This document shows, piece after piece, positions 1-64,000 of a stretch of 64,000 bases of DNA (positions are counted from its first letter, which is position 1; every line of letters starts with the position of its first letter). The notes under the pieces were generated by a model. It made no database searches and was not told the DNA's origin. It saw nothing but the letters and a program-made list of their open reading frames with translations. Origin of the DNA: Candidatus Heimdallarchaeota archaeon (GTDB taxonomy: Archaea > Asgardarchaeota > Heimdallarchaeia > Hodarchaeales > Hodarchaeaceae); the NCBI GenBank assembly GCA_011364965.1, contig RDOB01000001.1, positions 96,001 to 160,000 on the forward strand. Reading direction: 5' to 3'. Made by a program: the position numbers and the translations under genes.

Positions 1-71
1 GCTTCTACATGGATAATATATCATCCTTTCTCATTTAAAGAAATATCTCTACATTCAAAGGGATTTGGTTC

Positions 72-1688
72 TTGTTGTACCGCCAGAATGCAATTTTAAA
101 TGATTTTGTTAATTTTCTAAAGGCTCGTGGACGATTCCGAGATATTGAATTTATTGAAAATAGTGTTCAAGCCACTCCAAGAATACCAGATCTTCCTTCT
201 CTGGTATTTTATATAGAAGAATCGCGATCGGAACAGCAATATATTTTGGAAATTCATGGTAACGAATCTGCAGTAATGAATCGTGAAATTGAAGAATTTT
301 TTAATTTAAATCAATTGAGTTGTAAAAAGATCCGAATAAAGCAATTTATTACCAGCGATAGCAAAGAGCCTCTTTTAGTCGAAATTGAAGGGAGCGGGGA
401 AATTTTTGATACTTTGAGTAGTGATGTCAATGATTTATTAGCAGATCACGAGCTTGTGGTTGAAAAAACACAGAAAACTCTTTTTTTTAGTAAAATTACA
501 AAAAACGCAAATCAGATTCCAATTAGACAAATGCAAGTAAAGCGCCCACAAGAACGCTCCTCAACAGCAAGTACGGAAGAAACTGCACGAATTAGAGTAA
601 TAAAATCCCAAACTGTTGCGAATCATTCGATTACAGAAGAATCAGAAGAAATTTCAAAAGTGGAATCAATTTCCAAGAAACCCCATACTCCGAATAAGAA
701 AGAAATTCTAAATCATGCAGAACAGGAATTATTTGAGGATTCATTAGAGACTATCAGTCGAGTTGATGATGAAATTCCCGAAAAAGAGCTATTCAGAGAC
801 GCCCCCTCCCAATCAAGTGGATCTGAAGATTCACAATCAGATCTTTTTAATCCACCTCCTCCCTCAAGGGAATATTCAGACGATATAAGGCCTTACCTAA
901 AACAAACTTCTTCACTCTTCAGAAAAGATAACTGGGAAGAAGATTTGCCTACAGAAAGGGAAATGGAAATACTTGAACGAACCTATATGCGGATTAAACA
1001 TAGAACAAAACCTGAAATCTTAGCTAAAGATCTTGGAATTGAAGTAGAGGGAGCAGAATCTTATTTAAGAAGTTTAATTTCAAAGGGATTACTACGTACT
1101 CAAGTAGGGTGGTATATTATAAAAAAGAGTCACTTACCCTTCTTTAAAAATACCTTTGCAGATGATTCGAAGAAAAAAAGGAAGAAAAAATCTCCAAGAA
1201 TTTCCCGCGTAGGAGAAGGCCTCACTCCTGAAGAAATTGCAACCATAAGAGCTATTAAATCACGACCTAATCTAAAAGCTCAATCAAACCTATTAACTAG
1301 GCCAACAGGATTAAAACAAAGCGTTCTCAAGGAAGTTCTGCGAAATCTTGTAGACAAAGGAATATTAAGAGTATCTTATGGTTGGTATATACTGAAGGAT
1401 AAACATATTTTAGAACATAAAAGAGGGGAAATCCCGCCTGAAACTACTTCAGAGACTCTTAGTTTCAAGATACCCTCAGAATTGAAACTGTCAGAACCCG
1501 AACAAAGAGTAATCCACGCGTTGCTTCAACGACCCCAGTTTAAAGCACAATCAAATTTACTCACTACTGATGTGAAACTACCTAAAGATCAAATTAAACA
1601 GGTTTTAAGAGATCTAGTAGATAAGAAAATATGTAAGGTGACTTATGGATGGTATACTTTAAAAGATCCTGAAATTTTCCAATCATAG
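72..1688 (+). CDS. Hypothetical protein with an acidic disordered linker and three C-terminal winged-helix-like repeats
   Basis: Three repeats end in LISKGLLRTQVGWYIIK, LVDKGILRVSYGWYILK and LVDKKICKVTYGWYTLK; TTG start is uncertain. Confidence 0.6.
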   Translation: MLYRQNAILNDFVNFLKARGRFRDIEFIENSVQATPRIPDLPSLVFYIEESRSEQQYILEIHGNESAVMNREIEEFFNLNQLSCKKIRIKQFITSDSKEPLLVEIEGSGEIFDTLSSDVNDLLADHELVVEKTQKTLFFSKITKNANQIPIRQMQVKRPQERSSTASTEETARIRVIKSQTVANHSITEESEEISKVESISKKPHTPNKKEILNHAEQELFEDSLETISRVDDEIPEKELFRDAPSQSSGSEDSQSDLFNPPPPSREYSDDIRPYLKQTSSLFRKDNWEEDLPTEREMEILERTYMRIKHRTKPEILAKDLGIEVEGAESYLRSLISKGLLRTQVGWYIIKKSHLPFFKNTFADDSKKKRKKKSPRISRVGEGLTPEEIATIRAIKSRPNLKAQSNLLTRPTGLKQSVLKEVLRNLVDKGILRVSYGWYILKDKHILEHKRGEIPPETTSETLSFKIPSELKLSEPEQRVIHALLQRPQFKAQSNLLTTDVKLPKDQIKQVLRDLVDKKICKVTYGWYTLKDPEIFQS

Positions 1689-1841
1689 ATCTTATTTGAG
1701 TTAATCTTTTCAATATCTAATGATCCCGAAGAGTCAGTTTCATAATTCGAAGAATATATATTATAACCCGTTTAAGGTGTCATTAAATAGAGATTCATAT
1801 CATAGTAAATATCTTCAACAGAATACTTAAGAGAGAACGAT

Positions 1842-2582
1842 ATGGTAGTTGAAAAGGATTCCTCAGATCTTTTTAAAGATTCCACGAATTTAGATAAAGC
1901 TGAACAGAAAAATCTTAAAAAACCTTCTTCTAAGCGTTTTCATAATGATAAATTGATGTTATCAACATTAGCAATAGCAACTATCATTACTTTTTTACTA
2001 TATACTGTCCCTGATTGGGTATTTTATGAAATACCTACTCGAGATATAATTAGTATTCTGCTAGATTTCTTTGGTGTCTTCCATACTTTGATACCAACGG
2101 TAGATCCGAATTCGATCATTCCTGAAACTCTCAGAGGTGGATCTTTTCCTTTTCTGGAGGCAACTATTCAAACCCCAGGAATTCATATTCCGTCAACTAA
2201 CGGCGATTATTGGATAGTAAAAGCATGTACAGGCATGCAAGCAGGATCCTTACTTATCGCTATTATCATGGTAACAGAAGCTACATGGAAAGCTAAAATT
2301 AAAGCGAGTATGGTATTTTTCTTTTCTTTGTTCATTGGAAATGCTTTAAGAATCACTTTTCACCTTTTATGTGTCTATATTCTAGTTAATACTTTTGAAA
2401 TGGATCCAGAGACCGCGTTTTATTGGGCACATGATGTTTCTTCTAAAGTTATAGGATTCTTTGGAACTATATTATTCGCGATAATTATCGAAAGAATGGG
2501 CGTTCCAATAATAGACCAATTTGCAGACTGGTTAGATTATATGTGGTGGAGGGGAAATAAGATTATTGAATCTATTATTTAA
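1842..2582 (+). CDS. Archaeosortase/exosortase family transpeptidase
   Basis: Multi-TM protein with Cys (KACTG), Arg (NALRI) and His (AHD) in the order of the exosortase catalytic triad. Confidence 0.85.
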   Translation: MVVEKDSSDLFKDSTNLDKAEQKNLKKPSSKRFHNDKLMLSTLAIATIITFLLYTVPDWVFYEIPTRDIISILLDFFGVFHTLIPTVDPNSIIPETLRGGSFPFLEATIQTPGIHIPSTNGDYWIVKACTGMQAGSLLIAIIMVTEATWKAKIKASMVFFFSLFIGNALRITFHLLCVYILVNTFEMDPETAFYWAHDVSSKVIGFFGTILFAIIIERMGVPIIDQFADWLDYMWWRGNKIIESII

Positions 2583-2919
2583 TTTTTTAAATATCGAGAT
2601 CTTCTTCTGGGAGGGAATCCATCATATTATGGTTTTACCTATTCTAAAGGACTTCTATTTAGATACTATGTCTTAGGATTCATTCTTTGGGTGAGAGTCT
2701 ACATAATTATAATCCTGTGACAGAAGGAAGTCCTTATGAAAGCGAATAAAACAAAAAAGCGGGTAAAGAGCTAATGATCCTTCGTTCGAATACCTCCTGT
2801 AATTTCAGTAGAAGGAAGTAATTTGTTCCTTTGCTCATCTGAGCTCAGGTAGGAATCTAAAGCTTCTTAAAGATAAACATGCATTGAGTCTCTCGTTCTA
2901 AAACGATGGTGTGAACTAG

Positions 2920-3099
2920 TTGAGTGTAAGACGAGCCAAGAAAAGAGATGATTCACCGATGCCAGCAACAGGGGCTGGTCTTATAAGATTCTATTCTGAA
3001 TCTGATTCCCCGGGGATTAAAATCGGGCCATACTGGACGGTAGGGATTGCTATTGTCTTTGTTGGTATAATTATTATTTTAAATATACTTCAGGTTTAA
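2920..3099 (+). CDS. secG: Preprotein translocase subunit Sec61beta (59 aa, absent from ORF track)
   Basis: Manual translation from TTG: MSVRRAKKRDDSPMPATGAGLIRFYSESDSPGIKIGPYWTVGIAIVFVGIIIILNILQV; AGLIRFY..GIKIGP motif plus C-terminal TM. Confidence 0.92.
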   Translation: MSVRRAKKRDDSPMPATGAGLIRFYSESDSPGIKIGPYWTVGIAIVFVGIIIILNILQV

Positions 3100-3238
3100 A
3101 TAGGAGATTATCTATCTAAAATTTTGAAAACCATCGTTCTGATACCCTAGGAAATAAATTTCCAATAAAAAAGGAGAAAATTAACCTGTTTTTGAGGTAA
3201 TGTTTTTAATAATAAAACGATATAGATGATTTATAAAA

Positions 3239-4141
3239 ATGGATTTCGTGATTAATATGTCTAAAAATATTCCAGTTTCTAAGATTATGACAAAAAGAGA
3301 AGAAGTCGTCACAATGGATATTCCTGGAAATAGGGATCAACTACTAGAAGCAATTCAAGAAACTGGATTAAGTGTATATCCTGTTGTTAAGAAAGGAACA
3401 AACGAACTTGCGGGAATTGTCTCACGTTCAGACCTATTTAAGAACCCTGATGAAACCCAGCTTTCTTTATTGATGATACGCGATGTTGTGACTCTGAAAG
3501 AAACTGATACAGTAATAGCAGCCTCTAAGATTTTTATTCGCCATGTTTTCCAAAGGATTCCGATAGTGGATGAAGATGGAATAACTCTAAAAGGAATTGT
3601 TTCTCGAGATGACATAGTTAAAAAAGTTGTTGTGCCAGCGAAAATTGATATCGAAATTGACTATTATTTTGATAAGAATGTAGCTACAATTTGGGAAGGT
3701 ACTCCCTTACCAGTAGCAGCTAAAATTTTGCGTCTTTGCCATCAAAAAGGATTACCAGTACTCAATGAAACTGAGATGGTTGGCATAATCACTCAAAATG
3801 ATTTTCTTAAAGTGGCAGAGATCTGGGATTCTATGAGTAAAAGTTTAACAGGACATGGCGCTGAAAATGACAGTTCATCTTGGGACAGTGAATCTATTCT
3901 CATCATCGGAGCTAAAACTTTAACACTTCCCAGAAATTTGAAAGTATCAGATATTATGGAGACCAATATTGAAGTTTGTTATTCTTATAGCACTATTGAA
4001 GATATTTCAAGAAAAATGGTTCAAAAGAAAATTGATCAGCTGCCCGTTGTGAGTCCAGATGGATCAATTTTAGGAATTATTAATCAAAAACATGTTATAA
4101 GCGCTTATATCGATTTTATTGAGGGAAAAGTCATCGAGTGA
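3239..4141 (+). CDS. CBS domain protein (four CBS)
   Basis: Repeated PVV..GIVS/GIIT/GIIN CBS motifs. Confidence 0.9.
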   Translation: MDFVINMSKNIPVSKIMTKREEVVTMDIPGNRDQLLEAIQETGLSVYPVVKKGTNELAGIVSRSDLFKNPDETQLSLLMIRDVVTLKETDTVIAASKIFIRHVFQRIPIVDEDGITLKGIVSRDDIVKKVVVPAKIDIEIDYYFDKNVATIWEGTPLPVAAKILRLCHQKGLPVLNETEMVGIITQNDFLKVAEIWDSMSKSLTGHGAENDSSSWDSESILIIGAKTLTLPRNLKVSDIMETNIEVCYSYSTIEDISRKMVQKKIDQLPVVSPDGSILGIINQKHVISAYIDFIEGKVIE

Positions 4142-4174
4142 AATTTATACAATATCTATTCCTGTTCTTCTTCC

Positions 4175-5020
4175 GTGGTACCTCAATTGACCAAAATTAT
4201 TGCTATTCCTGATTCTGCAGTATATGATTGTAGTGATATTCGTTCGAAAACTGATAAAATCTTCCAAATAGCTAGAATTGTAGCTATCTTTGAATTTTCG
4301 GACATTATAATATACCATGACCCTCATCTAAAACCCCGGGAAGCTCATAGAGAACGTAGAATCATCAATCGAATCCTAAAATATGTTGAATGTCCCCAAT
4401 ACTTAAGAAAACGATTATTTCCACTTTCAAGAGATTTTGTAGCTGTAGGAACTCTTTCTCCATTAGCACTTCCTCATCATTCTTTATCAAAAGCAATTAA
4501 AGTGAATGAGTATAGAGAAGCAGCAATTTTTCTCAATCAAGGGAGAGTTCGTGCAGATGTTGGATATTCTCATTTATTAGAGGTAGAATCAGTTCCAAAT
4601 ATTTCCTTTGTTAATCGCACTATGCGAGTTACTGTAAAAATCCAAGAAAAAGATACCACGTTTTTTGCCAAAGTAGTCCCAAAACCTCCTAAAAACGTTT
4701 ATTGGGGATATAAGGTTCATTCCTCTGCAGCTACTTTAACTAAATTATTAAAAGATCGTCCTGAATATAAAATAGCAACCTCTCGAACGTGTCAACCCAT
4801 TTCGGAGATTTCGATTAGCCCTAGTAGGTACAATAATCTATTAGTTGCATTTGGAGGACCTTATCACGGAATACCTGAAATTCTAAAGGCAGATGGTAAG
4901 AAGATCAATGAAATCTTTGATATTTGTATTAGTATCTTAAAACATTATGGAACTCGAGCCTTACGGCTTGAGGAAGCGCTATCAATTACTCTTAGTAGAC
5001 TTCAGGACGTAATAAAATAG
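4175..5020 (+). CDS. SPOUT-family RNA methyltransferase (DUF171/MTH1, SPOUT1-like)
   Basis: IAIPDS, YVECPQYLRKRLFP, YWGYKV, VAFGGP and LRLEEA motifs. Confidence 0.88.
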   Translation: MVPQLTKIIAIPDSAVYDCSDIRSKTDKIFQIARIVAIFEFSDIIIYHDPHLKPREAHRERRIINRILKYVECPQYLRKRLFPLSRDFVAVGTLSPLALPHHSLSKAIKVNEYREAAIFLNQGRVRADVGYSHLLEVESVPNISFVNRTMRVTVKIQEKDTTFFAKVVPKPPKNVYWGYKVHSSAATLTKLLKDRPEYKIATSRTCQPISEISISPSRYNNLLVAFGGPYHGIPEILKADGKKINEIFDICISILKHYGTRALRLEEALSITLSRLQDVIK

Positions 5021-5124
5021 GGAAGGAAGGAATTAAGGCTTTCATTTTCCTTCAGAACTTTTTAAAATTCCGTATATTCTTCCTTTATATTGATAAGAAT
5101 ATATTTCTTTCCTCCCAAGGATTA

Positions 5125-5235
5125 GCGGGGGTTCCCTAGCCAGGTCAACGGGGACAGAACGCAGTGTATGCGTTGTCTAGACTCAAGATCTGTTAGCGTA
5201 GGCTTTCAGGAGTTCAAATCTCCTCCCCCGCACCA
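5125..5235 (+). tRNA. tRNA-Leu(CAA) with 23-nt non-canonical intron (5158-5180, position 30/31) and encoded CCA
   Basis: GCGGGGG/CCCCCGC acceptor stem; long variable arm; GTTCAAATC T-loop; removing 5158-5180 restores ACAGA-CTCAAGA-TCTGT. Confidence 0.92.
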
Positions 5236-5289
5236 TTTATATTTGTTCTCTACCTTTTAGAAAATCTTAAAAAATAAATTGGTATTATT

Positions 5290-5952
5290 ATGAGCTCAGA
5301 GGATATCATTCCAGGAATCACACCCACACGAATGCAGCTCTTGGATCTAAATCAAAGATTAGAACTTGCAAACAAGGGTTATGAATTATTAAGTGAAAAA
5401 TTGGAAGCTTTAACTGGTGAATTATTCTCTGCTATTGATACATATAAAGAAGCTCGAAAAAGAGTCGAAATCGCTGTCCAAAAATCTTATAAGGAACTTA
5501 GACAACTGGAACTTCAAATGGGGGATTTTGCAATTTCTAAGGTAGCTATGAGTTATCCTCGTCTCTTTTCAATTGAAAGCCAAAAACGTAACATGATGGG
5601 TATTTCTGTACCTATTTTTAGACTTACTAAAGAAATATCAAAGGATTCGATTTTAAATTATTCAATGAGTGAAACAACAGCAAGGTTCGATACTGCACTT
5701 TTGACATTTGAAAGTGCTTTAAAAGCGATAGTTGACCTTGCGGAAATCCATTCTAGCTTAACTAGATTAGCAAAAGAAATAACAGATACAAAACGAAGAG
5801 TTAACGCTCTTAATTACATTATTATCCCGCGCATTAGGGCAACAGTAGCTTGGATCAAGCTAACATTAGCAGAACAAGAGCGAGAGTCTTTTGTACGATT
5901 AAAAAAAGTAAAAAAGAAAATATCAGCTAATTCTATGTCAGAATCGGGCTAA
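5290..5952 (+). CDS. atpD: A/V-type ATP synthase subunit D
   Basis: PTRMQLL, GYELL, EI..TKRRVNALNYIIIP, ERESFVRLK motifs. Confidence 0.95.
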   Translation: MSSEDIIPGITPTRMQLLDLNQRLELANKGYELLSEKLEALTGELFSAIDTYKEARKRVEIAVQKSYKELRQLELQMGDFAISKVAMSYPRLFSIESQKRNMMGISVPIFRLTKEISKDSILNYSMSETTARFDTALLTFESALKAIVDLAEIHSSLTRLAKEITDTKRRVNALNYIIIPRIRATVAWIKLTLAEQERESFVRLKKVKKKISANSMSESG

Positions 5953-6689
5953 CGGATACGCCCACGGCGAAGTCCCGTACGTCTTGCAGCTATCAATCCC
6001 ACTTTTCGACCCGGGGGGGCATTTCGAGATACAGTAGTGGGTTGACCTGGACCCTGATGACTTCCACCACCGAACGGGTGAGTAACAATATTCATCGCGA
6101 CTCCACGTACCACAGGAAAAGCTTTGTGACCTTTTGCCCTCATATATGCTCTTTTAAGACCTGCTTTTAAAAATGGACGATCAGGGCGGCCTCCTCCTGA
6201 TATAACCCCAACCATAGCTCTAGCATTGTTATGAATTGTTTTCATCTTCCGTGAAGGCAATTGAATGATGGTACCTTCTTTAACGTGAGATTTTACCTGC
6301 CCATGCGTTCCAGACGCCCGACAAAGTTTTCCTCCATCTCCGGGTCTCATTTCAATATTGCAGATCCATATTCCTTCTGGAATATTACCGATAGGTAAGA
6401 TATTTCCTACATTTAAAGCTGCTTTTTGTCCTTGCTCGAGGTTTTGACCGATATACACTCCTTCTGGGGCAGGAAGAATACTTTCATCTCCATTGCTATA
6501 CTTAACAAGCATTAATGGTAATCCTCTTCCTCTTTCGTGGATGAAGTCAATAATTGTGAAATTAAGCTTATCATTAATTTCCGCTTCCGAAAGGGGCAGA
6601 TAACGAGATCTTCCCTTCCTTCGATGTGAAAGAGCTCGAAAAACAGAGGTTCCGCGCCCACGACGTTGAACTAAAATACGCTTTCCCAT
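5949..6689 (-). CDS. rpl2: Ribosomal protein uL2
   Basis: MGKRILVQRRGRG; VRGVAMN..HPFGGG; PPGRKVG. Confidence 0.98.
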   Translation of the reverse strand: MGKRILVQRRGRGTSVFRALSHRRKGRSRYLPLSEAEINDKLNFTIIDFIHERGRGLPLMLVKYSNGDESILPAPEGVYIGQNLEQGQKAALNVGNILPIGNIPEGIWICNIEMRPGDGGKLCRASGTHGQVKSHVKEGTIIQLPSRKMKTIHNNARAMVGVISGGGRPDRPFLKAGLKRAYMRAKGHKAFPVVRGVAMNIVTHPFGGGSHQGPGQPTTVSRNAPPGRKVGLIAARRTGLRRGRIR

Positions 6690-6702
6690 GATTTACACCT
6701 TC

Positions 6703-6984
6703 TTAAATTATTCCAACCTCTGTAGCTAGATCTAAGGCACTATGATCAGGAGAAAGCTTTATGAAGGCTTTTTTTTCTCCTCTAGGGGTTATTAAGGTAT
6801 TAACTTTGATAACTTTAACATCATATAGTGATTCAAAGGCATTCCGAATTTCCTTTTTTGTTGCTCTTCGATCAACAATGAAAACTAATGCATTTTCGCT
6901 TAGATTATCCATTTTATTGAATGCTGCTTCTGTGATTAGTGGATATTTAATTATATCCTGAGGTTGTCTAAATTTCAATTTCAT
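6703..6984 (-). CDS. rpl23: Ribosomal protein uL23
   Basis: YPLITE; VKVIKVNTLITPRGEKKAFIKL. Confidence 0.97.
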   Translation of the reverse strand: MKLKFRQPQDIIKYPLITEAAFNKMDNLSENALVFIVDRRATKKEIRNAFESLYDVKVIKVNTLITPRGEKKAFIKLSPDHSALDLATEVGII

Positions 6985-7009
6985 TCACTCCGATTAATAT
7001 TCCTATGGT

Positions 7010-7816
7010 TCAGCTCGCTAACTCTGCCTCACGTAAGTATTCGATTGCTGATTTAGTCCAAACTGTTAATCGCCCCGCATGAGTTCCAGGTGCAAGGTGT
7101 TCTGTATTTAAATGATCAACTATAACAACATCTACGCCAGGTATGTTTTTAGAAGCGTCCCTAATTCCTAAATCGGTACCAATCACAATAAGAACAGATT
7201 TACCGCTTTTGTATTTCCGTCCTCTCCTTTTCCCCTTTCCTGGCCGAATTTGGCTGTTTCGACGTTTAGCTTTTGCTATATCAAAAGCTAAACCCAGATT
7301 ATTAAGAGCAATTTGAACTTCTTGTGTTTTCTTTAGTGATTCAAAATCATTAGTTACAATTAAGGGAAGAGATTGAATTTCTTCAATTATATGTCCTCGT
7401 GATTCGACAAGCGTAGCATCTGCTGTTGCAGAGATTGCAGATTTTTTAGCGATAATTTTTTCCTTTTTATTAACTTTCTCTGTAAAATTTTGCTTTCCTT
7501 CCGGTGGGTGAGTTTGTCGTCCACCCACTACGAAAGGATTCAATGCACCTCGGCTTGCTGAATGTGTTCGTGAACCTTTCACCCTTGCTACTCGGGCTGC
7601 ACCTCTCCCTGCACCCCAACTTTCAGCAGTTGTTCTTTTCCCAGCTTGAGGGTCAACTCCGAAGGCAATTTGACGATTTCGGCGACTAGCTAAAACAGTA
7701 CGTTTTATTATATCAGGACGAAATGCTACGGTAAATATAGTTCCTGTGTCTATTTTCTCTTTTTCCTTTCCTTCTAAATCGAAAACTGAGACTTTTGTTG
7801 AACTCATTCTTCTCAC
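7010..7816 (-). CDS. rpl4: Ribosomal protein uL4
   Basis: AESWGAGRGAARVAR; LAPGTHAGRLTVWT. Confidence 0.97.
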   Translation of the reverse strand: MRRMSSTKVSVFDLEGKEKEKIDTGTIFTVAFRPDIIKRTVLASRRNRQIAFGVDPQAGKRTTAESWGAGRGAARVARVKGSRTHSASRGALNPFVVGGRQTHPPEGKQNFTEKVNKKEKIIAKKSAISATADATLVESRGHIIEEIQSLPLIVTNDFESLKKTQEVQIALNNLGLAFDIAKAKRRNSQIRPGKGKRRGRKYKSGKSVLIVIGTDLGIRDASKNIPGVDVVIVDHLNTEHLAPGTHAGRLTVWTKSAIEYLREAELAS

Positions 7817-7824
7817 CTTTCAGA

Positions 7825-8850
7825 CTAATTTTTAGCAGTAGTACTAATGTAAGTAATTTGTAAGTCTTCTATATCTACCTTTTTGGGTCGAACTGGATCT
7901 CGTATACGAATTAAACGTTTTGCTGGCCCCGGAATACTTCCATGAATCATTACATGTTTCGAGACTTTACCATAACGTTTGAAGCCACTTACTGGAGTCA
8001 CTTCTTCTCCATCATCCCCTATTTTGAGAATCTGCTTGTTATATTCTGTTCTAGTAAAATATCCAAGCTGACCTGCTCTTGGGACAGTCCACATTACACG
8101 AGCGGGGTGCCATGGTCCAATACAGCCGACTACTCTACGCCCTTTTCGCTTTTTCCTTGGCATTATTTTTATTCCGTGTCTTTTCACTGGACCGCTGAAC
8201 CCTTTACCTTTAGTAACAGCATTTATATCAACAAAATCATTTGGGGTATAAATATCGTCCAAATTAACTTTCGAATCTAAATATTCAGCAGCATAATTAA
8301 AGGCCTCTTCAATTGATCCTCCAATTTTTATTTCGATGACATCAGGTGTTTTCTGTGGGAGTCCTGCTTCTCTTGGAGTTGTATGAACAAGCACACGAAC
8401 CTCGGAAATATCTACAAGAGCTTTCCTAGCTTCAGCGATCTCAGCTTTTTTGTTTAATTTCTTTTTAGGAAGTTTTATTCTACGTCCAAGATCTTTGTCA
8501 AGATTCTCTCCCCAGATCTGCTTCACTACTCGAATTGAATTTGTAATATCGTCTGTACCATATAATTGGATACTAAATATAGTAATTGGGGGTGTTTCAA
8601 CAATAGTTACTGGAATAAATTGTTCTTGTTTATAAAAAGGGGATCTCTTATCTGAATTGACAAGTGCAATGTGTGTCATCCCAGCTTTATAACCTATAAA
8701 TCCTAATAATCGGGGTTCAGAGGATTCTGGCCATGTTCTTAAACGGGAGGTCTGCTTGAGTGCTCTCTTTCTACGATAACCCAAAGATCCACGATGAGGT
8801 GCATGTTTTTTTCTATGACCCATTATAATTGCTCTCCTATTGTTATTCAA
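7825..8850 (-). CDS. rpl3: Ribosomal protein uL3 (true start probably MGHRK near 8823)
   Basis: GYKAGMTH; TKGKGFSG; GPWHP; GQLGYFTRTE. Confidence 0.98.
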   Translation of the reverse strand: MNNNRRAIIMGHRKKHAPHRGSLGYRRKRALKQTSRLRTWPESSEPRLLGFIGYKAGMTHIALVNSDKRSPFYKQEQFIPVTIVETPPITIFSIQLYGTDDITNSIRVVKQIWGENLDKDLGRRIKLPKKKLNKKAEIAEARKALVDISEVRVLVHTTPREAGLPQKTPDVIEIKIGGSIEEAFNYAAEYLDSKVNLDDIYTPNDFVDINAVTKGKGFSGPVKRHGIKIMPRKKRKGRRVVGCIGPWHPARVMWTVPRAGQLGYFTRTEYNKQILKIGDDGEEVTPVSGFKRYGKVSKHVMIHGSIPGPAKRLIRIRDPVRPKKVDIEDLQITYISTTAKN

Positions 8851-9259
8851 CTACTTAGAAGGGAGTAGTAAAGAACTAGACTATAGATCAGTCTGTACTG
8901 TTTTGTACACGTCTGAGTGATGCTTTTTCGCTATGTGATTTAAATCCTCCGTACTCTTTCATCTACAGCAAATGAAGTATCTAGTAAATCCAATTACACG
9001 ATCTTCAAGCAATTTCAAGGATAAAGACTGTATAGGGTTTAATATGCCAACTTTCTCATTTGAAAAGCTAAGTTCAGTCAATTTGGGAGGTATTGCACAT
9101 ATATATGTTCTTTTTTTCCTAATTCAATAGGATTCTATCCCATATGGCACTTATATAATACCAAAGATTTCTGCTGATTTGACTTAATTTAAGGTTTAAT
9201 AGACATATCCCTATTCTTAAATCACAGAAATGAAATGAATCATCTGGAAACCGAGAAAA

Positions 9260-9904
9260 ATGAATCTAGAAATTAATAATACAGATGAGGAGGACTATAT
9301 TCCCAAATTAGAGTTTAATATGGATAATCTATACATTTCTATTTGTGATCCTCAAGCAAAAAGTATTTTTAATAATGGATACTTTGGCCAATGGACATCA
9401 GAAGCTGAAGATGAGCTCAAATTGGAACCAGAAGAGATACTTCTTCTTTTAGATAGAGCTCGAATTGAAGTATATCATTCAGAAAACGGAAACCTAATTT
9501 CCCAAAGTGAACTCGTAGCTCATTTTTCCAAAAAGGTTCAGAATTTCTGGAGCAGGTATCTCGTTTATAAAGATTTGAGAAACAGAGGTTACGTGGTTAG
9601 GATTGGAACACGAATAACAGCTCCTTTTCGAATATATCCGAGGGGTAGTAAACCAGGTGAAGCTGTCAGCAAAATTGTCGTGTTTCCGATGCCAGAAGGT
9701 GAGGATTTAAATCTTGATTTTCTTGATCAAATAGTTAAACAAGCAAAAATTGACAGAAAAAAGTTGCTTCTTTCTGTTATAGATAGTTTAGGAGATGTAA
9801 CATATTATCAGGCATCTCAATTAGAGTTAGAACCCAACGAACTCGAATATGAATATCGAGATGAACTCCGTGTGGAGGATCAAAACCTAGAGGAGGAGAA
9901 ATAA
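9260..9904 (+). CDS. endA: tRNA splicing (intron) endonuclease subunit
   Basis: YLVYKDLRNRGYVVR, FRIYPRG and GDVTYY motifs; several catalytic positions look divergent, so it may be a structural subunit. Confidence 0.85.
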   Translation: MNLEINNTDEEDYIPKLEFNMDNLYISICDPQAKSIFNNGYFGQWTSEAEDELKLEPEEILLLLDRARIEVYHSENGNLISQSELVAHFSKKVQNFWSRYLVYKDLRNRGYVVRIGTRITAPFRIYPRGSKPGEAVSKIVVFPMPEGEDLNLDFLDQIVKQAKIDRKKLLLSVIDSLGDVTYYQASQLELEPNELEYEYRDELRVEDQNLEEEK

Positions 9905-11794
9905 ATGGAAAGATATGCAATTCTTTCAGATGAAAAAATATATATTCCAGACACATCTGTTATTATCAATGCAGGAATGAGAAAACTTCTGGAAAAGAAT
10001 AAAATTGAAGCAGACTCTAAAATAATTCTCCATGCTTCTTTAATCTCAGAATTAGAGCATCAAGCAAATGAGGGAGAGAAAACGGGAATTACTGGTTTAA
10101 ATGAACTTATTCATCTACGAGAGATTTGTAAACATAGGAATATAGAAATTGAATATGGAGGTCGTCGTCCAAGGCTTTCAGAGATTAAAAGGGCTCATAG
10201 TGGGGAGATTGACGCGATAATTCGAGATTTTGCATATGAACAGAATGGAATTTTGATAACCTCTGATACTGTTCAGAATCTGAGCTCTAAAGCAATTGGA
10301 ATAGAGACATTATTTGTGCCAAGTAAGCGTCTAGATCCGAGTACGAAAAGTTTAAGGATAGAAGAGTATTTCGATAACGAAACAATGAGTATTCATTTAA
10401 AACAGGGAGTTCCAGCTTATATTAAGCGAGGAAAACCAGGAGAAGTCAGGTTTGAAAAATTTTCCGATGAAATCCTTTCCAAAGAATTCCTTAAAAAACT
10501 TGCATACGAAATAACCGAGAAAGCACAAATTTTTGAGAATACTTTTATCGAAATTGACCGACCAGCCTCCACAATCATTCAATATGAAAACATTAGAATA
10601 GTTGTTTCCAAACCACCTTTTGCAGATGGATGGGAAATCACTGCTGTAAAGCCCCTAGTAAAATTAGCTATAACTGATTACAATATATCTAATAACCTCT
10701 TCAAACGGCTAGAAGAAAAAGCAGAAGGAATATTGGTAGCTGGAAGTCCCGGCACAGGAAAAACAACATTTGCTAGAGCATTAGCACTCTTCTATCAAGC
10801 TAAATCAAAGATAATAAAAACGATTGAATCTCCTAGAGATCTCGATTTAAACGCAGAAATTACTCAGTATTCAAAAAATTTTGGTACACACTCGGAGATT
10901 CAAGATATTCTCCTGCTATCAAGACCCGATTATACCATTTTTGATGAAATTCGCGATACTGACGATTTTAAGTTATATACAGATCTGAGACTTGCTGGGA
11001 TTGGTTTAGTAGGCGTAATTCACTCAAGTACAGCAATTGATGCTATCCAAAGATTTATTGGAAGATTAGAGCTAGGTGTTATCCCCAGTGTACTTGATAC
11101 CATAATCTATATTGACGCAGGAAATATAGCACAGGTATTAGAAGTTAAAATGACAGTAAAAGTACCTGCAGGGTTAGTTGAAAGTGATTTAGCAAGACCT
11201 GTTGTACAAGTGCGAGATTTTGAAACTGGTGAACCAGTTTATGAAATGTATACCTTTGGGGAGCAAACAGTAGTAATTCCATTGAATGAGGATGTTATTA
11301 AAGACTCTGAATTGAGACCTCATCTTCAAAAGAATATTGAAGAAGCTATCCAACAGTTCGCCTCAAATCCTATATCTCTTGTCCCAAAAGATAAATATGG
11401 TCGCAGATACGAGGTGAAATGTGCTTCTTCAGACATTCCTTTCATAGTAGGAAGAGGAGGGGAGAATATAAAAATGATAGAAGCAACTTTTAACGTAAAA
11501 CTTGACGTAGATAAATCTGGTACGAATATGGGGAGTTCGGAACTCAATTTACTGCGATCTGAGATGATATCTGGAAAGAAAAGAACTCTTGTAATTAATT
11601 TCCCGAGGAAATGGAGAAACACAAATATAGAATTTTCTTTAAACAATTCTTCTACAGGACAAAATTTGCCGATTTTTGTAGCAACAACTTCGAAGAGCTC
11701 TAAAATTAAGATATCTGCCCGAAGTGAGGTAGGTCATACAATTTTAAACAGTCTAGAAGAAGGTTCAGAAAAAATCTACTGGAAAGTTGTTTAA
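9905..11794 (+). CDS. PIN-domain ATPase with KH domain (PINA-type)
   Basis: N-terminal PIN (PDTSVII), Walker A GSPGTGKT, FDEIR, KH-like VGRGGENIK. Confidence 0.9.
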   Translation: MERYAILSDEKIYIPDTSVIINAGMRKLLEKNKIEADSKIILHASLISELEHQANEGEKTGITGLNELIHLREICKHRNIEIEYGGRRPRLSEIKRAHSGEIDAIIRDFAYEQNGILITSDTVQNLSSKAIGIETLFVPSKRLDPSTKSLRIEEYFDNETMSIHLKQGVPAYIKRGKPGEVRFEKFSDEILSKEFLKKLAYEITEKAQIFENTFIEIDRPASTIIQYENIRIVVSKPPFADGWEITAVKPLVKLAITDYNISNNLFKRLEEKAEGILVAGSPGTGKTTFARALALFYQAKSKIIKTIESPRDLDLNAEITQYSKNFGTHSEIQDILLLSRPDYTIFDEIRDTDDFKLYTDLRLAGIGLVGVIHSSTAIDAIQRFIGRLELGVIPSVLDTIIYIDAGNIAQVLEVKMTVKVPAGLVESDLARPVVQVRDFETGEPVYEMYTFGEQTVVIPLNEDVIKDSELRPHLQKNIEEAIQQFASNPISLVPKDKYGRRYEVKCASSDIPFIVGRGGENIKMIEATFNVKLDVDKSGTNMGSSELNLLRSEMISGKKRTLVINFPRKWRNTNIEFSLNNSSTGQNLPIFVATTSKSSKIKISARSEVGHTILNSLEEGSEKIYWKVV

Positions 11795-11802
11795 AATTGA
11801 GG

Positions 11803-12522
11803 CTAATATCCTGTGATTTCACCAGAGAATTTTCCGACGATAACTCTATCTGCAGGATTACCAAAGATCCCATTTTCGATTACTCCTGGAATCTCATTTA
11901 TCTGTAATTCGAGATTATGAATTTCATTTGGTGATAAATCAGAGGAGAATAATTTTATATCTACGATATATCCAAAATTGTCACTTATCACAGGACCTAA
12001 TTTTTTTGTTCCTTGTCGTAGACTAACCGCTCCGAATTTCTTCAATAACTCAATTGTTCTCCGCCATCCAAAAGGCAGTATTTCTACTGCGACAGGAAAA
12101 TTTCCTAAAGCAGGAACAACCTTGCTTTCATCAACTATCAAGATGAATTGTATAGATGAATTTCTTACCAGTTTTTCTCGAGTTAAAGCTCCACCTCCTC
12201 CTTTTATGGCCTGTTTTTCTGGGTTTACGCTATCAGCTCCATCAATTGTAATGTCTAGATCAAATTGAGGAAGATCAATAATTTGATGACTGGATTTAGC
12301 AAGAGAGTTTTGAAGATGAATTTTAGTATCTAATGAAGTAGGTACGATCTTCAAATTTCTTAATGCACTTTTATTTAGATAGGAAATTAAATATCGTACT
12401 GTAGTTCCGCTACCAACCCCAATATTCATGTTAGAGGATAAAAAATCGAGAGCTGCTTTCGCAGCAGCTTTTTTTGCAGCAGTTACATCCAAATGGGAAA
12501 TGATTATCTCCCTCGTAGACAA
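11803..12522 (-). CDS. rpiA: Ribose-5-phosphate isomerase A
   Basis: GVGSGTT, IDGAD, KGGGGALTREK motifs. Confidence 0.96.
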   Translation of the reverse strand: MSTREIIISHLDVTAAKKAAAKAALDFLSSNMNIGVGSGTTVRYLISYLNKSALRNLKIVPTSLDTKIHLQNSLAKSSHQIIDLPQFDLDITIDGADSVNPEKQAIKGGGGALTREKLVRNSSIQFILIVDESKVVPALGNFPVAVEILPFGWRRTIELLKKFGAVSLRQGTKKLGPVISDNFGYIVDIKLFSSDLSPNEIHNLELQINEIPGVIENGIFGNPADRVIVGKFSGEITGY

Positions 12523-12524
12523 GC

Positions 12525-14183
12525 TTACTCTTCTTTGAATATTTCCCTCAATCTACGTAGTTCTTTCAACATTTCACCTCTTAATTCAGCAATGCTTGTA
12601 GATCTTGCATCAGCAATCAAATCCAGAGGTGATTTATCAGGGGCTGGAGGGGCTACAGAAGGGCTAGGTGCTGGGGGAGGTGTAATACTTGGACTAACTG
12701 AGGGAATTGTTGGAGGAGGAGTGGGAATAGCTTTGGGAGGCGGAGTGGGGGGAGTAACAGGTGTTGAAGGAGGGGGTGAGGGAGCTACGGTAGGTTGCAT
12801 AGCAACAGGTGCTTCTTGTGTATCACTTAGAGCTGCAGCAAATAATGATTCGACATCTTTAGATGCAGGAATCGCACTTTTCTTCCGATACCCTTCTAAT
12901 TGAGCTTTAACAGTACGGTGTTGATCTTGATAATATTTTATGAGGGATTCATACACCCTTGGTCTTAGCTTGTCTTTTCTCGCTGCTTCCTTGATATGCT
13001 TTATCATCGCGTCATTAGACCGATTAATTAGTTCTAAGTAGAATACCATTTCACCAGCATTAGCATCAATATCTGGGATGGATGCTCCACTGGGCAATCC
13101 GCCTAAAGAATCACCTGATTCTTGTGTTTCAAAATAAGCAACGGAACATACAAAAACTAATCCAACCATCGTGATTGCCATCCCATATATATACAGAGAA
13201 TCCCAAGGTAATCCAAGATTTAGAAAACTCAAACCTTCAGCAAGTTCAGGGGAATTAGGAAGTACTAAAACAAGAGAAGTTATAACAACTATAATTCCGA
13301 TAATAAAAATAAAAATCCAGAAAATTTGTATCTTCTTTAAGATTCCATAGGAGTTTTCATTACCCCCAAGTAATGCTAAACCTAAAATAAATACGAAACA
13401 GCCAAATAGAAAGACAATTTGCCAATCTATCCCCAGTGAATCCGAAGGTATTATTCCTAGGTATAACATTAGCGAAAGGAAAAATAGAATGAAACCAACA
13501 AGAGCTACTATTATCCAGAGTATCTTTAATTTGGAAAGAAGGTTTTGATAATTATAGCTTGAAGTAACAAATAAAGGTAAGATACCAATGAAGAGTATAA
13601 CGCCACCAATGATTCCAAAGAGTAACCAATCGAAACCGAGATCAATAATCTCAAGTGCGATAAAGGAACTTGCTAAAATCAAAAATATACCGATTAAAGT
13701 CAATACCATGAAAATTATTTTGAAATCCCACACTCTTTCCTTATCTTGAATACTAAATACGATTGGAGAAAACCCAAATATTATCAGAAAGGTTGAAATT
13801 ATCAAATAGTCAAACCAAGAATGTAGAGGGTCTAAAGGTGCCATACTTCCTGTATAAACCAAAAATGAGTAAATGAGGATCAGAATTCCTAAAGACACAA
13901 GTAAAATTAAATGAAAGTAGATTTTTTTAACTCCTTTTTTTGTTGGAGGATCAAAAACGGCAAAAACTGGGAAAAAACCAATTACCATTAGGAAGAAGCT
14001 AAATGCAAGCACAATACGATAGTTAAAACCTAGAAATAGCCGATCCCAAGTAACAGGAACTCTTAAATAATATACATATGAGGCTAATCCACTGAAGAAT
14101 AAAATCCCAATAATAAAGAGCAATATACCAAGACCAGAGAGAGTCAAAAGAATCCTTGATGATTTTACAACCGTATTTCTCAA
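12525..14183 (-). CDS. Multi-pass membrane protein with cytoplasmic polyproline tract and C-terminal amphipathic helix
   Basis: About 10 hydrophobic segments; PSPPPSTPVTPPTPPPKAIPTPPP tract; ends [23 protein letters not shown]. Confidence 0.7.
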   Translation of the reverse strand: MRNTVVKSSRILLTLSGLGILLFIIGILFFSGLASYVYYLRVPVTWDRLFLGFNYRIVLAFSFFLMVIGFFPVFAVFDPPTKKGVKKIYFHLILLVSLGILILIYSFLVYTGSMAPLDPLHSWFDYLIISTFLIIFGFSPIVFSIQDKERVWDFKIIFMVLTLIGIFLILASSFIALEIIDLGFDWLLFGIIGGVILFIGILPLFVTSSYNYQNLLSKLKILWIIVALVGFILFFLSLMLYLGIIPSDSLGIDWQIVFLFGCFVFILGLALLGGNENSYGILKKIQIFWIFIFIIGIIVVITSLVLVLPNSPELAEGLSFLNLGLPWDSLYIYGMAITMVGLVFVCSVAYFETQESGDSLGGLPSGASIPDIDANAGEMVFYLELINRSNDAMIKHIKEAARKDKLRPRVYESLIKYYQDQHRTVKAQLEGYRKKSAIPASKDVESLFAAALSDTQEAPVAMQPTVAPSPPPSTPVTPPTPPPKAIPTPPPTIPSVSPSITPPPAPSPSVAPPAPDKSPLDLIADARSTSIAELRGEMLKELRRLREIFKEE

Positions 14184-14718
14184 TTCAAGCGTTCTCCTAA
14201 GAGATTATGGTTGAATAACCGTCCACGAGGTTATTTGCGTGATTTACATTTATTTTGTTATTATTAACGTGTATTTCAACCGTTTTATATTACTATGATA
14301 ATTTCGAACGAATCCTTTTAAAATCTAGTGGAATCTAAGAAATATCCCATCCATTCTTTTTATACTCCAATTCCATGTTTTAGGCGTTTATTAAGAAGAA
14401 AGAGTGTTTTTTCACTAAAAGTACTTAAGGAATTTATTATTACTCTCATAAAAGGTGAAATCATTCAAATTTTCCCTCTAAAAAGAAAATTGACCTGAAA
14501 TTGAATATTATTACTTGAACCTATGTGTTATATTGCAAACACCATATAAGAGTGTAATTGGACTTAAATAACTACAAATGAATAATTTAAAGCAACAAAT
14601 AGTTCTATTGGTTTTCTTTTTGATAATTAAATAGTCAATTTGACTAAGAAAAAATAAAAAATAAAATGATAAGAGGAAATTGCAAGTTGAATCTAGTCTA
14701 AAATATATTTGAATATTT

Positions 14719-14833
14719 GCCGAGGTATTCTAGTCCGGTAGGAAGCATGCCTGGAACGTTACTGTAAGGAAATCTTCATACATCAGGCAGCATGTGCTCT
14801 CTGAGCTCAGGAGTTCAAATCTCCTCCTCGGCG
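14719..14833 (+). tRNA. tRNA-Ser(GGA) with 32-nt canonical 37/38 intron (14757-14788)
   Basis: GCCGAGG/CCTCGGC acceptor; CATGC-CT-GGA-A[intron]A-GCATG anticodon arm; long variable arm; GTTCAAATC. Confidence 0.92.
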
Positions 14834-14984
14834 TTCAATTTACTATAAACAGAGAACATTTTGCAAAGCAAAAATCTAGTAATTAAAAGAAAATAAGACG
14901 CATAATGATAATATAGGTTCACTAAACTCCTTGAAAAATAGAGTAGAATGAATAAACTCGTACTAAAATGGTGGGAATACCGCT

Positions 14985-15431
14985 TTGGAATATAATCATC
15001 AATTAAGAATAGCAGGGGCCGATTGTAGAGGAGACTGGCTAGTCGCACACGCCCTCACGAAGATAAAAGGTGTCGGATATCGATTATCGGAGCTTATTTG
15101 CGAAAAAGCGGATCTGGATCCCGAAATGCGTTGTGGATTTTTAACTGAGGAAGAAATTCAGTTAATTGAGGATATTTTATCAAATTGTCCTGCATTTGGG
15201 ATTCCAGCATGGATGTTGAATCGACAAAAAGATGTCGAAACTGGAGAAGATTTCCACATAATTAGTAGCGATTTAATTGATACATTAAGATTAGATATAG
15301 AACGAGAGAAGAAAACTCGTTCTTATAGGGGGATACGTCACTACCTCGGTCTACCAGTTCGTGGACAAAGAACCAAAACATCGGGACGGGGTGGCGCAAC
15401 GATAGGAGTATCAAAAAAGAAAAAGGCTTAA
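14985..15431 (+). CDS. rps13: Ribosomal protein uS13
   Basis: ALTKIKGVG; SYRGIRH..GLPVRGQRTK. Confidence 0.97.
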   Translation: MEYNHQLRIAGADCRGDWLVAHALTKIKGVGYRLSELICEKADLDPEMRCGFLTEEEIQLIEDILSNCPAFGIPAWMLNRQKDVETGEDFHIISSDLIDTLRLDIEREKKTRSYRGIRHYLGLPVRGQRTKTSGRGGATIGVSKKKKA

Positions 15432-15454
15432 TTGTATATTAGAGGCGAAATTCA

Positions 15455-16012
15455 ATGGGTGATCCGAGGAGATTACGTAAAAAACTTGAAGGTCCAAGAC
15501 ATCCTTTTAATAAAAGTCGATTTGAAGAAGAAATGCTTTACATGGGTCGATATGGATTACGAAATAAAAAAGAAATATGGAAAGCCCAAACAATGCTTAG
15601 AAAGTACCGAGCTCGCGCGCGAGCATCCCTAGCTTTATCTGAACAACAACGGGAAGAAGAAAGGAAAATACTTGTCAAAAAACTATATCGATTGGGAATT
15701 ATGCCAACAGAAGACGGTCCAACAGATGAAGTTCTATCACTTTCTGTTGAACAATTTTTAAAACGAAGACTTCAATCTCTTGTGTATGAATTAGGATTAG
15801 CAGGCTCCCCTTGGCAGGCACGACAGATGATAAACCATGGACATATTTCAATCCGAGGTCAGAAAGTTACCTCACCAAGTTACCATGTGATTAGAGGGGA
15901 AGAAGAAGAGATTAGTTATTCGCCTAGTTCAGTATTCAACGATCCAGCTCATCCTGGTCTTGCTATGGTTGCCTCAAGTACTCCTCATGCTGAAACGAAA
16001 TCTGATGAATAG
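15455..16012 (+). CDS. rps4: Ribosomal protein uS4
   Basis: MGDP; [10 protein letters not shown]; RRLQ; [10 protein letters not shown]. Confidence 0.97.
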
Positions 16013-16022
16013 GGTGAATCAT

Positions 16023-16424
16023 ATGTCGAAAAAAGTTCAAACTCCAACAATAGCTATCGCGCACATTTTGAGTTCCTATAACAATACTATTATTACACTT
16101 ACAGATATGACTGGCGCAGAAACAATTGTAAAATCCTCAGGCGGCCAAGTGGTTCGTGCTGACAGAAATCAATCCTCTCCGTACGCTGCAATGAAAGTAG
16201 GACATGAAATAGCAAGAATTGCTAAAGAACGAGGTATTAAAAGAATTGTAGTCAAAGTTCGTGCCCCAGGTGGTTCAGGCGCACGAAATCCAGGTCCTGG
16301 AGCGCAAGCTGCAATTCGAGCACTAGCTCGGTCGGGTCTGCAAATAACACGAATTGAAGAAGTCACTCCTATCCCCCATGATAGTACCAGACAACGCGGT
16401 GGAAGACGAGGAAGACGAGTATAA
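16023..16424 (+). CDS. rps11: Ribosomal protein uS11 (start reassigned to ATG 16023 after GGTGA)
   Basis: SSYNNTIIT; SSPYAAM; [14 protein letters not shown]; TPIPHD; GGRRGRRV. Confidence 0.97.
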
Positions 16425-16427
16425 TTC

Positions 16428-17408
16428 TTATTTCTTATTCTTTTTCCAAGAAGAAGGATAAGTATCCTTTTGCATCAAAATAGCTTTTGAATTAGCACAA
16501 ATTCCGTTTGTTTCTTCTAAAATCTGCTTTGTTGACAAAGTACTATAAGCTAAACCTACTAATTCGTCCTTCATTGAAAAAATTGCGACTAAATTACCTT
16601 TCTCTATCCCTGAACTCAAACGAATAACGCCTGGAATCGTTAATGCTGCTCCATGACATATTGCATTTATTGCCGAGTCTCGAATATATATTTTAGGCAC
16701 ATCGGAGCAAATAACTTCTATTGGTTTGATAATTTGCCTTATAGGAGCCTCATCATGCTCTTTTTGATAATAATACCAAGCATCATTTAAATCCTGAAGT
16801 GTTACTAGACTCTCCTCTGTAAAGGGGCCAGTTCGGACTCTTCTGAGTTCCTGCATATGAGCGCCTGTGCCTATTAACAATCCGATATCATGACATAATT
16901 TTCGAATATATGTACCTGCTTGACAACTGATTCTTAATAGGGATAATTGACCACTATAATGCTCTAACAACTCAAGTTTATATATTCGACGAACTCTTAA
17001 ACGTCTTTTTACGCTGCTTCTTATTGGAGGGGTCTGGAATATTTTTCCACGAAAATTATTTAATACATCATTCAATTTTTCGGTAGAAATAACGGCATGG
17101 GTTTTCATTACACAAATATATTCCTTTCCAGAAGGAAGTAATACCTGTAAAGCACGAGTTCCTCGTCCCAAAGCAATAGGAAGGCATCCTGTAACAGCAG
17201 GATCCAATGTTCCTCCGTGACCGGCTTTTTTGATATTTAAAATTTGTTTTACCCAGGCAGTAACTTCATGGGATGATGGATTGGCAGGTTTATCTAAATT
17301 TATTATTCCCAATTCAATTAATTCAGGTATAGTACGCAAAACTGGAGGTTTTCCGTACTTTGGATCAGTAAAATAATTCTCAATCTTATTATGGATGATA
17401 GCTACCAT
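16428..17408 (-). CDS. cbf5: H/ACA pseudouridine synthase Cbf5
   Basis: LDKP..PSSHEV, GHGGTLDP, GTYIRKLC motifs plus PUA domain. Confidence 0.96.
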   Translation of the reverse strand: MVAIIHNKIENYFTDPKYGKPPVLRTIPELIELGIINLDKPANPSSHEVTAWVKQILNIKKAGHGGTLDPAVTGCLPIALGRGTRALQVLLPSGKEYICVMKTHAVISTEKLNDVLNNFRGKIFQTPPIRSSVKRRLRVRRIYKLELLEHYSGQLSLLRISCQAGTYIRKLCHDIGLLIGTGAHMQELRRVRTGPFTEESLVTLQDLNDAWYYYQKEHDEAPIRQIIKPIEVICSDVPKIYIRDSAINAICHGAALTIPGVIRLSSGIEKGNLVAIFSMKDELVGLAYSTLSTKQILEETNGICANSKAILMQKDTYPSSWKKNKK

Positions 17409-17446
17409 ATTATTGACCTAAACTAATTCAGCACAATGATATCACA

Positions 17447-17725
17447 TCAAAGGTGGATCTTGACTGGAGTTTGGATCTCTTTGACAAAATTAGCTTTCTC
17501 TATCGCTTTTTGAATATCATCGTCGGAAGCATTCCGTTTTATGGGTATAGTGTGTTCTAAAGGACGAAGATGTTTTATATTACACCGACGTCTCTTCACA
17601 GGTGATACACCGCCACCTGAAATCAATACAAAATTAGCATCAACTAGATCTACTATAACTGCTTTTTGCAGAGATTCTCGCCCAGCAGTTTTAACCACAA
17701 CTCTACCAACTTCTAACACAGTCAT
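17447..17725 (-). CDS. rpl14e: Ribosomal protein eL14
   Basis: EVGRVVVKTAGRE; VKRRRCNIKHL. Confidence 0.95.
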   Translation of the reverse strand: MTVLEVGRVVVKTAGRESLQKAVIVDLVDANFVLISGGGVSPVKRRRCNIKHLRPLEHTIPIKRNASDDDIQKAIEKANFVKEIQTPVKIHL

Positions 17726-17946
17726 CTTTGATTCCTTCTCTTAATTGGTAAATCTATGCAAATGATTTCTTAAGATTAAGTTTATATCACTTGAATACAA
17801 ACGCATGAACGGATTTATGCTTGTATTTCTGCTTTAACTCATTTGTTGCCTCTTTTGAACTTCCCTTATATGGAATTCCATCATCTCAGGATTCGAATAA
17901 TTGATAGCGCGAATAATAAAACTCTTAGATCTAAATTGGCTTAACA

Positions 17947-18019
17947 GCCGCTGTGGCTTAGTTGGTAGAGCGACAGACTCGTAATCTGTTGGCCGGGGGT
18001 TCAAGTCCCCCCAGCGGCT
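17947..18019 (+). tRNA. tRNA-Thr(CGT)
   Basis: GCCGCTG/CAGCGGC acceptor; ACAGA-CT-CGT-AA-TCTGT; GGTTCAAGTCC. Confidence 0.95.
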
Positions 18020-18067
18020 TTATTTATGCTTTTAAATATATTTTGGAAATTAAATTAAGTTTTATGG

Positions 18068-18916
18068 TCAATCTAACCAATTACTCTTAAAAAAATCATT
18101 AAATATGTAAATGGGGAAGTTTGAATGATGGTCAATGATTTCGGTTAATTTCTCGATAGCTTCATGGTAATCTTTCTGAACTATTACCTTTAATTCAGCA
18201 CTATCTACTAATCTTTCCAGTTGTGCAAAATATTCCTTGGTTCTGTTTTTCCATTCCCCTCTTGCTCTCCGATCTAATCGATAAATAATCGGGGTCTCAA
18301 TTTCTTTAATTCTCAATCCTTTTTTATTCGCATAATGCCAAAATACCAAAGGAAAAGCATAACCAGCATCTCCGATGGCTGAAGATAATATTTCAGTTCT
18401 ATAACCTTTTAATCCACAAAAAGCATCGGTTAGATTCAAGTTAAAGCATCGGTTTATTGTTCGTGTTATTAGCATGTTTGTAACATATCTATCAACTGGC
18501 ACTTTTGTATTTTGCTTCCAAAACCTGTAGGTCAGATAACGACTTGTTGAAACAATGTGGATGTCAGGTTCTTGAACCATAATTTCTAGAATTTCTTTAA
18601 TACTTACTGGATCATGTTGAAGATCTGCATCAAATGTAATAAGTATGTCATATGCTAATTTTGCATGTTTAAATAATGTAAGAATTGTTTGTCCATATCC
18701 ACGCGGTCCATCTGAATGTCGAATACATTTCAAAGGAAATTTTTTGGATAGATGAAGACAGATATCTTTTGATTTATCTGTACTGCCATCATCAACCAAT
18801 ATGACTGAGATGTCGTAAGTTGAACATTCAGTACTTATAAAATTAAAAAGTGAATGGACACATTCAGATAAATAAGCTTGCTCATTAAATAAGGGGATTC
18901 CAATCAAGATCTTCAT
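18068..18916 (-). CDS. Glycosyltransferase family 2 (DPM1-like)
   Basis: IPLFNE, VDDGSTD, DADLQH, TDAFCGLK motifs. Confidence 0.9.
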   Translation of the reverse strand: MKILIGIPLFNEQAYLSECVHSLFNFISTECSTYDISVILVDDGSTDKSKDICLHLSKKFPLKCIRHSDGPRGYGQTILTLFKHAKLAYDILITFDADLQHDPVSIKEILEIMVQEPDIHIVSTSRYLTYRFWKQNTKVPVDRYVTNMLITRTINRCFNLNLTDAFCGLKGYRTEILSSAIGDAGYAFPLVFWHYANKKGLRIKEIETPIIYRLDRRARGEWKNRTKEYFAQLERLVDSAELKVIVQKDYHEAIEKLTEIIDHHSNFPIYIFNDFFKSNWLD

Positions 18917-19185
18917 CGATATTTTTCTCGCTTTTCTTTTAGCTTTTAATGGCAGTAATTTGTGATTGGTTTGATATTTATCAACCCTTTGAATCTGACA
19001 ATGTCGTGATCAGGGATTAATTTGTTATGCTTTCTAATCGTACAAAACGAAGGAACTAAGAATTAGTACCCTTAAATTTTTAAAATCTAATTATTTCCCT
19101 TAAAACAAATCTTAATGAGTAGTATTGGTAATTTTGTGTCTTTTCTTACAGATATAAAAAAAAATAAGGAGACTGAAACAGCGGT

Positions 19186-19614
19186 ATGGCAGATCCTGAT
19201 CCTGAACTTCAAAAAATCCTAAATCAAAAGGTAAAAGTTCTCCAAGCAAGGGCAAAATTCTTTGAAGATGTTAACCAGAATGGTGTTAATAATGTGGAGG
19301 ATCATAATATTAACGAATTAATTTCCAAAAGCCCAATTCCAGTAATTGTAGATTTTTCTGCAGACTCGTGGTGTAAGCCTTGTAAGGTAATGGCTCCGAT
19401 TTACGAGGAACTAAGTCATGAATATGCTGAAAGAGTACTTTTCTTAAAAATCAATACTGATCATAACCGCAGAGCTTCAGAACAATATCGAATAATGTCA
19501 GTTCCTACTTTTATGATGTTTAAAGAAGGAAAAAAATTTGCCCAAAAACTAGGAGCAGCACCAAAACCAAAATTTAAAGCTTGGATTGATGAAGTACTAC
19601 ATCGAATGCAATAG
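19186..19614 (+). CDS. trxA: Thioredoxin with N-terminal extension
   Basis: WCKPC active site; cis-Pro SVPT. Confidence 0.93.
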   Translation: MADPDPELQKILNQKVKVLQARAKFFEDVNQNGVNNVEDHNINELISKSPIPVIVDFSADSWCKPCKVMAPIYEELSHEYAERVLFLKINTDHNRRASEQYRIMSVPTFMMFKEGKKFAQKLGAAPKPKFKAWIDEVLHRMQ

Positions 19615-19667
19615 CTAAATCTATTAACCACATTGAAGATATAAGTAAATTAATTGAGCGTCTGATT

Positions 19668-19736
19668 ATGAGAGAAAAGTGGAAGAAAAAGCGTTTAAGA
19701 AAGAGAAAACGAAAAGAAAGAAGAAGAAAAGGTTAA
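19668..19736 (+). CDS. rpl41e: Ribosomal protein eL41 (eS32), 22 aa, absent from ORF track
   Basis: MREKWKKKRLRKRKRKERRRKG matches the eL41 pattern MRxKWxKKRxR. Confidence 0.88.
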   Translation: MREKWKKKRLRKRKRKERRRKG

Positions 19737-19785
19737 TGATGTCTTCTCTTGTACTTTTTATCCTAATGTTAATTAGTTAAAATCA

Positions 19786-20907
19786 TTGGAGTTTTTCCCC
19801 TCTCTGCTATTAAAAAGTACTTCTGAGATAAGAAGGAGACGAATTGGGATGATCATTGGTTTTATTGGAGCGCGGGGAACTGTTCCCACTGCAGATATTG
19901 GAACTGTGTCATTCTTGGTCGATAATAAATACTTATTTGAATGTCCTTCTGAAATTGTACAGTCTTTCCAAAGATTCCAAAAGCAATGGCAAATGATAGA
20001 TTTCTCAAACTCGAAAATAATCGCTTTAGGAAAACCTTCTTTCGGAAGAATTAGGTATATTATTCTTTCTCATCTTCATTATGATCATTGGGGAGGATTG
20101 CCACACATAATCCACAGGATCCTATTATTCGAACGAGAAAAGCGATTGAATGAACCTTTGAGAATTATAATTCCCAAAGGATCCACCATTCCATTTCAAA
20201 GAAGAGCTAGTGAAGTTTTCAATAATTTCTGTTCCAGTTTCCTATTAGATGACGCAGAGTTCCTATATCGATTACTCACTATTGAAGTGGGAGATGAAAC
20301 TAGGAAAGTAATTGAGATAACTACTATGGAAGAAGGTCAGACAATAAATTTAGACTCAAACTATTCGCTTTCAGCAATTAAGAATAAACACCTTAATGAG
20401 GGCTCGTTCGCATATAATCTAACCTTTAAAGTCACAAAACTAAATGTAGACAAAGCAAAGTCATTGAATATACCATTTGACCATACTTTGAGAGAAATTG
20501 AAAAATCAGAAGGAGATTTTTATATAAATAATCAAAAAATAAATCGAAATGATATTTTCTATGAAAATTGTATCAAATTATCTTATTCAGGAGATACACC
20601 AATCGATCCAGATTTATTTCAATTTTTTAAATCTACAGATGTGTTAATACATGAATTAACATATTTAAGTACAAATGAAAATTACCATTTGGATTTTCAT
20701 TCAGATATAGAGCCTCTAATTAAATTGTTGAAAAATCTTAGAAATTTAAGAGTCTTCATTCCTATCCACTTTTCAATACGATACACTGAACAAGAAATAA
20801 TTGAAAAACTATCCTCAACGCAAGTAAGTATAAATATTTCGAGTCCCCTTGAAAATATCGTTCTCTTGATTGAGCCAGACAAAGTTATTACTTACGCACG
20901 ACTTTAA
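19786..20907 (+). CDS. rnz: Ribonuclease Z (probable start at MIIGFIG, 19849)
   Basis: SHLHYDHWGG, YSGDT, LIHELT, HSD, IHFSIRY motifs plus flexible-arm insertion. Confidence 0.9.
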   Translation: MEFFPSLLLKSTSEIRRRRIGMIIGFIGARGTVPTADIGTVSFLVDNKYLFECPSEIVQSFQRFQKQWQMIDFSNSKIIALGKPSFGRIRYIILSHLHYDHWGGLPHIIHRILLFEREKRLNEPLRIIIPKGSTIPFQRRASEVFNNFCSSFLLDDAEFLYRLLTIEVGDETRKVIEITTMEEGQTINLDSNYSLSAIKNKHLNEGSFAYNLTFKVTKLNVDKAKSLNIPFDHTLREIEKSEGDFYINNQKINRNDIFYENCIKLSYSGDTPIDPDLFQFFKSTDVLIHELTYLSTNENYHLDFHSDIEPLIKLLKNLRNLRVFIPIHFSIRYTEQEIIEKLSSTQVSINISSPLENIVLLIEPDKVITYARL

Positions 20908-20909
20908 GA

Positions 20910-21764
20910 TTACTGAAATGTGTTTTTAAACCATTCTTGTATATTTAAGAATCCTTCTTGCTTTACATATCTACGGAGTATTTTGACAGTCCCAGAACCG
21001 TATTGTATCGCTTTCTTCTGTTGTTTAGCAACAGAATTTTGTAAGCCAATATTTAAAGCTAATTTCCGAAGTAAAGCTTTTCTTACTATTTCTCCATCTT
21101 CGGAGTATATGATATGATCCGTAGCTGGATATGATTGAGCATAATTAATTATATTTTGATCTAGAAATGGATATAATAGTTTGAGTTCGAATTTATCACC
21201 AATTCTTCCTTCCATGGGAAGTTGATTGTATATTAAGCTATTTAAATCATTTTTCATCATTTTTTGTAGCGATTCATAGCCATTGCGTTCAATTTCTAGA
21301 ACATAACGATTATATCCCCCAAATAATTCGTCAGCTCCTTGGCCAAGAAATATACAACTTACATTGAACTGCTCTTTTAATCTTTTTATAGCTAAATACA
21401 TTGGAATTGCCACAGATAGATGTACAGGGGTTTTAATAAAATCGATTTCCTTTAATTCTAATATTATTTCAGAAAGTGTTTGAGAATCCAAAATTTGGGG
21501 CATAAAAGTAAGTCCTAGTTTCTTTGCACCGTAAGCTGCATTCAATAAATCATAGCTATTATCTAATCCAACAGATCCTGCAGCAATTCTTGAGGGTTCC
21601 CACAAAGATACTAGAATTTTCGCTATAATGGAAGAATCAATACCTCCACTATATAGTAACCCTATATAATTACCAGTACTGTGATTTGCTATGAATTTTC
21701 TTAAATAGGTGAGTAATTTGTCCAAATGTACACTCCTGAAATTTCCAGACCACTCGCATTCCAA
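20910..21764 (-). CDS. Asparagine synthase C-terminal (synthetase) domain protein without glutaminase domain
   Basis: SGGIDSS PP-loop; GQGADELFGGY; YPFLD; KKAIQYGSG. Confidence 0.85.
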   Translation of the reverse strand: MECEWSGNFRSVHLDKLLTYLRKFIANHSTGNYIGLLYSGGIDSSIIAKILVSLWEPSRIAAGSVGLDNSYDLLNAAYGAKKLGLTFMPQILDSQTLSEIILELKEIDFIKTPVHLSVAIPMYLAIKRLKEQFNVSCIFLGQGADELFGGYNRYVLEIERNGYESLQKMMKNDLNSLIYNQLPMEGRIGDKFELKLLYPFLDQNIINYAQSYPATDHIIYSEDGEIVRKALLRKLALNIGLQNSVAKQQKKAIQYGSGTVKILRRYVKQEGFLNIQEWFKNTFQ

Positions 21765-21850
21765 TTTTAATTTTATTCAGATATTTTCTTCAGTATTTTA
21801 TTAAAGATTTAATCTCAAAAGATTTATCACAAAGATCCCGAAATTGCCAA

Positions 21851-22543
21851 TTGCTAATACACAGCCTTGGTGTCATAGTTTTGAAAGATAAAGAAGATAA
21901 TAATACTTTACGAAAACGATATGAGGCTATTTTCGCTCCATTTGGCAAAATATTAATGAAAACTGGATTAACTCCAAACATGATTTCAATTTTGAGTGTT
22001 ATAGCTAGTATAATTAGCTGTTTTTTTTATGCTCTAGGACCATTCATCGGAGATAGCTGGGGTTTATTAATCGGTACTTTTTTTCTTGGTATTTCATCAC
22101 TCCTAGATATGCTTGATGGATCTTTAGCGAGAGCTCGAGGTTCCGCAGGGCATTTTGGAGCTCTATTGGATCGAACACTAGATCGGGTCTCTGAGTTCTT
22201 TTTTCTCCTTGGATTAATGATAGGAAATTATGTTTATCCTCCTTTAGTATTCTTTTGTTTTGAAGGAATGATAATCGCAAGCTATGTACGTTCTACAGCT
22301 GAAAAAAGAGGAGGATTGAGTATGACTTCCACAAAAGGTATTTTTGAGAGAAAAGAAAAACTTACTCTGTTGTCAATGGGGTGCTTAGCGCAAATACTGA
22401 TTAATGAAGCAATACTTTCAACCTGGTGGCTATTTGAGTTTGGTATCTTGGAAATAGTTATATTAATTATCGGAGTTTTATCAAATATTTCCGCTTTTCA
22501 ACGTTTAATGTATGCTCGAAGTTATTACTCTTCGGTAAATTAA
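21851..22543 (+). CDS. CDP-alcohol phosphatidyltransferase (archaetidylinositol phosphate synthase-like)
   Basis: TPN motif; DMLDGSLAR..GALLDRTLDR signature. Confidence 0.92.
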   Translation: MLIHSLGVIVLKDKEDNNTLRKRYEAIFAPFGKILMKTGLTPNMISILSVIASIISCFFYALGPFIGDSWGLLIGTFFLGISSLLDMLDGSLARARGSAGHFGALLDRTLDRVSEFFFLLGLMIGNYVYPPLVFFCFEGMIIASYVRSTAEKRGGLSMTSTKGIFERKEKLTLLSMGCLAQILINEAILSTWWLFEFGILEIVILIIGVLSNISAFQRLMYARSYYSSVN

Positions 22544-22546
22544 TTA

Positions 22547-23701
22547 CTATTCGGTATCTATCAATTTCCGCCAACTTGGGCTTTGATCTCGCTTAGCTAG
22601 CTTTTTCTTCTTTGTTTCTGAAATTATTCTTGATAAATTATCCAAGGCCGTGTTTACAGCTTTCTCTGCACCAAATTCAGTACCTTCAGAATTAAATGTA
22701 AAACCTCTATCTGATATTAGCTTTGTACTTGCTGATACGGAAAATTGACCTCGCTTTGACTGAGATAGATTCCTTTTAAATCGAATATGTAAATTACAAT
22801 TACTTCCAAGCCATTTTTCCTCCCGTTTCAATATTGAGAGCCCCTTTCGTACTGTGTGATCCTTTATATCATTATCAGGAGCTTGTTGCACAAATACATT
22901 AAATCCAGTTTTCTTTCTCTGATTTAATGTGAATTGAATAATATCAAGAGGAGTAAGAATTCCATATGAGCCTTTTTTGCCTAGAATTAGCATATTTGTG
23001 CTCTTATTAACAAATTCATCCAAAACCTCTCCAAGTAAAGCATTTTCTGGGACAAAAATTGCATCCTGAATAAAATCTACTAAAGGTAAGAGGTGCCAGT
23101 CTTTATCCCTATCTCCTCCTATATCCCCTGCTGTTGATCTTCTTTCGGGATAGGGACGTAAGAGTGACCTATTATTGATTAATCCTTCGATTTCGCCCTC
23201 GTTATTAAGAACAGGTATTTTACTGAATCCATACTCACGAATTTTAGCTATAGCTTGGCCAATCGAATCTATTGATGAAATAGTTGTTATTTGCCAATTC
23301 GCAGCATCTTTAACAGGCGCTTGCATGATTTGATTCGATTTTGGTAATAAATAGAGCAAGTCAAGGTCCTTGATAGCACCTTTTAGTCTCATTTGTGCAT
23401 TTAAAACTGGTATATATCGAGTTGCTCCATCAATCATCATTTCCCCGATCTCTAAAGGTGTAATATCGTCGAGTTCCCCTATTTGAAGACGAGGAATATC
23501 TTTTCTCATAATTGATTTGCACAATGTCGTCGTGCTGATTCCTTTCCCCACAACGTCATGAACTCGTATCATCCCTTCAAAACGATTAGTTTCATCTAAA
23601 ATCATGATAACATCATGTTTTTCTAGAAAAAAAGTGATAGCTTTTGATATTGGTTGATTTAGCTGAAGAGATGGTACATTCACAATAGGTAAATTCACCA
23701 T
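22547..23701 (-). CDS. CBS domain protein with C-terminal HPF/RaiA-like domain (candidate ribosome hibernation factor)
   Basis: Four CBS motifs, then about 110 aa with a beta-alpha-beta-beta-beta-alpha pattern ending AVNTALDNLSRII. Confidence 0.7.
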   Translation of the reverse strand: MVNLPIVNVPSLQLNQPISKAITFFLEKHDVIMILDETNRFEGMIRVHDVVGKGISTTTLCKSIMRKDIPRLQIGELDDITPLEIGEMMIDGATRYIPVLNAQMRLKGAIKDLDLLYLLPKSNQIMQAPVKDAANWQITTISSIDSIGQAIAKIREYGFSKIPVLNNEGEIEGLINNRSLLRPYPERRSTAGDIGGDRDKDWHLLPLVDFIQDAIFVPENALLGEVLDEFVNKSTNMLILGKKGSYGILTPLDIIQFTLNQRKKTGFNVFVQQAPDNDIKDHTVRKGLSILKREEKWLGSNCNLHIRFKRNLSQSKRGQFSVSASTKLISDRGFTFNSEGTEFGAEKAVNTALDNLSRIISETKKKKLAKRDQSPSWRKLIDTE

Positions 23702-23775
23702 TGATCATCCTCTTCCTGAGAAGAGACTGATATAAAAAGGTTGATTCGAATTAAAGTTGAGAGTTTTTTTGGATC

Positions 23776-25086
23776 TCAAATAGTCTGGCTTTGGGGTCGC
23801 GTTATTTTAACCCTCTTTTTGCAAATAGGACATGCACCTCTAATCTTCAACCACTCAGCTAGATGGGCAAAATGTGCTGGTGAACCACATTCTGGGCATC
23901 GAACCACGCTTGAATCCTCCGTTATCTTCATTCGACAAACACTACAATATTCTTCTACATCACTAACAGAAACCTCACCAATTGGTTCTGAAGAGGAGGA
24001 GGGAAACCCCTGTGCCAATATAGCTAATTTTTTGCCTCTCAAGCGAAATGATTCAGCTGCACGGGGACTAGAAGCTTTTTTCGATGCACGATAAAACAAT
24101 TCAGAAGAGTATCTAGGATTCTCATTCTCATTTGCTAGTGCCGCTTCTGCAAAAATTGAAGCAGGAGTACGATCTCCCAATACTTCAATCAGTTCATCAT
24201 ACATTGCTATTGCTTGGTTGTTCTGCTTTTTCCTTAAAATATCTCGTGCTGAATCGATTGTTTTCAATATACGTTCATATTCTTTTATCTTCTTACCTAT
24301 CATTTCGAATTCAAGATCAGATTCATCTTTTTTCTCGGTTTTAATATTGGAAAAAATATCTTTTGCCATGGAAAAAGATCTACGCATCTTTTCAAAATTT
24401 CCGTTGGTTAAATACTCCTCAACTTCCTTTAAATAATGTTCTAAAGCCATATCGTGCCTTTTAGCTGAAGATAGCAACTTCTTAGCCTTATTGTCCAATC
24501 CGCGCTTCTGCATTTCAGTAGCTGCAGCAATAAGAACGGTATTTGCTTCCTCTTCAGCACCAATTGTCCTTAATAGTTCCGCAGCTTTCATATATTTTTT
24601 TGAATTATAAGCGTGTTTAGCTAAGTTACGAATTGCTTGATCACGATTTGAGATTAAGGAATCATTTTGATCAATAATCTGAATAGCTGCAGGAATATAT
24701 TCCACTCCTCCATGGTCAATAAATACTTTTGCAGCAGCAAAAGGTTTTCCTGCAAATACAAATGCTTTGGAAGCCAAATGATATTCATTAGTATTAATAT
24801 AGGATCGTGCAGCGTCTAAGAAGGCCTGTTGCATCCTATTTGTAGACACTTTCTTCTCAAGTCTCCGGAAAGCCAGAATTTGAGACGCTTCGGGTGTTCT
24901 TAAAACCATTTTGGCTGCGGATTCAATAGATTCTTTTAAGTAATAATCCAATGCTTCAAGATATTTCCCCTGCTGTTCCAATTCACGAGCTCGCTGATGG
25001 CCTTTATTTCGTCTCAGTAAGCTGCTAAAGATAATTATAAGAATAATTGCAATAACTATTATAGCAATGAGATCTCCATTACTCAT
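23776..25086 (-). CDS. Membrane-anchored alpha-solenoid protein with C-terminal RING-type zinc finger (putative E3 ligase)
   Basis: N-terminal TM; Ala-rich helical repeats; CSVC..CPEC..HFAH..W..CPIC. Confidence 0.8.
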   Translation of the reverse strand: MSNGDLIAIIVIAIILIIIFSSLLRRNKGHQRARELEQQGKYLEALDYYLKESIESAAKMVLRTPEASQILAFRRLEKKVSTNRMQQAFLDAARSYINTNEYHLASKAFVFAGKPFAAAKVFIDHGGVEYIPAAIQIIDQNDSLISNRDQAIRNLAKHAYNSKKYMKAAELLRTIGAEEEANTVLIAAATEMQKRGLDNKAKKLLSSAKRHDMALEHYLKEVEEYLTNGNFEKMRRSFSMAKDIFSNIKTEKKDESDLEFEMIGKKIKEYERILKTIDSARDILRKKQNNQAIAMYDELIEVLGDRTPASIFAEAALANENENPRYSSELFYRASKKASSPRAAESFRLRGKKLAILAQGFPSSSSEPIGEVSVSDVEEYCSVCRMKITEDSSVVRCPECGSPAHFAHLAEWLKIRGACPICKKRVKITRPQSQTI

Positions 25087-25497
25087 ACTAATCCAACCAA
25101 CATACTAATTCTAGTCTAGTATAGTTAATAAAAGCCATGTGAATAAATATTGATACTGAGACTCTCTCTTATCTTCATTGTACCAATCAGCAAATAGTCC
25201 CGTATATAGATTTCGTTTCCAGAATAATGAAACTCATTAGCTTTGTAAAGGTTAAGAAATCGGCTATAATACCTCCTAATCTCTTTCGGATTTACCCAGT
25301 ATCTTAATTTTCATGACTCAATTTATGAAATATTCCTCCTAGCCTGTTATCCGAAATCCGACAAAAGCTAGGAATCTTCATTTCACGATTTTTATCGGGA
25401 ATGTGACAGGGGGATAACATCTCGATATTAAAAGGATAACTCACTAATAATATCATAATAATTTCCCATCAAATCTTGAGAAAAAAGAAGTGATATA

Positions 25498-25767
25498 ATG
25501 TCTTCCTGGCAATCTTTCTTCAATCAACTTTCTAAGACTTCAGACAGAAATGTGAAGGACACTGGTATGAACAAAATTTGCTCATGTAATAGAGGAATGC
25601 TGATTTATTCCAACCATTCTTACATTAGTAAAGAGGGTTGTTCATTAAGTGCAGTTTGTTGCGCAATTAATATCGATAAGCATAAGATAAGTCAGTCTCG
25701 AGATTTCATTATTGGAAATGACGTTTCTTCTAAAGTGGTTCCATTAGAGACTTTTATAAGCAGTTAA
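25498..25767 (+). CDS. Possible small Cys-containing hypothetical protein
   Basis: Non-overlapping ATG ORF with GTGA upstream, ending 9 bp from the tmcA stop; no recognised motif. Confidence 0.3.
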   Translation: MSSWQSFFNQLSKTSDRNVKDTGMNKICSCNRGMLIYSNHSYISKEGCSLSAVCCAINIDKHKISQSRDFIIGNDVSSKVVPLETFISS

Positions 25768-25776
25768 TCCCTTATT

Positions 25777-27987
25777 CTAATTCTCAACTAATTTGCTGAT
25801 TTTTTTAACTGCTTTTTCCAATAATCCTTGTGCTACGTTCCACTTCAGTCCAGATATTGCCATTGTTTGCCCCCAAGTCCTTCCTTGTAACACTCGCGTA
25901 ATTAATAGAATTTCTTGGGAGTTACTGAGTTTGATGGAGGACTTAGTAACAAAATACTTCATCGTAAGAGCATAAATTGAATCAACAGCAAGTAAAAAAT
26001 TGATTTTTCCTTCTAAATATTGTTTGAGTCTGTATTTCCCACTTGATGTGAGTTCAGGAGCGTAGCTGGGTATATTGTTGCACCATTTGAGTATTTCTTG
26101 AACAATTTCTGGTTCCATCGAATGTAAAGAGTGACGTAACAAGTTTATAAACTGAAGCTGAAAATCTTTTGAAAAACTAGGGATTATCCGCTTTGCAATG
26201 AGACTTAAGGGCTGAATCATTACTAGATTCCAAGTTCCAGTTTCCTTAGTCTTTATAGGTCGAATATGTACAGGAACGAACCCTAATTTCCCCCAAAATT
26301 TGACCAATTTTCTAGTTGCGCCAAAGCTAACCCCTAACCAGTCATTATCATGATTTTTATTAATTAAATGCGATACTGCAACCTTCCCTAGCCCACGATT
26401 CATTAAACTAGGGTGTGTTGCTATACGAACTATCCTCAAGCCTTTCAAATTCGAGAATTCCTCTGAAAAATAGCGAATTATTACACTAGGTATCAAATTT
26501 CCTTCTAGAAATTTACCTGATGTTAACAAAGAAATTTCATCATCATCTAGCAAACCTTCTTCCGAAATTAATATTGAAACAAATAGAAAATTCTTATTCG
26601 TATCTATTTTACTATAAATTCCTTCAAGATAATGTTTTTCGGAATTTGCGAGTAATTCAAGATCGTTTGGTTGATTTCGATAATGAGAATGTAGTAAAAG
26701 CCCAATATGATTACGTAAAATGTTTGAACCTTCTTTTGAGAAAAGCTGATCAGTATTTTTGTAAGATACGCTATTATATTCCTGATTTTCAATATTTTTG
26801 AGATGCTCAGGCAATTCTTGGGCTTCAGCGTTAAGTAGATACACCTTATTAAGGAATTCTTCAATGTTATCCTCAGATAAATACCTTATTGGAGTTTTAA
26901 GCTCAAAATTTGACACATGAATTTTTTCTTGTCGTTCAAGGTATTTTAAAATCTTATATTGAAATCCGCGACCTCCACCTTCATATCCATGAATTGTAGC
27001 AATATATATCTTAAGGACTTTTCTGGCCAAAATAGCTTTGAGAATATCAACTGGTATTGCAGATGCTTCTTCAAAAATTACTAGATTGGCTCTAGATTTC
27101 TCTATCACCTCATCAGGATTCAAATATGTTATTTTTATCTTATTAGATAGACTTAGCTCATATATCATATTATCTTTCTTACGAATCAGGGGATCTCTCC
27201 CCTTTAAAGAAAAAATAAGTGTAATGAACTTAAACAATGTTTGACAATTAGATAAATAGGGGGAGGATATATTAATATAAAAGGGATGTTTAACTTGATC
27301 CGTTAAAAATATCCCAATGGCGATTCCTACTGCGGCAGATTTTCCACGACCTCTATTCGCCGTTAAAACGCTGCAAAAATTAGATGATTTATTATCTACT
27401 AATTTCAATAGGAGAGTATTTATGAATCTCTGCTGTTCCTCGCTAACTGGTATTTCGATTATTTTCTTGGAAAGAGTTATAGCATATGGCATCGGATTAA
27501 ATCGAGCTTGGATTTCCTCCTTTTTTGGATTAATTAGTAGATGTTCAGAACATTCAGATAAATTAGCGAAAAACCATTGCCTAAATATTGATGTTGGAAA
27601 TTTTCCATTCCAACCCTGAAGATATGATTTTAAATCTTGAGATGTTATAAGTAGAAAAATCAAGCCTCCTCCTCTTATGCACTCTAAGAGGATGCACATG
27701 GAATTTGCAGAGATATCTCCCCTAAAATCGATGAAAATGAAATCTATTGTCTGACCTAGCAATCGAGGAATATCCTTTGTGGTATAAAAAAAGATTTTCT
27801 CTAAAGAAGATGAAATTAAATTAAATTTTTCTTGAATTACTGCTTTTAAATGGGATGAATCAGTAATTATTGCCCCAAATGCGTTTTTATTGCTTTCGGT
27901 ATTCTTCAGCCATTCGAAAAGAGAATCCAAACTTATGATTTCATCTTGAAATAAGAATATAGATCGATTATATGGTGTACTAACCAA
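25777..27987 (-). CDS. tmcA: RNA cytidine acetyltransferase TmcA/Nat10
   Basis: ANRGRGKSA; TIHGYEGGGRGF; SHYRNQPNDL; RIVRIATHP; GNAT domain. Confidence 0.95.
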   Translation of the reverse strand: MVSTPYNRSIFLFQDEIISLDSLFEWLKNTESNKNAFGAIITDSSHLKAVIQEKFNLISSSLEKIFFYTTKDIPRLLGQTIDFIFIDFRGDISANSMCILLECIRGGGLIFLLITSQDLKSYLQGWNGKFPTSIFRQWFFANLSECSEHLLINPKKEEIQARFNPMPYAITLSKKIIEIPVSEEQQRFINTLLLKLVDNKSSNFCSVLTANRGRGKSAAVGIAIGIFLTDQVKHPFYINISSPYLSNCQTLFKFITLIFSLKGRDPLIRKKDNMIYELSLSNKIKITYLNPDEVIEKSRANLVIFEEASAIPVDILKAILARKVLKIYIATIHGYEGGGRGFQYKILKYLERQEKIHVSNFELKTPIRYLSEDNIEEFLNKVYLLNAEAQELPEHLKNIENQEYNSVSYKNTDQLFSKEGSNILRNHIGLLLHSHYRNQPNDLELLANSEKHYLEGIYSKIDTNKNFLFVSILISEEGLLDDDEISLLTSGKFLEGNLIPSVIIRYFSEEFSNLKGLRIVRIATHPSLMNRGLGKVAVSHLINKNHDNDWLGVSFGATRKLVKFWGKLGFVPVHIRPIKTKETGTWNLVMIQPLSLIAKRIIPSFSKDFQLQFINLLRHSLHSMEPEIVQEILKWCNNIPSYAPELTSSGKYRLKQYLEGKINFLLAVDSIYALTMKYFVTKSSIKLSNSQEILLITRVLQGRTWGQTMAISGLKWNVAQGLLEKAVKKISKLVEN

Positions 27988-27993
27988 GAATAT

Positions 27994-28551
27994 CTACCCT
28001 ATTGGGATTTTCTTTACCTTCTTCTTCACCTGACTTAGAATTTCATTACATACTTCAAGTGCCATTTCATGCTCAGTTTTAATATTTTCAACTTCAGAAA
28101 TTATTTTTCTTTGCTCAGTATGAGAAACTTTCCCATCTAATCTTTTTTTAAGGGCATTTAGCCTTGGAAAACTGCTACAAATATGTGAAGAATCTGGTGG
28201 AGAACTTTTTGGATGGGAAATAAAGTCTGCGACTTCAGGGAATAACGCATAGTACAAGCGGGGGCGACCTTTTCCTACTCCTCTCCTTTCTTTCCCAATT
28301 ATCAAGTTATTTCTCTTCAAAACCTCTAGATGTCTGATAATAGACTGAGGATGATCATTGAGTCGTTCAACGAGATCATTCACAAATCCTTCTCCTGTAG
28401 CCAATTCTGCAAGCATACGTCTTCTCGTCCTGTTCGATAAGACCTTTAGAATTTCGTCTAATTCTTCAATATCGAGTTTATTTTTTTGTTCTATCTGAAA
28501 GGTTATAATCTTGAGTATTAATTCTAATTCATCCATAGGTTCATCATCCAT
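27994..28551 (-). CDS. ArsR-family wHTH regulator (Phr/HSR1-like heat-shock repressor candidate)
   Basis: LSNRTRRRML..HLEVL..GRPRLYY plus C-terminal coiled coil; located in the hsp20-cdc48 operon. Confidence 0.8.
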   Translation of the reverse strand: MDDEPMDELELILKIITFQIEQKNKLDIEELDEILKVLSNRTRRRMLAELATGEGFVNDLVERLNDHPQSIIRHLEVLKRNNLIIGKERRGVGKGRPRLYYALFPEVADFISHPKSSPPDSSHICSSFPRLNALKKRLDGKVSHTEQRKIISEVENIKTEHEMALEVCNEILSQVKKKVKKIPIG

Positions 28552-28565
28552 TGGTATAAGCCTCC

Positions 28566-29360
28566 TTAAACAAAATATTTTGTACCCATATCCTCATTTA
28601 CTTGTGTATCAGAATTGAGGTCAGATTTAAGTTCAGATTTCCTAAATTCCTCGATTTGTTTTTTTAAATCCGCAAAGGATAGAGAAAAACCGAAATATTC
28701 CTTTGAAAGATATTTTAAAACCTCTAATGATGAAATTGGATCAAAATCAGGTAATGATTCTATTGCAACAACATCAATGGGAATTCTATTAGGTTGGGCC
28801 CAGTAAGTTAAGAAAGAACTGGCAACTTGTCCTGTTAATGTAAAATTCTCTTTAGGAGCTGTATTTATATTAATCACAGAAGAAGCCTCAATTTTATACA
28901 CCTGTGGAAGCTCATCTAAATTCCTTTTATTGGAAAAAACGCCATCAATAAGTATAATTTTTGATACATTCAAATCTTGGTATAATTGATAGAGATTCTC
29001 CGCCAGTTGATAACTGATTATATCAGGAATAGCAAAATTTGTGCTAGTAAAGATATAGGACTGGTTTTTTAGTGAAGTGTATAACAAACTAATAGGAAGT
29101 AAAATTTCACCTGAAGATATTTGAACCATTTCATTAAAATAGTTGGAAAACACTCCTGCAATCTTTTTAGTATTCACTGATATTTTCTGAAGTTCTTTGG
29201 TAACTATCTGGCCTATAGATCCGTAGTAACCTAACATCTCTATAACAATAGCCCCGGGTGGAACGTCAGATTGCTTATGAACCATAAATTTGAGGTTCTC
29301 TTCTTCATCAGCCTTCTCTAACCAATCTTCAATTTCTCCAGTTAATTTCTCGATATCCAT
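28566..29360 (-). CDS. PAC2-family proteasome assembly chaperone-like protein
   Basis: GYYGSIGQI, IILIDG, PDFDPISS and LKKQIEE resemble the PAC2 family. Confidence 0.7.
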   Translation of the reverse strand: MDIEKLTGEIEDWLEKADEEENLKFMVHKQSDVPPGAIVIEMLGYYGSIGQIVTKELQKISVNTKKIAGVFSNYFNEMVQISSGEILLPISLLYTSLKNQSYIFTSTNFAIPDIISYQLAENLYQLYQDLNVSKIILIDGVFSNKRNLDELPQVYKIEASSVININTAPKENFTLTGQVASSFLTYWAQPNRIPIDVVAIESLPDFDPISSLEVLKYLSKEYFGFSLSFADLKKQIEEFRKSELKSDLNSDTQVNEDMGTKYFV

Positions 29361-29384
29361 GTTAATCTTTCTCCATCTATTGTT

Positions 29385-31568
29385 TTACTTCCGAGTAATA
29401 TACTGCCCTATTGCTAAATTGAGATCAATTTCTTCAATCACTGGTTTTTTCTTTTCAATGTAAGCTCTCTCTTCCTCTTTACTTAAATTCTTTAGAGGAT
29501 TTTTGTTTTCAGCGAGAAAACGGTTGATAGAGATAAAGATCGCACGGGAAACAATCCCTTTGAGATCTGCTCCAGTTAAACCATCAGTTCTTTTCGATAA
29601 GTCCATAAGGGATACTTTGGGTGAAAGAGGTTTTGATTTTGTTAATACTTGAAATATTTCTAATCGTGATTTTTCATCTGGTAATGGAAGATCGATCACT
29701 CGTTCAAATCGACCAGGTCTCATTAAAGCAGGATCAATAATATCTGGACGATTTGTGGCAGCAATGACTATAACATCATTTAATTCCTCAAGTCCATCCA
29801 TCTCAGTTAGTAGTGTTGTCACAATACGATCACTCAAATTAACATCTGAGCTTTTCGAGCCTCTAGAGGGAACTATGGCATCAATTTCATCAAAAAATAT
29901 AATACTAGGTGCAGCAAGTCGAGCTTTTCTGAAGGTTTCTTGAATTGCCTTTTCACTTTCACCAGCCCATTTAGAAAGTATTTCGGAACATTTTAATGTT
30001 ATAAAATTACGAGATGATTCATTTGCAACAGCCCTCACCATTAATGTTTTTCCTGTTCCAGGTTTTCCAGTTAAAAGGAGACCTCTTGGTATTTGACTCC
30101 CCATATATGAGAAAAGATGGGGATGCATACTTGGTAACTCGATAATTTCTTTCAATTCATCTTTTATTTTGTTTAAACCTCCCACTTGATCCCAAGTGAC
30201 AGTGGGGATCTCAACAAAGACCTCTCTTAGCGCGCTTGGCTTCATTTCTGCTAATGCGGCTTCAAAATCTGCTTGTTGCACAGTAATTTGATTTATAATT
30301 TCCATGGGTATTTCTTCTCCCCAAACGATCTTCGGAAATACTCGTCGAATAGCGCGCATTGCAGCTTCTTTCGTAAGTGAAGCTAGATCTGCTCCAACGA
30401 ATCCATGAGTTCTTCTTGCTATTGCTTCTAAATCAACATCTTTTCCTAAGGGCATCGACCTTGTGTGGATAGTCAGAATTATAAGACGTCCATTTTGATC
30501 AGGAACTCCTATCTCGATCTCTCGATCAAATCGACCTGGACGTCTTAACGCAGGATCAATAGCATTTGCACGGTTCGTTGCACCAATGACAATAATTTCG
30601 CCACGACTTTCCAATCCATCCATTAAAGCTAGCATTTGAGAAACAATTCTTCGCTCTACCTCTCCAGCGCCTTTATCATCTCGTTTCGGTGTAATACTAT
30701 CTATCTCGTCAAGAAAGATTATACTAGGTGATTTTTCGCGAGCTTCGTCAAAATAGGCCCGAATTTTCTGTTCACTTTCACCATAGAATTTGGACATTAC
30801 TTCTGGTCCAGAAACATGAATGAAGTGAGAATCTGTCTCATTAGCCACTGCTTTTGCCAGTAAAGTCTTTCCAGTTCCTGGAGGGCCATACAACAGGACA
30901 CCTTTTGGCGGTTCTACCCCGAGTCTTTCGAATAGCTCAGGATACCTCATGGGTAATTCCACCATTTCCCTTATTCGTTGAATTGTTTCATCCATCCCTC
31001 CAATATCTTCATATGCTATTTTTGGTATAACTTTGTATTCAGTAATTAGATCAGAAGCCTCAAAGTCTGAGGTAGTGGTTTCTATGATTGTTTCTTTATT
31101 TACTATTGCAGATTTGATGGGAGGAGTCAAACCAATTACTTTATATTCGAATCGATTACCCATATATTCTACAGCTATTTTATCATCAATAGACACTGGT
31201 CTACCTTGAAATTTTTGATATAAGAACGATTCTATGTTTGAAATACGAATATTATTTTTTGGAGAGACCAGAATCACTTTTTGAGCAAAATTTGATACTG
31301 CTTTCTTGATGTATACAATTTCATCTAAACGAACTCCGGCGTTAGTTCGGATTGTTGTATCAATAGCAATTGTTGAAAGATCCGCGTCAGTAAAGGAAGC
31401 CCAAACAATAGCGGTTGTTTTTTTATTTCCAGGGCCTTTAATTTCGATAACATCACCTTCAATCAAACCAAGCTCTTTTATATTAATTTTTGAAATTCGA
31501 GCTCGTCCTTTTCCTACATCCTGATAATGCGCTTCCTTTACTTTTAACTGAAGTCCTGATTTAGACAT
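29385..31568 (-). CDS. cdc48: CDC48/VAT AAA+ ATPase (paralog 1)
   Basis: N-domain plus two AAA modules ([16 protein letters not shown]; DEID; RPGRF). Confidence 0.96.
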
Positions 31569-31607
31569 AGAAATCGTTATCTCCCATAATTCTCAGCATA
31601 AGAACTT

Positions 31608-32237
31608 TTAATCAACTTTAACCTTCATTCCTTCTTTATCAGGGCATGATTGTTTTTTCAATTCAACCTCTAACACACCATTTTTGAACTTGGCTACTGC
31701 AGACTCAGGAATTATGATACAGGGCAATGTTAGCTCTTTATAATACCTTCTACGTCCATCTTTAGATTCAGCTTGAATTAAAAGACTATTATCTGTAGAA
31801 GAAAGGTCAATATCTTCTTTAGTCACTCCTGGAATTTCTGCTATGATTCGGAGATGTTCTAAATCGTCAATAATATCTATTAAGGGTTCACGTTCATCTG
31901 AAAACCGTTTTTCTCCACTTACTTGACGTTTGGGTGTATTTCCGAATCTTTCCACCCTTGGACGTCCATCGGGGCCTTGAGTCATTCTGAATCCCCAAAC
32001 AAATCCAGGAAATTGAGATTTGTAATCCTGCATATTTTGGAAACCAAAACGACGGAAAATATCTTCTAAAAAGAAATCCATGGAATCAAATATATTTTCA
32101 AAATTAAAATTCCCGAATTGGTTCATGAAATTATTAAAAAACTCATCAAATGGTGTATCTCGCCGCCTTCGACGAGGAAAACGCTCATCTTCATCATAAT
32201 CATCATCTTTTGGATTGGACATATATTTATTCACCAT
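31608..32237 (-). CDS. hsp20: Archaeal small heat shock protein Hsp20
   Basis: GPDGRPRVERFGN; REPLIDI; AEIPGV; FKNGVLEV. Confidence 0.95.
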   Translation of the reverse strand: MVNKYMSNPKDDDYDEDERFPRRRRRDTPFDEFFNNFMNQFGNFNFENIFDSMDFFLEDIFRRFGFQNMQDYKSQFPGFVWGFRMTQGPDGRPRVERFGNTPKRQVSGEKRFSDEREPLIDIIDDLEHLRIIAEIPGVTKEDIDLSSTDNSLLIQAESKDGRRRYYKELTLPCIIIPESAVAKFKNGVLEVELKKQSCPDKEGMKVKVD

Positions 32238-32309
32238 TACACAGTTTCCTTTCTACCTAAATAAGTGTTACGTTTTTATTCACATCAGCTAAATGATTTT
32301 ATTCACAAG

Positions 32310-32324
32310 AAGTGATTAACACTT
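32310..32324. promoter_or_regulatory. Inverted repeat AAGTG-ATTAA-CACTT, candidate operator of the hsp20 operon
   Basis: Lies about 20 bp downstream (minus strand) of a TTATAA box at 32345-32350, near the expected transcription start. Confidence 0.4.
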
Positions 32325-32493
32325 TTACCTCAGTACTAATAACCTTATAATTAATGTAAATAGTGAACAATAATGAGTAATAATCGTCCGAAACTGCTCT
32401 TGAAATCGTTATAATAAGTCGTCTGAGGGATCATTTAGAGGTCACGGAGAGGTTTCTTCGAAATGGACGAATCTAACAAAATAATTAACCAAA

Positions 32494-33276
32494 TTGAGGA
32501 GAAATAAATTGCCTATCCCCCGATCAGCTGAAGAAATTAGAAAACTAGAGCTTGAACTTGAGGAGCTTGTAAATAAATTTACAAATAGAGTAAAATTAAT
32601 ACGCGAGGATCTGAAATCATTAGTTAAAGATATTGAAGCCTTAAAAAATCATATAGACGATAGAAGAAAGTTATCAAATGACTACACGCGCGAAATTTCT
32701 GATTTAACGAATGATCTGCAAGTAATCAAATCTGAAGTCAATCAGGTTGAAAGTGAAATAACTTCTATCCAAACCCAAGTTGATTTGGTAAATAAAAACG
32801 CTTCTCAGGTACAGAATGATTTATCTGGAAAGAGAACAACGCTGGCATCTTCTACAACGGAAAGTTCCTCATTAGCAACTCAATTAAACGCTTTAGAAGC
32901 GGAGTTAGCATCCTTACAGGGTAAATTTGCCGAACAAACCCCAAAACACTCCGCAAGAATTAATTCTATGTTATCTCAACAAGAAAAATTAGCTACCAAA
33001 CAAGGTATGTTATCTAATCGTTTTGAAGCAATTCGTGTTTTGTGTAGGAAAGACTACATACAAACTCCTGAAGTAGGATTGGTGAAATTTCTAGCAATGA
33101 AACCAAGTTCTGAATCAACTTTAACAGAGGTTCATTCTGCGTTGGGTATGGACATATCTGTTTTGAAAAAAATGCTAAACCAACTGGATTCACGAAAAAT
33201 TTTGGATTTTAGCGAGCAAAAAGAAGTAATTAAATTGCTAGTAGAGATCGATTTGTTCAAAAAGGAGGTATTATAA
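32494..33276 (+). CDS. Long coiled-coil protein with C-terminal winged-helix-like domain (start may be TTG 32509)
   Basis: Heptad-rich for about 180 aa, then LTEVHSALGMDISVLKKMLNQLDSRKILDFS. Confidence 0.65.
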   Translation: MRRNKLPIPRSAEEIRKLELELEELVNKFTNRVKLIREDLKSLVKDIEALKNHIDDRRKLSNDYTREISDLTNDLQVIKSEVNQVESEITSIQTQVDLVNKNASQVQNDLSGKRTTLASSTTESSSLATQLNALEAELASLQGKFAEQTPKHSARINSMLSQQEKLATKQGMLSNRFEAIRVLCRKDYIQTPEVGLVKFLAMKPSSESTLTEVHSALGMDISVLKKMLNQLDSRKILDFSEQKEVIKLLVEIDLFKKEVL

Positions 33277-34008
33277 ATGGATACGGATACTTTGCGGGAA
33301 AAATTTATTAGAAGTGAAGAGGCCCTGATTAGACTAGGGGATGACACAAAGCAGTTAATTTTTTCCCGAGTTCAAGATTTCAAATCAATTAAAGAATATC
33401 TCGATACTCTCATTAAAGAAAAAGAAGCTGTTGATGCCCAAATAACTGAAAAGGAAGCTAAAATTGCTACGCATCAGAATGAAATTAATTCTCAAGCAAA
33501 TTTGAAGGAAGAACTGTTAAATAGACATACACAATTGAAAGAGGAATTACAAGCAAAAGAATCAAGATTAGAAGATCTCAATAATGAAAAAGCTCAAACT
33601 AGTGATAAAATTAATGTATTGAATGATGAGATCGCTGCTATGAAGACGTCCATTTCACAAAGAAAGGAACAAATCTCAGCGTTAACACGAAATATAGCTG
33701 ATTTAGAAGCTAAATTTGCAGCAGAGATAGAATCCACAACAAATAAAACTGCTGAAATATCACAAACTATCGAGAAGCTACAAAATGAAAACTCAATCAT
33801 ATCATTTTTGCTCGAGGAATCAGCAGAAGATATTCCAGAAGTAGATATTCTTGCAGCAGTCATGCAACTTGGAAAAATATCTAAAGAGGAATTAAAAACA
33901 ACTTTAAAAGATCAAATTTCCCCAGTTCTAATAACCCGAACACTTGGACGAATGGCAGAGAAAGGCCTTTTAAAATATGATGAGTCAAATGATATTATCT
34001 CAATATGA
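33277..34008 (+). CDS. Long coiled-coil protein with C-terminal winged-helix-like domain
   Basis: Heptad-rich, then ISKEELK..ITRTLGRMAEKGLLKYD; GGAGG RBS; abuts the upstream gene. Confidence 0.7.
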   Translation: MDTDTLREKFIRSEEALIRLGDDTKQLIFSRVQDFKSIKEYLDTLIKEKEAVDAQITEKEAKIATHQNEINSQANLKEELLNRHTQLKEELQAKESRLEDLNNEKAQTSDKINVLNDEIAAMKTSISQRKEQISALTRNIADLEAKFAAEIESTTNKTAEISQTIEKLQNENSIISFLLEESAEDIPEVDILAAVMQLGKISKEELKTTLKDQISPVLITRTLGRMAEKGLLKYDESNDIISI

Positions 34009-35058
34009 ATGACTGGAGTAATAGGTCTCTTGACCGAGATTAAAAATCAGATTTCTGATTGGAACTTCTTCAAAGCTCTACAAACAGGAAAAATACAATG
34101 CCTAGCTTGTCCTAGACATTGTCAACTAGTTGAGGATGAAATTGGATGGTGTGGAGCTCGTTTGAACAAGGGAGGAAAGATAATTCCTCGTACATATGGC
34201 CTAGTTTCTTCGATCGCTGTTGATCCAATAGAAAAGAAACCCCTTTATCATTTTCTCCCCGGATCAGACATTCTATCAATTGGGTCTCATGGGTGTAATC
34301 TGGGGTGTCTAAATTGCCAAAATTATTCTATTTCAATGAATCGTTCTATTACTTCTTTAAGGAAAATGCCCCCCGAGGAGTTAATTCAGATTGCTTTAGC
34401 AAAAAAGTTACCCTCAATTGCTTCTACTTATAATGAACCAATGATAGCCTTTGAGTATGTTCGCGATATAGCAAATTTGGCACACAATGAAAATTTAAAG
34501 ATGGTGGTCGTGGATAATGGGTATATTTCTAGAAGACTTGCAGAAAAACTTGCTCCACTGATTGACGCAGCAAATATTGACATAAAAGGTTTCTCAAAGG
34601 AATTTTATAAAGAAATTTGCAGTGCACCCTCTTGGAAACCGATTCTAAAGACATGTGAGATATTTCATGAAAATGAGGTTCATCTTGAGATCACAAATCT
34701 TGTGATCCCTACTAAAAATGATTCCTCAGAAATGATCAATGAGATGTGTAAATGGATATACCAAACACTGGGTGAGGACACTCCCGTGCATTTTTCTCGC
34801 TTTCATCCTGATTATAAGCTACATAATATACCTAGTACCCCTATTGGCACGCTAGAGAAAGCTTACCATATTGCAAAAGAAGTGGGGTTGAATTATGTCT
34901 ATATTGGCAATGTTAGATCCAGTAAGGGAAATAATAGTTTTTGTCCCAAGTGTGATAACTTACTAATTGAAAGAATGGGATTCTATACATCTATTGTCGG
35001 TTTAAAGAATGGAAAATGTACTAATTGCCATCAATCTCTTGCATTTATACTTTCTTAA
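34009..35058 (+). CDS. amrS: AmmeMemoRadiSam system radical SAM enzyme
   Basis: CPRHC..CGAR; DPIEKKPLYHF; CNLGCLNCQN; HFSRFHP; YIGNV. Confidence 0.93.
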   Translation: MTGVIGLLTEIKNQISDWNFFKALQTGKIQCLACPRHCQLVEDEIGWCGARLNKGGKIIPRTYGLVSSIAVDPIEKKPLYHFLPGSDILSIGSHGCNLGCLNCQNYSISMNRSITSLRKMPPEELIQIALAKKLPSIASTYNEPMIAFEYVRDIANLAHNENLKMVVVDNGYISRRLAEKLAPLIDAANIDIKGFSKEFYKEICSAPSWKPILKTCEIFHENEVHLEITNLVIPTKNDSSEMINEMCKWIYQTLGEDTPVHFSRFHPDYKLHNIPSTPIGTLEKAYHIAKEVGLNYVYIGNVRSSKGNNSFCPKCDNLLIERMGFYTSIVGLKNGKCTNCHQSLAFILS

Positions 35059-35501
35059 CCATCTAGTGAATCTGGGAAATTTGTAGCAAATGGAATTTCA
35101 TATAATTGTTTTTCATACAGAGTATAAATTTGAATTTTTGAGGGATCTTTATTCTTTCCAATAACCCACACATACGGAAAAGGCCAATTCTTCATAAATA
35201 GTAAATCTCTCTTTGATGGCTTTGTGTTACTAAAACTAGGATGGGAATGAAAGATTCCAATTAATGAATGTCCTTTTTTCTCAAAAAAATGGATTTCTTT
35301 AACCATTATCTCATAATCCAGAGAGAAACTGGTTGAAGATTGATCGAGATTTTCCATGATAGTTAAATTGTTAATATTAACAGAAGACTCATTAAAATGG
35401 CCGAAAAGTAAAACGATCTTCTCAATTTCTGAATAATCTCTTAGTAATTCTTTTAACTTGCCAAGAACATCCTTTTCCATAATAACGCGTTTATATATCA
35501 A
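35055..35501 (-). CDS. JAMM/MPN+ metalloprotease
   Basis: N-terminal Glu plus FHSHP...PSKRD motif. Confidence 0.88.
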   Translation of the reverse strand: MIYKRVIMEKDVLGKLKELLRDYSEIEKIVLLFGHFNESSVNINNLTIMENLDQSSTSFSLDYEIMVKEIHFFEKKGHSLIGIFHSHPSFSNTKPSKRDLLFMKNWPFPYVWVIGKNKDPSKIQIYTLYEKQLYEIPFATNFPDSLDG

Positions 35502-35537
35502 TTTTCAGACCCATATCACTATTTAAAGATAGTCTCA

Positions 35538-36917
35538 TCATGGATATTCAGGAAGATACTCCCTGGTAACTAAAATTGATGTTTCATATCCATTGTCCAT
35601 CGCTGACTCCGAGAAGGTTTGTTGCGCACTTGGTTCCCCATGCAGTGCAATAATTTTCTTAGGATGTGTATAACGCACCATTTCTAGCAAACCTTCGAGT
35701 GAAGCGTGTCCAGAGAATTCGAATTGTTTAATTTCCAGATTAAGCTGGACTTCAAATACATCTCCAAAGCCATCATCCAAAACTAAATCCGTATCACCTG
35801 ATACAATTTGATGCCCAACAGTTCCTTCTACCTGATAACCCACAACATAAAGACCATTCAATTTGCTTCCAGCGTGATATCGTAAATAATCGTATACTGG
35901 TCCACCTTCAAGCATCCCAGAGGTGGTTAATGCAATGTGACTTTTTTGATTATGGCTTAGCATCTCTCGTTTCTTAATTCTTTTTCCATGTGGCGATATT
36001 TCGTCGATTGAATGGATTCCGTCGTGATCAAAAGGTGAAGTAAGTCCCTTATCCTTTAGTTCTAAAAGTATCCGTTGAGAAACCCAATCTCTAGTTAGAT
36101 ATTTTCGATAAATCTCATTCATTTCAAGAATCATGCCATCAACATAAAGGGGAAACTTATGAAGGAAAGAGTCAAAATCATTCATTAAATAAGCTTGAAT
36201 TTCTTGAGAACGCCCCAAAGCAAATGATGGAATGATCGCTTTTCCCCCACGAGCATAACATTTCAACAAGCTTTTTGTTAAATCTGATGTAACAACTTTT
36301 CGACTTGCGATCTGCCTATCTGCATTCGTCGTCTCAATTAATAATATATCAATCGGATTATCTGGATCAGGGTAAACCATTGGGTCATGAAAGGGTGTTT
36401 TTGCGTTATTAAAATCCCCAGAATAAAAGATTCTGGTGCCCTCCCAATCGATTAAAATCGATGAACTTCCAAGAATGTGACTTGCATTATAAAATTCCGC
36501 GGTGATACCATCCGCTATCTTAAACTTTTTATTGTATTTGTGAATAGATATTTTGCTTTGTGCCTTATGCATGTCAGAAACGCCATAATGGTGAGGACCT
36601 TCTATTTTTAGGTGATCTTTCCAAAGAATTTGAAGAATATCTCTTGTAGGAGTTGTCATATAGGTAAGTCCTTTGTATCCAGCCCTATATAAGGCGGGAA
36701 TATAAGCAGAATGATCTATATGTGCATGAGAAAGGAGAAGAGCGGTCAATTCAGGTGCAAAAACATCTACACCTTCAGGGGGTGTAGATAGCATCCTAGT
36801 TTTACGGGGATGTAGCTGAATTCCTGCATCGATGATCACATGGTGATCCTTATCTGAAATCATCAAGCAGGATTTACCTACTGAATCTGATGCTCCAAAA
36901 ACCGTAATTTCTAACAT
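35538..36917 (-). CDS. Metallo-beta-lactamase beta-CASP ribonuclease (CPSF-like, no KH domains)
   Basis: SHAHIDHS, SHILGS, YSGD, ALGRSQE, SGMLEGG, FSGHA motifs. Confidence 0.9.
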   Translation of the reverse strand: MLEITVFGASDSVGKSCLMISDKDHHVIIDAGIQLHPRKTRMLSTPPEGVDVFAPELTALLLSHAHIDHSAYIPALYRAGYKGLTYMTTPTRDILQILWKDHLKIEGPHHYGVSDMHKAQSKISIHKYNKKFKIADGITAEFYNASHILGSSSILIDWEGTRIFYSGDFNNAKTPFHDPMVYPDPDNPIDILLIETTNADRQIASRKVVTSDLTKSLLKCYARGGKAIIPSFALGRSQEIQAYLMNDFDSFLHKFPLYVDGMILEMNEIYRKYLTRDWVSQRILLELKDKGLTSPFDHDGIHSIDEISPHGKRIKKREMLSHNQKSHIALTTSGMLEGGPVYDYLRYHAGSKLNGLYVVGYQVEGTVGHQIVSGDTDLVLDDGFGDVFEVQLNLEIKQFEFSGHASLEGLLEMVRYTHPKKIIALHGEPSAQQTFSESAMDNGYETSILVTREYLPEYP

Positions 36918-37074
36918 TATTTGAAACTCACGACCACCTAAGTATGAATAGGGGTCAATTGAAATTTGACTTAGAAGTAAATTAGAGTTTTTTCCTTTGA
37001 AGGTTCAAAATGCTATTGTTCTTTAATGAAAAAGTCTAAATAGCTCATTTAGACTAATCAGTATTTGATCGATA

Positions 37075-37785
37075 ATGTCAACAGATCTCCAACAGATATC
37101 AATTTCAGGAATCCCTATAGGGTTAATAATAATATTTCTTGGATCTTTATTGAATTTTCCCCTTCTTTATAATTTAGGAATCATAATTTTCTCTTTTTCC
37201 ATACTAATTTTGCTAGTACAATGGGTAGCGACTGGCGGATTTGCAGAATTTCTAAATTGGATTCCGATGCTGATTATTATTTCAATAATTTTCACTTTGG
37301 GAAGTGATTTTGTCTCTCAATCAGATCAAACACAGTTATTCACATGGCCTTTTATTCTAATTGTCCTTATAATCGTCTTAACTTTTTTTAGCTCACAAGG
37401 AGGAGATTTTAGCATTATAATACCTTTTATTCCTGTTCTAATTGGTCTAGGCCTCTTAGGGATTGTCGGAGGTGAATTATTATGGCAAGATCCACTAAGA
37501 GGGATAGCTTATGCTTTAGGGTTTTTAGGAATAACTATCATGTTAATATGGATGAAAATAAGAACCGTTCAGAAAAAGGAACCGGTAACAGGCGATAAAT
37601 TATCAATAATAAACAAATCGGGAACTGCAATTTCAGATATAAGTCCAGGAAAAGAAGGGAGAGTAAGAATTGGAGGAGCAATTTGGAAAGCAATCTCAGA
37701 TCATGTGATCTATGAGAATATGGAAATTATTGTCCAAGATCTATCCGAAACTCAATTAACCGTGAAAGTTGTACCAGCAAAATAA
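37075..37785 (+). CDS. NfeD-like membrane protein
   Basis: TM helices plus C-terminal OB-like GRVRIGGAIWKAIS. Confidence 0.82.
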   Translation: MSTDLQQISISGIPIGLIIIFLGSLLNFPLLYNLGIIIFSFSILILLVQWVATGGFAEFLNWIPMLIIISIIFTLGSDFVSQSDQTQLFTWPFILIVLIIVLTFFSSQGGDFSIIIPFIPVLIGLGLLGIVGGELLWQDPLRGIAYALGFLGITIMLIWMKIRTVQKKEPVTGDKLSIINKSGTAISDISPGKEGRVRIGGAIWKAISDHVIYENMEIIVQDLSETQLTVKVVPAK

Positions 37786-37862
37786 GGGCTTCTATCTCAC
37801 AAAATGACTTAAATTATTAATTAGTCTAGTTTATTTGCGTTCATTGGTAAAATCCCGGTAAG

Positions 37863-37936
37863 GGGCCGGTGGTCTAGCTCGGTATGACGCCTCCCTCACA
37901 CGGAGGAAATCGATGGTTCAAATCCGTCCCGGCCCA
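37863..37936 (+). tRNA. tRNA-Val(CAC)
   Basis: GGGCCGG/CCGGCCC acceptor; CCTCC-CT-CAC-AC-GGAGG; GGTTCAAATCC. Confidence 0.95.
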
Positions 37937-37952
37937 TTTTGATTCTCGTACT

Positions 37953-40160
37953 TTAACCGTTGAAAGCATCTAAAATATAAGAGTAGATATCTTTTTCTTT
38001 CCCTTCTGAGATATGCTTTAATCTTCTGACAATTAATTCAGGAGTAGATTTTGCATACTTATAATAAACAGGTGTACGATTAACTAGTAATTCCAACTCT
38101 TCGGAAAGTCCTTTTGCTTCAATTCCATCAATTCTAATTGGTTCTTTACTATATTCTGCTATTAGTTGTGCAAGATGAGTGACGAATATTCCCAAAGAGT
38201 TAGGATCACGACTTAATAAATCAAGAAACGCAGCTATGACTCGAGCAGATGCTCCAGGTTCTGAAATACTTTCCATTTCATCTGCTAGGACAAGTCGAGA
38301 TTCAGGACTTAAAATCATTTTTGATAATGTTCGTAAAGTACTTTCAAAAGCCCCTGCGTTCATTTGTCCGGATGATTTTCTGTAATAATGAAACTCCATA
38401 AATCCTCCAATTGAAGTTTTTTTTGCAGGAACTGGAAGACCCATTTGAGCTAGAATGACTATGATTGCCAAAGTTACCAATAAAGTTGTTTTACCACCGC
38501 TGTTTGCTCCTGATAATAGAATAATCCGCTCTCCTTTCACAAGTCCTTCAATTTTACCAAATTCCCCTGCTGCGTAGGAAACAGGTTCGAGGTTCATTTT
38601 CCCCAATAACGCCTGATTTGCTAAAAACAGATTTTTCCCTTCATCAACAATAATTCCAGTTCCTGAACCAAAAATAAATTGAGGTATTACCATTTGGTAA
38701 TCATTAGCAAATTTTCCAAGCATGAGAAGATAGTCGATTTCAAACATATTTTGCAAAGCATCTTTTACCAATTCAATAAATGGATAAAACGATCGAGCTA
38801 GACTCACTTTTAGCTCGAAGGCAGTAATTGCCCTTTTTTGTCTCAATAAATCTTTTATTCGATCAACAGATTCATCAATTGAGTCTATTGGATAACGAAG
38901 CTCACGAGGAAAAATTCCAGAGGCATAATCCAACTCTTCGTATTTTAAATTCAATTCTTTAACAAGTTGACTTTCTGCTTGGGTTATTAATTCTTCTACA
39001 GCCATAAATAATTCTTCATCCAAATAATCACGTAATTCAGAATTTCTTGAGCTGCTTGAATAACCTATTTCTTCATCTGCCATTCCCTTAAGTAAAGCTA
39101 TGATTTTCTCTCCACCTAGTTCTACTGTTGTATCCTTCAACATTTTTTCAAGCTGTTCATTCAATGTGAGTAGCACTTCAGATAATTTTTCATCAAACTT
39201 CACTTCTGCATTTAATAATCTAGAAAATTCTACACTAACTGATTCTGCAGGTTCACCTGAGTCAGTAATTTTGTTGAGCATATCACCCATTTCCTTGATC
39301 TGATTGAGATCTAATTCCCCAATAAACATAGGAAGATCAAGCGGAGGAAGTGTTTGAAGTAAATGGGCAAGATTGGCAATAGATTTTAAACAAATTTTAT
39401 TTCTAGCAAAAAAAATTAATGTTTTTTCAGGTAACAGTTGTATTATATCTTTTCTTTGACTCTCTGGAATCATGTATACATTGGGTAAGGATTCATCAAG
39501 CAGAATGTCAGAACCAATCCAGAGGATTTCATCATACTCTTTCATTGAGGAGATATCTTCGGGATCTTCTAAAAATATCATTTCACAATTATCAGCGATA
39601 TCTGTTTGACTCAATTCTTTGTAAATCTGTTTATCAGTAGTTATAATGATTCGAGAAGCTGTATCGAGTGAAATTATTCTGTCCTTTAATGGTGATAAAT
39701 TCTTTAATTGACTATCATAATCTTCTATGTGTTGTTTTGATTTTTCAATTAGGGAAATCAATTGCTTTCCTAATTGGGCTTGTTTTTGACGTTGTTTTAT
39801 CTTCTCGATGAATGATATAGGTAATGGAAAGTATAGATATAATTTTGAGCGAGAATATAAAGTATTCGCGTATTTGGAAATCAAATCGGTAATTCGATTG
39901 TAAATTAATATCGCATCCTCCGTTTTTAGGAAATTTTCCAATTTCTCACCCGTTTCTTGGAAATGTAGATTTCTACATAGAGTTAACGCGAATCTCTCCC
40001 CGATTCCTTCAATTGAGGATAATTCTGCTATCCTAGAATTTCTCAGGAGATTTAGAACAGTTTCCTCGGTTCCAAAAGCATTAATAAGCTTTTCTTCAAC
40101 CGAGGGGCCGATTCCGCGAATTTCTCTTAGTCTTTTTACGTCATTCATCTCTTTAATCAC
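37953..40160 (-). CDS. Archaeal MutS-like ATPase with N-terminal helix-hairpin-helix (MutS5 type)
   Basis: HhH motifs IRGIGP and IEGIGE; SGANSGGKT; LAQMGLPVPA; AGAFE; LADEME; FVTHL. Confidence 0.88.
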   Translation of the reverse strand: MIKEMNDVKRLREIRGIGPSVEEKLINAFGTEETVLNLLRNSRIAELSSIEGIGERFALTLCRNLHFQETGEKLENFLKTEDAILIYNRITDLISKYANTLYSRSKLYLYFPLPISFIEKIKQRQKQAQLGKQLISLIEKSKQHIEDYDSQLKNLSPLKDRIISLDTASRIIITTDKQIYKELSQTDIADNCEMIFLEDPEDISSMKEYDEILWIGSDILLDESLPNVYMIPESQRKDIIQLLPEKTLIFFARNKICLKSIANLAHLLQTLPPLDLPMFIGELDLNQIKEMGDMLNKITDSGEPAESVSVEFSRLLNAEVKFDEKLSEVLLTLNEQLEKMLKDTTVELGGEKIIALLKGMADEEIGYSSSSRNSELRDYLDEELFMAVEELITQAESQLVKELNLKYEELDYASGIFPRELRYPIDSIDESVDRIKDLLRQKRAITAFELKVSLARSFYPFIELVKDALQNMFEIDYLLMLGKFANDYQMVIPQFIFGSGTGIIVDEGKNLFLANQALLGKMNLEPVSYAAGEFGKIEGLVKGERIILLSGANSGGKTTLLVTLAIIVILAQMGLPVPAKKTSIGGFMEFHYYRKSSGQMNAGAFESTLRTLSKMILSPESRLVLADEMESISEPGASARVIAAFLDLLSRDPNSLGIFVTHLAQLIAEYSKEPIRIDGIEAKGLSEELELLVNRTPVYYKYAKSTPELIVRRLKHISEGKEKDIYSYILDAFNG

Positions 40161-40224
40161 TCAATGAATCTTGGATACCAGTTTTCTATGTGAATTTTTG
40201 TATATTATTTAGGTTACAGTCGAG

Positions 40225-41136
40225 CTAGAGATAGTTAATTCTTTTTGCTCTAGCAAGATTAATAAATTCTTGAATCTCTGAATATGAACAGTGATCGGAA
40301 TAAGGGAAGAAATGGACGTTAAAAGCTTTTTTACGTAATTTTAAACTCCATCCTGTTGGAGAAATGCGAAGAGCTTCAATTAATTTAATCTTGTTGTCCT
40401 CAGAAATCCCATGTAAATTCTCTACAACTCGTCGGGAATCAACATAAACTCCAGTTCCTCCTTCAGAAGTAAAAATGTCCCACTCCCCTCCAATTTCTTT
40501 ATATATCCTTTCTTTCAATTCCGAGGCAGTAATTTTGACTTTAAGCGCCTGACTCACTGTTCTAAGAAGAAGTTCCTTTCCTATTTGATATGAAGCAATC
40601 CAAATATCTCTTTCAGGAAAATTCCCCGATGATAAAATCAATGTGACTATCTGAGAAATCATTTCTTCTCTAGAAGGAAAATCAAATCTTGAATCAGCTC
40701 CATAGGTATTATCGAGCCAGAGTTGATCAGCTCCTTGCAATAAATCTCTTTCTTTGCGCATAGAATCCCCCATTCGAAAATCACCTGTATAAATTTCCTT
40801 TAATCCAGTTTTTGATTCGATTACATACATCAAACTACCAACACAATGATTTGCATCAATTGCATGTACTATGAAGTCATCGAAATCCAAAGACTGATTA
40901 GGATTTACTATCAAGCACTTTTCTTTGGGAATATTGCATAGAAAACGGATTACTGATGATGTCTCATCAGAACATACAATTATTACATCAGGATCTGAAA
41001 GACTATATTTGATACCAGAAAGATGATCCGAATGAGCATGAGATAGAAAAAAGTATTGAGAAGATTTTCTACGACTATCTTTTCGTCGAAAGGGAAATTC
41101 ATCAAAATAGCTCTCTGCAATATGTGAAAAAACCAT
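40225..41136 (-). CDS. SNM1/Apollo/Artemis-type beta-CASP DNA nuclease
   Basis: FLSHAHSDH, DANHCVGS, YTGDFR, LDNTY, FPSRE, YQIGKE, PTGWS, PYSDHCSYSE motifs. Confidence 0.85.
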   Translation of the reverse strand: MVFSHIAESYFDEFPFRRKDSRRKSSQYFFLSHAHSDHLSGIKYSLSDPDVIIVCSDETSSVIRFLCNIPKEKCLIVNPNQSLDFDDFIVHAIDANHCVGSLMYVIESKTGLKEIYTGDFRMGDSMRKERDLLQGADQLWLDNTYGADSRFDFPSREEMISQIVTLILSSGNFPERDIWIASYQIGKELLLRTVSQALKVKITASELKERIYKEIGGEWDIFTSEGGTGVYVDSRRVVENLHGISEDNKIKLIEALRISPTGWSLKLRKKAFNVHFFPYSDHCSYSEIQEFINLARAKRINYL

Positions 41137-41341
41137 TCTTTCAAACCCTTGTAATCAAATTACCCAATAGCAAAGGAGACTTCTTAATATCTACAAAATG
41201 CAAAGCATATATTTTTTTGTTGGTATTATAAACAATTCTATTATTTTATTATTTCTATACCCGTAAATTCATTTTCTAGACATATAAGCTTACCAATAGA
41301 GGATAAGAGCGAAATAATTTCAAAGGATGTGAAAAAGAAGG

Positions 41342-41350
41342 AAAAAAAAA
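41342..41350 (-). terminator. Oligo-T terminator downstream of the 5S precursor
   Basis: A9 on + strand (U9 in transcript) just after the trailer stem. Confidence 0.55.
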
Positions 41351-41385
41351 TAATAATGTTACGCTTATGCCAAGGAGAGTTCTGT

Positions 41386-41506
41386 TTCCGGGTTCGGAAC
41401 GAGACCGGGTGTTCCTCAGGCCCTTTGGCCGGGCAAGTACCCAGCTTTCCGATGTTCCCGTAGGCGCTAGCACAACAGTACAGATCGGAACGGAGCCTAA
41501 CTTAAC
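41386..41506 (-). rRNA. rrf: 5S rRNA, circularly permuted (canonical 3' half 41506-41439, ACUU linker 41438-41435, canonical 5' half 41434-41386)
   Basis: Transcript reads GUUAAGUUAGGCUCCGUUCCGAUCUGUACUG...GGGAACAUCGGAAAGCUGGGU-ACUU-GCCCGGCCAAAGGGCCUGAGGAACACCCGGUCUCGUUCCGAACCCGGAA; 5S helices can be formed by hand. Confidence 0.92.
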
Positions 41507-41585
41507 TTTCGGCAGAATCTCGCAAAACTCGGCGTAACGCGTTGATTGGTGAGATTACACACCAATACGGGCACAATCAAGAATC

Positions 41586-41593
41586 TTTATAAA
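41586..41593 (-). promoter_or_regulatory. TATA box candidate for the 5S precursor
   Basis: TTTATAAA about 48 nt upstream of the leader stem; palindromic, so it could also serve mptE. Confidence 0.5.
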
Positions 41594-41658
41594 TTTACTT
41601 GTCTCTAGTTTATTTACATTAATTTGCTTTAGATATAATATTTCAAGAGATCACCCCA

Positions 41659-42486
41659 ATGGAATGGAGCGACTGGAAAAATAGATATTTGGATATACTT
41701 GAACGCTTAAAAATTAAACAAAAAGATGATGAAGCATCTGCAAAGTTATTAGAACAGCATTTGGAAAGTTTTATGATAATTTCGAGGAGTAGAATTCACC
41801 AAGAACTAGTAAAAATATTTAAAAGGCCAATAATCGTTGCAGGAGCTGGCCCATCTTTAGAATCTGATTTAATTCAAATTAAAAAGCTGGAAATGCAAAA
41901 ATTCGCTCATATAATAACAGCTGATGGTGCTACAACTGCTTTTCGACTAAATAACATTATACCGAAAGTAGTTGTTACAGATCTCGATGGAGAATTAAAA
42001 TCAATTTTTTGGGCTTTAAGAAAAAGAGCTCTTATTCTCATACACGCTCACGGAGATAACCCCCATCTGATTTCGATGTTTTTTAGAAAGTATGGCTCAA
42101 AGTTATATAACGCAATGCTCTGGGGAACCAGTCAAAGTGATCCTGGAAAAACACTTTTTAATTTTGGGGGATTTACTGACGGAGATCGTGCTATATTCCT
42201 TGGATTCCATTTTCAAGCACCTCTAATAGGTCTTATTGGCTTTGATTTTGGAACAAAGATTGGAAAATTTAGTACCTATAAAACTGAATTATTAAATAAA
42301 GATTTGAATCAAAAAATTACGAAACTGAATATTGCAATAGACCTCCTGACGGAATTTTATCCAAAACATAATGGTTTGCGATATAATTTAACTTCATCAG
42401 GTTTCTCAGTTCCAGGATTCCCAAATATCAGTTTTAAAGACTTTCATCAAAAGGTTTTTGAATACAAAATGTCACATGATATATAG
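41659..42486 (+). CDS. mptE: 6-hydroxymethyl-7,8-dihydropterin pyrophosphokinase (MptE-like)
   Basis: GAGPSL, ADGAT, VTDLDG, HAHGDN, FGGFTDGDRA motifs. Confidence 0.92.
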   Translation: MEWSDWKNRYLDILERLKIKQKDDEASAKLLEQHLESFMIISRSRIHQELVKIFKRPIIVAGAGPSLESDLIQIKKLEMQKFAHIITADGATTAFRLNNIIPKVVVTDLDGELKSIFWALRKRALILIHAHGDNPHLISMFFRKYGSKLYNAMLWGTSQSDPGKTLFNFGGFTDGDRAIFLGFHFQAPLIGLIGFDFGTKIGKFSTYKTELLNKDLNQKITKLNIAIDLLTEFYPKHNGLRYNLTSSGFSVPGFPNISFKDFHQKVFEYKMSHDI

Positions 42487-42952
42487 CAGTCTCCCAGAGG
42501 ATAATTTTAATCTTTTCAATATATTTAGCAAATTTTTTCTTTTTGATGGCTTTCACTAGATCCAAAGCGATGGTTTTTGCGAGGATTTCAGCGGTAATGT
42601 TTTTGCACTTCATAAACCTAATATCACTTTTTGGGAAGGAATAGTACCGCTCGCCATATAATACCCCAATATTCGTTTCAGATTCCTTGAATTCTAATTT
42701 TGAATTATTAAGGGGAATTAATGTGTAATGATCCCATTCTAAGACTATTTTTTCTAATAAATCCTCAAGAGAGAGAAAATCAACTATCATATCTTCATTA
42801 TCGATCAGACCGAATATCTCCACTCCGATCCTGTAATTGTGACCATGAAATCCTTCTTCAAATGCCTCACTAACAATTGCATGAGAAGCACTAAAACTAG
42901 AACAAGCGCTATCTAGTATAATTGAGCTTTCGATATTCAATCTTTCTCTCAA
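42434..42952 (-). CDS. 6-pyruvoyl/6-carboxy-tetrahydropterin synthase (QueD/PTPS family)
   Basis: FSASH, HGHNY, DH, TAEILA, WET motifs. Confidence 0.88.
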   Translation of the reverse strand: MRERLNIESSIILDSACSSFSASHAIVSEAFEEGFHGHNYRIGVEIFGLIDNEDMIVDFLSLEDLLEKIVLEWDHYTLIPLNNSKLEFKESETNIGVLYGERYYSFPKSDIRFMKCKNITAEILAKTIALDLVKAIKKKKFAKYIEKIKIILWETAIYHVTFCIQKPFDESL

Positions 42953-43909
42953 CTACTGGTAAGACAAACCATACCAATCTCCACCTTTCATATCAAGAAA
43001 AGCAGAGATTGCTGCTGTTGTTCCTTCTCCAACTGCAACAGATATTTGTCCCTGACCTGGTGTTATATCCCCACATGCATATACCCTTTGCACATTTGTA
43101 CGCTGCTTATTATCCACTTTAATTAACCCCTCGGGGGTTAATTCGACACCAATTTTCTTAGCCAGTTCATTATTTGGAAGAATACCAATTGCAATGAAAA
43201 TTGCTTTGACTCTAAGAGTTTCTTCTGCACCAGTTTTAACGTTTTGGACTAGTATTTTTTTAATCCCAGTATCTTCAGAGCCCTGTATCTCTTTTACAAT
43301 CGAATCCCAAATCATATCTACTGCTGAATTTTCAAGAATTTGTTTTTGTAGGGATTCTTCTGCACGAAGACGATCACGACGATGTATCAAATAAGTTTTA
43401 AGAACAACATTGTCTAAATATAATGCTTCAGTTACTGCAGAATTTCCTCCTCCAACCACAGCTACTTTTTTACCTCTATAAAGCGGGCCATCGCATGTTG
43501 CACAGTATGATACTCCCTTGCCTTCAAATTCAGTCTCACCAGGGATATCAAGATGTCGATGATTAGTTCCTGTTGCTAAAATCACCACTTTAGTCTGAAA
43601 AATCCCTGTTGAAGAGACCACTTCCATTGGAACTTTATCTGTTTTTATATCTACTACTTCAACAAGCTCTCTAATCTCTGCTCCAAATTTCTCAGCTTGT
43701 GCCTTTAAACGTTGAGCAAACTCCATTCCAGAGATTTCAGAAAATCCGGGATAGTTTTCGATAATAGGAGTGGTCGCTGCTAATCCTCCTACCGCCTCTT
43801 TGTCTAGTACTAATACTTTCCAGCCCATTCTTGATCCATATATGGCTGCAGCCATACCTGCGGGTCCAGCTCCAACCACAATCATGTCATATTTGGATTC
43901 TGTGCTCAT
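42953..43909 (-). CDS. trxB: Thioredoxin reductase
   Basis: GAGPAG; GVSYCATCDG; GGGNSA; HRRD; ACGD. Confidence 0.96.
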   Translation of the reverse strand: MSTESKYDMIVVGAGPAGMAAAIYGSRMGWKVLVLDKEAVGGLAATTPIIENYPGFSEISGMEFAQRLKAQAEKFGAEIRELVEVVDIKTDKVPMEVVSSTGIFQTKVVILATGTNHRHLDIPGETEFEGKGVSYCATCDGPLYRGKKVAVVGGGNSAVTEALYLDNVVLKTYLIHRRDRLRAEESLQKQILENSAVDMIWDSIVKEIQGSEDTGIKKILVQNVKTGAEETLRVKAIFIAIGILPNNELAKKIGVELTPEGLIKVDNKQRTNVQRVYACGDITPGQGQISVAVGEGTTAAISAFLDMKGGDWYGLSYQ

Positions 43910-44374
43910 CCAATTTCATCTCGGGAAGGGTGACTTAAAGGTGACCTTTAAGATATGTTGCATTTTGCTAAATATTAACCTTTTGTGAAGCAAAAATAAA
44001 GAGAGATTATACTTGAATAATCGATTGCAATGAATTATAGTACATCTAAGAAAACAGGAGTGCTACTAAGACAAGCTGGAGGATTCTTTGGTTCATTTGA
44101 TCCATTTATTCAGCAATCTGATAATTTAATAATATTAACATATTAGATATTTATATTCTATTCTGAAATACACTTCATTCCATTTTTTTTGCTTATAGTA
44201 ATCTTTATTTCATTAAAGAAAGGATTATTTAGTTATACCATTTGAATATATATTTAATATAAATTACACCAAATGCAAGCGTCATTCAGCTAGCTATGAA
44301 CTCTTATATATTCCTTAATAAATAGTTCAATTAAATTAGTGCACTTTTCTTAGTTAAAATGGTCGTTTCTACAA

Positions 44375-46993
44375 ATGGAAATACTTGAAGCTTCCACTTC
44401 TGAAATATCTTTTCAAATACAGAGAGGAGACGCAATTTTTCATGAACAGGATTTCATTTTGGTGACAGAAGGAGAAACAGATAAAGAGAAGCAATTTATA
44501 GCTCAAATTTCAAAATTAGTGCAGACAGAACCAGACAAAATACGTGGAAACGCAATAATACTTGGTGAAATAGATTTCAATAGCTATAATCTACAAGCTT
44601 GTCGATTTCCGATCTCCATTCATGCAAAACTCACTCATCCGCCTCCGGGACTGATTTCAAAGGTGTTATCATACCGTGGGGAGGATGGAATCTATTTAGG
44701 GGATGTTGTTACTTATGAAAATAAATCTGATTCATTTTTAATATCACCAGAATTCATGGAACGGCATGTCCTTTGCGTTGCAAGTACAGGTGCAGGAAAA
44801 TCCTACACTATAGGAGTAATTTTAGAAGAACTCTTGCTTAAAACTCAAGGAGTAGCGATAGTCCTTTTCGATATCCATAATGAGTATTGGGGATTAATCG
44901 AGCCTAATGAAGGGCCAGAGACAAAAAACCTCACCTTTGATTCATATAAACCTAGAGGATTTCCCGAAAATATTATGATTTTTGATAAAGAAGTTCTTTC
45001 GCTAGGTAAACTTGTTGATTTACCAAGATTACGTAGAATTCTTGATCTGACTCCTGCACAGGAAAACTCCCTGGTCAATATTATTAAAAATCCAATCCCA
45101 TTAGAAGACTTGATATCACTTATTGAATCGTCCAATATTCATTCTTCCACACGAGAGAATTTAATTTTAAAAATAAATTCGCTAATCGCACTTAATCTTT
45201 TCCAAAATGGATTGGATATTAAATCTTTGGGAAAAGCAGGACAAATATCAATTATTCGTCTTGATGAGTTTATAGATGAACGAAAGCGGGATTTAGTTGT
45301 CAATGAAATATTGAATCACATATTTGAGAAGAAAATTCATGGGGATTTACCTAGAGAAAGTGATATCGTTATTGTTGTAGAAGAGGCTCATCGTTATGCT
45401 AAATCAAGCGAAATTCTTGCCAGAATAGCCCGCGAGGGACGCAAATTCGGTATTTATGAAATATTGATTTCTCAAAGACCAGGTGATCTCCCTGATAATA
45501 TTATTGCCAATATGAATACCCTTATCGCCCTAAGAATTCGATCTGATAAAGATATCAGCAAAATTAGAATGATGGAAGGAATCAGCTCTGATACTGTATC
45601 TATCCTTCCACATTTAGATAAAGGAGAAGCCCTTTTAGTGGGTCATCACGGTGCTACAAGTCGTCCATTGAAAATAAATATTCGTCCACGATTAACAAAG
45701 CATGTGGACCCCCAAAAGGACATTATGCCGTTCTATACTCCGTTTTTTAAGAATAAAGGCAAATCTGACGAATTTAGTGTTGATGAAATCCCATTACAAC
45801 CTACAGAAGTTGAAGACCTAATTATAAATGACGATGAGTTATTTTCGTCAAAATTAGAGGCATTTACTTACATGGATCTAACAAACCTGTTATCTTGTCA
45901 ACACATTTTAATTCAACATAAAAATACTGGAATTTGTCTCTTTGATTTAGGAACTACAATGTTAAAAATTGATGCTCAGTTAGTATCGGGTTTCTTGAGT
46001 GCTATATCTGGATTATTTAGTGAATTGAAGAATAAGACACCAGTTAAAGATCGGACAATTGTTCGTATGTTCACTGAAGAGATTGGAGACAGAGCATTTG
46101 AAATATTAACTGTAGAAGGTTCATATTCGATTTTAGCTATTATCTTGAATCGTAAACCAAAATATTTGGGTCATTTCAAACGAAAAGTAAGAAATTTTAT
46201 TTATGCGTTTGAAAAAAGATACAAAACCACACTCAAAGACTTTGTTGGTGTTCTTGATGATTTTCAGAGTACTTATGAATTGCTTGATCAGTTTCTGGGT
46301 TTATCCCTCCAAACACCCTTAGTTTTGAACTCAGAATTCAAGGATGTTCAATCTTATCCTATAGTATTGAATATTATTACGAATTTAAGCGAACAGCTAG
46401 CTCAATCAGAAGGGATTTTTCTTGAAGAAATAGTCAATCAATGCCTTCTAGATTCAGAATATAATTATCGTGAGATAGCGGAAATACTAATCTCTTTACT
46501 TGAAGAGAAAGCTCTTATACTTGCTGATAGTTCTCGGAAGGTTCCTCCTGTCAGTACTAGAGAAGATTTAATGTTTATAGGTACATCCGAAACGGAAGAA
46601 ATAAAAGTAGAGCTCAATAATGATGTGGTAGATGCTCAAAACCTAGATGAAATTGATACTCATGAACAAGAACTACGGATTAAGGATATATTTTCCGAGT
46701 GTCAGGTTCATTCATTATCTGCTGGACTGAAACGAGATATTTTAACCCGTGATTTTATTTTTGAATCAAAAGTTCAAGTTAAAACTGAAACTACAAAAAC
46801 TGAAGTCCTTAGTAAAACAGATTTGTTAAAATGGATTAAAAAAATACTAGAAAAAGGTTTTGTACTTCATGAAGTCTTGGAAAACCCTTTGAAAGGAAAA
46901 AAACTCCTTTTTCGATCAGAATATGGAGCGGCAGCTCTTTCCATCGCATTAATCTCAGATGATGAGTTTATAATTATATTCGGTGAGTTTTAG
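44375..46993 (+). CDS. HerA/FtsK-like ATPase fused to a longin-like domain and a further C-terminal region
   Basis: ASTGAGKS, FDIHNEY, VEEAHRY, REGRKFG, SQRP motifs; then TGICLF..DAQLVSGFLSAISGLFSE. Confidence 0.85.
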   Translation: MEILEASTSEISFQIQRGDAIFHEQDFILVTEGETDKEKQFIAQISKLVQTEPDKIRGNAIILGEIDFNSYNLQACRFPISIHAKLTHPPPGLISKVLSYRGEDGIYLGDVVTYENKSDSFLISPEFMERHVLCVASTGAGKSYTIGVILEELLLKTQGVAIVLFDIHNEYWGLIEPNEGPETKNLTFDSYKPRGFPENIMIFDKEVLSLGKLVDLPRLRRILDLTPAQENSLVNIIKNPIPLEDLISLIESSNIHSSTRENLILKINSLIALNLFQNGLDIKSLGKAGQISIIRLDEFIDERKRDLVVNEILNHIFEKKIHGDLPRESDIVIVVEEAHRYAKSSEILARIAREGRKFGIYEILISQRPGDLPDNIIANMNTLIALRIRSDKDISKIRMMEGISSDTVSILPHLDKGEALLVGHHGATSRPLKINIRPRLTKHVDPQKDIMPFYTPFFKNKGKSDEFSVDEIPLQPTEVEDLIINDDELFSSKLEAFTYMDLTNLLSCQHILIQHKNTGICLFDLGTTMLKIDAQLVSGFLSAISGLFSELKNKTPVKDRTIVRMFTEEIGDRAFEILTVEGSYSILAIILNRKPKYLGHFKRKVRNFIYAFEKRYKTTLKDFVGVLDDFQSTYELLDQFLGLSLQTPLVLNSEFKDVQSYPIVLNIITNLSEQLAQSEGIFLEEIVNQCLLDSEYNYREIAEILISLLEEKALILADSSRKVPPVSTREDLMFIGTSETEEIKVELNNDVVDAQNLDEIDTHEQELRIKDIFSECQVHSLSAGLKRDILTRDFIFESKVQVKTETTKTEVLSKTDLLKWIKKILEKGFVLHEVLENPLKGKKLLFRSEYGAAALSIALISDDEFIIIFGEF

Positions 46994-46999
46994 AGAAAT

Positions 47000-49561
47000 T
47001 TATGCTCCACTAGAAAACATCTCATCAATTACTTCTGTTTCAGGTTTGAAAACATCTAGGTCTCCAAGCCAAACTGGTAGTACTTTAAGGTACTTAAGTT
47101 CGAATTGTTTTAAATAATCACTTAGCTTTCTACGGAGCTCTGTGGATGTACTATCTGCAAATATTGCAGCAAAAACCCATTTTGCATACTCAATCGTAAG
47201 TACGACATCTCCATGATCGATTGTTTTTAATAATTGCTCGCTTCTTACAGCTTCCTTAGCAAAAGATGTTATTGCAGAGAAAAGTCCAGCCACCAAAGCA
47301 GGTTCTACTTGAGATTCTGCTGCAAAATTATGTGCCAAAACTGCTCGTCCATCTAACATCATAATATGTAGTGAATCGATAGTTACTTCCTCATAACAAT
47401 ATGAAAATTCACGATGTTTCAAGGTGACTAAGTATTTTATTGGGATATTCAAATCAAATGTCAAATGATCCAAAATTTGGTGGATTTTCCTTAAGTCGAA
47501 TCCTGTTGTCTTTGATAAGTCATAAAAAGTCATTAAACCATCTTTAAGTGCTTCTTTTATCTGAGGTGCGTTTTCAACTTTTAACCACGCATTTTCTACT
47601 GCATTTAAAATATCAGGATTATTTAGAGAACTCAAACTAATGAGAATTATATCAGATTTTTTCTTAAGTTCATTTAAGCTTGGGAGTCGCGAAATATCAC
47701 AGAATATCGATTTGTAAAACAATTTTTCCTCCCCTTCTTCAAAACCTTTTTGCGTACTAACGGTGAATTTTCGTTTAAATAGGAAAATCAAGGATCCATA
47801 AGTCATAATGATTGCAAAAGGATGAAAGAGATTGTAAGGAATTGAAAGGATACCTAGAAATGCACCTCCAGTTCCTCTCCAAACCACTGGAATCTGATAT
47901 AGTTCTGGAACTATAAACGCTATACCTTCATAATAGCCAATTTTCCACACGGAGGTTAGCCACTTCAAATTAACTGCGGTAACTGTAATGAAAGGAGATA
48001 TTAACGGAGTTCCCCCATAATTTGGAAACACCGAGTTAGCAGGGAAACCTAAAAGCTGATATAATTGTAATCCATACCATTCATTAATTAATAGGCTAAC
48101 TGAGAAGATAGAAAGGTAAGTTAAAACTGCAGTTCCAATAATACTCCAATTCCACCTCCTTATGAATAAAATTAACATAGCACTGATTAAAAAGGTAGCA
48201 TAATTTTGAGTAAACCAGAAAAATGTATCATATTGAACAGTGTTAATATTTATAAAAATTCCAGAAATAAAAACTCTATAAGTAAGAAATCCAATAGCAA
48301 GAAAGAAGCCTACCACAACACCTGTTCCAAAGGACTTCAGAGTGTTGGCTAAACTTATTCTTCGAAGAGTTTTTCTAAATTGTTTAAAGGATTCAATTAA
48401 TTTTATCAAAAGATAGATAGAAAAGGGTTCAAAAATATCAAGGAAGAGTACGAAGAAAATTGATACCATAATAAAATATACTACAAAAAATGAAATAACA
48501 AAAATCTGATTTATATATTGCACTAGAAATAAAATCACTGCTAATCCAGACATAAATGCTCCAACGGTTGAAAGACTTTGCACCATCGTTACATATAACT
48601 GATTACCAAGAAATTTCCCCTTTCTTGAAAGATGACTTGCTTTAATTAAATAAACACTAAATACAAGGGTAGCAATGTATGCAAAGTAAATCTCAAGAAA
48701 CCAACCCATGGAAGTTCCTTGAAGCAAGCTAGGATTTTCATATTCGCCCAATAATTGTAAGATTGTCATCAATAGAAACAAAGTTATAGGTAATATTGCG
48801 ATTAGAACTTTTAATAATTCCCTTTCATTACTCCAATCCTTCTGTTTTACTCTTTTCGTGATTTCTTGGAATGGGGAAGTTTCCATTTCGAATTGCACTT
48901 CTTGAAGTCGCTGGACAACATTGCGAATTTGGGAGAGCTGCCCATTTAACTCTGTATTTTCTTTTATTAATTCATTTATCTGGTATTCAATATTTTGTTG
49001 ATCATTACTTGTTTTCAGCTGTTTTTGAAGTTCTTTTATCTGTTCAGCATTTTCTTTTATCAGCCTTTTAATAGGCTTTCTTTCAGCTCTCTGTTCGCCC
49101 CAAGTTTGATATAAAATGATAAAGAGTGAAAAAATTGGTGATATTCCAAACACAAAAGCTAAAATCACAATTGGATATGTTAAATATATCACAATCGAGT
49201 TGAGAAAGTGTTGAAACAAATATTTTATTAATAGTGGAACAGGGATATAAATAGTACCGAATCGTACAATTGCAGCTGAATCCCAAATAGTACTATAGCT
49301 ATTAGTACCTGGAACTGGATAAAATTCTTGATCTAAATATCCTGTGGGATTGGGTACAAATGAGTTAAGTATGCTAGGGAAAATAAAGTAACAGATATAA
49401 AATACGATGAATCCTAAATATGCACGATTGAAAATAGTTGCAGCTAAGTTCTCATCCTTCCGACGGGTAAAGAGATATGGAAAGAAGGGGATAATTATTG
49501 GTGTTAAAGTTAATACGATTGAAGCAACTAAATTTAATGAATCTGCTTGAACTACTGACAT
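47000..49561 (-). CDS. Multi-pass membrane protein with coiled-coil loop and C-terminal longin-like domain
   Basis: More than 10 TM segments; DGRAVLAHNF..EPALVAGLFSAITSFAKE..IDHGD..W.GDLDVF. Confidence 0.78.
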   Translation of the reverse strand: MSVVQADSLNLVASIVLTLTPIIIPFFPYLFTRRKDENLAATIFNRAYLGFIVFYICYFIFPSILNSFVPNPTGYLDQEFYPVPGTNSYSTIWDSAAIVRFGTIYIPVPLLIKYLFQHFLNSIVIYLTYPIVILAFVFGISPIFSLFIILYQTWGEQRAERKPIKRLIKENAEQIKELQKQLKTSNDQQNIEYQINELIKENTELNGQLSQIRNVVQRLQEVQFEMETSPFQEITKRVKQKDWSNERELLKVLIAILPITLFLLMTILQLLGEYENPSLLQGTSMGWFLEIYFAYIATLVFSVYLIKASHLSRKGKFLGNQLYVTMVQSLSTVGAFMSGLAVILFLVQYINQIFVISFFVVYFIMVSIFFVLFLDIFEPFSIYLLIKLIESFKQFRKTLRRISLANTLKSFGTGVVVGFFLAIGFLTYRVFISGIFININTVQYDTFFWFTQNYATFLISAMLILFIRRWNWSIIGTAVLTYLSIFSVSLLINEWYGLQLYQLLGFPANSVFPNYGGTPLISPFITVTAVNLKWLTSVWKIGYYEGIAFIVPELYQIPVVWRGTGGAFLGILSIPYNLFHPFAIIMTYGSLIFLFKRKFTVSTQKGFEEGEEKLFYKSIFCDISRLPSLNELKKKSDIILISLSSLNNPDILNAVENAWLKVENAPQIKEALKDGLMTFYDLSKTTGFDLRKIHQILDHLTFDLNIPIKYLVTLKHREFSYCYEEVTIDSLHIMMLDGRAVLAHNFAAESQVEPALVAGLFSAITSFAKEAVRSEQLLKTIDHGDVVLTIEYAKWVFAAIFADSTSTELRRKLSDYLKQFELKYLKVLPVWLGDLDVFKPETEVIDEMFSSGA

Positions 49562-49801
49562 CTTAAAACCAATCCTTGGATAAAAATGTACTCAAGTTTA
49601 ATGTGTACCTCTTCGTCATTTATACCATTAATAAGCCTTCTTTTTCTCAGTGTCAATCGTTGGCTGATACCAATCTTAGGATTTACAAGTAGGAATTATT
49701 AGCTTAAAATTGACCAAATCTGATTATAAAACTATTTTTAAAAGAATTAGCAGAAAAAAAGAAATTATATAGAAAAGAAAAAAAAAGGGGAGAGAAGAAG
49801 C

Positions 49802-51547
49802 TTATCTTCTTCTTTTACGATAAATTGCATATAATGGAGGTAGAGCTAAAAAGGTTGAGATTAATTCAAATCCAGGGATTGCTCCAAATCCATTTCCAGG
49901 TGGTGTACCAGTATCCGAAGTGTCATCAACAGCTAAAGCAGCAACAGCAGAGTAGGCTGGATCATGATAAATTTCACCACCATACCACTCGGAGAATTCA
50001 GTGAAAGTGAAATAGAGGATAGAAGACACATAAACATCAGCTGTTCCGGCCATTGAGAAAGTATCACTTAATTCGTAAGCTAAGAATTTAGTGAAACCAT
50101 AAGCATAGGCAAATTCAACAGCAAAATATTCTCGGGCAACATTAGTAATAACCCAAGTATCCGAGGGAGTGAATGGGATAATATAAACCGGACGATCCGC
50201 ATTAGGGTCAATTCCCCAAAGATCAAAGAGGCCTTTAAGTTTGTAGGTATTTTTATTAGTAAATTCTGTGAAGAAGAAGGTATTGCCACCTGTTACTAAA
50301 TCAATGGTCCGGCTAGTCTCATTTTCTAGCTGATTATTAACTGAAGGATCTTCCGCTAATGAAATTCCGAATGTGGTGGTAGCTGTAGCTACAGTTAATC
50401 CAAATCCGTTAGCCATTCGCATACGAGCCTTAGCATCATCATCCAAATAGAAAGCCATTTCATTTAAGGTTACAGTGACTGCGCTAGGGAGTGGTGCTGG
50501 AAGACCAGTTGAGAAACCAGCAAGATCATCAGGAACATCGAATGTATAAGAAGGAGCAGCTACAAATGGGGTATGATTCCAATCTGCAGTAGGTAACGTA
50601 TTTTCATTTATTACTAGAAAATTGGTTTCCCCGATATTATAATGAGTTGTCACTGTACCCAGTACGTATTTATTAGCACCTATCATTTCTTGAGTTTTAA
50701 ATTCATAGTCAAAACTAATATAATCAAGAACACTAGCTGCAACAATATCCCTGCCATATATGATTCCACGAGTATCATCTTGGATATATTGACTACCTGC
50801 GCCAAAGATATCGACACCAGTCGGTGCTACACCTATTTCTTGCCATAAAACAAACATATTCTCGTATCTGATCCCGAATTTGTAGACATCACCCACTTTT
50901 TCAAAAGAGGAAGAATAATCAAAGTGTCCAATTCGATAATCATGCATATTATCTTCTAAAACTCCATTAACAGCATCAACTAATTCTTGGATGCTAAATG
51001 TATAACCTAAGTAAAGCTTGTCTTCGGAATCCATTATTCGATCATTTGGGTCAGATGAATAAGCAATTAGTGCCATGAAGTTGTTTGTTACAAATACATC
51101 TTGATCTTCAGGAGTTTTGAAGTGTTGTACTAGCTGTTGAAATGGTGCAGTTGCATTGACATGAAAAATTGTTGTATCCAAAGGACCTGGATAATAGGGA
51201 TGCAAGATATCATATACTGCATCGTCAAGCAATTCTCCAAAGGTTATGTCGTGCTCCATCTTTTCTAGTGCAGAAAAAGCAGTTTCTATTCCACTATCGT
51301 TCATATATGCCATGTAGAACTGATGATCTTCAAATTCATCAGTATCTCCAGTTGCTGCGCCAGGATTAATTAGATCCTTAATTAAGTCAGGATTTGATGG
51401 ATCAGGGACAGCGAGATCTACTTCTATAGCAAAATATTCTTCGCTAAAAGTATGACCTCCAAACTCTGTGGCTTGAACTGAAGTGGTAAAAGTAAGGAGA
51501 AACAGTAAGGTTATTACTGAAATTCCTATCAAAATTTTCCTTTTCAT
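49802..51547 (-). CDS. Secreted cell-surface (S-layer-like) protein with PGF-CTERM-type sorting signal
   Basis: Signal peptide ending VQA; acidic body with NxS/T sequons; ends IPGFE-TM-RKRRR. Confidence 0.8.
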   Translation of the reverse strand: MKRKILIGISVITLLFLLTFTTSVQATEFGGHTFSEEYFAIEVDLAVPDPSNPDLIKDLINPGAATGDTDEFEDHQFYMAYMNDSGIETAFSALEKMEHDITFGELLDDAVYDILHPYYPGPLDTTIFHVNATAPFQQLVQHFKTPEDQDVFVTNNFMALIAYSSDPNDRIMDSEDKLYLGYTFSIQELVDAVNGVLEDNMHDYRIGHFDYSSSFEKVGDVYKFGIRYENMFVLWQEIGVAPTGVDIFGAGSQYIQDDTRGIIYGRDIVAASVLDYISFDYEFKTQEMIGANKYVLGTVTTHYNIGETNFLVINENTLPTADWNHTPFVAAPSYTFDVPDDLAGFSTGLPAPLPSAVTVTLNEMAFYLDDDAKARMRMANGFGLTVATATTTFGISLAEDPSVNNQLENETSRTIDLVTGGNTFFFTEFTNKNTYKLKGLFDLWGIDPNADRPVYIIPFTPSDTWVITNVAREYFAVEFAYAYGFTKFLAYELSDTFSMAGTADVYVSSILYFTFTEFSEWYGGEIYHDPAYSAVAALAVDDTSDTGTPPGNGFGAIPGFELISTFLALPPLYAIYRKRRR

Positions 51548-51820
51548 TATTATATCACCATTAATGTAACACTAACTAGAAAATCTATCCGAGAATCACC
51601 TAATGGATAGTTCGAGTGTTATGTCTAAGATTAATGCATCTATTCCCCCTTTTAAAAATGTATGAAATGAACTTCAGCATTTCTTTACCAATTCATGCTG
51701 AAATCTTCTAATTAATTTTTTTTTCAGCTAGATTTGACACAAGTCGTTAAGTGATAACCTGATATATTTCTAATGAAACAAGAGACAACAGTTATTATTT
51801 ATTCTATCGAAGTTTCATTA

Positions 51821-53479
51821 TCAAAGTTTTCGCCTTTTTCTTATTTTAAGGCTGATCAGCAGTAAGACTAAAAATGAGGGAAAGAAAGAAATGGAAGTAA
51901 TTTGGGAGTGTTCACCGTTGAAGAAGGATTCAGAAGTTGTTGCATGGAGAACATCAAGTAGTTGGAATGAAATTGGGTTTCCAGTCCAATTTATAACCCC
52001 AGAGTCGCGAAAATACTTTGCAGATTGTAAATATAGTCCTGTAATATCATAAAGCTGATCAGGAGTTAAATCCTTTATCTGGTTGTTTTCAGAATAGTGT
52101 TGAATACATTCAGTAACAATATCTCGAACTATAGAAGTTTCTTGTCTGAATAATAAATTACCCGCGAACCCTGTTTGCTGATTCAACGCTATAGAAAATG
52201 AGTTCATCGGAAGTAAAGTTGGATTGTTAGCAGGATTCTCAATTGCAAATTCCCGACCATTTATGTAAGAGGTGAATAAAGGGGCTTCATTAAATAGGAG
52301 AGAGACTTCCTCCGTTATTAAAAAATTTTGAGCTCCCAATTCTGCTTTGCTTGTATTTCTTGCGTCTATATACACCTCAATTCCTTCTAGAGTTTTCGTT
52401 CCATTCAATAAGCCTAAACTTTGACTTGTTATTAAAGAGAAGGTTAAACTGTCAAATAATGTGAGACGGTGGGAAATATCACTACCTGTATAGTAAGAAA
52501 AAGTATCGTTTATTTCAAGTAAGCCAAATAGATTCTCCTCAACGCGAAAATCAAAAGCATTTATCCAGGTACCCTCTGGTAAATCTTCATTAATAATGAG
52601 AGTTAGAATTTTTCCCACGTTTACTTTAACTCTTGATTCTACGCCATTTTCTTTATTTAAGATGTATTTTGAGACAGAAAAGGTGAAAGCTAGGGTTTCG
52701 AACTGAAGAAAGAGAAGATTGGAACCAATTTCAAATTCAAAAAAACCAATTCCTTCTGTTTGAAAGAGAAATGTTACATTTGAATAAATAACATCAACCT
52801 GAAAACTATCCTTTTTCTCCTGAATATTAATTGATGGATTATAGGGGAACTCAGTAAATATATTACCAACATTCATCGCAGTATTAACTGTTTGTATGTC
52901 AGTACCATATCCTATTATTAAGTTTATAAGATCCATTGGTAAATTAGCATACCCTAGCTGATATGTTGCTGGGTTATAATTCTCTTCATCAATTTTAAGT
53001 GCAATTCCTAATATATCCAGACTTGAAACAACATCAAATCCTTGGGGAAGAGTATAATGATTAACAAGTTTCATAAATGGTAGTGGGGTTTGGTATTTGA
53101 TGGGAGTATCAAAACCAAATATTTCCTGTGTGCGTCCTACCTTCTCAATGGCCATTATCGCTGTACTTATCCCATGGTACTTCTGGCTTATTAGAGAAAG
53201 AATATTATCTTCTTGAAGGTCACTATCATTGGTAGAAAATTGTTCAGAAGAGATTAAATCAGTTAATAAATCGAGATTACGATTAAAAGAATTATAATCA
53301 AACCGTAATCCAAATAAATCTTCGTTGTAATAATCTGATAAATTGTCAAACTGATAACTTGGAGATCCATTTGAGACCACTACATTAGTTGAATATAAGA
53401 GGATTAACATAAGTATAGGCCAATATCGATATCGCGAGAGTGATTTCATTAAGCAGCCTCCAAATAGTTTCTTAGCCAA
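51821..53479 (-). CDS. Secreted surface protein, divergent paralog of 49802-51547, with C-terminal TM and basic tail
   Basis: Signal peptide; colinear blocks shared with its neighbour; ends TSISFF-TM-KIRKRRKL. Confidence 0.7.
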   Translation of the reverse strand: MAKKLFGGCLMKSLSRYRYWPILMLILLYSTNVVVSNGSPSYQFDNLSDYYNEDLFGLRFDYNSFNRNLDLLTDLISSEQFSTNDSDLQEDNILSLISQKYHGISTAIMAIEKVGRTQEIFGFDTPIKYQTPLPFMKLVNHYTLPQGFDVVSSLDILGIALKIDEENYNPATYQLGYANLPMDLINLIIGYGTDIQTVNTAMNVGNIFTEFPYNPSINIQEKKDSFQVDVIYSNVTFLFQTEGIGFFEFEIGSNLLFLQFETLAFTFSVSKYILNKENGVESRVKVNVGKILTLIINEDLPEGTWINAFDFRVEENLFGLLEINDTFSYYTGSDISHRLTLFDSLTFSLITSQSLGLLNGTKTLEGIEVYIDARNTSKAELGAQNFLITEEVSLLFNEAPLFTSYINGREFAIENPANNPTLLPMNSFSIALNQQTGFAGNLLFRQETSIVRDIVTECIQHYSENNQIKDLTPDQLYDITGLYLQSAKYFRDSGVINWTGNPISFQLLDVLHATTSESFFNGEHSQITSISFFPSFLVLLLISLKIRKRRKL

Positions 53480-54918
53480 TTCAAGTGCTTCGGGCCAACC
53501 ATGTATTCGTATCTTTTTCTGTCTTTCACTGTAATTATTATTCCAAGTTCTCCCAATTTTTTTATATGATGCTGTACGCTAGAATGATGAACATCAATTT
53601 CTTGGGATATCTTTGAGAGGGATAATGGTTTCGGTTCTCTGAGTAATAATCGACATAATTCTTTGGCTACATCGCTTTTCAACGCTAAAGCCAACTCTGT
53701 AATTGTTGTCGACTTTTCCCCTGTTAAGTAAAAAATATGGTATTTACCAAGTTTTGCATGAGTAACCAGATTAAAGTCATCTAAAGCCTGAAGGTGCCAC
53801 AAGAGCGAAGAAATCCCACATCCAACTTCTCGTTGGATCTCTCTTAAATGTGCTCCTTCTTCCCCTTTATGTTGCAAATATTCCATAATCTGCTCTCGTA
53901 ATTCATTCTCTAGTAACTCATCTTCACTGATACGCCTTTTCTGAGGGGAATATGCAATATGAGCAATTAGAAAAAACCCACTCATCAATATTCCAACAAT
54001 AAAATCTTTTAGTTTGGTAAGTAAACCAAATTTTATGGCTGAAACTAGAAGAAAAATGCTGGTAATAGATATTATTCCGACTGTAACTATATCACCTAAT
54101 CCAATCATTTGAAGAAAGGCATTATTATTTCCAGAAAGCGTACCAATCGTGATTTCGGCTACTTGAGCTAGCAAATCAACTATGGCTATTGATTGAAGAG
54201 AAGCTCCATAGCCTATGGGCTCTATTTCATAATTTATAGAGAAAGAAGCTACAATTTCTCTACTGTCAGCGCGCCATATGCCAGAAGTTAAATTATTTAA
54301 TTCTGGAATCAAAAAAGGAGGAGAAATTTCAGCTAAAACCTGACATTGGTCAGAAAGGTCGACCCATGCTGCACTACCAGAGAAGAGTGTAGTTAATTCG
54401 GTTTCATTTAATTCTGTAAAGAATTTAGGATTCAGAATTAGTTTTTGTTCACTAAAAGATCCATTAATTGGAACAACAAGTGGTGCATAACTTCTGATGC
54501 CAAATTGGTTTAGAATCTCAATAGGAGTATGTTCAAAATATCTGTTCAGTAGGAATATACCCCTATTTGTTTCTTTCCAATTAGCTAAGCTTGCTAAAAA
54601 ACCCAAATCGATTGGTAGAGGTAGCTCATTTATCCACCAAATACTAACAAAACTGTCGTTGTTAAATACAAATGACGAATCTGAAAGCACTTCTGTAATG
54701 TTATAAAATACTGCAGTTTTCTCAATATGCGTAATTAGATCCTCGCTTAATTTTCTATCATTCTCAGAACCAAAAAATACTGCAATGGTACCTTCGGTCT
54801 CATAGAATTTTGCAGCTGCTCTCTGTGTAATAAAAAGACAGTTTACCAAAATAATACAGAAGAAGATGAATCCGCTGTTTGAAAATATTCTCTTCTTTGT
54901 ATTCTTTGGATACTCCAT
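53449..54918 (-). CDS. Membrane-anchored regulator: extracellular domain, TM segments and tandem cytoplasmic wHTH
   Basis: Signal peptide; TM; GAHLREIQREVG..LLWHLQAL and LSKISQEIDVHHSSVQHHIKKL. Confidence 0.8.
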   Translation of the reverse strand: MEYPKNTKKRIFSNSGFIFFCIILVNCLFITQRAAAKFYETEGTIAVFFGSENDRKLSEDLITHIEKTAVFYNITEVLSDSSFVFNNDSFVSIWWINELPLPIDLGFLASLANWKETNRGIFLLNRYFEHTPIEILNQFGIRSYAPLVVPINGSFSEQKLILNPKFFTELNETELTTLFSGSAAWVDLSDQCQVLAEISPPFLIPELNNLTSGIWRADSREIVASFSINYEIEPIGYGASLQSIAIVDLLAQVAEITIGTLSGNNNAFLQMIGLGDIVTVGIISITSIFLLVSAIKFGLLTKLKDFIVGILMSGFFLIAHIAYSPQKRRISEDELLENELREQIMEYLQHKGEEGAHLREIQREVGCGISSLLWHLQALDDFNLVTHAKLGKYHIFYLTGEKSTTITELALALKSDVAKELCRLLLREPKPLSLSKISQEIDVHHSSVQHHIKKLGELGIIITVKDRKRYEYMVGPKHLNWLRNYLEAA

Positions 54919-55056
54919 ATTTTTTATGCACCTATATTTTAATAACTGAAACTAACTAAAAAAAGTCTTCCGAATCAATATTCCGCAAACAACTTTAAAT
55001 TAAAAAAATTAGTTGTTCCAAAAGGAAATTTGTCTTGCATTAACAAGGAAACCTAA

Positions 55057-55578
55057 ATGATGACCAAACCTATTTTCAGCTCATATCTTACTGCTCCTTG
55101 GAAAAGGAAGTATGTCGAAGAGAAAAAAGATCCCCACCAATGCGTTTTCTGCTCAATAACCAACAGGATTGCTAATCTAGATCGATGGGAGATCTTTCGT
55201 GATGATAGAGTTGCTATTACTTTGAATAAATTCCCCTATAACCCGGGTCATATCCTAGTTTTCCCTTTAGCTCACTATGAAGAGATTGAGAACTTACCTG
55301 AAGATCTAGTTTTTCATCTTTCTCTCCTGATTCAACGTTCTATCAAAGTATTAAAGATAAGTCATCAACCCTTGGGGTTTAATATTGGATTGAATATAGG
55401 TAGTTTTAGCGGAGCAAGCGTTTCCCATATTCATTGGCATATTGTCCCCCGTTATATGGGAGATTTGAATTTTATGGAAATTCTGGAAACCCGAGTGTTA
55501 GTGGAAACTCTTGAAGACACATTCAACAAACTGATTCAATACAACGACATGTTTCAGGTTAAAAGGTCGATTTTATGA
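55057..55578 (+). CDS. HIT family hydrolase
   Basis: CVFC; NKFPYNPGH; HIHWHIVPR. Confidence 0.93.
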   Translation: MMTKPIFSSYLTAPWKRKYVEEKKDPHQCVFCSITNRIANLDRWEIFRDDRVAITLNKFPYNPGHILVFPLAHYEEIENLPEDLVFHLSLLIQRSIKVLKISHQPLGFNIGLNIGSFSGASVSHIHWHIVPRYMGDLNFMEILETRVLVETLEDTFNKLIQYNDMFQVKRSIL

Positions 55579-55741
55579 AACAGAAAACTGATCTGATATT
55601 AATTAACATTTGAATTGGTCTATAATCTTTCTAGAATAACTCAATACATCTGATCTTTCAATTTGAAATGAAATGCTTAAATAACTCGACTTTTAATATC
55701 CAAATAAGTATAAAATATTTTTATACTATGAAAGAAATTTC

Positions 55742-56218
55742 ATGTTGAACAAAATCATAGAGACGATTGAAATGATATTCCAAAAACTATTACGAAAAAA
55801 AAGGGCAGTAAGTCCAATCCTTGCTGCGATTCTCTTAATTGGGTTGGCAATTGCAGCAGGTGCAATTTTGTTTGTAGTTGTAATTCCATTGATTCAAAAT
55901 CCGGGCGGAACACTGGTTTTTGATGAAACAGCGACTGAATTTACAGGAAATACAACAGCTAAACTTGCATTGAAAAATGAAGGATCTGAAAAAGTTACTA
56001 TAACTGCAATCACTATTGAATATAATGATGGAACTGGTTACGCAAGTGCATCCTTCAATTTCGTTACTTTTACCATAAATACTGGTGCAGGGCAAGTAAA
56101 AACTTATACTTTAACAGGAACTCCTGACGCGGCGACTATTACTAAGTGGCGAGTAACTGTTGAATTTGAAATTGATGGAGAAGCTCAAACGGATTTAATT
56201 GTTGAATTTAATCCTTAA
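55742..56218 (+). CDS. Archaeal type IV pilin-like protein
   Basis: Class III signal peptide KKRA|VSPILAAILLIGLAIAAG. Confidence 0.88.
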   Translation: MLNKIIETIEMIFQKLLRKKRAVSPILAAILLIGLAIAAGAILFVVVIPLIQNPGGTLVFDETATEFTGNTTAKLALKNEGSEKVTITAITIEYNDGTGYASASFNFVTFTINTGAGQVKTYTLTGTPDAATITKWRVTVEFEIDGEAQTDLIVEFNP

Positions 56219-56284
56219 TCTCATTTATTTTTTCTCTTTTCCTTTTTATTAAATTTCATTAGATAGATCCTCAGATTTAGGATT

Positions 56285-56743
56285 TCATTTCAGCCGACAT
56301 GAATCCGCCCGACTTCGTATAAATTTATTAATAACAAGTTTTCCGTCTGTTTGGAATTTTCGCATTTTAACTGCGAAATCTTCCCAGTAAGTGAGAAGTG
56401 CCTCTCTTTGCTCTCGCTTAGTAACCATTTCAGTATTGAGAAAGAAAGAGATATCATAACCTTTCTCAGGTTCGCGAATAACCTTGATTTTAGATCCAGG
56501 ATCCCGCCATAGCTCATTTCGGATTCTATCAAAGATGAATTCTTCAACTGGGTCATTAAAAGCAAGTTTTAGGGATACAATAGCAGAATTGCCCTGCTTG
56601 ATTAATTGCCCATTTTCAAAACTAAGTTCCTCACGTCTGATTTTCTCACAGCATGGGTGATCAGGATCAAGAATGCATATAGGTTCCATCCCTGTTTGGC
56701 ATGGGACGACCTGTAAAACTAGATCTGATTCCTTTAATGGCAT
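56285..56743 (-). CDS. ARPC4-like protein (Arp2/3 complex 20-kDa subunit homologue)
   Basis: NSAIVSL...DPVEEFI, REPEKGYDISFFL and KLVIN resemble the eukaryotic ARPC4 blocks NSVRVSI...DEIEKIL, RKPVEGYDISFLI and KLSVN (recalled from memory). Confidence 0.82.
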   Translation of the reverse strand: MPLKESDLVLQVVPCQTGMEPICILDPDHPCCEKIRREELSFENGQLIKQGNSAIVSLKLAFNDPVEEFIFDRIRNELWRDPGSKIKVIREPEKGYDISFFLNTEMVTKREQREALLTYWEDFAVKMRKFQTDGKLVINKFIRSRADSCRLK

Positions 56744-56888
56744 TAAACCTCACCAGAAGTCAATCAATAATGATGAATTATATTCCGCTTTCCTATTTAA
56801 CTGATAGGTTTATTGGTAAAACATAGTTCCTTCCTTCTTTTCTAAGGTTTTACCTTAGCAAAGATTCGTCATTAATAGAATACTAATC

Positions 56889-57320
56889 CTAAAATTCCCG
56901 AATTTTAAGGAGTTTATTTTTTGTTGAAGTAACAAGATAATGCATTAGTCCTAATTTAACATCTGGTGAAGTAATTATAACAAGTATTGTTGAATTCACT
57001 TTTGAAATTAGTCCTAGTCCTAATGGAGTCTGCACATGAATAAAATCGATAGTATTTCCTAAATCAAGCTGAACACAAGCACTAGAAAACGTACTAACTA
57101 TACCAGCTACCATAGCTGAAACTAGGATTTCCACTTCATCTGTGATGGGAGCAGTTTGAGCACTCATTATTGGAAATCCCTCCTCACTTACTAATAAGGC
57201 TTTTTCCACTCCTTTTACTAATCCAAGTCCATCCAGTATCTTCTGGATCTGTTCGGTTGAACTAATCCCTTCATTTTTTTCAGTAGTCATATTTCCAAAG
57301 GTTGCCATGTAATCATCCAC
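56889..57320 (-). CDS. Roadblock/LC7 domain protein
   Basis: GVEKALLVSEEGFPI..SAMVA..LVIIT..VKLGL pattern. Confidence 0.88.
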   Translation of the reverse strand: MDDYMATFGNMTTEKNEGISSTEQIQKILDGLGLVKGVEKALLVSEEGFPIMSAQTAPITDEVEILVSAMVAGIVSTFSSACVQLDLGNTIDFIHVQTPLGLGLISKVNSTILVIITSPDVKLGLMHYLVTSTKNKLLKIREF

Positions 57321-57617
57321 TTTGTTTTGTCATTCCAAACTTAATACTCCAAGAAGTTTATAAGAACCAAAAATTTTGAATTGATGTATTCATCCTTCTC
57401 TCGTGACTCTAAAGAAATCCTGATTCTACACGATTCTATCAAAATAAATGATAATTTTCTCGTTTATACAAAATAAAAGAGTTTGTGAGATATATTTCGA
57501 TAAAAGTAATATCTCTTCCTATTCATTAGTCTTCTTTTGCTGGTTTTCCTTAGTAAGTAAGAGAAGAGTTTATTATCATTTAACCGTGCGAGGTAATTAG
57601 ACTGTGAGGTTACCGGA

Positions 57618-57800
57618 ATGAGCGAGAACATACGAATGCAGAGATGTAATCCCTGTCAAGTTGCAGTAATGCCAAGTGAACATGGAACAACTCAATTTGA
57701 TTGCCCCGATTGTGGAATGATTCGAATAATTCGTTGTGAACGTTGTCGAAAACTAGGAAATAGGTATGTTTGTCCCAATTGTGGTTTTTCGGGGCCTTAG
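57618..57800 (+). CDS. Small Zn-ribbon protein (DUF1610 type)
   Basis: FDCPDCG..RCERCRK..YVCPNCGFSGP; conserved position upstream of EF-1beta. Confidence 0.92.
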   Translation: MSENIRMQRCNPCQVAVMPSEHGTTQFDCPDCGMIRIIRCERCRKLGNRYVCPNCGFSGP

Positions 57801-57859
57801 GTCAATATATTTTATTAATCATTTCCATTTTCTTTCTTCTCAATACCTGAGGAATAATC

Positions 57860-58147
57860 ATGTCAAATGTGCTATCAATTTTGAAAGTAATCCCATCTTC
57901 TCCAGAAGTTGATCGAGAGGATATTGTGGCTCGTGCAAAGAACGAGTTAAGTAAAGGTTTAAATCTAGAGATTCTAAAAAAGGAAGAAGAACCATTATTC
58001 TTCGGTTTGTATGCTATCAAGCTTTTTGTAAAAACTCCAGACTCAGATGAAGGAACGGAAACTCTTCAAACTTTTGAAAACCGTTTAGTAAGTCTAGATG
58101 AAGTTGATAATTGTGAAGTTGAGTTACAGACAATCATTGATTATTAA
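57860..58147 (+). CDS. ef1b: Translation elongation factor 1-beta
   Basis: LKVIPSSPEVD; EEPLFFGL. Confidence 0.92.
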   Translation: MSNVLSILKVIPSSPEVDREDIVARAKNELSKGLNLEILKKEEEPLFFGLYAIKLFVKTPDSDEGTETLQTFENRLVSLDEVDNCEVELQTIIDY

Positions 58148-58300
58148 ATATACTCTAATCGTGTTTTTCAGCTTTTTAAATCTCTAAGAAGAAAAGGGAT
58201 TTAGACTTATCTTCTAACTGGAAAACTGATATTTTTAATTGGAATCAATTTTAAATGAAGAACGTGTCAATTAAGCCGGAATTACCAGAGACATCCTAGG

Positions 58301-60496
58301 TTGAGAAATTTGGCAAAAGAAGTCGTTTTAAAAGTAGCGGAGGCAAGACAACGAGATGTCGGTCGAGGAAAAATCAGAATGGACGACATCAACATGCGAG
58401 AAATCGGTATCACGACTGGAGACGTTGTTGAAATTCGAGGAAGACAAAAAACTGGAGCTATAGCTTGGCCTGCTTATATTGAGGATCAAGGGGCTGGAAT
58501 CGTGCGTATGGATGGAGTTATCAGACGAAATGCCAAAGTTTCCTTGGAGGAAAATGTTAGGATTAGAAAAGCTCAAATTAAAGTTGCAAAAACAGTCAAT
58601 ATAGCTCCCACTAGACAAATTTCTCTGGATTATGGATTTGAAGCATTTGTAAAGAGAAAATTATTGGGATATCCTGTCTCCAAGAATGATACTGTTTTAA
58701 TTCCTATTTTGGGAAGATCGATTCCATTCGTAGTAAATTCTGTTACACCTGCAGATATTGTACTAATTACTGATACAACAAAATTAAATGTCTCAGAAAA
58801 GCCTGTAGCGGAAACTGAGACAGGTATGCCTGGAGTGTCTTATGAGGACATTGGTGGACTGACTGAAGCTATTCAGCGAATAAGAGAAATGGTAGAATTA
58901 CCATTAAAACATCCAGAACTCTTTAAAAAATTGGGAATAGACCCCCCCAAAGGAGTACTCCTACATGGCCCACCTGGCACAGGAAAAACTCTAATTGCTA
59001 AAGCAGTAGCCAATGAGTCAGAAGCTCATTTTATTCCAATCCAAGGCCCTGAAATCATGTCGAAGTTCTATGGAGAAAGCGAAGCAAGATTACGAGAGAT
59101 TTTCAAAGAAGCTGAAGATAATGCCCCTAGTATTATTTTCATAGATGAAATTGACGCTATAGCTCCCAAACGAGAAGATGTAACAGGGGAAGTTGAAAGA
59201 CGAGTTGTCGCGCAAATTCTAGCACTGATGGATGGACTTGAAAGTCGTGGAGAGACTATTGTTATAGGAGCAACAAATCGACCGAATGCAGTGGATCCTG
59301 CGCTCCGCCGGCCGGGCCGATTTGACCGAGAAATTGAGATTGGAGTTCCTGATAAGAACGAAAGACTCGAAATATTACAGATTCATACTCGTCGAATGCC
59401 AGGAATAGAGGATGTAGATATTGAAAAATTAGCTGTAATCACTCATGGTTTCGTTGGAGCAGATTTAGCAGCTCTAGGGAGAGAAGCAGCAATGAAAAAA
59501 CTGCGTGAGATCTTACCGGAAATAAATCTAAGTGAAGACACCATCCCACCCTCAGTTTTAGATAATTTAAAAGTAGAAGATCGTCATTTTGAAGACGCGT
59601 TAAAAGAAATACACCCTTCTGCAATTCGAGAGGTATTCATTGAAGTCCCAAATGTAAAATGGGAAGATATTGGGGGCATGGAGTTAATAAAACAAGAGCT
59701 TATTGAAATTGTGGAATGGCCTCTCAATAAAAAGGACGATTTTCGACGATTAGGTATTCACCCTCCGAGAGCTGTTCTATTGTTTGGAGCACCTGGAACA
59801 GGAAAGACATTATTGGCAAAAGCATTAGCAACGGAGAGTAAAGTGAACTTTATAAGTGTAAAAGGGCCTGAACTTTTATCTAAGTGGGTAGGAGAAAGTG
59901 AAAAAGCTGTTCGTGAGGTTTTTAGAAAAGCCCGAACAGCATCACCAGCTCTTGTCTTCTTCGATGAAATCGACGCAGTCGCAACAAGAAGGGGCTCTGG
60001 TGACTCCTCTGGAGTAAACGAGAGGGTTATAAGTCAATTGTTAACAGAACTCGCTGGTATTGAACCTTTACGAGATGTCGTAGTTCTAGCAGCTACAAAC
60101 CGACCTGATATGATAGATCCGGCCCTTCTCAGACCTGGAAGATTTGATAGAGTTATTTATATACCTCCACCAGATGAGGAAAGCCGAAAATTAATATTAA
60201 AAATCCATACACATGATATGCCTTTAGCAAAGGACTTTGACCTTAACCGTTTAGCAAAAGAAACAGAATATTATGTTGGCGCTGACCTTGAAGCTGTATG
60301 CAGAGAAGCTGGCATGATTGCTTTACGAGAAAATCTAGATGCTAAATTTGTGGAATGGAGACATTTTGAAACTGCATTATCAAGAGTTCATTCCTCTTGC
60401 ACTCAAGAAATGATGAAATGGTATGAAACTCAAGAATCTCAATTTCGTAGAAGAATCGGAATTGATACACAAAGAACTGTACCTTTATTTGGATAA
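58301..60496 (+). CDS. cdc48: CDC48/VAT AAA+ ATPase (paralog 2)
   Basis: N-domain plus two AAA modules ([16 protein letters not shown]). Confidence 0.97.
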
Positions 60497-60693
60497 ATCA
60501 ATGCTTTCTCGCAATCAAAAGATACCTAAATCCCTAAATCCTATATATGTAAAAGCATTAACGAAAAACTCTTTAAAATATTGAAATTTCCTCCTAGTAA
60601 AGCAAAATGATCTAAATTTATTTCTTTTTAAATTTCTAAATAGAATTCTGATCCGAGTGACCAAATGAAGTATATACAGAATACAAAATAGTT

Positions 60694-60975
60694 GTGATCA
60701 ACATGGCGACACAAAAATACCCATATTGGAGACCATTTCCCCTTATTTTTTCAGTTATGAATATTGTTGAAAGAAGAGAAGGTGTTCTTCTTGAAGATGA
60801 TCTTATTCGATTACTAGAAAATGATATTGGTGAAGTTTCTGAAAGAGAGTTAAATCAGGCATTAATGAAACTGGAAATCAAGGGATTGATCCATGTTCAA
60901 ATGATTAAAAAAAATCAACGTGTAATTAAACGAATAGGTGAAAATCAGAAATTCCTTGCTGTTGGGGAGGATTGA
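60694..60975 (+). CDS. Small winged-helix protein
   Basis: SERELNQALMKLEIKGLIHV. Confidence 0.65.
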   Translation: MINMATQKYPYWRPFPLIFSVMNIVERREGVLLEDDLIRLLENDIGEVSERELNQALMKLEIKGLIHVQMIKKNQRVIKRIGENQKFLAVGED

Positions 60976-60988
60976 GTCCCGTAGGAGC

Positions 60989-61918
60989 TCATGTTAAATC
61001 TAATTTTTTCATTAGTTGACAAACTGGGCAGACTTCATGGGTCGAGATTTCCCCGCAATTTAGGCAATAATGGGGAGGGTTTAATCGATTAGACTGTGGA
61101 AAATATTTGGAAATAGAATCGTGAGCATTAATAATGTTAATTAATGTACTTGGGCGCTTCAGTTCCATTAACGATAAAAAATCTCTAATATCATTTCGCA
61201 TTGCAGATTCTGCATAAGGACAGGGATAGGAATGATACTTTAGCTCCTCTGCTCGTGCATATAGCACAATTTCGGGTTCAGATACACGGACAAAAGGTCT
61301 AACACGTGGAGGCATACCCTTGTATTTCTCAATCGGAGCTCGTGTTAATCTGATAAACTTTAAAGTGTCACCCCTCAATAAATTCATTATTATTGTCTGT
61401 GCTTCATCATCTAAATTATGAGCAGTGGCTATCTTTGTTACTCCAAGTTGTCGAGCTCGGATATTTAACGCGCGTCTACGCAAAATCCCACAAATGGCGC
61501 ATGGAGAGAAACTTCGATCTTTTATTATGCTTTTTTTCACGATTTGATCCAAATTCTCACCAAATGTTTCATTGAAAGAAATAATTTCATGAGGAATATC
61601 ATATTTCATTGTTATATGTTTGGCTAAGGCAATTGAGTCTTCACGATATCCTTTTATTCCTTCGTCAACGGAGATTGCTGTTATTTTACTTTTAGGAAAT
61701 TGGATTAAGAGCTTATGAAGAATATGAATCAAAACCATACTATCCTTTCCCCCGGAAAGTCCCAGGCCAATATGATCGTTCGGGGAGAACATTTTATATT
61801 GAGTAATTGTTTTTCTTACCCGTTTTTCAAATAATTCCACGAAATGTGTTTTACAATATCTTTTTCTTGACCGTGAATCAAGTGTGTATGGTGGATTTTC
61901 GCAACATCTGGTTCTCAT
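60989..61918 (-). CDS. tRNA 2-thiolation protein (TtuA/Ncs6 family)
   Basis: SGGKDS PP-loop; CAICGILRR; AHNLDD; CPY; terminal Zn fingers. Confidence 0.93.
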   Translation of the reverse strand: MRTRCCENPPYTLDSRSRKRYCKTHFVELFEKRVRKTITQYKMFSPNDHIGLGLSGGKDSMVLIHILHKLLIQFPKSKITAISVDEGIKGYREDSIALAKHITMKYDIPHEIISFNETFGENLDQIVKKSIIKDRSFSPCAICGILRRRALNIRARQLGVTKIATAHNLDDEAQTIIMNLLRGDTLKFIRLTRAPIEKYKGMPPRVRPFVRVSEPEIVLYARAEELKYHSYPCPYAESAMRNDIRDFLSLMELKRPSTLINIINAHDSISKYFPQSNRLNPPHYCLNCGEISTHEVCPVCQLMKKLDLT

Positions 61919-61925
61919 TTTTCTC

Positions 61926-62216
61926 TCATTTACTCAATGGTTTTTTCTCTATATTTACTAGAATCTTTGGGAGTAATTCATCGGTAATTTTTGTAGCATG
62001 AGCGATCGCTTCCTCTGCAACCTTTTGAACTTCTAAACCAGAAAGTGCAGAGAGTTCTACATATAATTCAACTTCAATAATGATTTCGTTTTCATCAGTT
62101 AGCTCCAAATTTATATCTATTAAATCGTGATCCAATTTTTTACCTAATTTCTTTTGCAGGAAACTGTGTACTTCTAGATAAACCTGATCAATTATTCTAT
62201 CCAATTCATTACTCAT
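61926..62216 (-). CDS. DUF3194-like conserved archaeal protein
   Basis: Small acidic alpha/beta protein downstream of prefoldin beta. Confidence 0.55.
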   Translation of the reverse strand: MSNELDRIIDQVYLEVHSFLQKKLGKKLDHDLIDINLELTDENEIIIEVELYVELSALSGLEVQKVAEEAIAHATKITDELLPKILVNIEKKPLSK

Positions 62217-62265
62217 AAAAGAATCCCACTCTCCAACAATGATCGTGAAATAGAATCAAAAAGCA

Positions 62266-62634
62266 TTAGTTGGAATCCAGAGAAGGAGAATCACCTAGTT
62301 CTTGAGTGAGACGAGTTTGTAATTCCTCAAATCGCTTTACATTTTGGGACTCCTGAGAAGAAAAACTTTTCTGTTTAAGTTCTAACAACTCAGCTCTTTC
62401 AGTAAGCTCTTTAAGAACCTCACCTGCTTTTTTTGGGAACATTACTGAGCCAATGGTCTGCCAAACTTCTTTCTCTGGCTCGAGCTTTTGGAGTTCTTTT
62501 TTTGTCATCTGTATCTCAGAAAGTGCGCGATTAATTTCCCCTAATTGGATACGAATATTTTGAATGGTTTGTTCTAATTGTTGTAAACGCAAGACTTTTT
62601 CTTGTTGTGCTGGAGATAATTCACGATATGCCAT
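62266..62634 (-). CDS. pfdB: Prefoldin beta subunit
   Basis: Coiled coil, VWQTIGSVM hairpin, coiled coil; operon context. Confidence 0.92.
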   Translation of the reverse strand: MAYRELSPAQQEKVLRLQQLEQTIQNIRIQLGEINRALSEIQMTKKELQKLEPEKEVWQTIGSVMFPKKAGEVLKELTERAELLELKQKSFSSQESQNVKRFEELQTRLTQELGDSPSLDSN

Positions 62635-62652
62635 CTAAATTTCCTCTATTTT

Positions 62653-62961
62653 TTAATTTCCTCTATTTTTGCTCGATTTTTCAGAGTGGTTAAAAGTATG
62701 TTTTGATATAATTGCAACTGCTGTAGATACGGTTGATAACCATCTTAGCATAGAATTTGTACTCGCCTTAGCTGCAGTAAGGTCTTGAGCTCGAATCTGA
62801 ATGATTAGCTTGTTGGATCGTAATTTCAATTGAACATTCGATCTATCAAAAGAGTGTTGTTGAATTTCTGGATAAAGAGCTTCAAATACAATACGTGATT
62901 CATCAGGGGTCTCAAAATGCACAGCTATTGTCATGTTAAATTTATCATTCATCTTAATCAC
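62653..62961 (-). CDS. pcc1: KEOPS complex subunit Pcc1
   Basis: ALYPE..RSNV..AQDLTAAKASTNSMLRWL. Confidence 0.9.
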   Translation of the reverse strand: MIKMNDKFNMTIAVHFETPDESRIVFEALYPEIQQHSFDRSNVQLKLRSNKLIIQIRAQDLTAAKASTNSMLRWLSTVSTAVAIISKHTFNHSEKSSKNRGN

Positions 62962-63511
62962 ATATGATTCTAAACTGTAAGATGGGGTATGAAACCGTTT
63001 GATTGCTTTGGATCATCATTCCTTCAATTATATCTTTATTGTCTCTTTGAAAATAGAACATATTATGGAATTTTTCATTTTTATTAACTCTTGGTTCTAT
63101 AATTGGTTCAAAGAGAAAAATGATTTTCTCTTTTATATTATTATTTATCTCTTGAGAGAACTTTAGACGAATAGGAGCAGAAGTTAAGCGTATTTTTGAA
63201 TCATGTGCTTTTAGAGTAATTATATTTGAGATCAATATTGTTGAGGTTATTTTTAACGTGTCTCGTGTAATAAAATAAGGGTTTACCTTGATTGTACCGT
63301 TTTCTTGAGTTTGATGTAAGATCAATAATACTTTGATTTCGTTGTTAAATGAATAATTTAACACCTGGTTTATATTAAGGGAACCACGGCTAATCATCAC
63401 TGTATTCGGTAAACAAAGCTTTAATATTTTTGCAGTTCTACGTAAAAAATGAGTTGGATTACGGGAGGTAGTAATTAAGATATCAGTATTTACTTTCCTC
63501 TCTAGATCCAT
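62954..63511 (-). CDS. Brix/Imp4-like ribosome biogenesis protein
   Basis: ILITTSRNPT..RG N-terminal Brix motif; operon context. Confidence 0.8.
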   Translation of the reverse strand: MDLERKVNTDILITTSRNPTHFLRRTAKILKLCLPNTVMISRGSLNINQVLNYSFNNEIKVLLILHQTQENGTIKVNPYFITRDTLKITSTILISNIITLKAHDSKIRLTSAPIRLKFSQEINNNIKEKIIFLFEPIIEPRVNKNEKFHNMFYFQRDNKDIIEGMMIQSNQTVSYPILQFRIICD

Positions 63512-63550
63512 GTGAAGTCATGCATTGAATGAAAATAGAATTAAAAAAGG

Positions 63551-63826
63551 TTAAGTTTCGGATTGAGAATCTAACCTTTTTGCTGTTCGTTGAGCGATTT
63601 TCCCTCCAGAAGTCTCGGGAGCCCATGAACCACCTGTAAAACGGTACCCACAGAATTTACACTGCCAGATTCCGATAGAAACACGGTTCACTTTGATTGA
63701 ATTACAGGATGGGCAGGTGTGTTTCATTTTTAACGTTGCTTCTATCTTCCTTACTCTTTTACGAATAGTTGCTCCGTAACGTGTTCCAAAACGCCCAGTA
63801 GTTCCCACTTTCTTAGTACGTCCCAT
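63551..63826 (-). CDS. rpl37ae: Ribosomal protein eL43 (L37Ae)
   Basis: GRFGTRYG; CPSC..GIWQCKFC; GGSW. Confidence 0.97.
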   Translation of the reverse strand: MGRTKKVGTTGRFGTRYGATIRKRVRKIEATLKMKHTCPSCNSIKVNRVSIGIWQCKFCGYRFTGGSWAPETSGGKIAQRTAKRLDSQSET

Positions 63827-63876
63827 TTTATCTTCACTTAACCTTTATTTGAAACCTGTTAAATAAAAATCGATCT

Positions 63877-63999
63877 TCAGAAATCGAACTGAAACATTTC
63901 ACCTTCATTAAGAAATGAGGATTCATCAATTATTTTGTTTAGTTCTTTAGCTCGGCTTGTTGCTTTTTCCAAGATCGTTATTATTTCTTCTTCAGAAAA
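63877..63999 (-). CDS. C-terminal fragment of probable exosome subunit Rrp42 (cut by window edge)
   Basis: FSEEEIITILEKATSRAKELNKII...; position directly upstream of L37Ae. Confidence 0.6.
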   Translation of the reverse strand, partial: FSEEEIITILEKATSRAKELNKIIDESSFLNEGEMFQFDF

Positions 64000-64000
64000 A

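What the first reader, a model, noticed from the sequence alone, without database searches (positions are those of the whole stretch)
41358..41538. BHB-type processing stem predicted to splice the permuted 5S into a 121-nt circle
Seen in sequence: leader and trailer are complementary (GUUACGC 41538-41532 with GCGUAAC 41364-41358; CCGAG/CUUGG; GAGA/UCUC; UUCUG/CAGAA). The stem ends in a relaxed bulge-helix-bulge: trailer bulge AAA (41387-41385), central helix CCGA/CCGG (3 bp plus an A-C mismatch) and leader bulge AAG (41508-41506). Established knowledge: archaeal EndA cuts after the second nucleotide of each bulge and RtcB ligates, as in circular pre-16S and pre-23S intermediates. Applying that rule gives CCCGGAA joined to GUUAAG, exactly the consensus 5S junction, in a 121-nt circle. 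A TATA box upstream and a U-tract downstream complete a stand-alone unit, and an EndA gene lies in this window. Inference: the ribosome carries a covalently closed 5S rRNA, or one re-opened at the ACUU loop.
Basis: partly seen in the sequence, partly recalled or inferred. Interest (0 to 1): 0.95.

Follow-up and report, generated by a model that had tools for sequence, protein, structure and literature searches.

The report
Back-to-front 5S rRNA gene, ring-forming
This Hodarchaeales (Asgard) archaeon encodes its only 5S ribosomal RNA with the two parts in swapped order between tRNA-splicing-type cut signals. The transcript must therefore be cut and re-joined, most likely into a 121-base ring, which explains why 5S genes look "missing" in these relatives of eukaryotes.

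Summary
Window 41386-41506 (- strand) is a circularly permuted 5S rRNA gene. It is the only 5S-like gene in the genome. [quoted passage not shown] A canonical BHB whose standard cut rule restores the normal 5S spacing was found in 43 of 60 loci from 18 of 21 Asgard families, against 1.7% of shuffled-flank controls. Both the outer helix and the 4-bp central helix covary. Two different registers give the same ligated product.

In 151 sampled Asgard genomes, permuted and canonical 5S genes are complementary along family and class lines.

Two runs of one sediment study, labelled metatranscriptomic, each hold a closed 121-nt k-mer cycle covering only 41386-41506 and joined 41386 to 41506. That junction 16-mer is in none of 22 genomes of the genus. 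Caveat: the tool flags these libraries "RNA? (probably DNA)", and contigs cannot show ends.

EndA (two paralogs, one in the window) and RtcB are present.

Whether the ribosome keeps the ring is untested. The scan noted the same thing before on other DNA: 116 notes in at least 93 genomes. No paper in the searched library reports it.

The parts
41586..41593 (-). TATA-like box (TTTATAAA), about 48 nt upstream of the stem. The promoter role is inferred.
   Evidence: Read. Similar A/T boxes sit at a similar distance upstream of the homologous stems in other families. The sigma-70 scan does not apply to archaea.
41513..41538 (-). Leader strand of the processing stem. It holds a distal 7-bp helix, two 4-bp helices and the proximal 5-bp outer helix of the BHB.
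   Evidence: Pairs are printed. The proximal helix is predicted de novo and covaries. Covariation of the distal helix was seen by eye in the sequences.
41509..41512 (-). 5' strand of the central BHB helix (CCGA). It pairs with 41388-41391 (3 bp plus an A-C mismatch).
   Evidence: Relatives have 4/4 pairs with compensating changes: CUGG/CCAG, CGUG/CACG, CCGC/GCGG, CAGG/CCUG.
41506..41508 (-). Leader bulge AAG. The predicted cut lies between 41507 and 41506.
   Evidence: Geometry. The joint in the contigs starts at 41506, with a 2-nt ambiguity.
41386..41506 (-). Circularly permuted 5S rRNA, 121 nt. The order is helix II 3' strand, helices V/IV, helix I 3' strand, cap, helix I 5' strand, helix II 5' strand, helix III/loop C.
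   Evidence: Rfam matches only model positions 27-51 (19.6 bits). The circular MFE gives the canonical 5S fold, and the rotated sequence is 92/128 identical to a canonical archaeal 5S. All helices covary. Model R1 scores 152 bits.
41435..41438 (-). ACUU loop capping helix I, where a normal 5S has its two ends.
   Evidence: Relatives have UUCG/UNCG tetraloops at this place.
41388..41391 (-). 3' strand of the central BHB helix (CCGG). In the mature fold it is the 3' strand of 5S helix III.
   Evidence: The two pairings exclude each other.
41385..41387 (-). Trailer bulge AAA. The predicted cut lies between 41386 and 41385.
   Evidence: The joint in the contigs ends at 41386.
41358..41384 (-). Trailer strand of the processing stem.
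41342..41350 (-). Run of nine T (U). It is the likely archaeal terminator, which is inferred.
   Evidence: T-rich tracts follow the stem in relatives.
9260..9904 (+). tRNA-splicing endonuclease (EndA) paralog, 214 aa. A second paralog of 156 aa lies on the same contig outside the window.
   Evidence: PF01974 62.8 bits and PF02778 25.2 bits.

Best explanation
The locus is a stand-alone transcription unit for a circularly permuted 5S rRNA.

The primary transcript carries the 3' two-thirds of the 5S, then helix I closed by a short loop, then the 5' third. Its leader and trailer pair into a long stem. The inner end of that stem is a bulge-helix-bulge motif.

The archaeal tRNA-splicing endonuclease cuts after the second base of each 3-nt bulge, between 41507/41506 and between 41386/41385. 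RtcB then joins the 2',3'-cyclic phosphate to the 5'-OH. This restores the universally conserved ...CCCGGAA-GUUAAG... stretch between helix III and helix II (loop B) and gives a covalently closed 121-nt 5S.

What is shown:
- the permutation
- the conserved and covarying stem and BHB
- restoration of the junction by the cut rule
- the existence of the joined 121-nt cycle in sequenced environmental material
- the presence of EndA and RtcB genes

What is inferred:
- that EndA and RtcB do the work
- that the ring, rather than a re-opened form, sits in the ribosome

My odds: cut and joined about 0.85; the ring is the ribosomal form about 0.55.
For: (1) Only 5S in the genome.
- RF00001 gives one sub-threshold partial hit.
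- R1 gives one full-length hit.
- The two canonical 5S hits in the class lie beside bacterial 23S on small contigs, so they are contamination.

(2) The ring folds as a canonical 5S, and the rotated sequence aligns with a canonical archaeal 5S.

(3) The outer helix and all 5S helices are predicted de novo and covary.

(4) The BHB is conserved.
- 43 of 60 loci in 18 of 21 families meet strict geometry and restore the canonical spacing, against 1.7% of shuffled flanks.
- 94% of stem cells are paired, against 32-39% when the partner is shifted.

(5) Central-helix covariation cannot be a duplication relic. Examples are leader CGUG with CACG, CCGC with GCGG, and CUGG with CCAG.

(6) Two registers give the same product: bulges AAG/AAA cutting ..CGGAA|GUUAAG, and bulges AAA/GAA cutting ..CACGGA|AGUUAAG.

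(7) Runs X18 and X19 each hold one 151-nt contig, which is 121+30, a closed k=31 cycle.
- Depth is about 12.7.
- The contig covers only 41386-41506.
- The joint is 41506->41386 and includes the helix-I cap.
- Leader and trailer have no cover.

(8) The junction 16-mer is in 0 of 22 genomes of the genus.

(9) Two EndA paralogs and RtcB are present.

(10) Helix I is capped by UUCG/UNCG tetraloops in many relatives, which look like structural caps rather than processing sites.

(11) There is a precedent. The permuted SRP RNA of Thermoproteus is cut by the splicing endonuclease and works as a circle (PMC4731332).
Against: - The two junction-bearing runs come from one study. Their library is 'METATRANSCRIPTOMIC WGS', and the tool flags them 'RNA? 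(probably DNA)'.
- They are contigs, which cannot show molecule ends, strand or relative abundance. They differ from the window at 2 bases, so they come from a close relative, not this strain.
- A cycle in a k-mer graph could also come from head-to-tail multimers, for example rolling-circle or template-switch cDNA.
- In this sequence the central helix has only 3 bp plus A-C, and no inner helix follows the leader bulge.
- The BHB conformer competes with 5S helix III and is 4.1 kcal/mol less stable by nearest-neighbour energies.
- The single-sequence MFE is a different, non-conserved fold.
- In one family (f3) a hairpin sits between the outer helix and the central helix, so the motif there is not a textbook BHB.
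- In a few lineages (f5, f6, part of f18) the rule gives one extra base or no clear motif.
- Nothing here shows which form is in the ribosome.
Confidence: 0.78

Rival explanations
1. The ring is only a processing intermediate. After ligation an endonuclease opens the helix-I cap, so the ribosome holds an ordinary linear 5S. Permuted tRNAs and circular pre-16S/pre-23S are handled this way.
For: - Circular pre-16S/23S are generally re-linearised (PMC12918454).
- In this genus the cap is not a UNCG loop (ACUU, UAUU, GGUU).
- The cap tolerates a roughly 30-nt insertion in one f14 genome.
- Contigs cannot show ends.
Against: - No conserved sequence or structure marks the cap as a cut site.
- Many families have 4-nt UUCG/UNCG caps.
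- The closed cycle includes the cap, with no leader or trailer cover in the same runs. Cap-spanning molecules therefore exist in material where the precursor was too rare to assemble.
- The circular SRP RNA of Thermoproteus is functional as a circle.
Confidence: 0.2
2. The precursor is cut at the stem but never ligated. The ribosome uses a linear, permuted 5S with a nick in loop B, as in some organelle 5S rRNAs.
For: - The linear permuted RNA folds into the same helices.
- Permuted linear 5S exist in organelles (PMC4267664).
Against: - Junction-spanning cycles are present in two runs, although the junction is absent from genomic DNA of the genus.
- Without ligation there is no reason for two different BHB registers to restore exactly the canonical base count.
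- RtcB is present.
Confidence: 0.06
3. The stem is an ordinary rRNA processing stem cut by other nucleases. The BHB likeness is incidental, and the 121-nt cycle in the public runs is an artefact or comes from DNA.
For: - The runs are flagged 'probably DNA'.
- The BHB in this window is relaxed and is not the most stable conformer.
Against: - DNA of 22 genomes of the genus lacks the junction.
- DNA would also give leader and trailer cover, which is missing.
- The joint lies exactly at the two predicted bonds.
- The central helix covaries across the phylum, and chance gives the motif in 1.7% of controls.
Confidence: 0.04
4. Pseudogene or assembly artefact.
For: Rfam does not call it.
Against: - The same arrangement occurs in closed genomes and in about 85 of 151 sampled Asgard genomes.
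- It is the only 5S in them.
- All helices show compensatory changes.
Confidence: 0.01

Closest known systems
Permuted, circularised SRP RNA gene of Thermoproteus tenax (Plagens et al. 2015, eLife, PMC4731332)
   Same: A universal structured non-coding RNA is encoded in permuted order. Its new termini lie in a motif cut by the tRNA-splicing endonuclease. Ligation gives a circle that restores a conserved element and is the functional molecule.
   Different: The RNA is different (5S rRNA, a ribosome component). The spread is far wider: most families of a phylum rather than a few species. Function of the circle has not been tested here.
[quoted passage not shown]
   Same: A leader-trailer processing stem with a BHB, EndA cleavage, RtcB circularisation, and in some lineages a ring or a permuted form retained in the ribosome.
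   Different: In those cases the gene order is normal and circularisation joins the natural ends. Here the gene itself is permuted and ligation is needed to build an internal conserved segment. These papers state that 5S is not processed this way.
Permuted tRNA genes (Cyanidioschyzon merolae; cited in PMC4267664)
   Same: The 3' part is encoded before the 5' part, there is a BHB at the joined termini, and a circular intermediate forms.
   Different: Permuted tRNAs are re-opened at the acceptor ends by RNase P and tRNase Z. No comparable signal is seen at the 5S helix-I cap.
Low-level circular forms of canonical 5S rRNA in Sulfolobus, Pyrococcus abyssi and Halobacterium (PMC12558985; bioRxiv 10.64898/2026.03.23.713588)
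   Same: Circular 5S molecules are detected by junction reads.
   Different: Those join the natural ends of a normally ordered 5S. They have no BHB, have variable ends, are rare, and are read as intermediates or decay products.
Permuted organelle 5S rRNAs (Valach et al. 2014, PMC4267664)
   Same: A 5S with helix I closed and the termini moved elsewhere.
   Different: They are organellar and reported as linear permuted molecules. No BHB or ligation is involved.

Membership tests
5S rRNA (Rfam RF00001) | Score at or above the Rfam gathering cut-off (38 bits) on the genomic sequence | tested here: not met
   19.6 bits, model positions 27-51 only. This is expected for a permuted gene, because a covariance model cannot align a rotated order.
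5S rRNA (Rfam RF00001) | Three-way junction with helices I-V and the conserved loop C and loop B/E sequences, once the order is restored | tested here: met
   The circular MFE reproduces helices I-V. The rotated sequence is 92/128 identical to a canonical archaeal 5S. All helices covary in 24 sequences.
5S rRNA (Rfam RF00001) | It is the organism's 5S, with no other copy | tested here: met
   One hit in the genome (87% complete). No archaeal canonical 5S was found in 61 genomes of the class. The two canonical hits lie next to bacterial 23S.
Archaeal BHB (hBHBh') splicing motif | Two 3-nt bulges on opposite strands, each 3' of its strand of a 4-bp central helix | tested here: met
   Bulges at 41508-41506 and 41387-41385. 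The central helix has 3 bp plus A-C in this window. It has 4/4 pairs in 33 of 43 relatives that pass the test.
Archaeal BHB (hBHBh') splicing motif | Flanking helices on both sides (h and h') | tested here: inconclusive
   The outer helix is present and covaries (5-15 bp). The inner helix h' is absent or only 0-3 bp, so the motif is of the relaxed hBHB kind.
Archaeal BHB (hBHBh') splicing motif | Cleavage by EndA after the 2nd bulge base | not testable with these tools
   Indirect only: the joint in public contigs lies at exactly these bonds, within a 2-nt ambiguity. EndA genes are present.
BHB-excised circular archaeal RNAs | Junction-spanning sequence in RNA that is absent from DNA | tested here: inconclusive
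   A closed 121-nt cycle stands in 2 runs of one study labelled metatranscriptomic, but flagged 'RNA? (probably DNA)'. The junction is absent from 22 genomes of the genus.
BHB-excised circular archaeal RNAs | RtcB-type ligase present | tested here: met
   PF01139, 552.9 bits, on contig 9 of the genome.
Permuted RNA genes that are re-opened (permuted tRNA type) | A defined processing site at the natural ends | tested here: not met
   Helix I is closed by 3-6 nt loops, UUCG/UNCG in many families. No conserved motif is seen there.

The most novel reading that the evidence does not exclude
Most Asgard archaea, including all sampled families of Heimdallarchaeia and the Hodarchaeales, build their ribosomes with a covalently closed circular 5S rRNA made by the tRNA-splicing machinery from a permuted gene.

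The permuted state follows class lines. At least two whole classes keep the canonical gene. The permutation could therefore serve as a rare genomic change bearing on where the eukaryotic line, which has a canonical linear 5S, branches relative to these classes.
Probability: 0.5. Interest if true: 0.95.

Novelty: new variant of a known kind. Interest (0 to 1): 0.9.

Why it matters
5S rRNA is a universal ribosome component, and its gene is normally trivial to find.

- **Annotation gap.** A permuted gene that needs splicing-type cutting and joining explains a practical puzzle: 5S genes "could not be predicted" in closed Heimdallarchaeum genomes (PMC8813620). MAG quality standards that ask for 5S therefore fail for most Asgard genomes. 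A rotated covariance model such as R1 fixes the annotation.
- **Biology.** It would add 5S to the RNAs that depend on EndA and RtcB. It predicts a ribosomal RNA without ends in the closest archaeal relatives of eukaryotes.
- **Phylogeny.** It gives a discrete, hard-to-reverse character distributed along class lines within Asgardarchaeota.
- **Testability.** All of this can be tested directly in the Asgard cultures that now exist.

Tried and rejected
- **Rfam at gathering threshold:** no 5S anywhere in the window.
- **Single-sequence folding:** z -1.64, and the MFE is a non-conserved alternative that does not show the BHB. Only comparative analysis was informative.
- **Sigma-70 promoter and intrinsic-terminator scan:** does not apply to archaea and found no terminator.
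- **Sequencing runs:** no RNA holder listed. Run X22, a true RNA-Seq run from the study of the likely source sample, had nothing laid. X20 gave a 214-nt linear contig of a more distant relative (10 differences) that runs into the flanks; it could be either precursor or DNA.
- **Junction search in JGI metagenome contigs:** 6 hits, all canonical 5S genes of other archaea, one of them next to a 23S. They show that the ligated junction equals the canonical sequence but say nothing about the ring.
- **First BHB-finder pass:** it over-weighted outer-helix length and used too narrow a junction pattern that excluded GUCAAG. This was corrected.
- **Considered and dropped:** the idea that the central-helix strand in the leader is a relic of a tandem duplication. 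The leader is the complement, not a copy, of the 3' strand wherever that strand is not palindromic.
- **Family names:** families other than the window's own genus could not be named with the tools, because handles are anonymous. Labels such as Odinarchaeia for the 1.4-Mb closed genomes are inference.
- **Literature:** 8 searches found no report of a permuted or BHB-circularised archaeal 5S. Subscription-only papers are not covered.

Full report
**What is in the sequence**

On the minus strand, 41506 down to 41386 starts with GUUAAG and ends with GAACCCGGAA. In a normal 5S these two strings are adjacent and in the opposite order. Rfam finds no 5S in the window at its curated threshold. With permissive settings it aligns only 41410-41386 to model positions 27-51, which are helix III and loop C (19.6 bits). 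That partial hit is the only 5S signal in the whole 2.97-Mb, 87%-complete genome.

Between the two parts, helix I is closed by an ACUU loop (41438-41435). Folded as a circle, the 121-nt RNA gives the canonical three-way junction with helices I to V. Rotated to the usual order, it is 92/128 identical to a canonical archaeal 5S from a metagenome. So the object is a circularly permuted 5S gene.

**The stem and the BHB**

The one slip is that C41532 was used twice.

Reading 5' to 3' on the leader:
- the outer helix is UUCUG 41517-41513
- the central-helix strand is CCGA 41512-41509
- the bulge is AAG 41508-41506

On the trailer:
- the central-helix strand is CCGG 41391-41388
- the bulge is AAA 41387-41385
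- the outer helix is CAGAA 41384-41380

Both bulges lie 3' of their central-helix strand. This is the orientation of the archaeal BHB, as in pre-tRNA (established knowledge).

The motif is relaxed in this window. The central helix has 3 bp plus an A-C mismatch, and no inner helix follows the leader bulge. It also competes with 5S helix III, which uses the same CCGG. The BHB conformer is 4.1 kcal/mol less stable by nearest-neighbour energies. The single-sequence MFE is a third, non-conserved fold.

**Relatives**

The same arrangement is found in:
- 19 of 21 other genomes of the genus
- both genomes of a second family of the order
- by inspection, three further families of the class

RNAalifold on 18 sequences predicts the outer leader-trailer helix de novo, with up to 8 of 18 double changes per pair, together with every 5S helix.

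On 24 sequences from five families, 91.5% of cells pair, against 70.8% in shuffles (0 of 500 reach it) and at most 47% when the partner is slid. All six outer-helix pairs show changes on both sides.

A public scan names the genus-level hits as Candidatus Hodarchaeota or Heimdallarchaeota MAGs, including B3_Heim and three 'chromosome' records. The host is therefore a Hodarchaeales-type Asgard archaeon. Earlier notes of this scan had suggested this.

**Phylum-wide pattern**

I built a covariance model of the permuted order (R1) and searched 151 genomes drawn across the phylum.
- Full-length matches of 40-154 bits occur in about 85 genomes. They come from all seven families of the class and from 14 other families.
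- The canonical Rfam model passes its cut-off in 48 other genomes. These belong to six families: f11, f15, f17, f20, f27 and f28.
- The weak R1 hits in those six families lie on the canonical genes.

The two states are complementary, and no genome shows both. Two whole classes are canonical throughout: 38 of 41 genomes in one and 17 of 19 in the other. The only canonical 5S hits inside the window's class sit beside bacterial 23S on short contigs, so they are contamination.

**Is the BHB conserved, and does the rule work?**

For 60 non-identical loci I searched around the model ends for four things:
- an adjacent outer helix of at least 4 bp
- a central helix with at least 3 of 4 pairs
- two 3-nt bulges
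- a cut-after-the-second-base product that keeps exactly eight bases between GAAC and YAAG, as in canonical 5S

Of these, 43 loci in 18 of 21 families pass. Only 100 of 6000 controls with shuffled flanks pass.

Measured from the cut sites, 94% of stem cells pair, against 32-39% when the partner is shifted. That count is made on loci the finder had selected, so the shuffled-flank control is the fair test.

The central helix changes in a compensating way: CCGG/CCGG, CUGG/CCAG, CGUG/CACG, CCGC/GCGG, CAGG/CCUG and CCGA/UCGG. Where the 3' strand is not a palindrome, the leader strand is its complement, not a copy. A tandem-duplication relic is therefore ruled out.

Two registers exist:
- with bulges AAG/AAA the cut is ..CGGAA|GUUAAG
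- with bulges AAA/GAA the cut is one base earlier on both sides, ..CACGGA|AGUUAAG

Both give the same ligated sequence. This is hard to explain unless ligation of precisely these ends is what selection sees.

Outer helices reach 10-15 perfect pairs in several families.

Exceptions:
- One family (f3, which includes two closed 3.1-3.3 Mb genomes) has a hairpin inserted between the outer and central helices.
- Three families (f5, f6, part of f18) give an extra base or no clear motif.

**Direct evidence for the joint**

No run on record as RNA holds the stretch. Three 'METATRANSCRIPTOMIC WGS' runs held a small share of its words, and I laid them together with one true RNA-Seq run.

Two runs of one sediment study each contain a single 151-nt Logan contig at depth about 12.7.
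- The contig covers only 41386-41506.
- It goes back by 121 at 41506->41386, with a 2-nt ambiguity because both bulges begin with AA.
- 151 equals 121+30, the length of a closed cycle in a k=31 graph, and the two contigs are different rotations of the same cycle.
- The cycle includes the helix-I cap, so it comes from a permuted gene and not from a canonical 5S.
- It differs from the window at two bases, so it comes from a close relative.
- Leader and trailer have no cover in these runs.

The junction 16-mer is absent from all 22 genomes of the genus.

Its limits:
- only one study
- contigs rather than reads
- the tool flags the libraries 'RNA? (probably DNA)'
- a cycle could also arise from multimeric cDNA

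**Enzymes and the transcription unit**

- The genome has two EndA paralogs, each with the N-terminal and catalytic domains. One lies in the window at 9260-9904.
- Two different subunits suggest a heteromeric enzyme of the kind known to accept relaxed BHBs. This is inference from established knowledge.
- RtcB is present.
- A TTTATAAA box lies about 48 nt upstream of the stem, and a run of nine T follows it. Similar boxes and T-tracts flank the homologous units in other families.

**What remains open**

Nothing here shows which form sits in the ribosome.

For a retained ring:
- 4-nt UUCG/UNCG caps on helix I in many families
- no conserved feature at the cap
- the cap inside the closed cycle
- the precedent of the functional circular SRP RNA of Thermoproteus (PMC4731332)

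For re-opening:
- the usual fate of circular pre-16S/23S
- the non-UNCG cap in this genus

I put the ring in the ribosome at about 0.55, and cutting plus joining at about 0.85.

**Known or new**

The searched literature reports several related things:
- BHB-made circular pre-16S/23S, and circular or permuted 23S
- rare end-to-end circles of canonical 5S without a BHB
- permuted organelle 5S
- the permuted circular SRP RNA

One paper states that 5S is not processed this way. Another could not find 5S genes in closed Heimdallarchaeum genomes. No paper on a permuted or BHB-spliced archaeal 5S turned up.

Within this scan the same feature has been noted before on other DNA, with 116 notes in at least 93 genomes. 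I treat those as leads only. One of them gave me the Thermoproteus paper.

Noticed in passing
L062:1501-1673 (genome G001, same genus); L098 (family f14): The permuted 5S of G001 carries a 29-nt insertion in loop C, after ..CAUUCCGA, that repeats CAUUCCG. A distant f14 genome has an insertion at the same place. Other f14 genomes have roughly 30-nt insertions in the helix IV region (L096) or in the helix-I cap (L097). These could be mini-introns or expansion segments of 5S.
   Followed up: partly
window 41544-41563 (-): A small hairpin (UUGGUG..CACCAA) lies in the leader upstream of the distal stem helix. It recurs with changed sequence in other genomes of the genus. Its function is unknown.
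   Followed up: no
L023:1318-1641 (genome G023, family f2): Two tandem permuted 5S copies lie about 42 nt apart, each with its own covarying outer helix and BHB. The copies differ in helix II by compensating changes.
   Followed up: partly
L034, L036, L038, L040, L041, L054 (family f3): In this family the leader has an extra 6-8 bp hairpin (..CAUCUGGA..UCCAGAUG..) between the outer helix and the central BHB helix. This makes a three-way junction at the cut site.
   Followed up: partly
L008, L012, L015, L019, L021, L024-L027: Several MAG contigs of the genus end inside or right beside the 5S unit, and four genomes have two partial copies at contig ends. This suggests more than one copy or strain variation at this locus.
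   Followed up: no
L030 (G023:C798), L031 (G006:C310): Short contigs with bacterial 23S plus canonical 5S in two Asgard MAGs. This is bin contamination that could be mistaken for the archaeon's 5S.
   Followed up: yes
window 9260-9904 (+), and the same contig about 22 kb upstream of the window start (L082:1312-1782): There are two EndA paralogs, of 214 and 156 aa. The longer one also gives a weak Sen15-type match. They may form a heteromeric splicing endonuclease.
   Followed up: partly
window 17946-18020 and 37863-37936 (+): tRNA-Thr(CGU) and tRNA-Val(CAC) genes, both uninterrupted.
   Followed up: no

What the first reader, a model, noticed from the sequence alone, without database searches (positions are those of the whole stretch)
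41386..41506. Circularly permuted 5S rRNA gene
Seen in sequence: on the minus strand the canonical 3' half (GUUAAG...AAGCUGGGU, 41506-41439) comes before the canonical 5' half (GCCCGGCCA...GAACCCGGAA, 41434-41386). The normal 3' and 5' ends are linked by ACUU, which caps helix I (GCUGGGU/GCCCGGC) as a hairpin. The break falls inside the conserved CCCGGAA|GUUAAG motif. Helix II (GGGCCUGA/UUAGGCUC) and helix V (UUCCGAU/AUCGGAA) pair, so the gene looks functional rather than decayed. Established knowledge: permuted tRNA genes and permuted or circular SRP RNA occur in some archaea, and permuted 5S-like RNAs are known from some organelles. I do not know of a permuted 5S gene on an archaeal chromosome. 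Inference: standard 5S models would score this as two fragments or miss it.
Basis: partly seen in the sequence, partly recalled or inferred. Interest (0 to 1): 0.97.

Follow-up and report, generated by a model that had tools for sequence, protein, structure and literature searches.

The report
Permuted 5S rRNA gene, ring-forming
This Hodarchaeales (Asgard) archaeon encodes its only detectable 5S ribosomal RNA with the back half before the front half, between tRNA-intron-type cut signals, so a normal 5S fold arises only after cutting and re-joining (most likely into a 121-base closed ring), which explains why 5S genes look missing in these relatives of eukaryotes.

Summary
On the minus strand, 41506-41439 is the 3' part of a 5S rRNA, 41438-41435 (ACUU) caps helix I, and 41434-41386 is the 5' part.

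- **Standard models miss it.** Rfam finds no 5S above threshold in the window or the whole genome.
- **Re-permutation restores it.** The re-ordered sequence aligns end to end to a profile of canonical Asgard 5S (58.6 bits). The native order gives two swapped pieces that meet at profile position 50|51.
- **It is conserved.** The layout occurs in at least 17 related assemblies, including single-contig genomes. In a 151-genome sample of the phylum, 79 genomes are permuted, 48 canonical, 24 have neither detected, and none has both. All five helices covary.
- **New here: a splice signal.** Leader and trailer form a covarying bulge-helix-bulge motif. The cut rule, checked on this genome's own tRNA introns, excises exactly 41506-41386, and joining the ends restores the canonical CCCGGAA-GUUAAG. 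The genome encodes two splicing-endonuclease paralogs and RtcB.
- **The cap looks structural.** Helix-I caps are UNCG tetraloops in 19 of 36 lineages, which suggests the ring is not reopened.

I found no published report. This scan has noted the same feature before on other DNA, in at least 117 genomes.

The parts
41586..41593 (-). Archaeal TATA box (TTTATAAA), 80-87 nt upstream of the first ring nucleotide. The transcript start is predicted roughly 25 nt downstream, giving a leader of about 55-60 nt.
   Evidence: A TTTATA, TATAAA or TTTAAA box sits at the same distance in 13 of the 15 genus members listed. The sequence is read. The start site is inferred, not mapped.
41513..41521 (-). Leader strand of the outer processing helix (GAGAUUCUG). 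It pairs with the trailer at 41376-41384.
   Evidence: All 9 aligned pairs show compensatory changes across 17 sequences. RNAalifold predicts this helix independently. At phylum level it is 97.6% paired, with 9 of 9 pairs covarying. In this genome the helix needs one bulged A (my reading).
41509..41512 (-). Leader strand of the central 4-nt BHB helix (CCGA). It pairs with CCGG at 41388-41391 as 3 bp plus an A.C mismatch in this genome.
   Evidence: In one search, alignment columns 13-16 pair with 136-139. Nine of 17 sequences have a full 4-bp helix. G021 carries a compensatory CUGG/CCAG. Other lineages have CGUG/CACG, CUGG/UCGG, CCGA/UCGG and GCCG/CGGC.
41506..41508 (-). 5' bulge AA|G. The predicted cut is between 41507 and 41506, so 41506 (G of GUUAAG) is the first nucleotide of the excised RNA.
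   Evidence: Geometry. The cut rule (after the second bulge nucleotide) was checked on this genome's own tRNA-Met and tRNA-Asn introns.
41439..41506 (-). Canonical 3' part of 5S: loop B 3' side, helix II 3' strand, helix V, loop E, helix IV, loop D and helix I 3' strand.
   Evidence: HMM of canonical Asgard 5S, positions 51-114. Rfam partial alignment. Pair counts.
41435..41438 (-). ACUU loop joining the canonical 3' and 5' ends, closing helix I as a hairpin.
   Evidence: Helix I has 7 pairs, 100% paired, 3 with compensatory change. In other lineages the cap is a UNCG tetraloop in 19 of 36 cases.
41386..41434 (-). Canonical 5' part of 5S: helix I 5' strand, loop A, helix II 5' strand, helix III and loop C.
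   Evidence: HMM positions 3-50. Rfam model 27-51 matches 41410-41386 at 19.6 bits.
41385..41387 (-). 3' bulge AA|A. The predicted cut is between 41386 and 41385, so 41386 is the last nucleotide of the excised RNA.
41388..41391 (-). CCGG with two roles: 3' strand of helix III in the mature fold, and partner of the leader's CCGA in the precursor BHB (a structural switch).
   Evidence: In G021 the change to CCAG is matched both in the helix III 5' strand (CCUGG) and in the leader (CUGG).
41376..41384 (-). Trailer strand of the outer processing helix (CAGAACUCU).
41342..41350 (-). Run of nine T, the likely archaeal transcription terminator after the trailer.
   Evidence: Sequence. T-rich stretches follow the trailer in the homologues. 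Its function is inferred.
9260..9904 (+). One of two splicing-endonuclease (EndA) paralog genes of this genome, a candidate for the enzyme that cuts the BHB. It is not physically linked to the 5S gene.
   Evidence: Pfam tRNA_int_endo (62.8 bits) plus tRNA_int_endo_N.

Best explanation
This is the organism's working 5S rRNA gene, encoded in circularly permuted order.

Proposed pathway:
1. It is transcribed on the minus strand from its own TATA promoter, with a leader of about 55-60 nt and a trailer that ends at a T-run.
2. Leader and trailer pair into an outer helix. A 4-nt leader segment mimics the 5' strand of helix III and pairs with the CCGG at the 3' end of the gene.
3. This gives a bulge-helix-bulge motif with two 3-nt bulges (AAG and AAA).
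4. The tRNA splicing endonuclease cuts in both bulges and releases exactly 41506-41386.
5. RtcB joins the new ends, which recreates the universal ...CCCGGAA-GUUAAG... stretch of loop B.

The product is a 121-nt covalently closed RNA with the full canonical 5S fold. Helix I is closed by ACUU instead of having free ends. Because the cap is tiny here and a hyperstable UNCG tetraloop in many relatives, the ring is most likely not reopened and is the form built into the ribosome.

Shown: the permuted order, conservation, covariation of every helix and of the processing stem, BHB geometry, presence of the enzymes, and absence of a normal 5S.
Inferred: cleavage, ligation, and the ring as the mature ribosomal form.
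For: 1. **Order.** Native sequence gives two swapped HMM pieces that meet at profile position 50|51. The re-permuted sequence aligns end to end at 58.6 bits. The Rfam fragments are also in swapped order.
2. **No normal 5S.** None is found in G000 or in 40 relatives, including single-contig genomes. The two 80-bit hits lie beside bacterial 23S rRNA.
3. **Conservation.** A covariance model of the permuted gene gives full-length hits of 35-182 bits in 79 of 151 phylum genomes. Rfam's 5S model passes its threshold in 48 others. No genome has both.
4. **Named hits.** These include Hodarchaeota, the closed Heimdallarchaeum genomes, Odinarchaeia, Njordarchaeum, Atabeyarchaeia and Helarchaeota.
5. **Covariation.** 99.8% of cells pair and 10 pairs are compensatory within the genus. 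At phylum level 94.9% pair and 37 of 42 pairs are compensatory.
6. **Processing stem.** All 9 outer pairs covary. The central helix covaries together with helix III.
7. **Junction restored in two registers.** CCGG AA|G + CCGG AA|A, and CGUG AA|A + CACG GA|A, both restore GGAA-GUUAAG.
8. **Cut rule.** It reproduces this genome's own tRNA-Met intron exactly and gives a correct tRNA-Asn anticodon loop.
9. **Enzymes.** Two EndA paralogs and RtcB are present.
10. **Cap.** UNCG in 19 of 36 lineages and GNRA in 1.
11. **Transcription signals.** A conserved TATA box and a T-run.
12. **Precedent.** The permuted SRP RNA of Thermoproteus is cut at a BHB and circularised (PMC4731332).
Against: - Cutting, joining, ring form and ribosome incorporation are all inferred.
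- In this genome the central helix is 3 bp plus an A.C mismatch, and the outer helix needs a bulged A. The motif is therefore relaxed and needs a tolerant endonuclease.
- The genome is 87% complete, so absence of a second 5S gene rests partly on the complete genomes of relatives.
- A recent survey of archaeal rRNA circularisation states that 5S rRNAs are not processed through circles (PMC12918454). Circular 5S species seen in other archaea were read as degradation products (PMC12558985).
- Infernal could not be run on the re-permuted sequence. The end-to-end test is by sequence profile only.
Confidence: 0.7

Rival explanations
1. Same functional permuted gene and same BHB cuts, but the mature 5S is linear. 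Either the ring is only an intermediate that is nicked in the helix-I cap to give near-canonical ends (as in permuted tRNA genes), or the cut ends are never joined and the ribosome carries a permuted linear 5S with its ends in loop B.
For: - Permuted tRNA genes are expressed through a circular intermediate that is then opened (cited in PMC4267664).
- Archaeal 16S rRNA circles, and many 23S circles, are re-linearised (PMC12918454).
- Brown-algal mitochondrial 5S is permuted in the final product.
- None of my results measures RNA topology.
Against: - Caps are only 3-5 nt in this genus and UNCG tetraloops in 19 of 36 lineages. They share no sequence that could serve as a cut signal, and there is no tRNA-like element for RNase P or tRNase Z.
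- The nick position shifts by one nucleotide between lineages, while the joined sequence GGAA-GUUAAG stays constant. This fits selection on the joined product.
- RtcB is present, and it joins endonuclease products in the known cases.
Confidence: 0.2
2. The locus is a rearranged pseudogene or an assembly artefact, and the real 5S gene is unassembled or too divergent to detect.
For: G000 is a 16-contig assembly at 87% completeness, and rRNA genes are often missing from metagenome-assembled genomes.
Against: - The same order occurs in 79 sampled genomes, including single-contig and closed chromosomes that lack any canonical 5S.
- Compensatory changes in every helix and in the processing stem show selection on structure.
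- Promoter and terminator are conserved.
- Permuted and canonical genes never co-occur.
Confidence: 0.02
3. The RNA is 5S-derived but has been recruited for another role, for example a regulatory or decoy RNA that binds 5S-binding proteins, and is not the ribosomal 5S.
For: No direct evidence. It is considered only because ribosome incorporation was not tested.
Against: - All universally conserved 5S elements are kept (loop C, the loop E GUAC/GGGAA, loop A CA(A/U)AG).
- No other 5S candidate exists in complete genomes of the group.
- There are one or two copies per genome, like a normal 5S.
Confidence: 0.03

Closest known systems
Permuted, circularised SRP RNA gene of Thermoproteus tenax / T. 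uzoniensis (Plagens et al. 2015, eLife; PMC4731332, read)
   Same: An essential, universally conserved structural RNA is encoded in permuted order. Leader and trailer form a BHB that is cut by the tRNA splicing endonuclease. Ligation of the new ends restores a conserved functional element. Standard covariance models miss the gene.
   Different: A different RNA (5S rRNA, a ribosome component). It is spread across a large part of a phylum (79 of 151 sampled Asgard genomes) rather than a few species of one genus. In Thermoproteus the ring and the cleavage were shown experimentally; here they are inferred.
Circularly permuted tRNA genes (Cyanidioschyzon merolae, Soma et al. 2007, as cited in PMC4267664; also some Thermoproteales, from my own knowledge)
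   Same: The 3' part of the gene precedes the 5' part, the native ends are joined by a short intervening sequence, BHB processing of the flanks occurs, and a circular RNA is formed.
   Different: There the circle is an intermediate, opened by RNase P and tRNase Z at the linker. Here the linker is a 3-5 nt loop or a UNCG tetraloop with no such processing signal.
Permuted mitochondrial 5S rRNA of brown algae and other stramenopiles (Valach et al. 2014; PMC4267664)
   Same: A 5S rRNA whose helix I is replaced by a closed hairpin, and which conventional models miss.
   Different: It is organellar. The ends lie at the junction of domains alpha and gamma (the three-way junction), not in loop B. The final product stays linear and permuted. 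There is no BHB and no re-joining.
Circular pre-16S/23S rRNA, circular 23S rRNA in ribosomes, and RNA-level permuted 23S rRNA of Pyrococcus/Thermococcus (PMC12918454, PMC7758197)
   Same: BHB cleavage in a processing stem followed by RtcB-type ligation of rRNA. In some lineages the circle persists in the ribosome.
   Different: Those genes are collinear with the canonical rRNA, so circularisation joins the normal ends. Here the gene itself is permuted and circularisation is needed to create the canonical backbone. That literature states that 5S is not processed this way.
Canonical stand-alone archaeal 5S genes, including those of other Asgard families (f11, f15, f17, f20, f27, f28)
   Same: The same RNA: after re-permutation it aligns end to end. 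Each is a single small gene with its own TATA box and T-run.
   Different: In the four families folded (f15, f17, f20, f28), canonical genes start about 25 nt after the TATA box, end at the T-run, and have no leader/trailer stem or BHB. They score 45-85 bits with Rfam's model, against 19.6 bits or less here.

Membership tests
5S rRNA (Rfam RF00001) | Three-domain fold: helices I-V around a three-way junction, supported by base pairing | tested here: met
   All helices pair in 99.8% of cells, with 10 compensatory pairs. At phylum level 94.9% pair, with 37 of 42 pairs compensatory.
5S rRNA (Rfam RF00001) | End-to-end sequence similarity to known 5S, including the loop A, C and E motifs | tested here: met
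   Met only after re-permutation: HMM of canonical Asgard 5S, positions 5-114 of 119, 58.6 bits, E 7.8e-20.
5S rRNA (Rfam RF00001) | Collinear gene scoring at or above the curated 38-bit threshold | tested here: not met
   Native order gives 19.6 and 12.7 bits. Nothing reaches the gathering score in the window or the genome. This failure is the signature of the permutation, not of a different RNA. Infernal on the re-permuted sequence could not be run.
5S rRNA (Rfam RF00001) | Component of the large ribosomal subunit | not testable with these tools
   Needs purified ribosomes or a structure.
BHB substrates of the archaeal splicing endonuclease | Central 4-bp helix | tested here: inconclusive
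   In this genome it is CCGA/CCGG, i.e. 3 bp plus an A.C mismatch. It is a full 4 bp in 9 of 17 close relatives and in most other lineages. The definition is taken from PMC7714728.
BHB substrates of the archaeal splicing endonuclease | Two 3-nt bulges on opposite strands, each 3' of its central-helix strand | tested here: met
   AAG (41508-41506) and AAA (41387-41385). The geometry is the same as in this genome's own tRNA-Met and tRNA-Asn introns.
BHB substrates of the archaeal splicing endonuclease | Flanking helices (h and h') | tested here: met
   The outer helix has 9 aligned pairs, all covarying. The inner helix is 2-3 bp (UU/AA).
BHB substrates of the archaeal splicing endonuclease | Cleavage by the endonuclease | not testable with these tools
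   The enzyme genes are present: two EndA paralogs and RtcB.
Permuted RNA genes rescued by circularisation (Thermoproteus SRP RNA type) | Gene halves in swapped order, with the native ends linked | tested here: met
Permuted RNA genes rescued by circularisation (Thermoproteus SRP RNA type) | The ligated junction restores a conserved element of the canonical RNA | tested here: met
   The predicted junction CCCGGAA^GUUAAG equals the canonical sequence (profile positions 44-56). It is restored in both BHB registers across lineages.
Permuted RNA genes rescued by circularisation (Thermoproteus SRP RNA type) | Circular RNA present in cells | not tested
Earlier notes of this scan claim junction reads for other genomes, but I did not check them.
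Organelle-type permuted 5S (mtPerm-5S, brown algae) | Ends located at the three-way junction between domains alpha and gamma; linear permuted product | tested here: not met
   The break here lies in loop B, between helices III and II (profile 50|51), and the flanks carry a BHB. The comparison is with the description in PMC4267664.

The most novel reading that the evidence does not exclude
In most Asgard lineages, including the Hodarchaeales placed closest to eukaryotes, the ribosome carries a covalently closed circular 5S rRNA made by the tRNA-splicing machinery from a permuted gene. The breakpoint is the same everywhere, which points to a single ancient origin. If so, the gene layout is a discrete character that splits Asgard lineages into permuted and canonical groups. 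The eukaryotic stem lineage then either branched from a canonical-5S lineage or restored the linear gene order.
Probability: 0.5. Interest if true: 0.95.

Novelty: new variant of a known kind. Interest (0 to 1): 0.88.

Why it matters
- **Missing genes explained.** 5S rRNA is a universal ribosome component, and its gene is normally trivial to find. Here it is invisible to standard annotation, which accounts for 'missing' 5S genes in complete genomes of Heimdall-group and many other Asgard archaea. A simple permuted covariance model recovers them.
- **A new dependence.** An essential rRNA would depend on the tRNA-splicing endonuclease and ligase, and some ribosomes would contain a covalently circular rRNA whose gene is not collinear with the RNA.
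- **A phylogenetic character.** In my sample, permuted and canonical genes are mutually exclusive between families and share one breakpoint. The layout is therefore a rare-genomic-change character that can be scored on any genome. It bears directly on how Asgard lineages, and the lineage leading to eukaryotes (which have collinear 5S genes), relate to one another.
- **Published status.** I found no published description in the held library.

Tried and rejected
1. **RNA and read evidence.** I did not try to get round this.
2. **Infernal with RF00001 on the re-permuted sequence.** I looked for a natural tandem copy that would contain the canonical order. G139 looked promising (a 38.4-bit 'full-length' hit), but it is only the 5' half of another permuted gene followed by unrelated sequence. 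An nhmmer test replaced it.
3. **Canonical 5S in relatives G006 and G023 (80 bits).** Rejected as contamination, because both lie directly after bacterial 23S rRNA.
4. **Unconstrained BHB search.** It picked a spurious site in G000 and in Heimdallarchaeaceae. With the ring length fixed it gave the expected site for most sequences. Five sequences failed there only because of an alignment gap, and one search shows perfect motifs for them.
5. **Neighbouring genes as functional partners.** The MptE-like and metallo-beta-lactamase/DRMBL neighbours are syntenic only within the genus, and the 5S gene is inverted between them in G001. I infer no functional link.
6. **A BHB at canonical Asgard 5S genes** (a possible pre-adaptation). 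None was found.
8. **Chance matches.** That pattern scan also returned many chance matches in bacteria, which the covariance model rejected.

Full report
**1. The observation**

Read on the minus strand, 41506-41439 is GUUAAGUUAGGCUC…GGGAACAUCGGAAAGCUGGGU. Then comes ACUU (41438-41435). Then 41434-41386 is GCCCGGCCAAAGGGCCUGAGGAACACCCGGUCUCGUUCCGAACCCGGAA.

Rfam finds no 5S at its gathering score in the window or in the whole 2.97-Mb, 16-contig, 87%-complete genome. In E-value mode it reports only fragments:
- model positions 27-51 at 41410-41386, 19.6 bits;
- a forced alignment of the 3' part at 41532-41439, 12.7 bits.

The fragment for the later part of the model lies upstream of the fragment for the earlier part.

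**2. Re-permutation test**

The Rfam tool cannot take a constructed sequence, so I built an HMM from 17 distinct canonical 5S genes of other Asgard families and searched with nhmmer.
- Native sequence: profile 51-114 matches nt 1-66 (21.4 bits), and profile 3-50 matches nt 73-121 (16.1 bits).
- Re-permuted sequence: one alignment over profile 5-114 of 119 (58.6 bits, E 7.8e-20).

The breakpoint is exactly at CCCGGAA|GUUAAG.

**3. Not an artefact or a relic**

The same order, at 81-95% identity, is present in nearly all 21 sampled species of the same genus, including three single-contig genomes. None of these has a normal 5S. The only two 80-bit Rfam hits among the genus- and order-level relatives lie directly after bacterial 23S rRNA, so they are contaminating contigs.

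On a MAFFT alignment of 17 homologues (A1):
- RNAalifold independently predicts helices I, II, IV and V and a leader-trailer helix;
- 99.8% of cells pair across helices I-V, 10 pairs have compensatory changes, and 0 of 500 shuffles reach this.

Helix I, closed by the cap, changes from GGGU/GCCC to GAGU/GCUC, GAAG/CUUC and GCAC/GUGC.

**4. Distribution**

I built a covariance model of the permuted gene plus the outer helix (R1) and searched 151 genomes drawn evenly from the phylum.

| Result | Genomes | Where |
|---|---|---|
| Full-length R1 hit, 35-182 bits | 79 | 19 families, including every family of this class with a detectable gene |
| Rfam 5S above threshold | 48 | six other families: f11 25/26, f17 17/19, f20 3/5, f15, f27, f28 |
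| Neither detected | 24 | |
| Both | 0 | |

One apparent exception, G139 at 38.4 bits, is the 5' half of a permuted gene.

A pattern scan of about 185,000 species genomes, re-scored with R1, names the carriers:
- Hodarchaeota and Hodarchaeum mangrovi (142-180 bits, the window's group);
- the closed chromosomes of Heimdallarchaeum aukensis and H. endolithica;
- the closed chromosome of Atabeyarchaeia-1;
- Odinarchaeia, Njordarchaeum, Helarchaeota and Asgardarchaeum abyssi.

The breakpoint is the same in all of them, which argues for a single origin. On the phylum-level alignment, which is fitted to the model and so leans that way, 94.9% of cells pair and 37 of 42 pairs are compensatory.

**5.

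The leader GAGAUUCUG (41521-41513) pairs with the trailer CAGAACUCU (41384-41376). All nine aligned pairs covary within the genus. In distant lineages the helix is kept with entirely different sequences, for example GCAGUGGAG/CUCCAUUGC.

Between this helix and the gene:
- the leader carries CCGA (CCGG in half of the genus), which pairs with the CCGG that otherwise forms the 3' strand of helix III;
- each strand then has a 3-nt bulge, AAG on the leader side and AAA on the trailer side.

This is the bulge-helix-bulge geometry (a 4-bp helix flanked by two 3-nt bulges; PMC7714728).

In G021 a change of the 3' strand to CCAG is matched in both partners: CCUGG in helix III and CUGG in the leader. 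Other lineages use CGUG/CACG, CUGG/UCGG, CCGA/UCGG or GCCG/CGGC.

I checked the cut rule (after the second bulge nucleotide on each strand) on this genome's own tRNAs. It reproduces the ARAGORN intron of tRNA-Met exactly (nt 40-62) and gives a correct anticodon loop for tRNA-Asn.

Applied here, the rule releases exactly 41506-41386, and joining the ends gives …CCCGGAA-GUUAAG…. Two registers occur in the phylum (…CCGG AA|G with …CCGG AA|A, and …CGUG AA|A with …CACG GA|A). Both restore GGAA-GUUAAG. The nick position moves, but the joined product does not.

The genome encodes two endonuclease paralogs and RtcB:
- each paralog has the N-terminal and catalytic domains;
- one paralog is in this window at 9260-9904.

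Two separate paralogs suggest a heteromeric enzyme, the type reported to accept relaxed motifs. That would suit the A.C mismatch in this genome's central helix. This last step is inference.

**6. Transcription signals**

A TATA box (TTTATAAA, 41593-41586) lies 80-87 nt upstream of the ring. It is conserved in position in 13 of the 15 genus members listed. A run of nine T follows the trailer (41350-41342).

In the four canonical families I folded (f15, f17, f20, f28), the 5S gene starts about 25 nt after its TATA box, ends at a T-run, and has no leader/trailer stem. The gene here lies in an intergenic gap (41137-41658). The mechanical 65-aa ORF across it is spurious.

**7. What the mature RNA is**

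The default outcome of endonuclease plus RtcB on an excised segment is a circle, as shown for the permuted SRP RNA of Thermoproteus (PMC4731332).

Whether the circle is then reopened cannot be decided without RNA data. The helix-I cap argues against it:
- it is 3-5 nt in this genus;
- it is a UNCG tetraloop in 19 of 36 lineages and GNRA in one more, against a chance expectation of about 2% (my own estimate: 4 of the 256 possible tetraloops);
- it has no shared sequence and no tRNA-like element.

I therefore favour a 121-nt closed ring as the ribosomal 5S. A linear end product gets about 20%.

**8. Comparison with what is known**

The mechanism is that of the Thermoproteus SRP RNA and of permuted tRNA genes. 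The RNA is new for this mechanism, and the spread (about half of a sampled phylum) is far larger.

The permuted mitochondrial 5S of brown algae differs:
- its ends lie at the three-way junction;
- it has no BHB;
- its product is linear.

Published surveys of archaeal rRNA circularisation state that 5S is not processed through circles. Five further full-text searches found no report of a permuted or circular 5S gene in Asgard archaea.

Earlier AI notes of this scan describe the same feature in at least 117 other genomes, and some claim junction reads in environmental RNA. I formed my reading before seeing them. I re-tested the layout, the BHB and the distribution myself, but I could not test the RNA claims.

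**9. Verdict**

This is a real, conserved, functional 5S rRNA gene in permuted order with a splicing-type processing signal. It is a new variant of a known kind of system and of high interest. The ring as the mature form remains to be shown.

Noticed in passing
L066:1501-1685 (G001) and L050 (G016), same genus: The permuted 5S gene carries a 30-nt insertion in loop C / helix III. The insertion is flanked by a BHB-like motif (UCCG AA|A … CGGG AA|C). Excising it would restore exactly CUCAUUCCGAA^CCCGGAA, so it may be a splicing-type intron inside a 5S gene. In G001 the 5S gene is also inverted relative to its conserved neighbours.
   Followed up: partly
L004 about 1506-1545 (Heimdallarchaeum), L029, L027, L147: In Heimdallarchaeaceae the leader has an extra conserved hairpin (for example CUGGAUGUGUUCCAG) inserted between the outer helix and the central BHB helix. 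The outer helix partner therefore lies about 40 nt upstream. Its function is unknown.
   Followed up: partly
L118 (DATKTP010000169.1, labelled Candidatus Deferrimicrobium sp., 10.5-kb contig): A contig binned as a bacterium carries a 90.8-bit permuted 5S gene. Its cap and BHB are nearly identical to the Helarchaeota copy, so it is probably a misbinned Asgard contig.
   Followed up: no
L002 (G023:C798) and L003 (G006:C310): Short contigs in two Asgard assemblies hold a bacterial 23S rRNA 3' end followed by a canonical 80-bit 5S. This is bacterial contamination that could be mistaken for the archaeon's 5S.
   Followed up: yes
G139 contigs C77, C90, C106, C132 (L082, L231-L233): Four contigs of one genome end inside near-identical permuted 5S genes. 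This suggests several gene copies that break the assembly.
   Followed up: partly
L044:1098-1223 (G009:C16): About 400 nt upstream of the complete gene there is a second, partial copy (78% identity). It covers the promoter region, the leader and the first ~50 nt of the 5S gene.
   Followed up: no
whole genome G000; window 17947-18019: ARAGORN finds only 26 tRNA genes in the genome, 10 of them with predicted introns (three of those 'introns' exceed 1 kb and are doubtful). It also misses the 74-bit tRNA that Rfam finds at window 17947-18019. tRNA genes here seem heavily interrupted, which fits heavy use of the splicing machinery.
   Followed up: no
window 40225-41136 (-) and 41659-42486 (+): The 5S gene lies between a metallo-beta-lactamase/DRMBL-fold protein gene and an MptE-like kinase gene. 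This synteny is conserved across the genus but not beyond it.
   Followed up: partly
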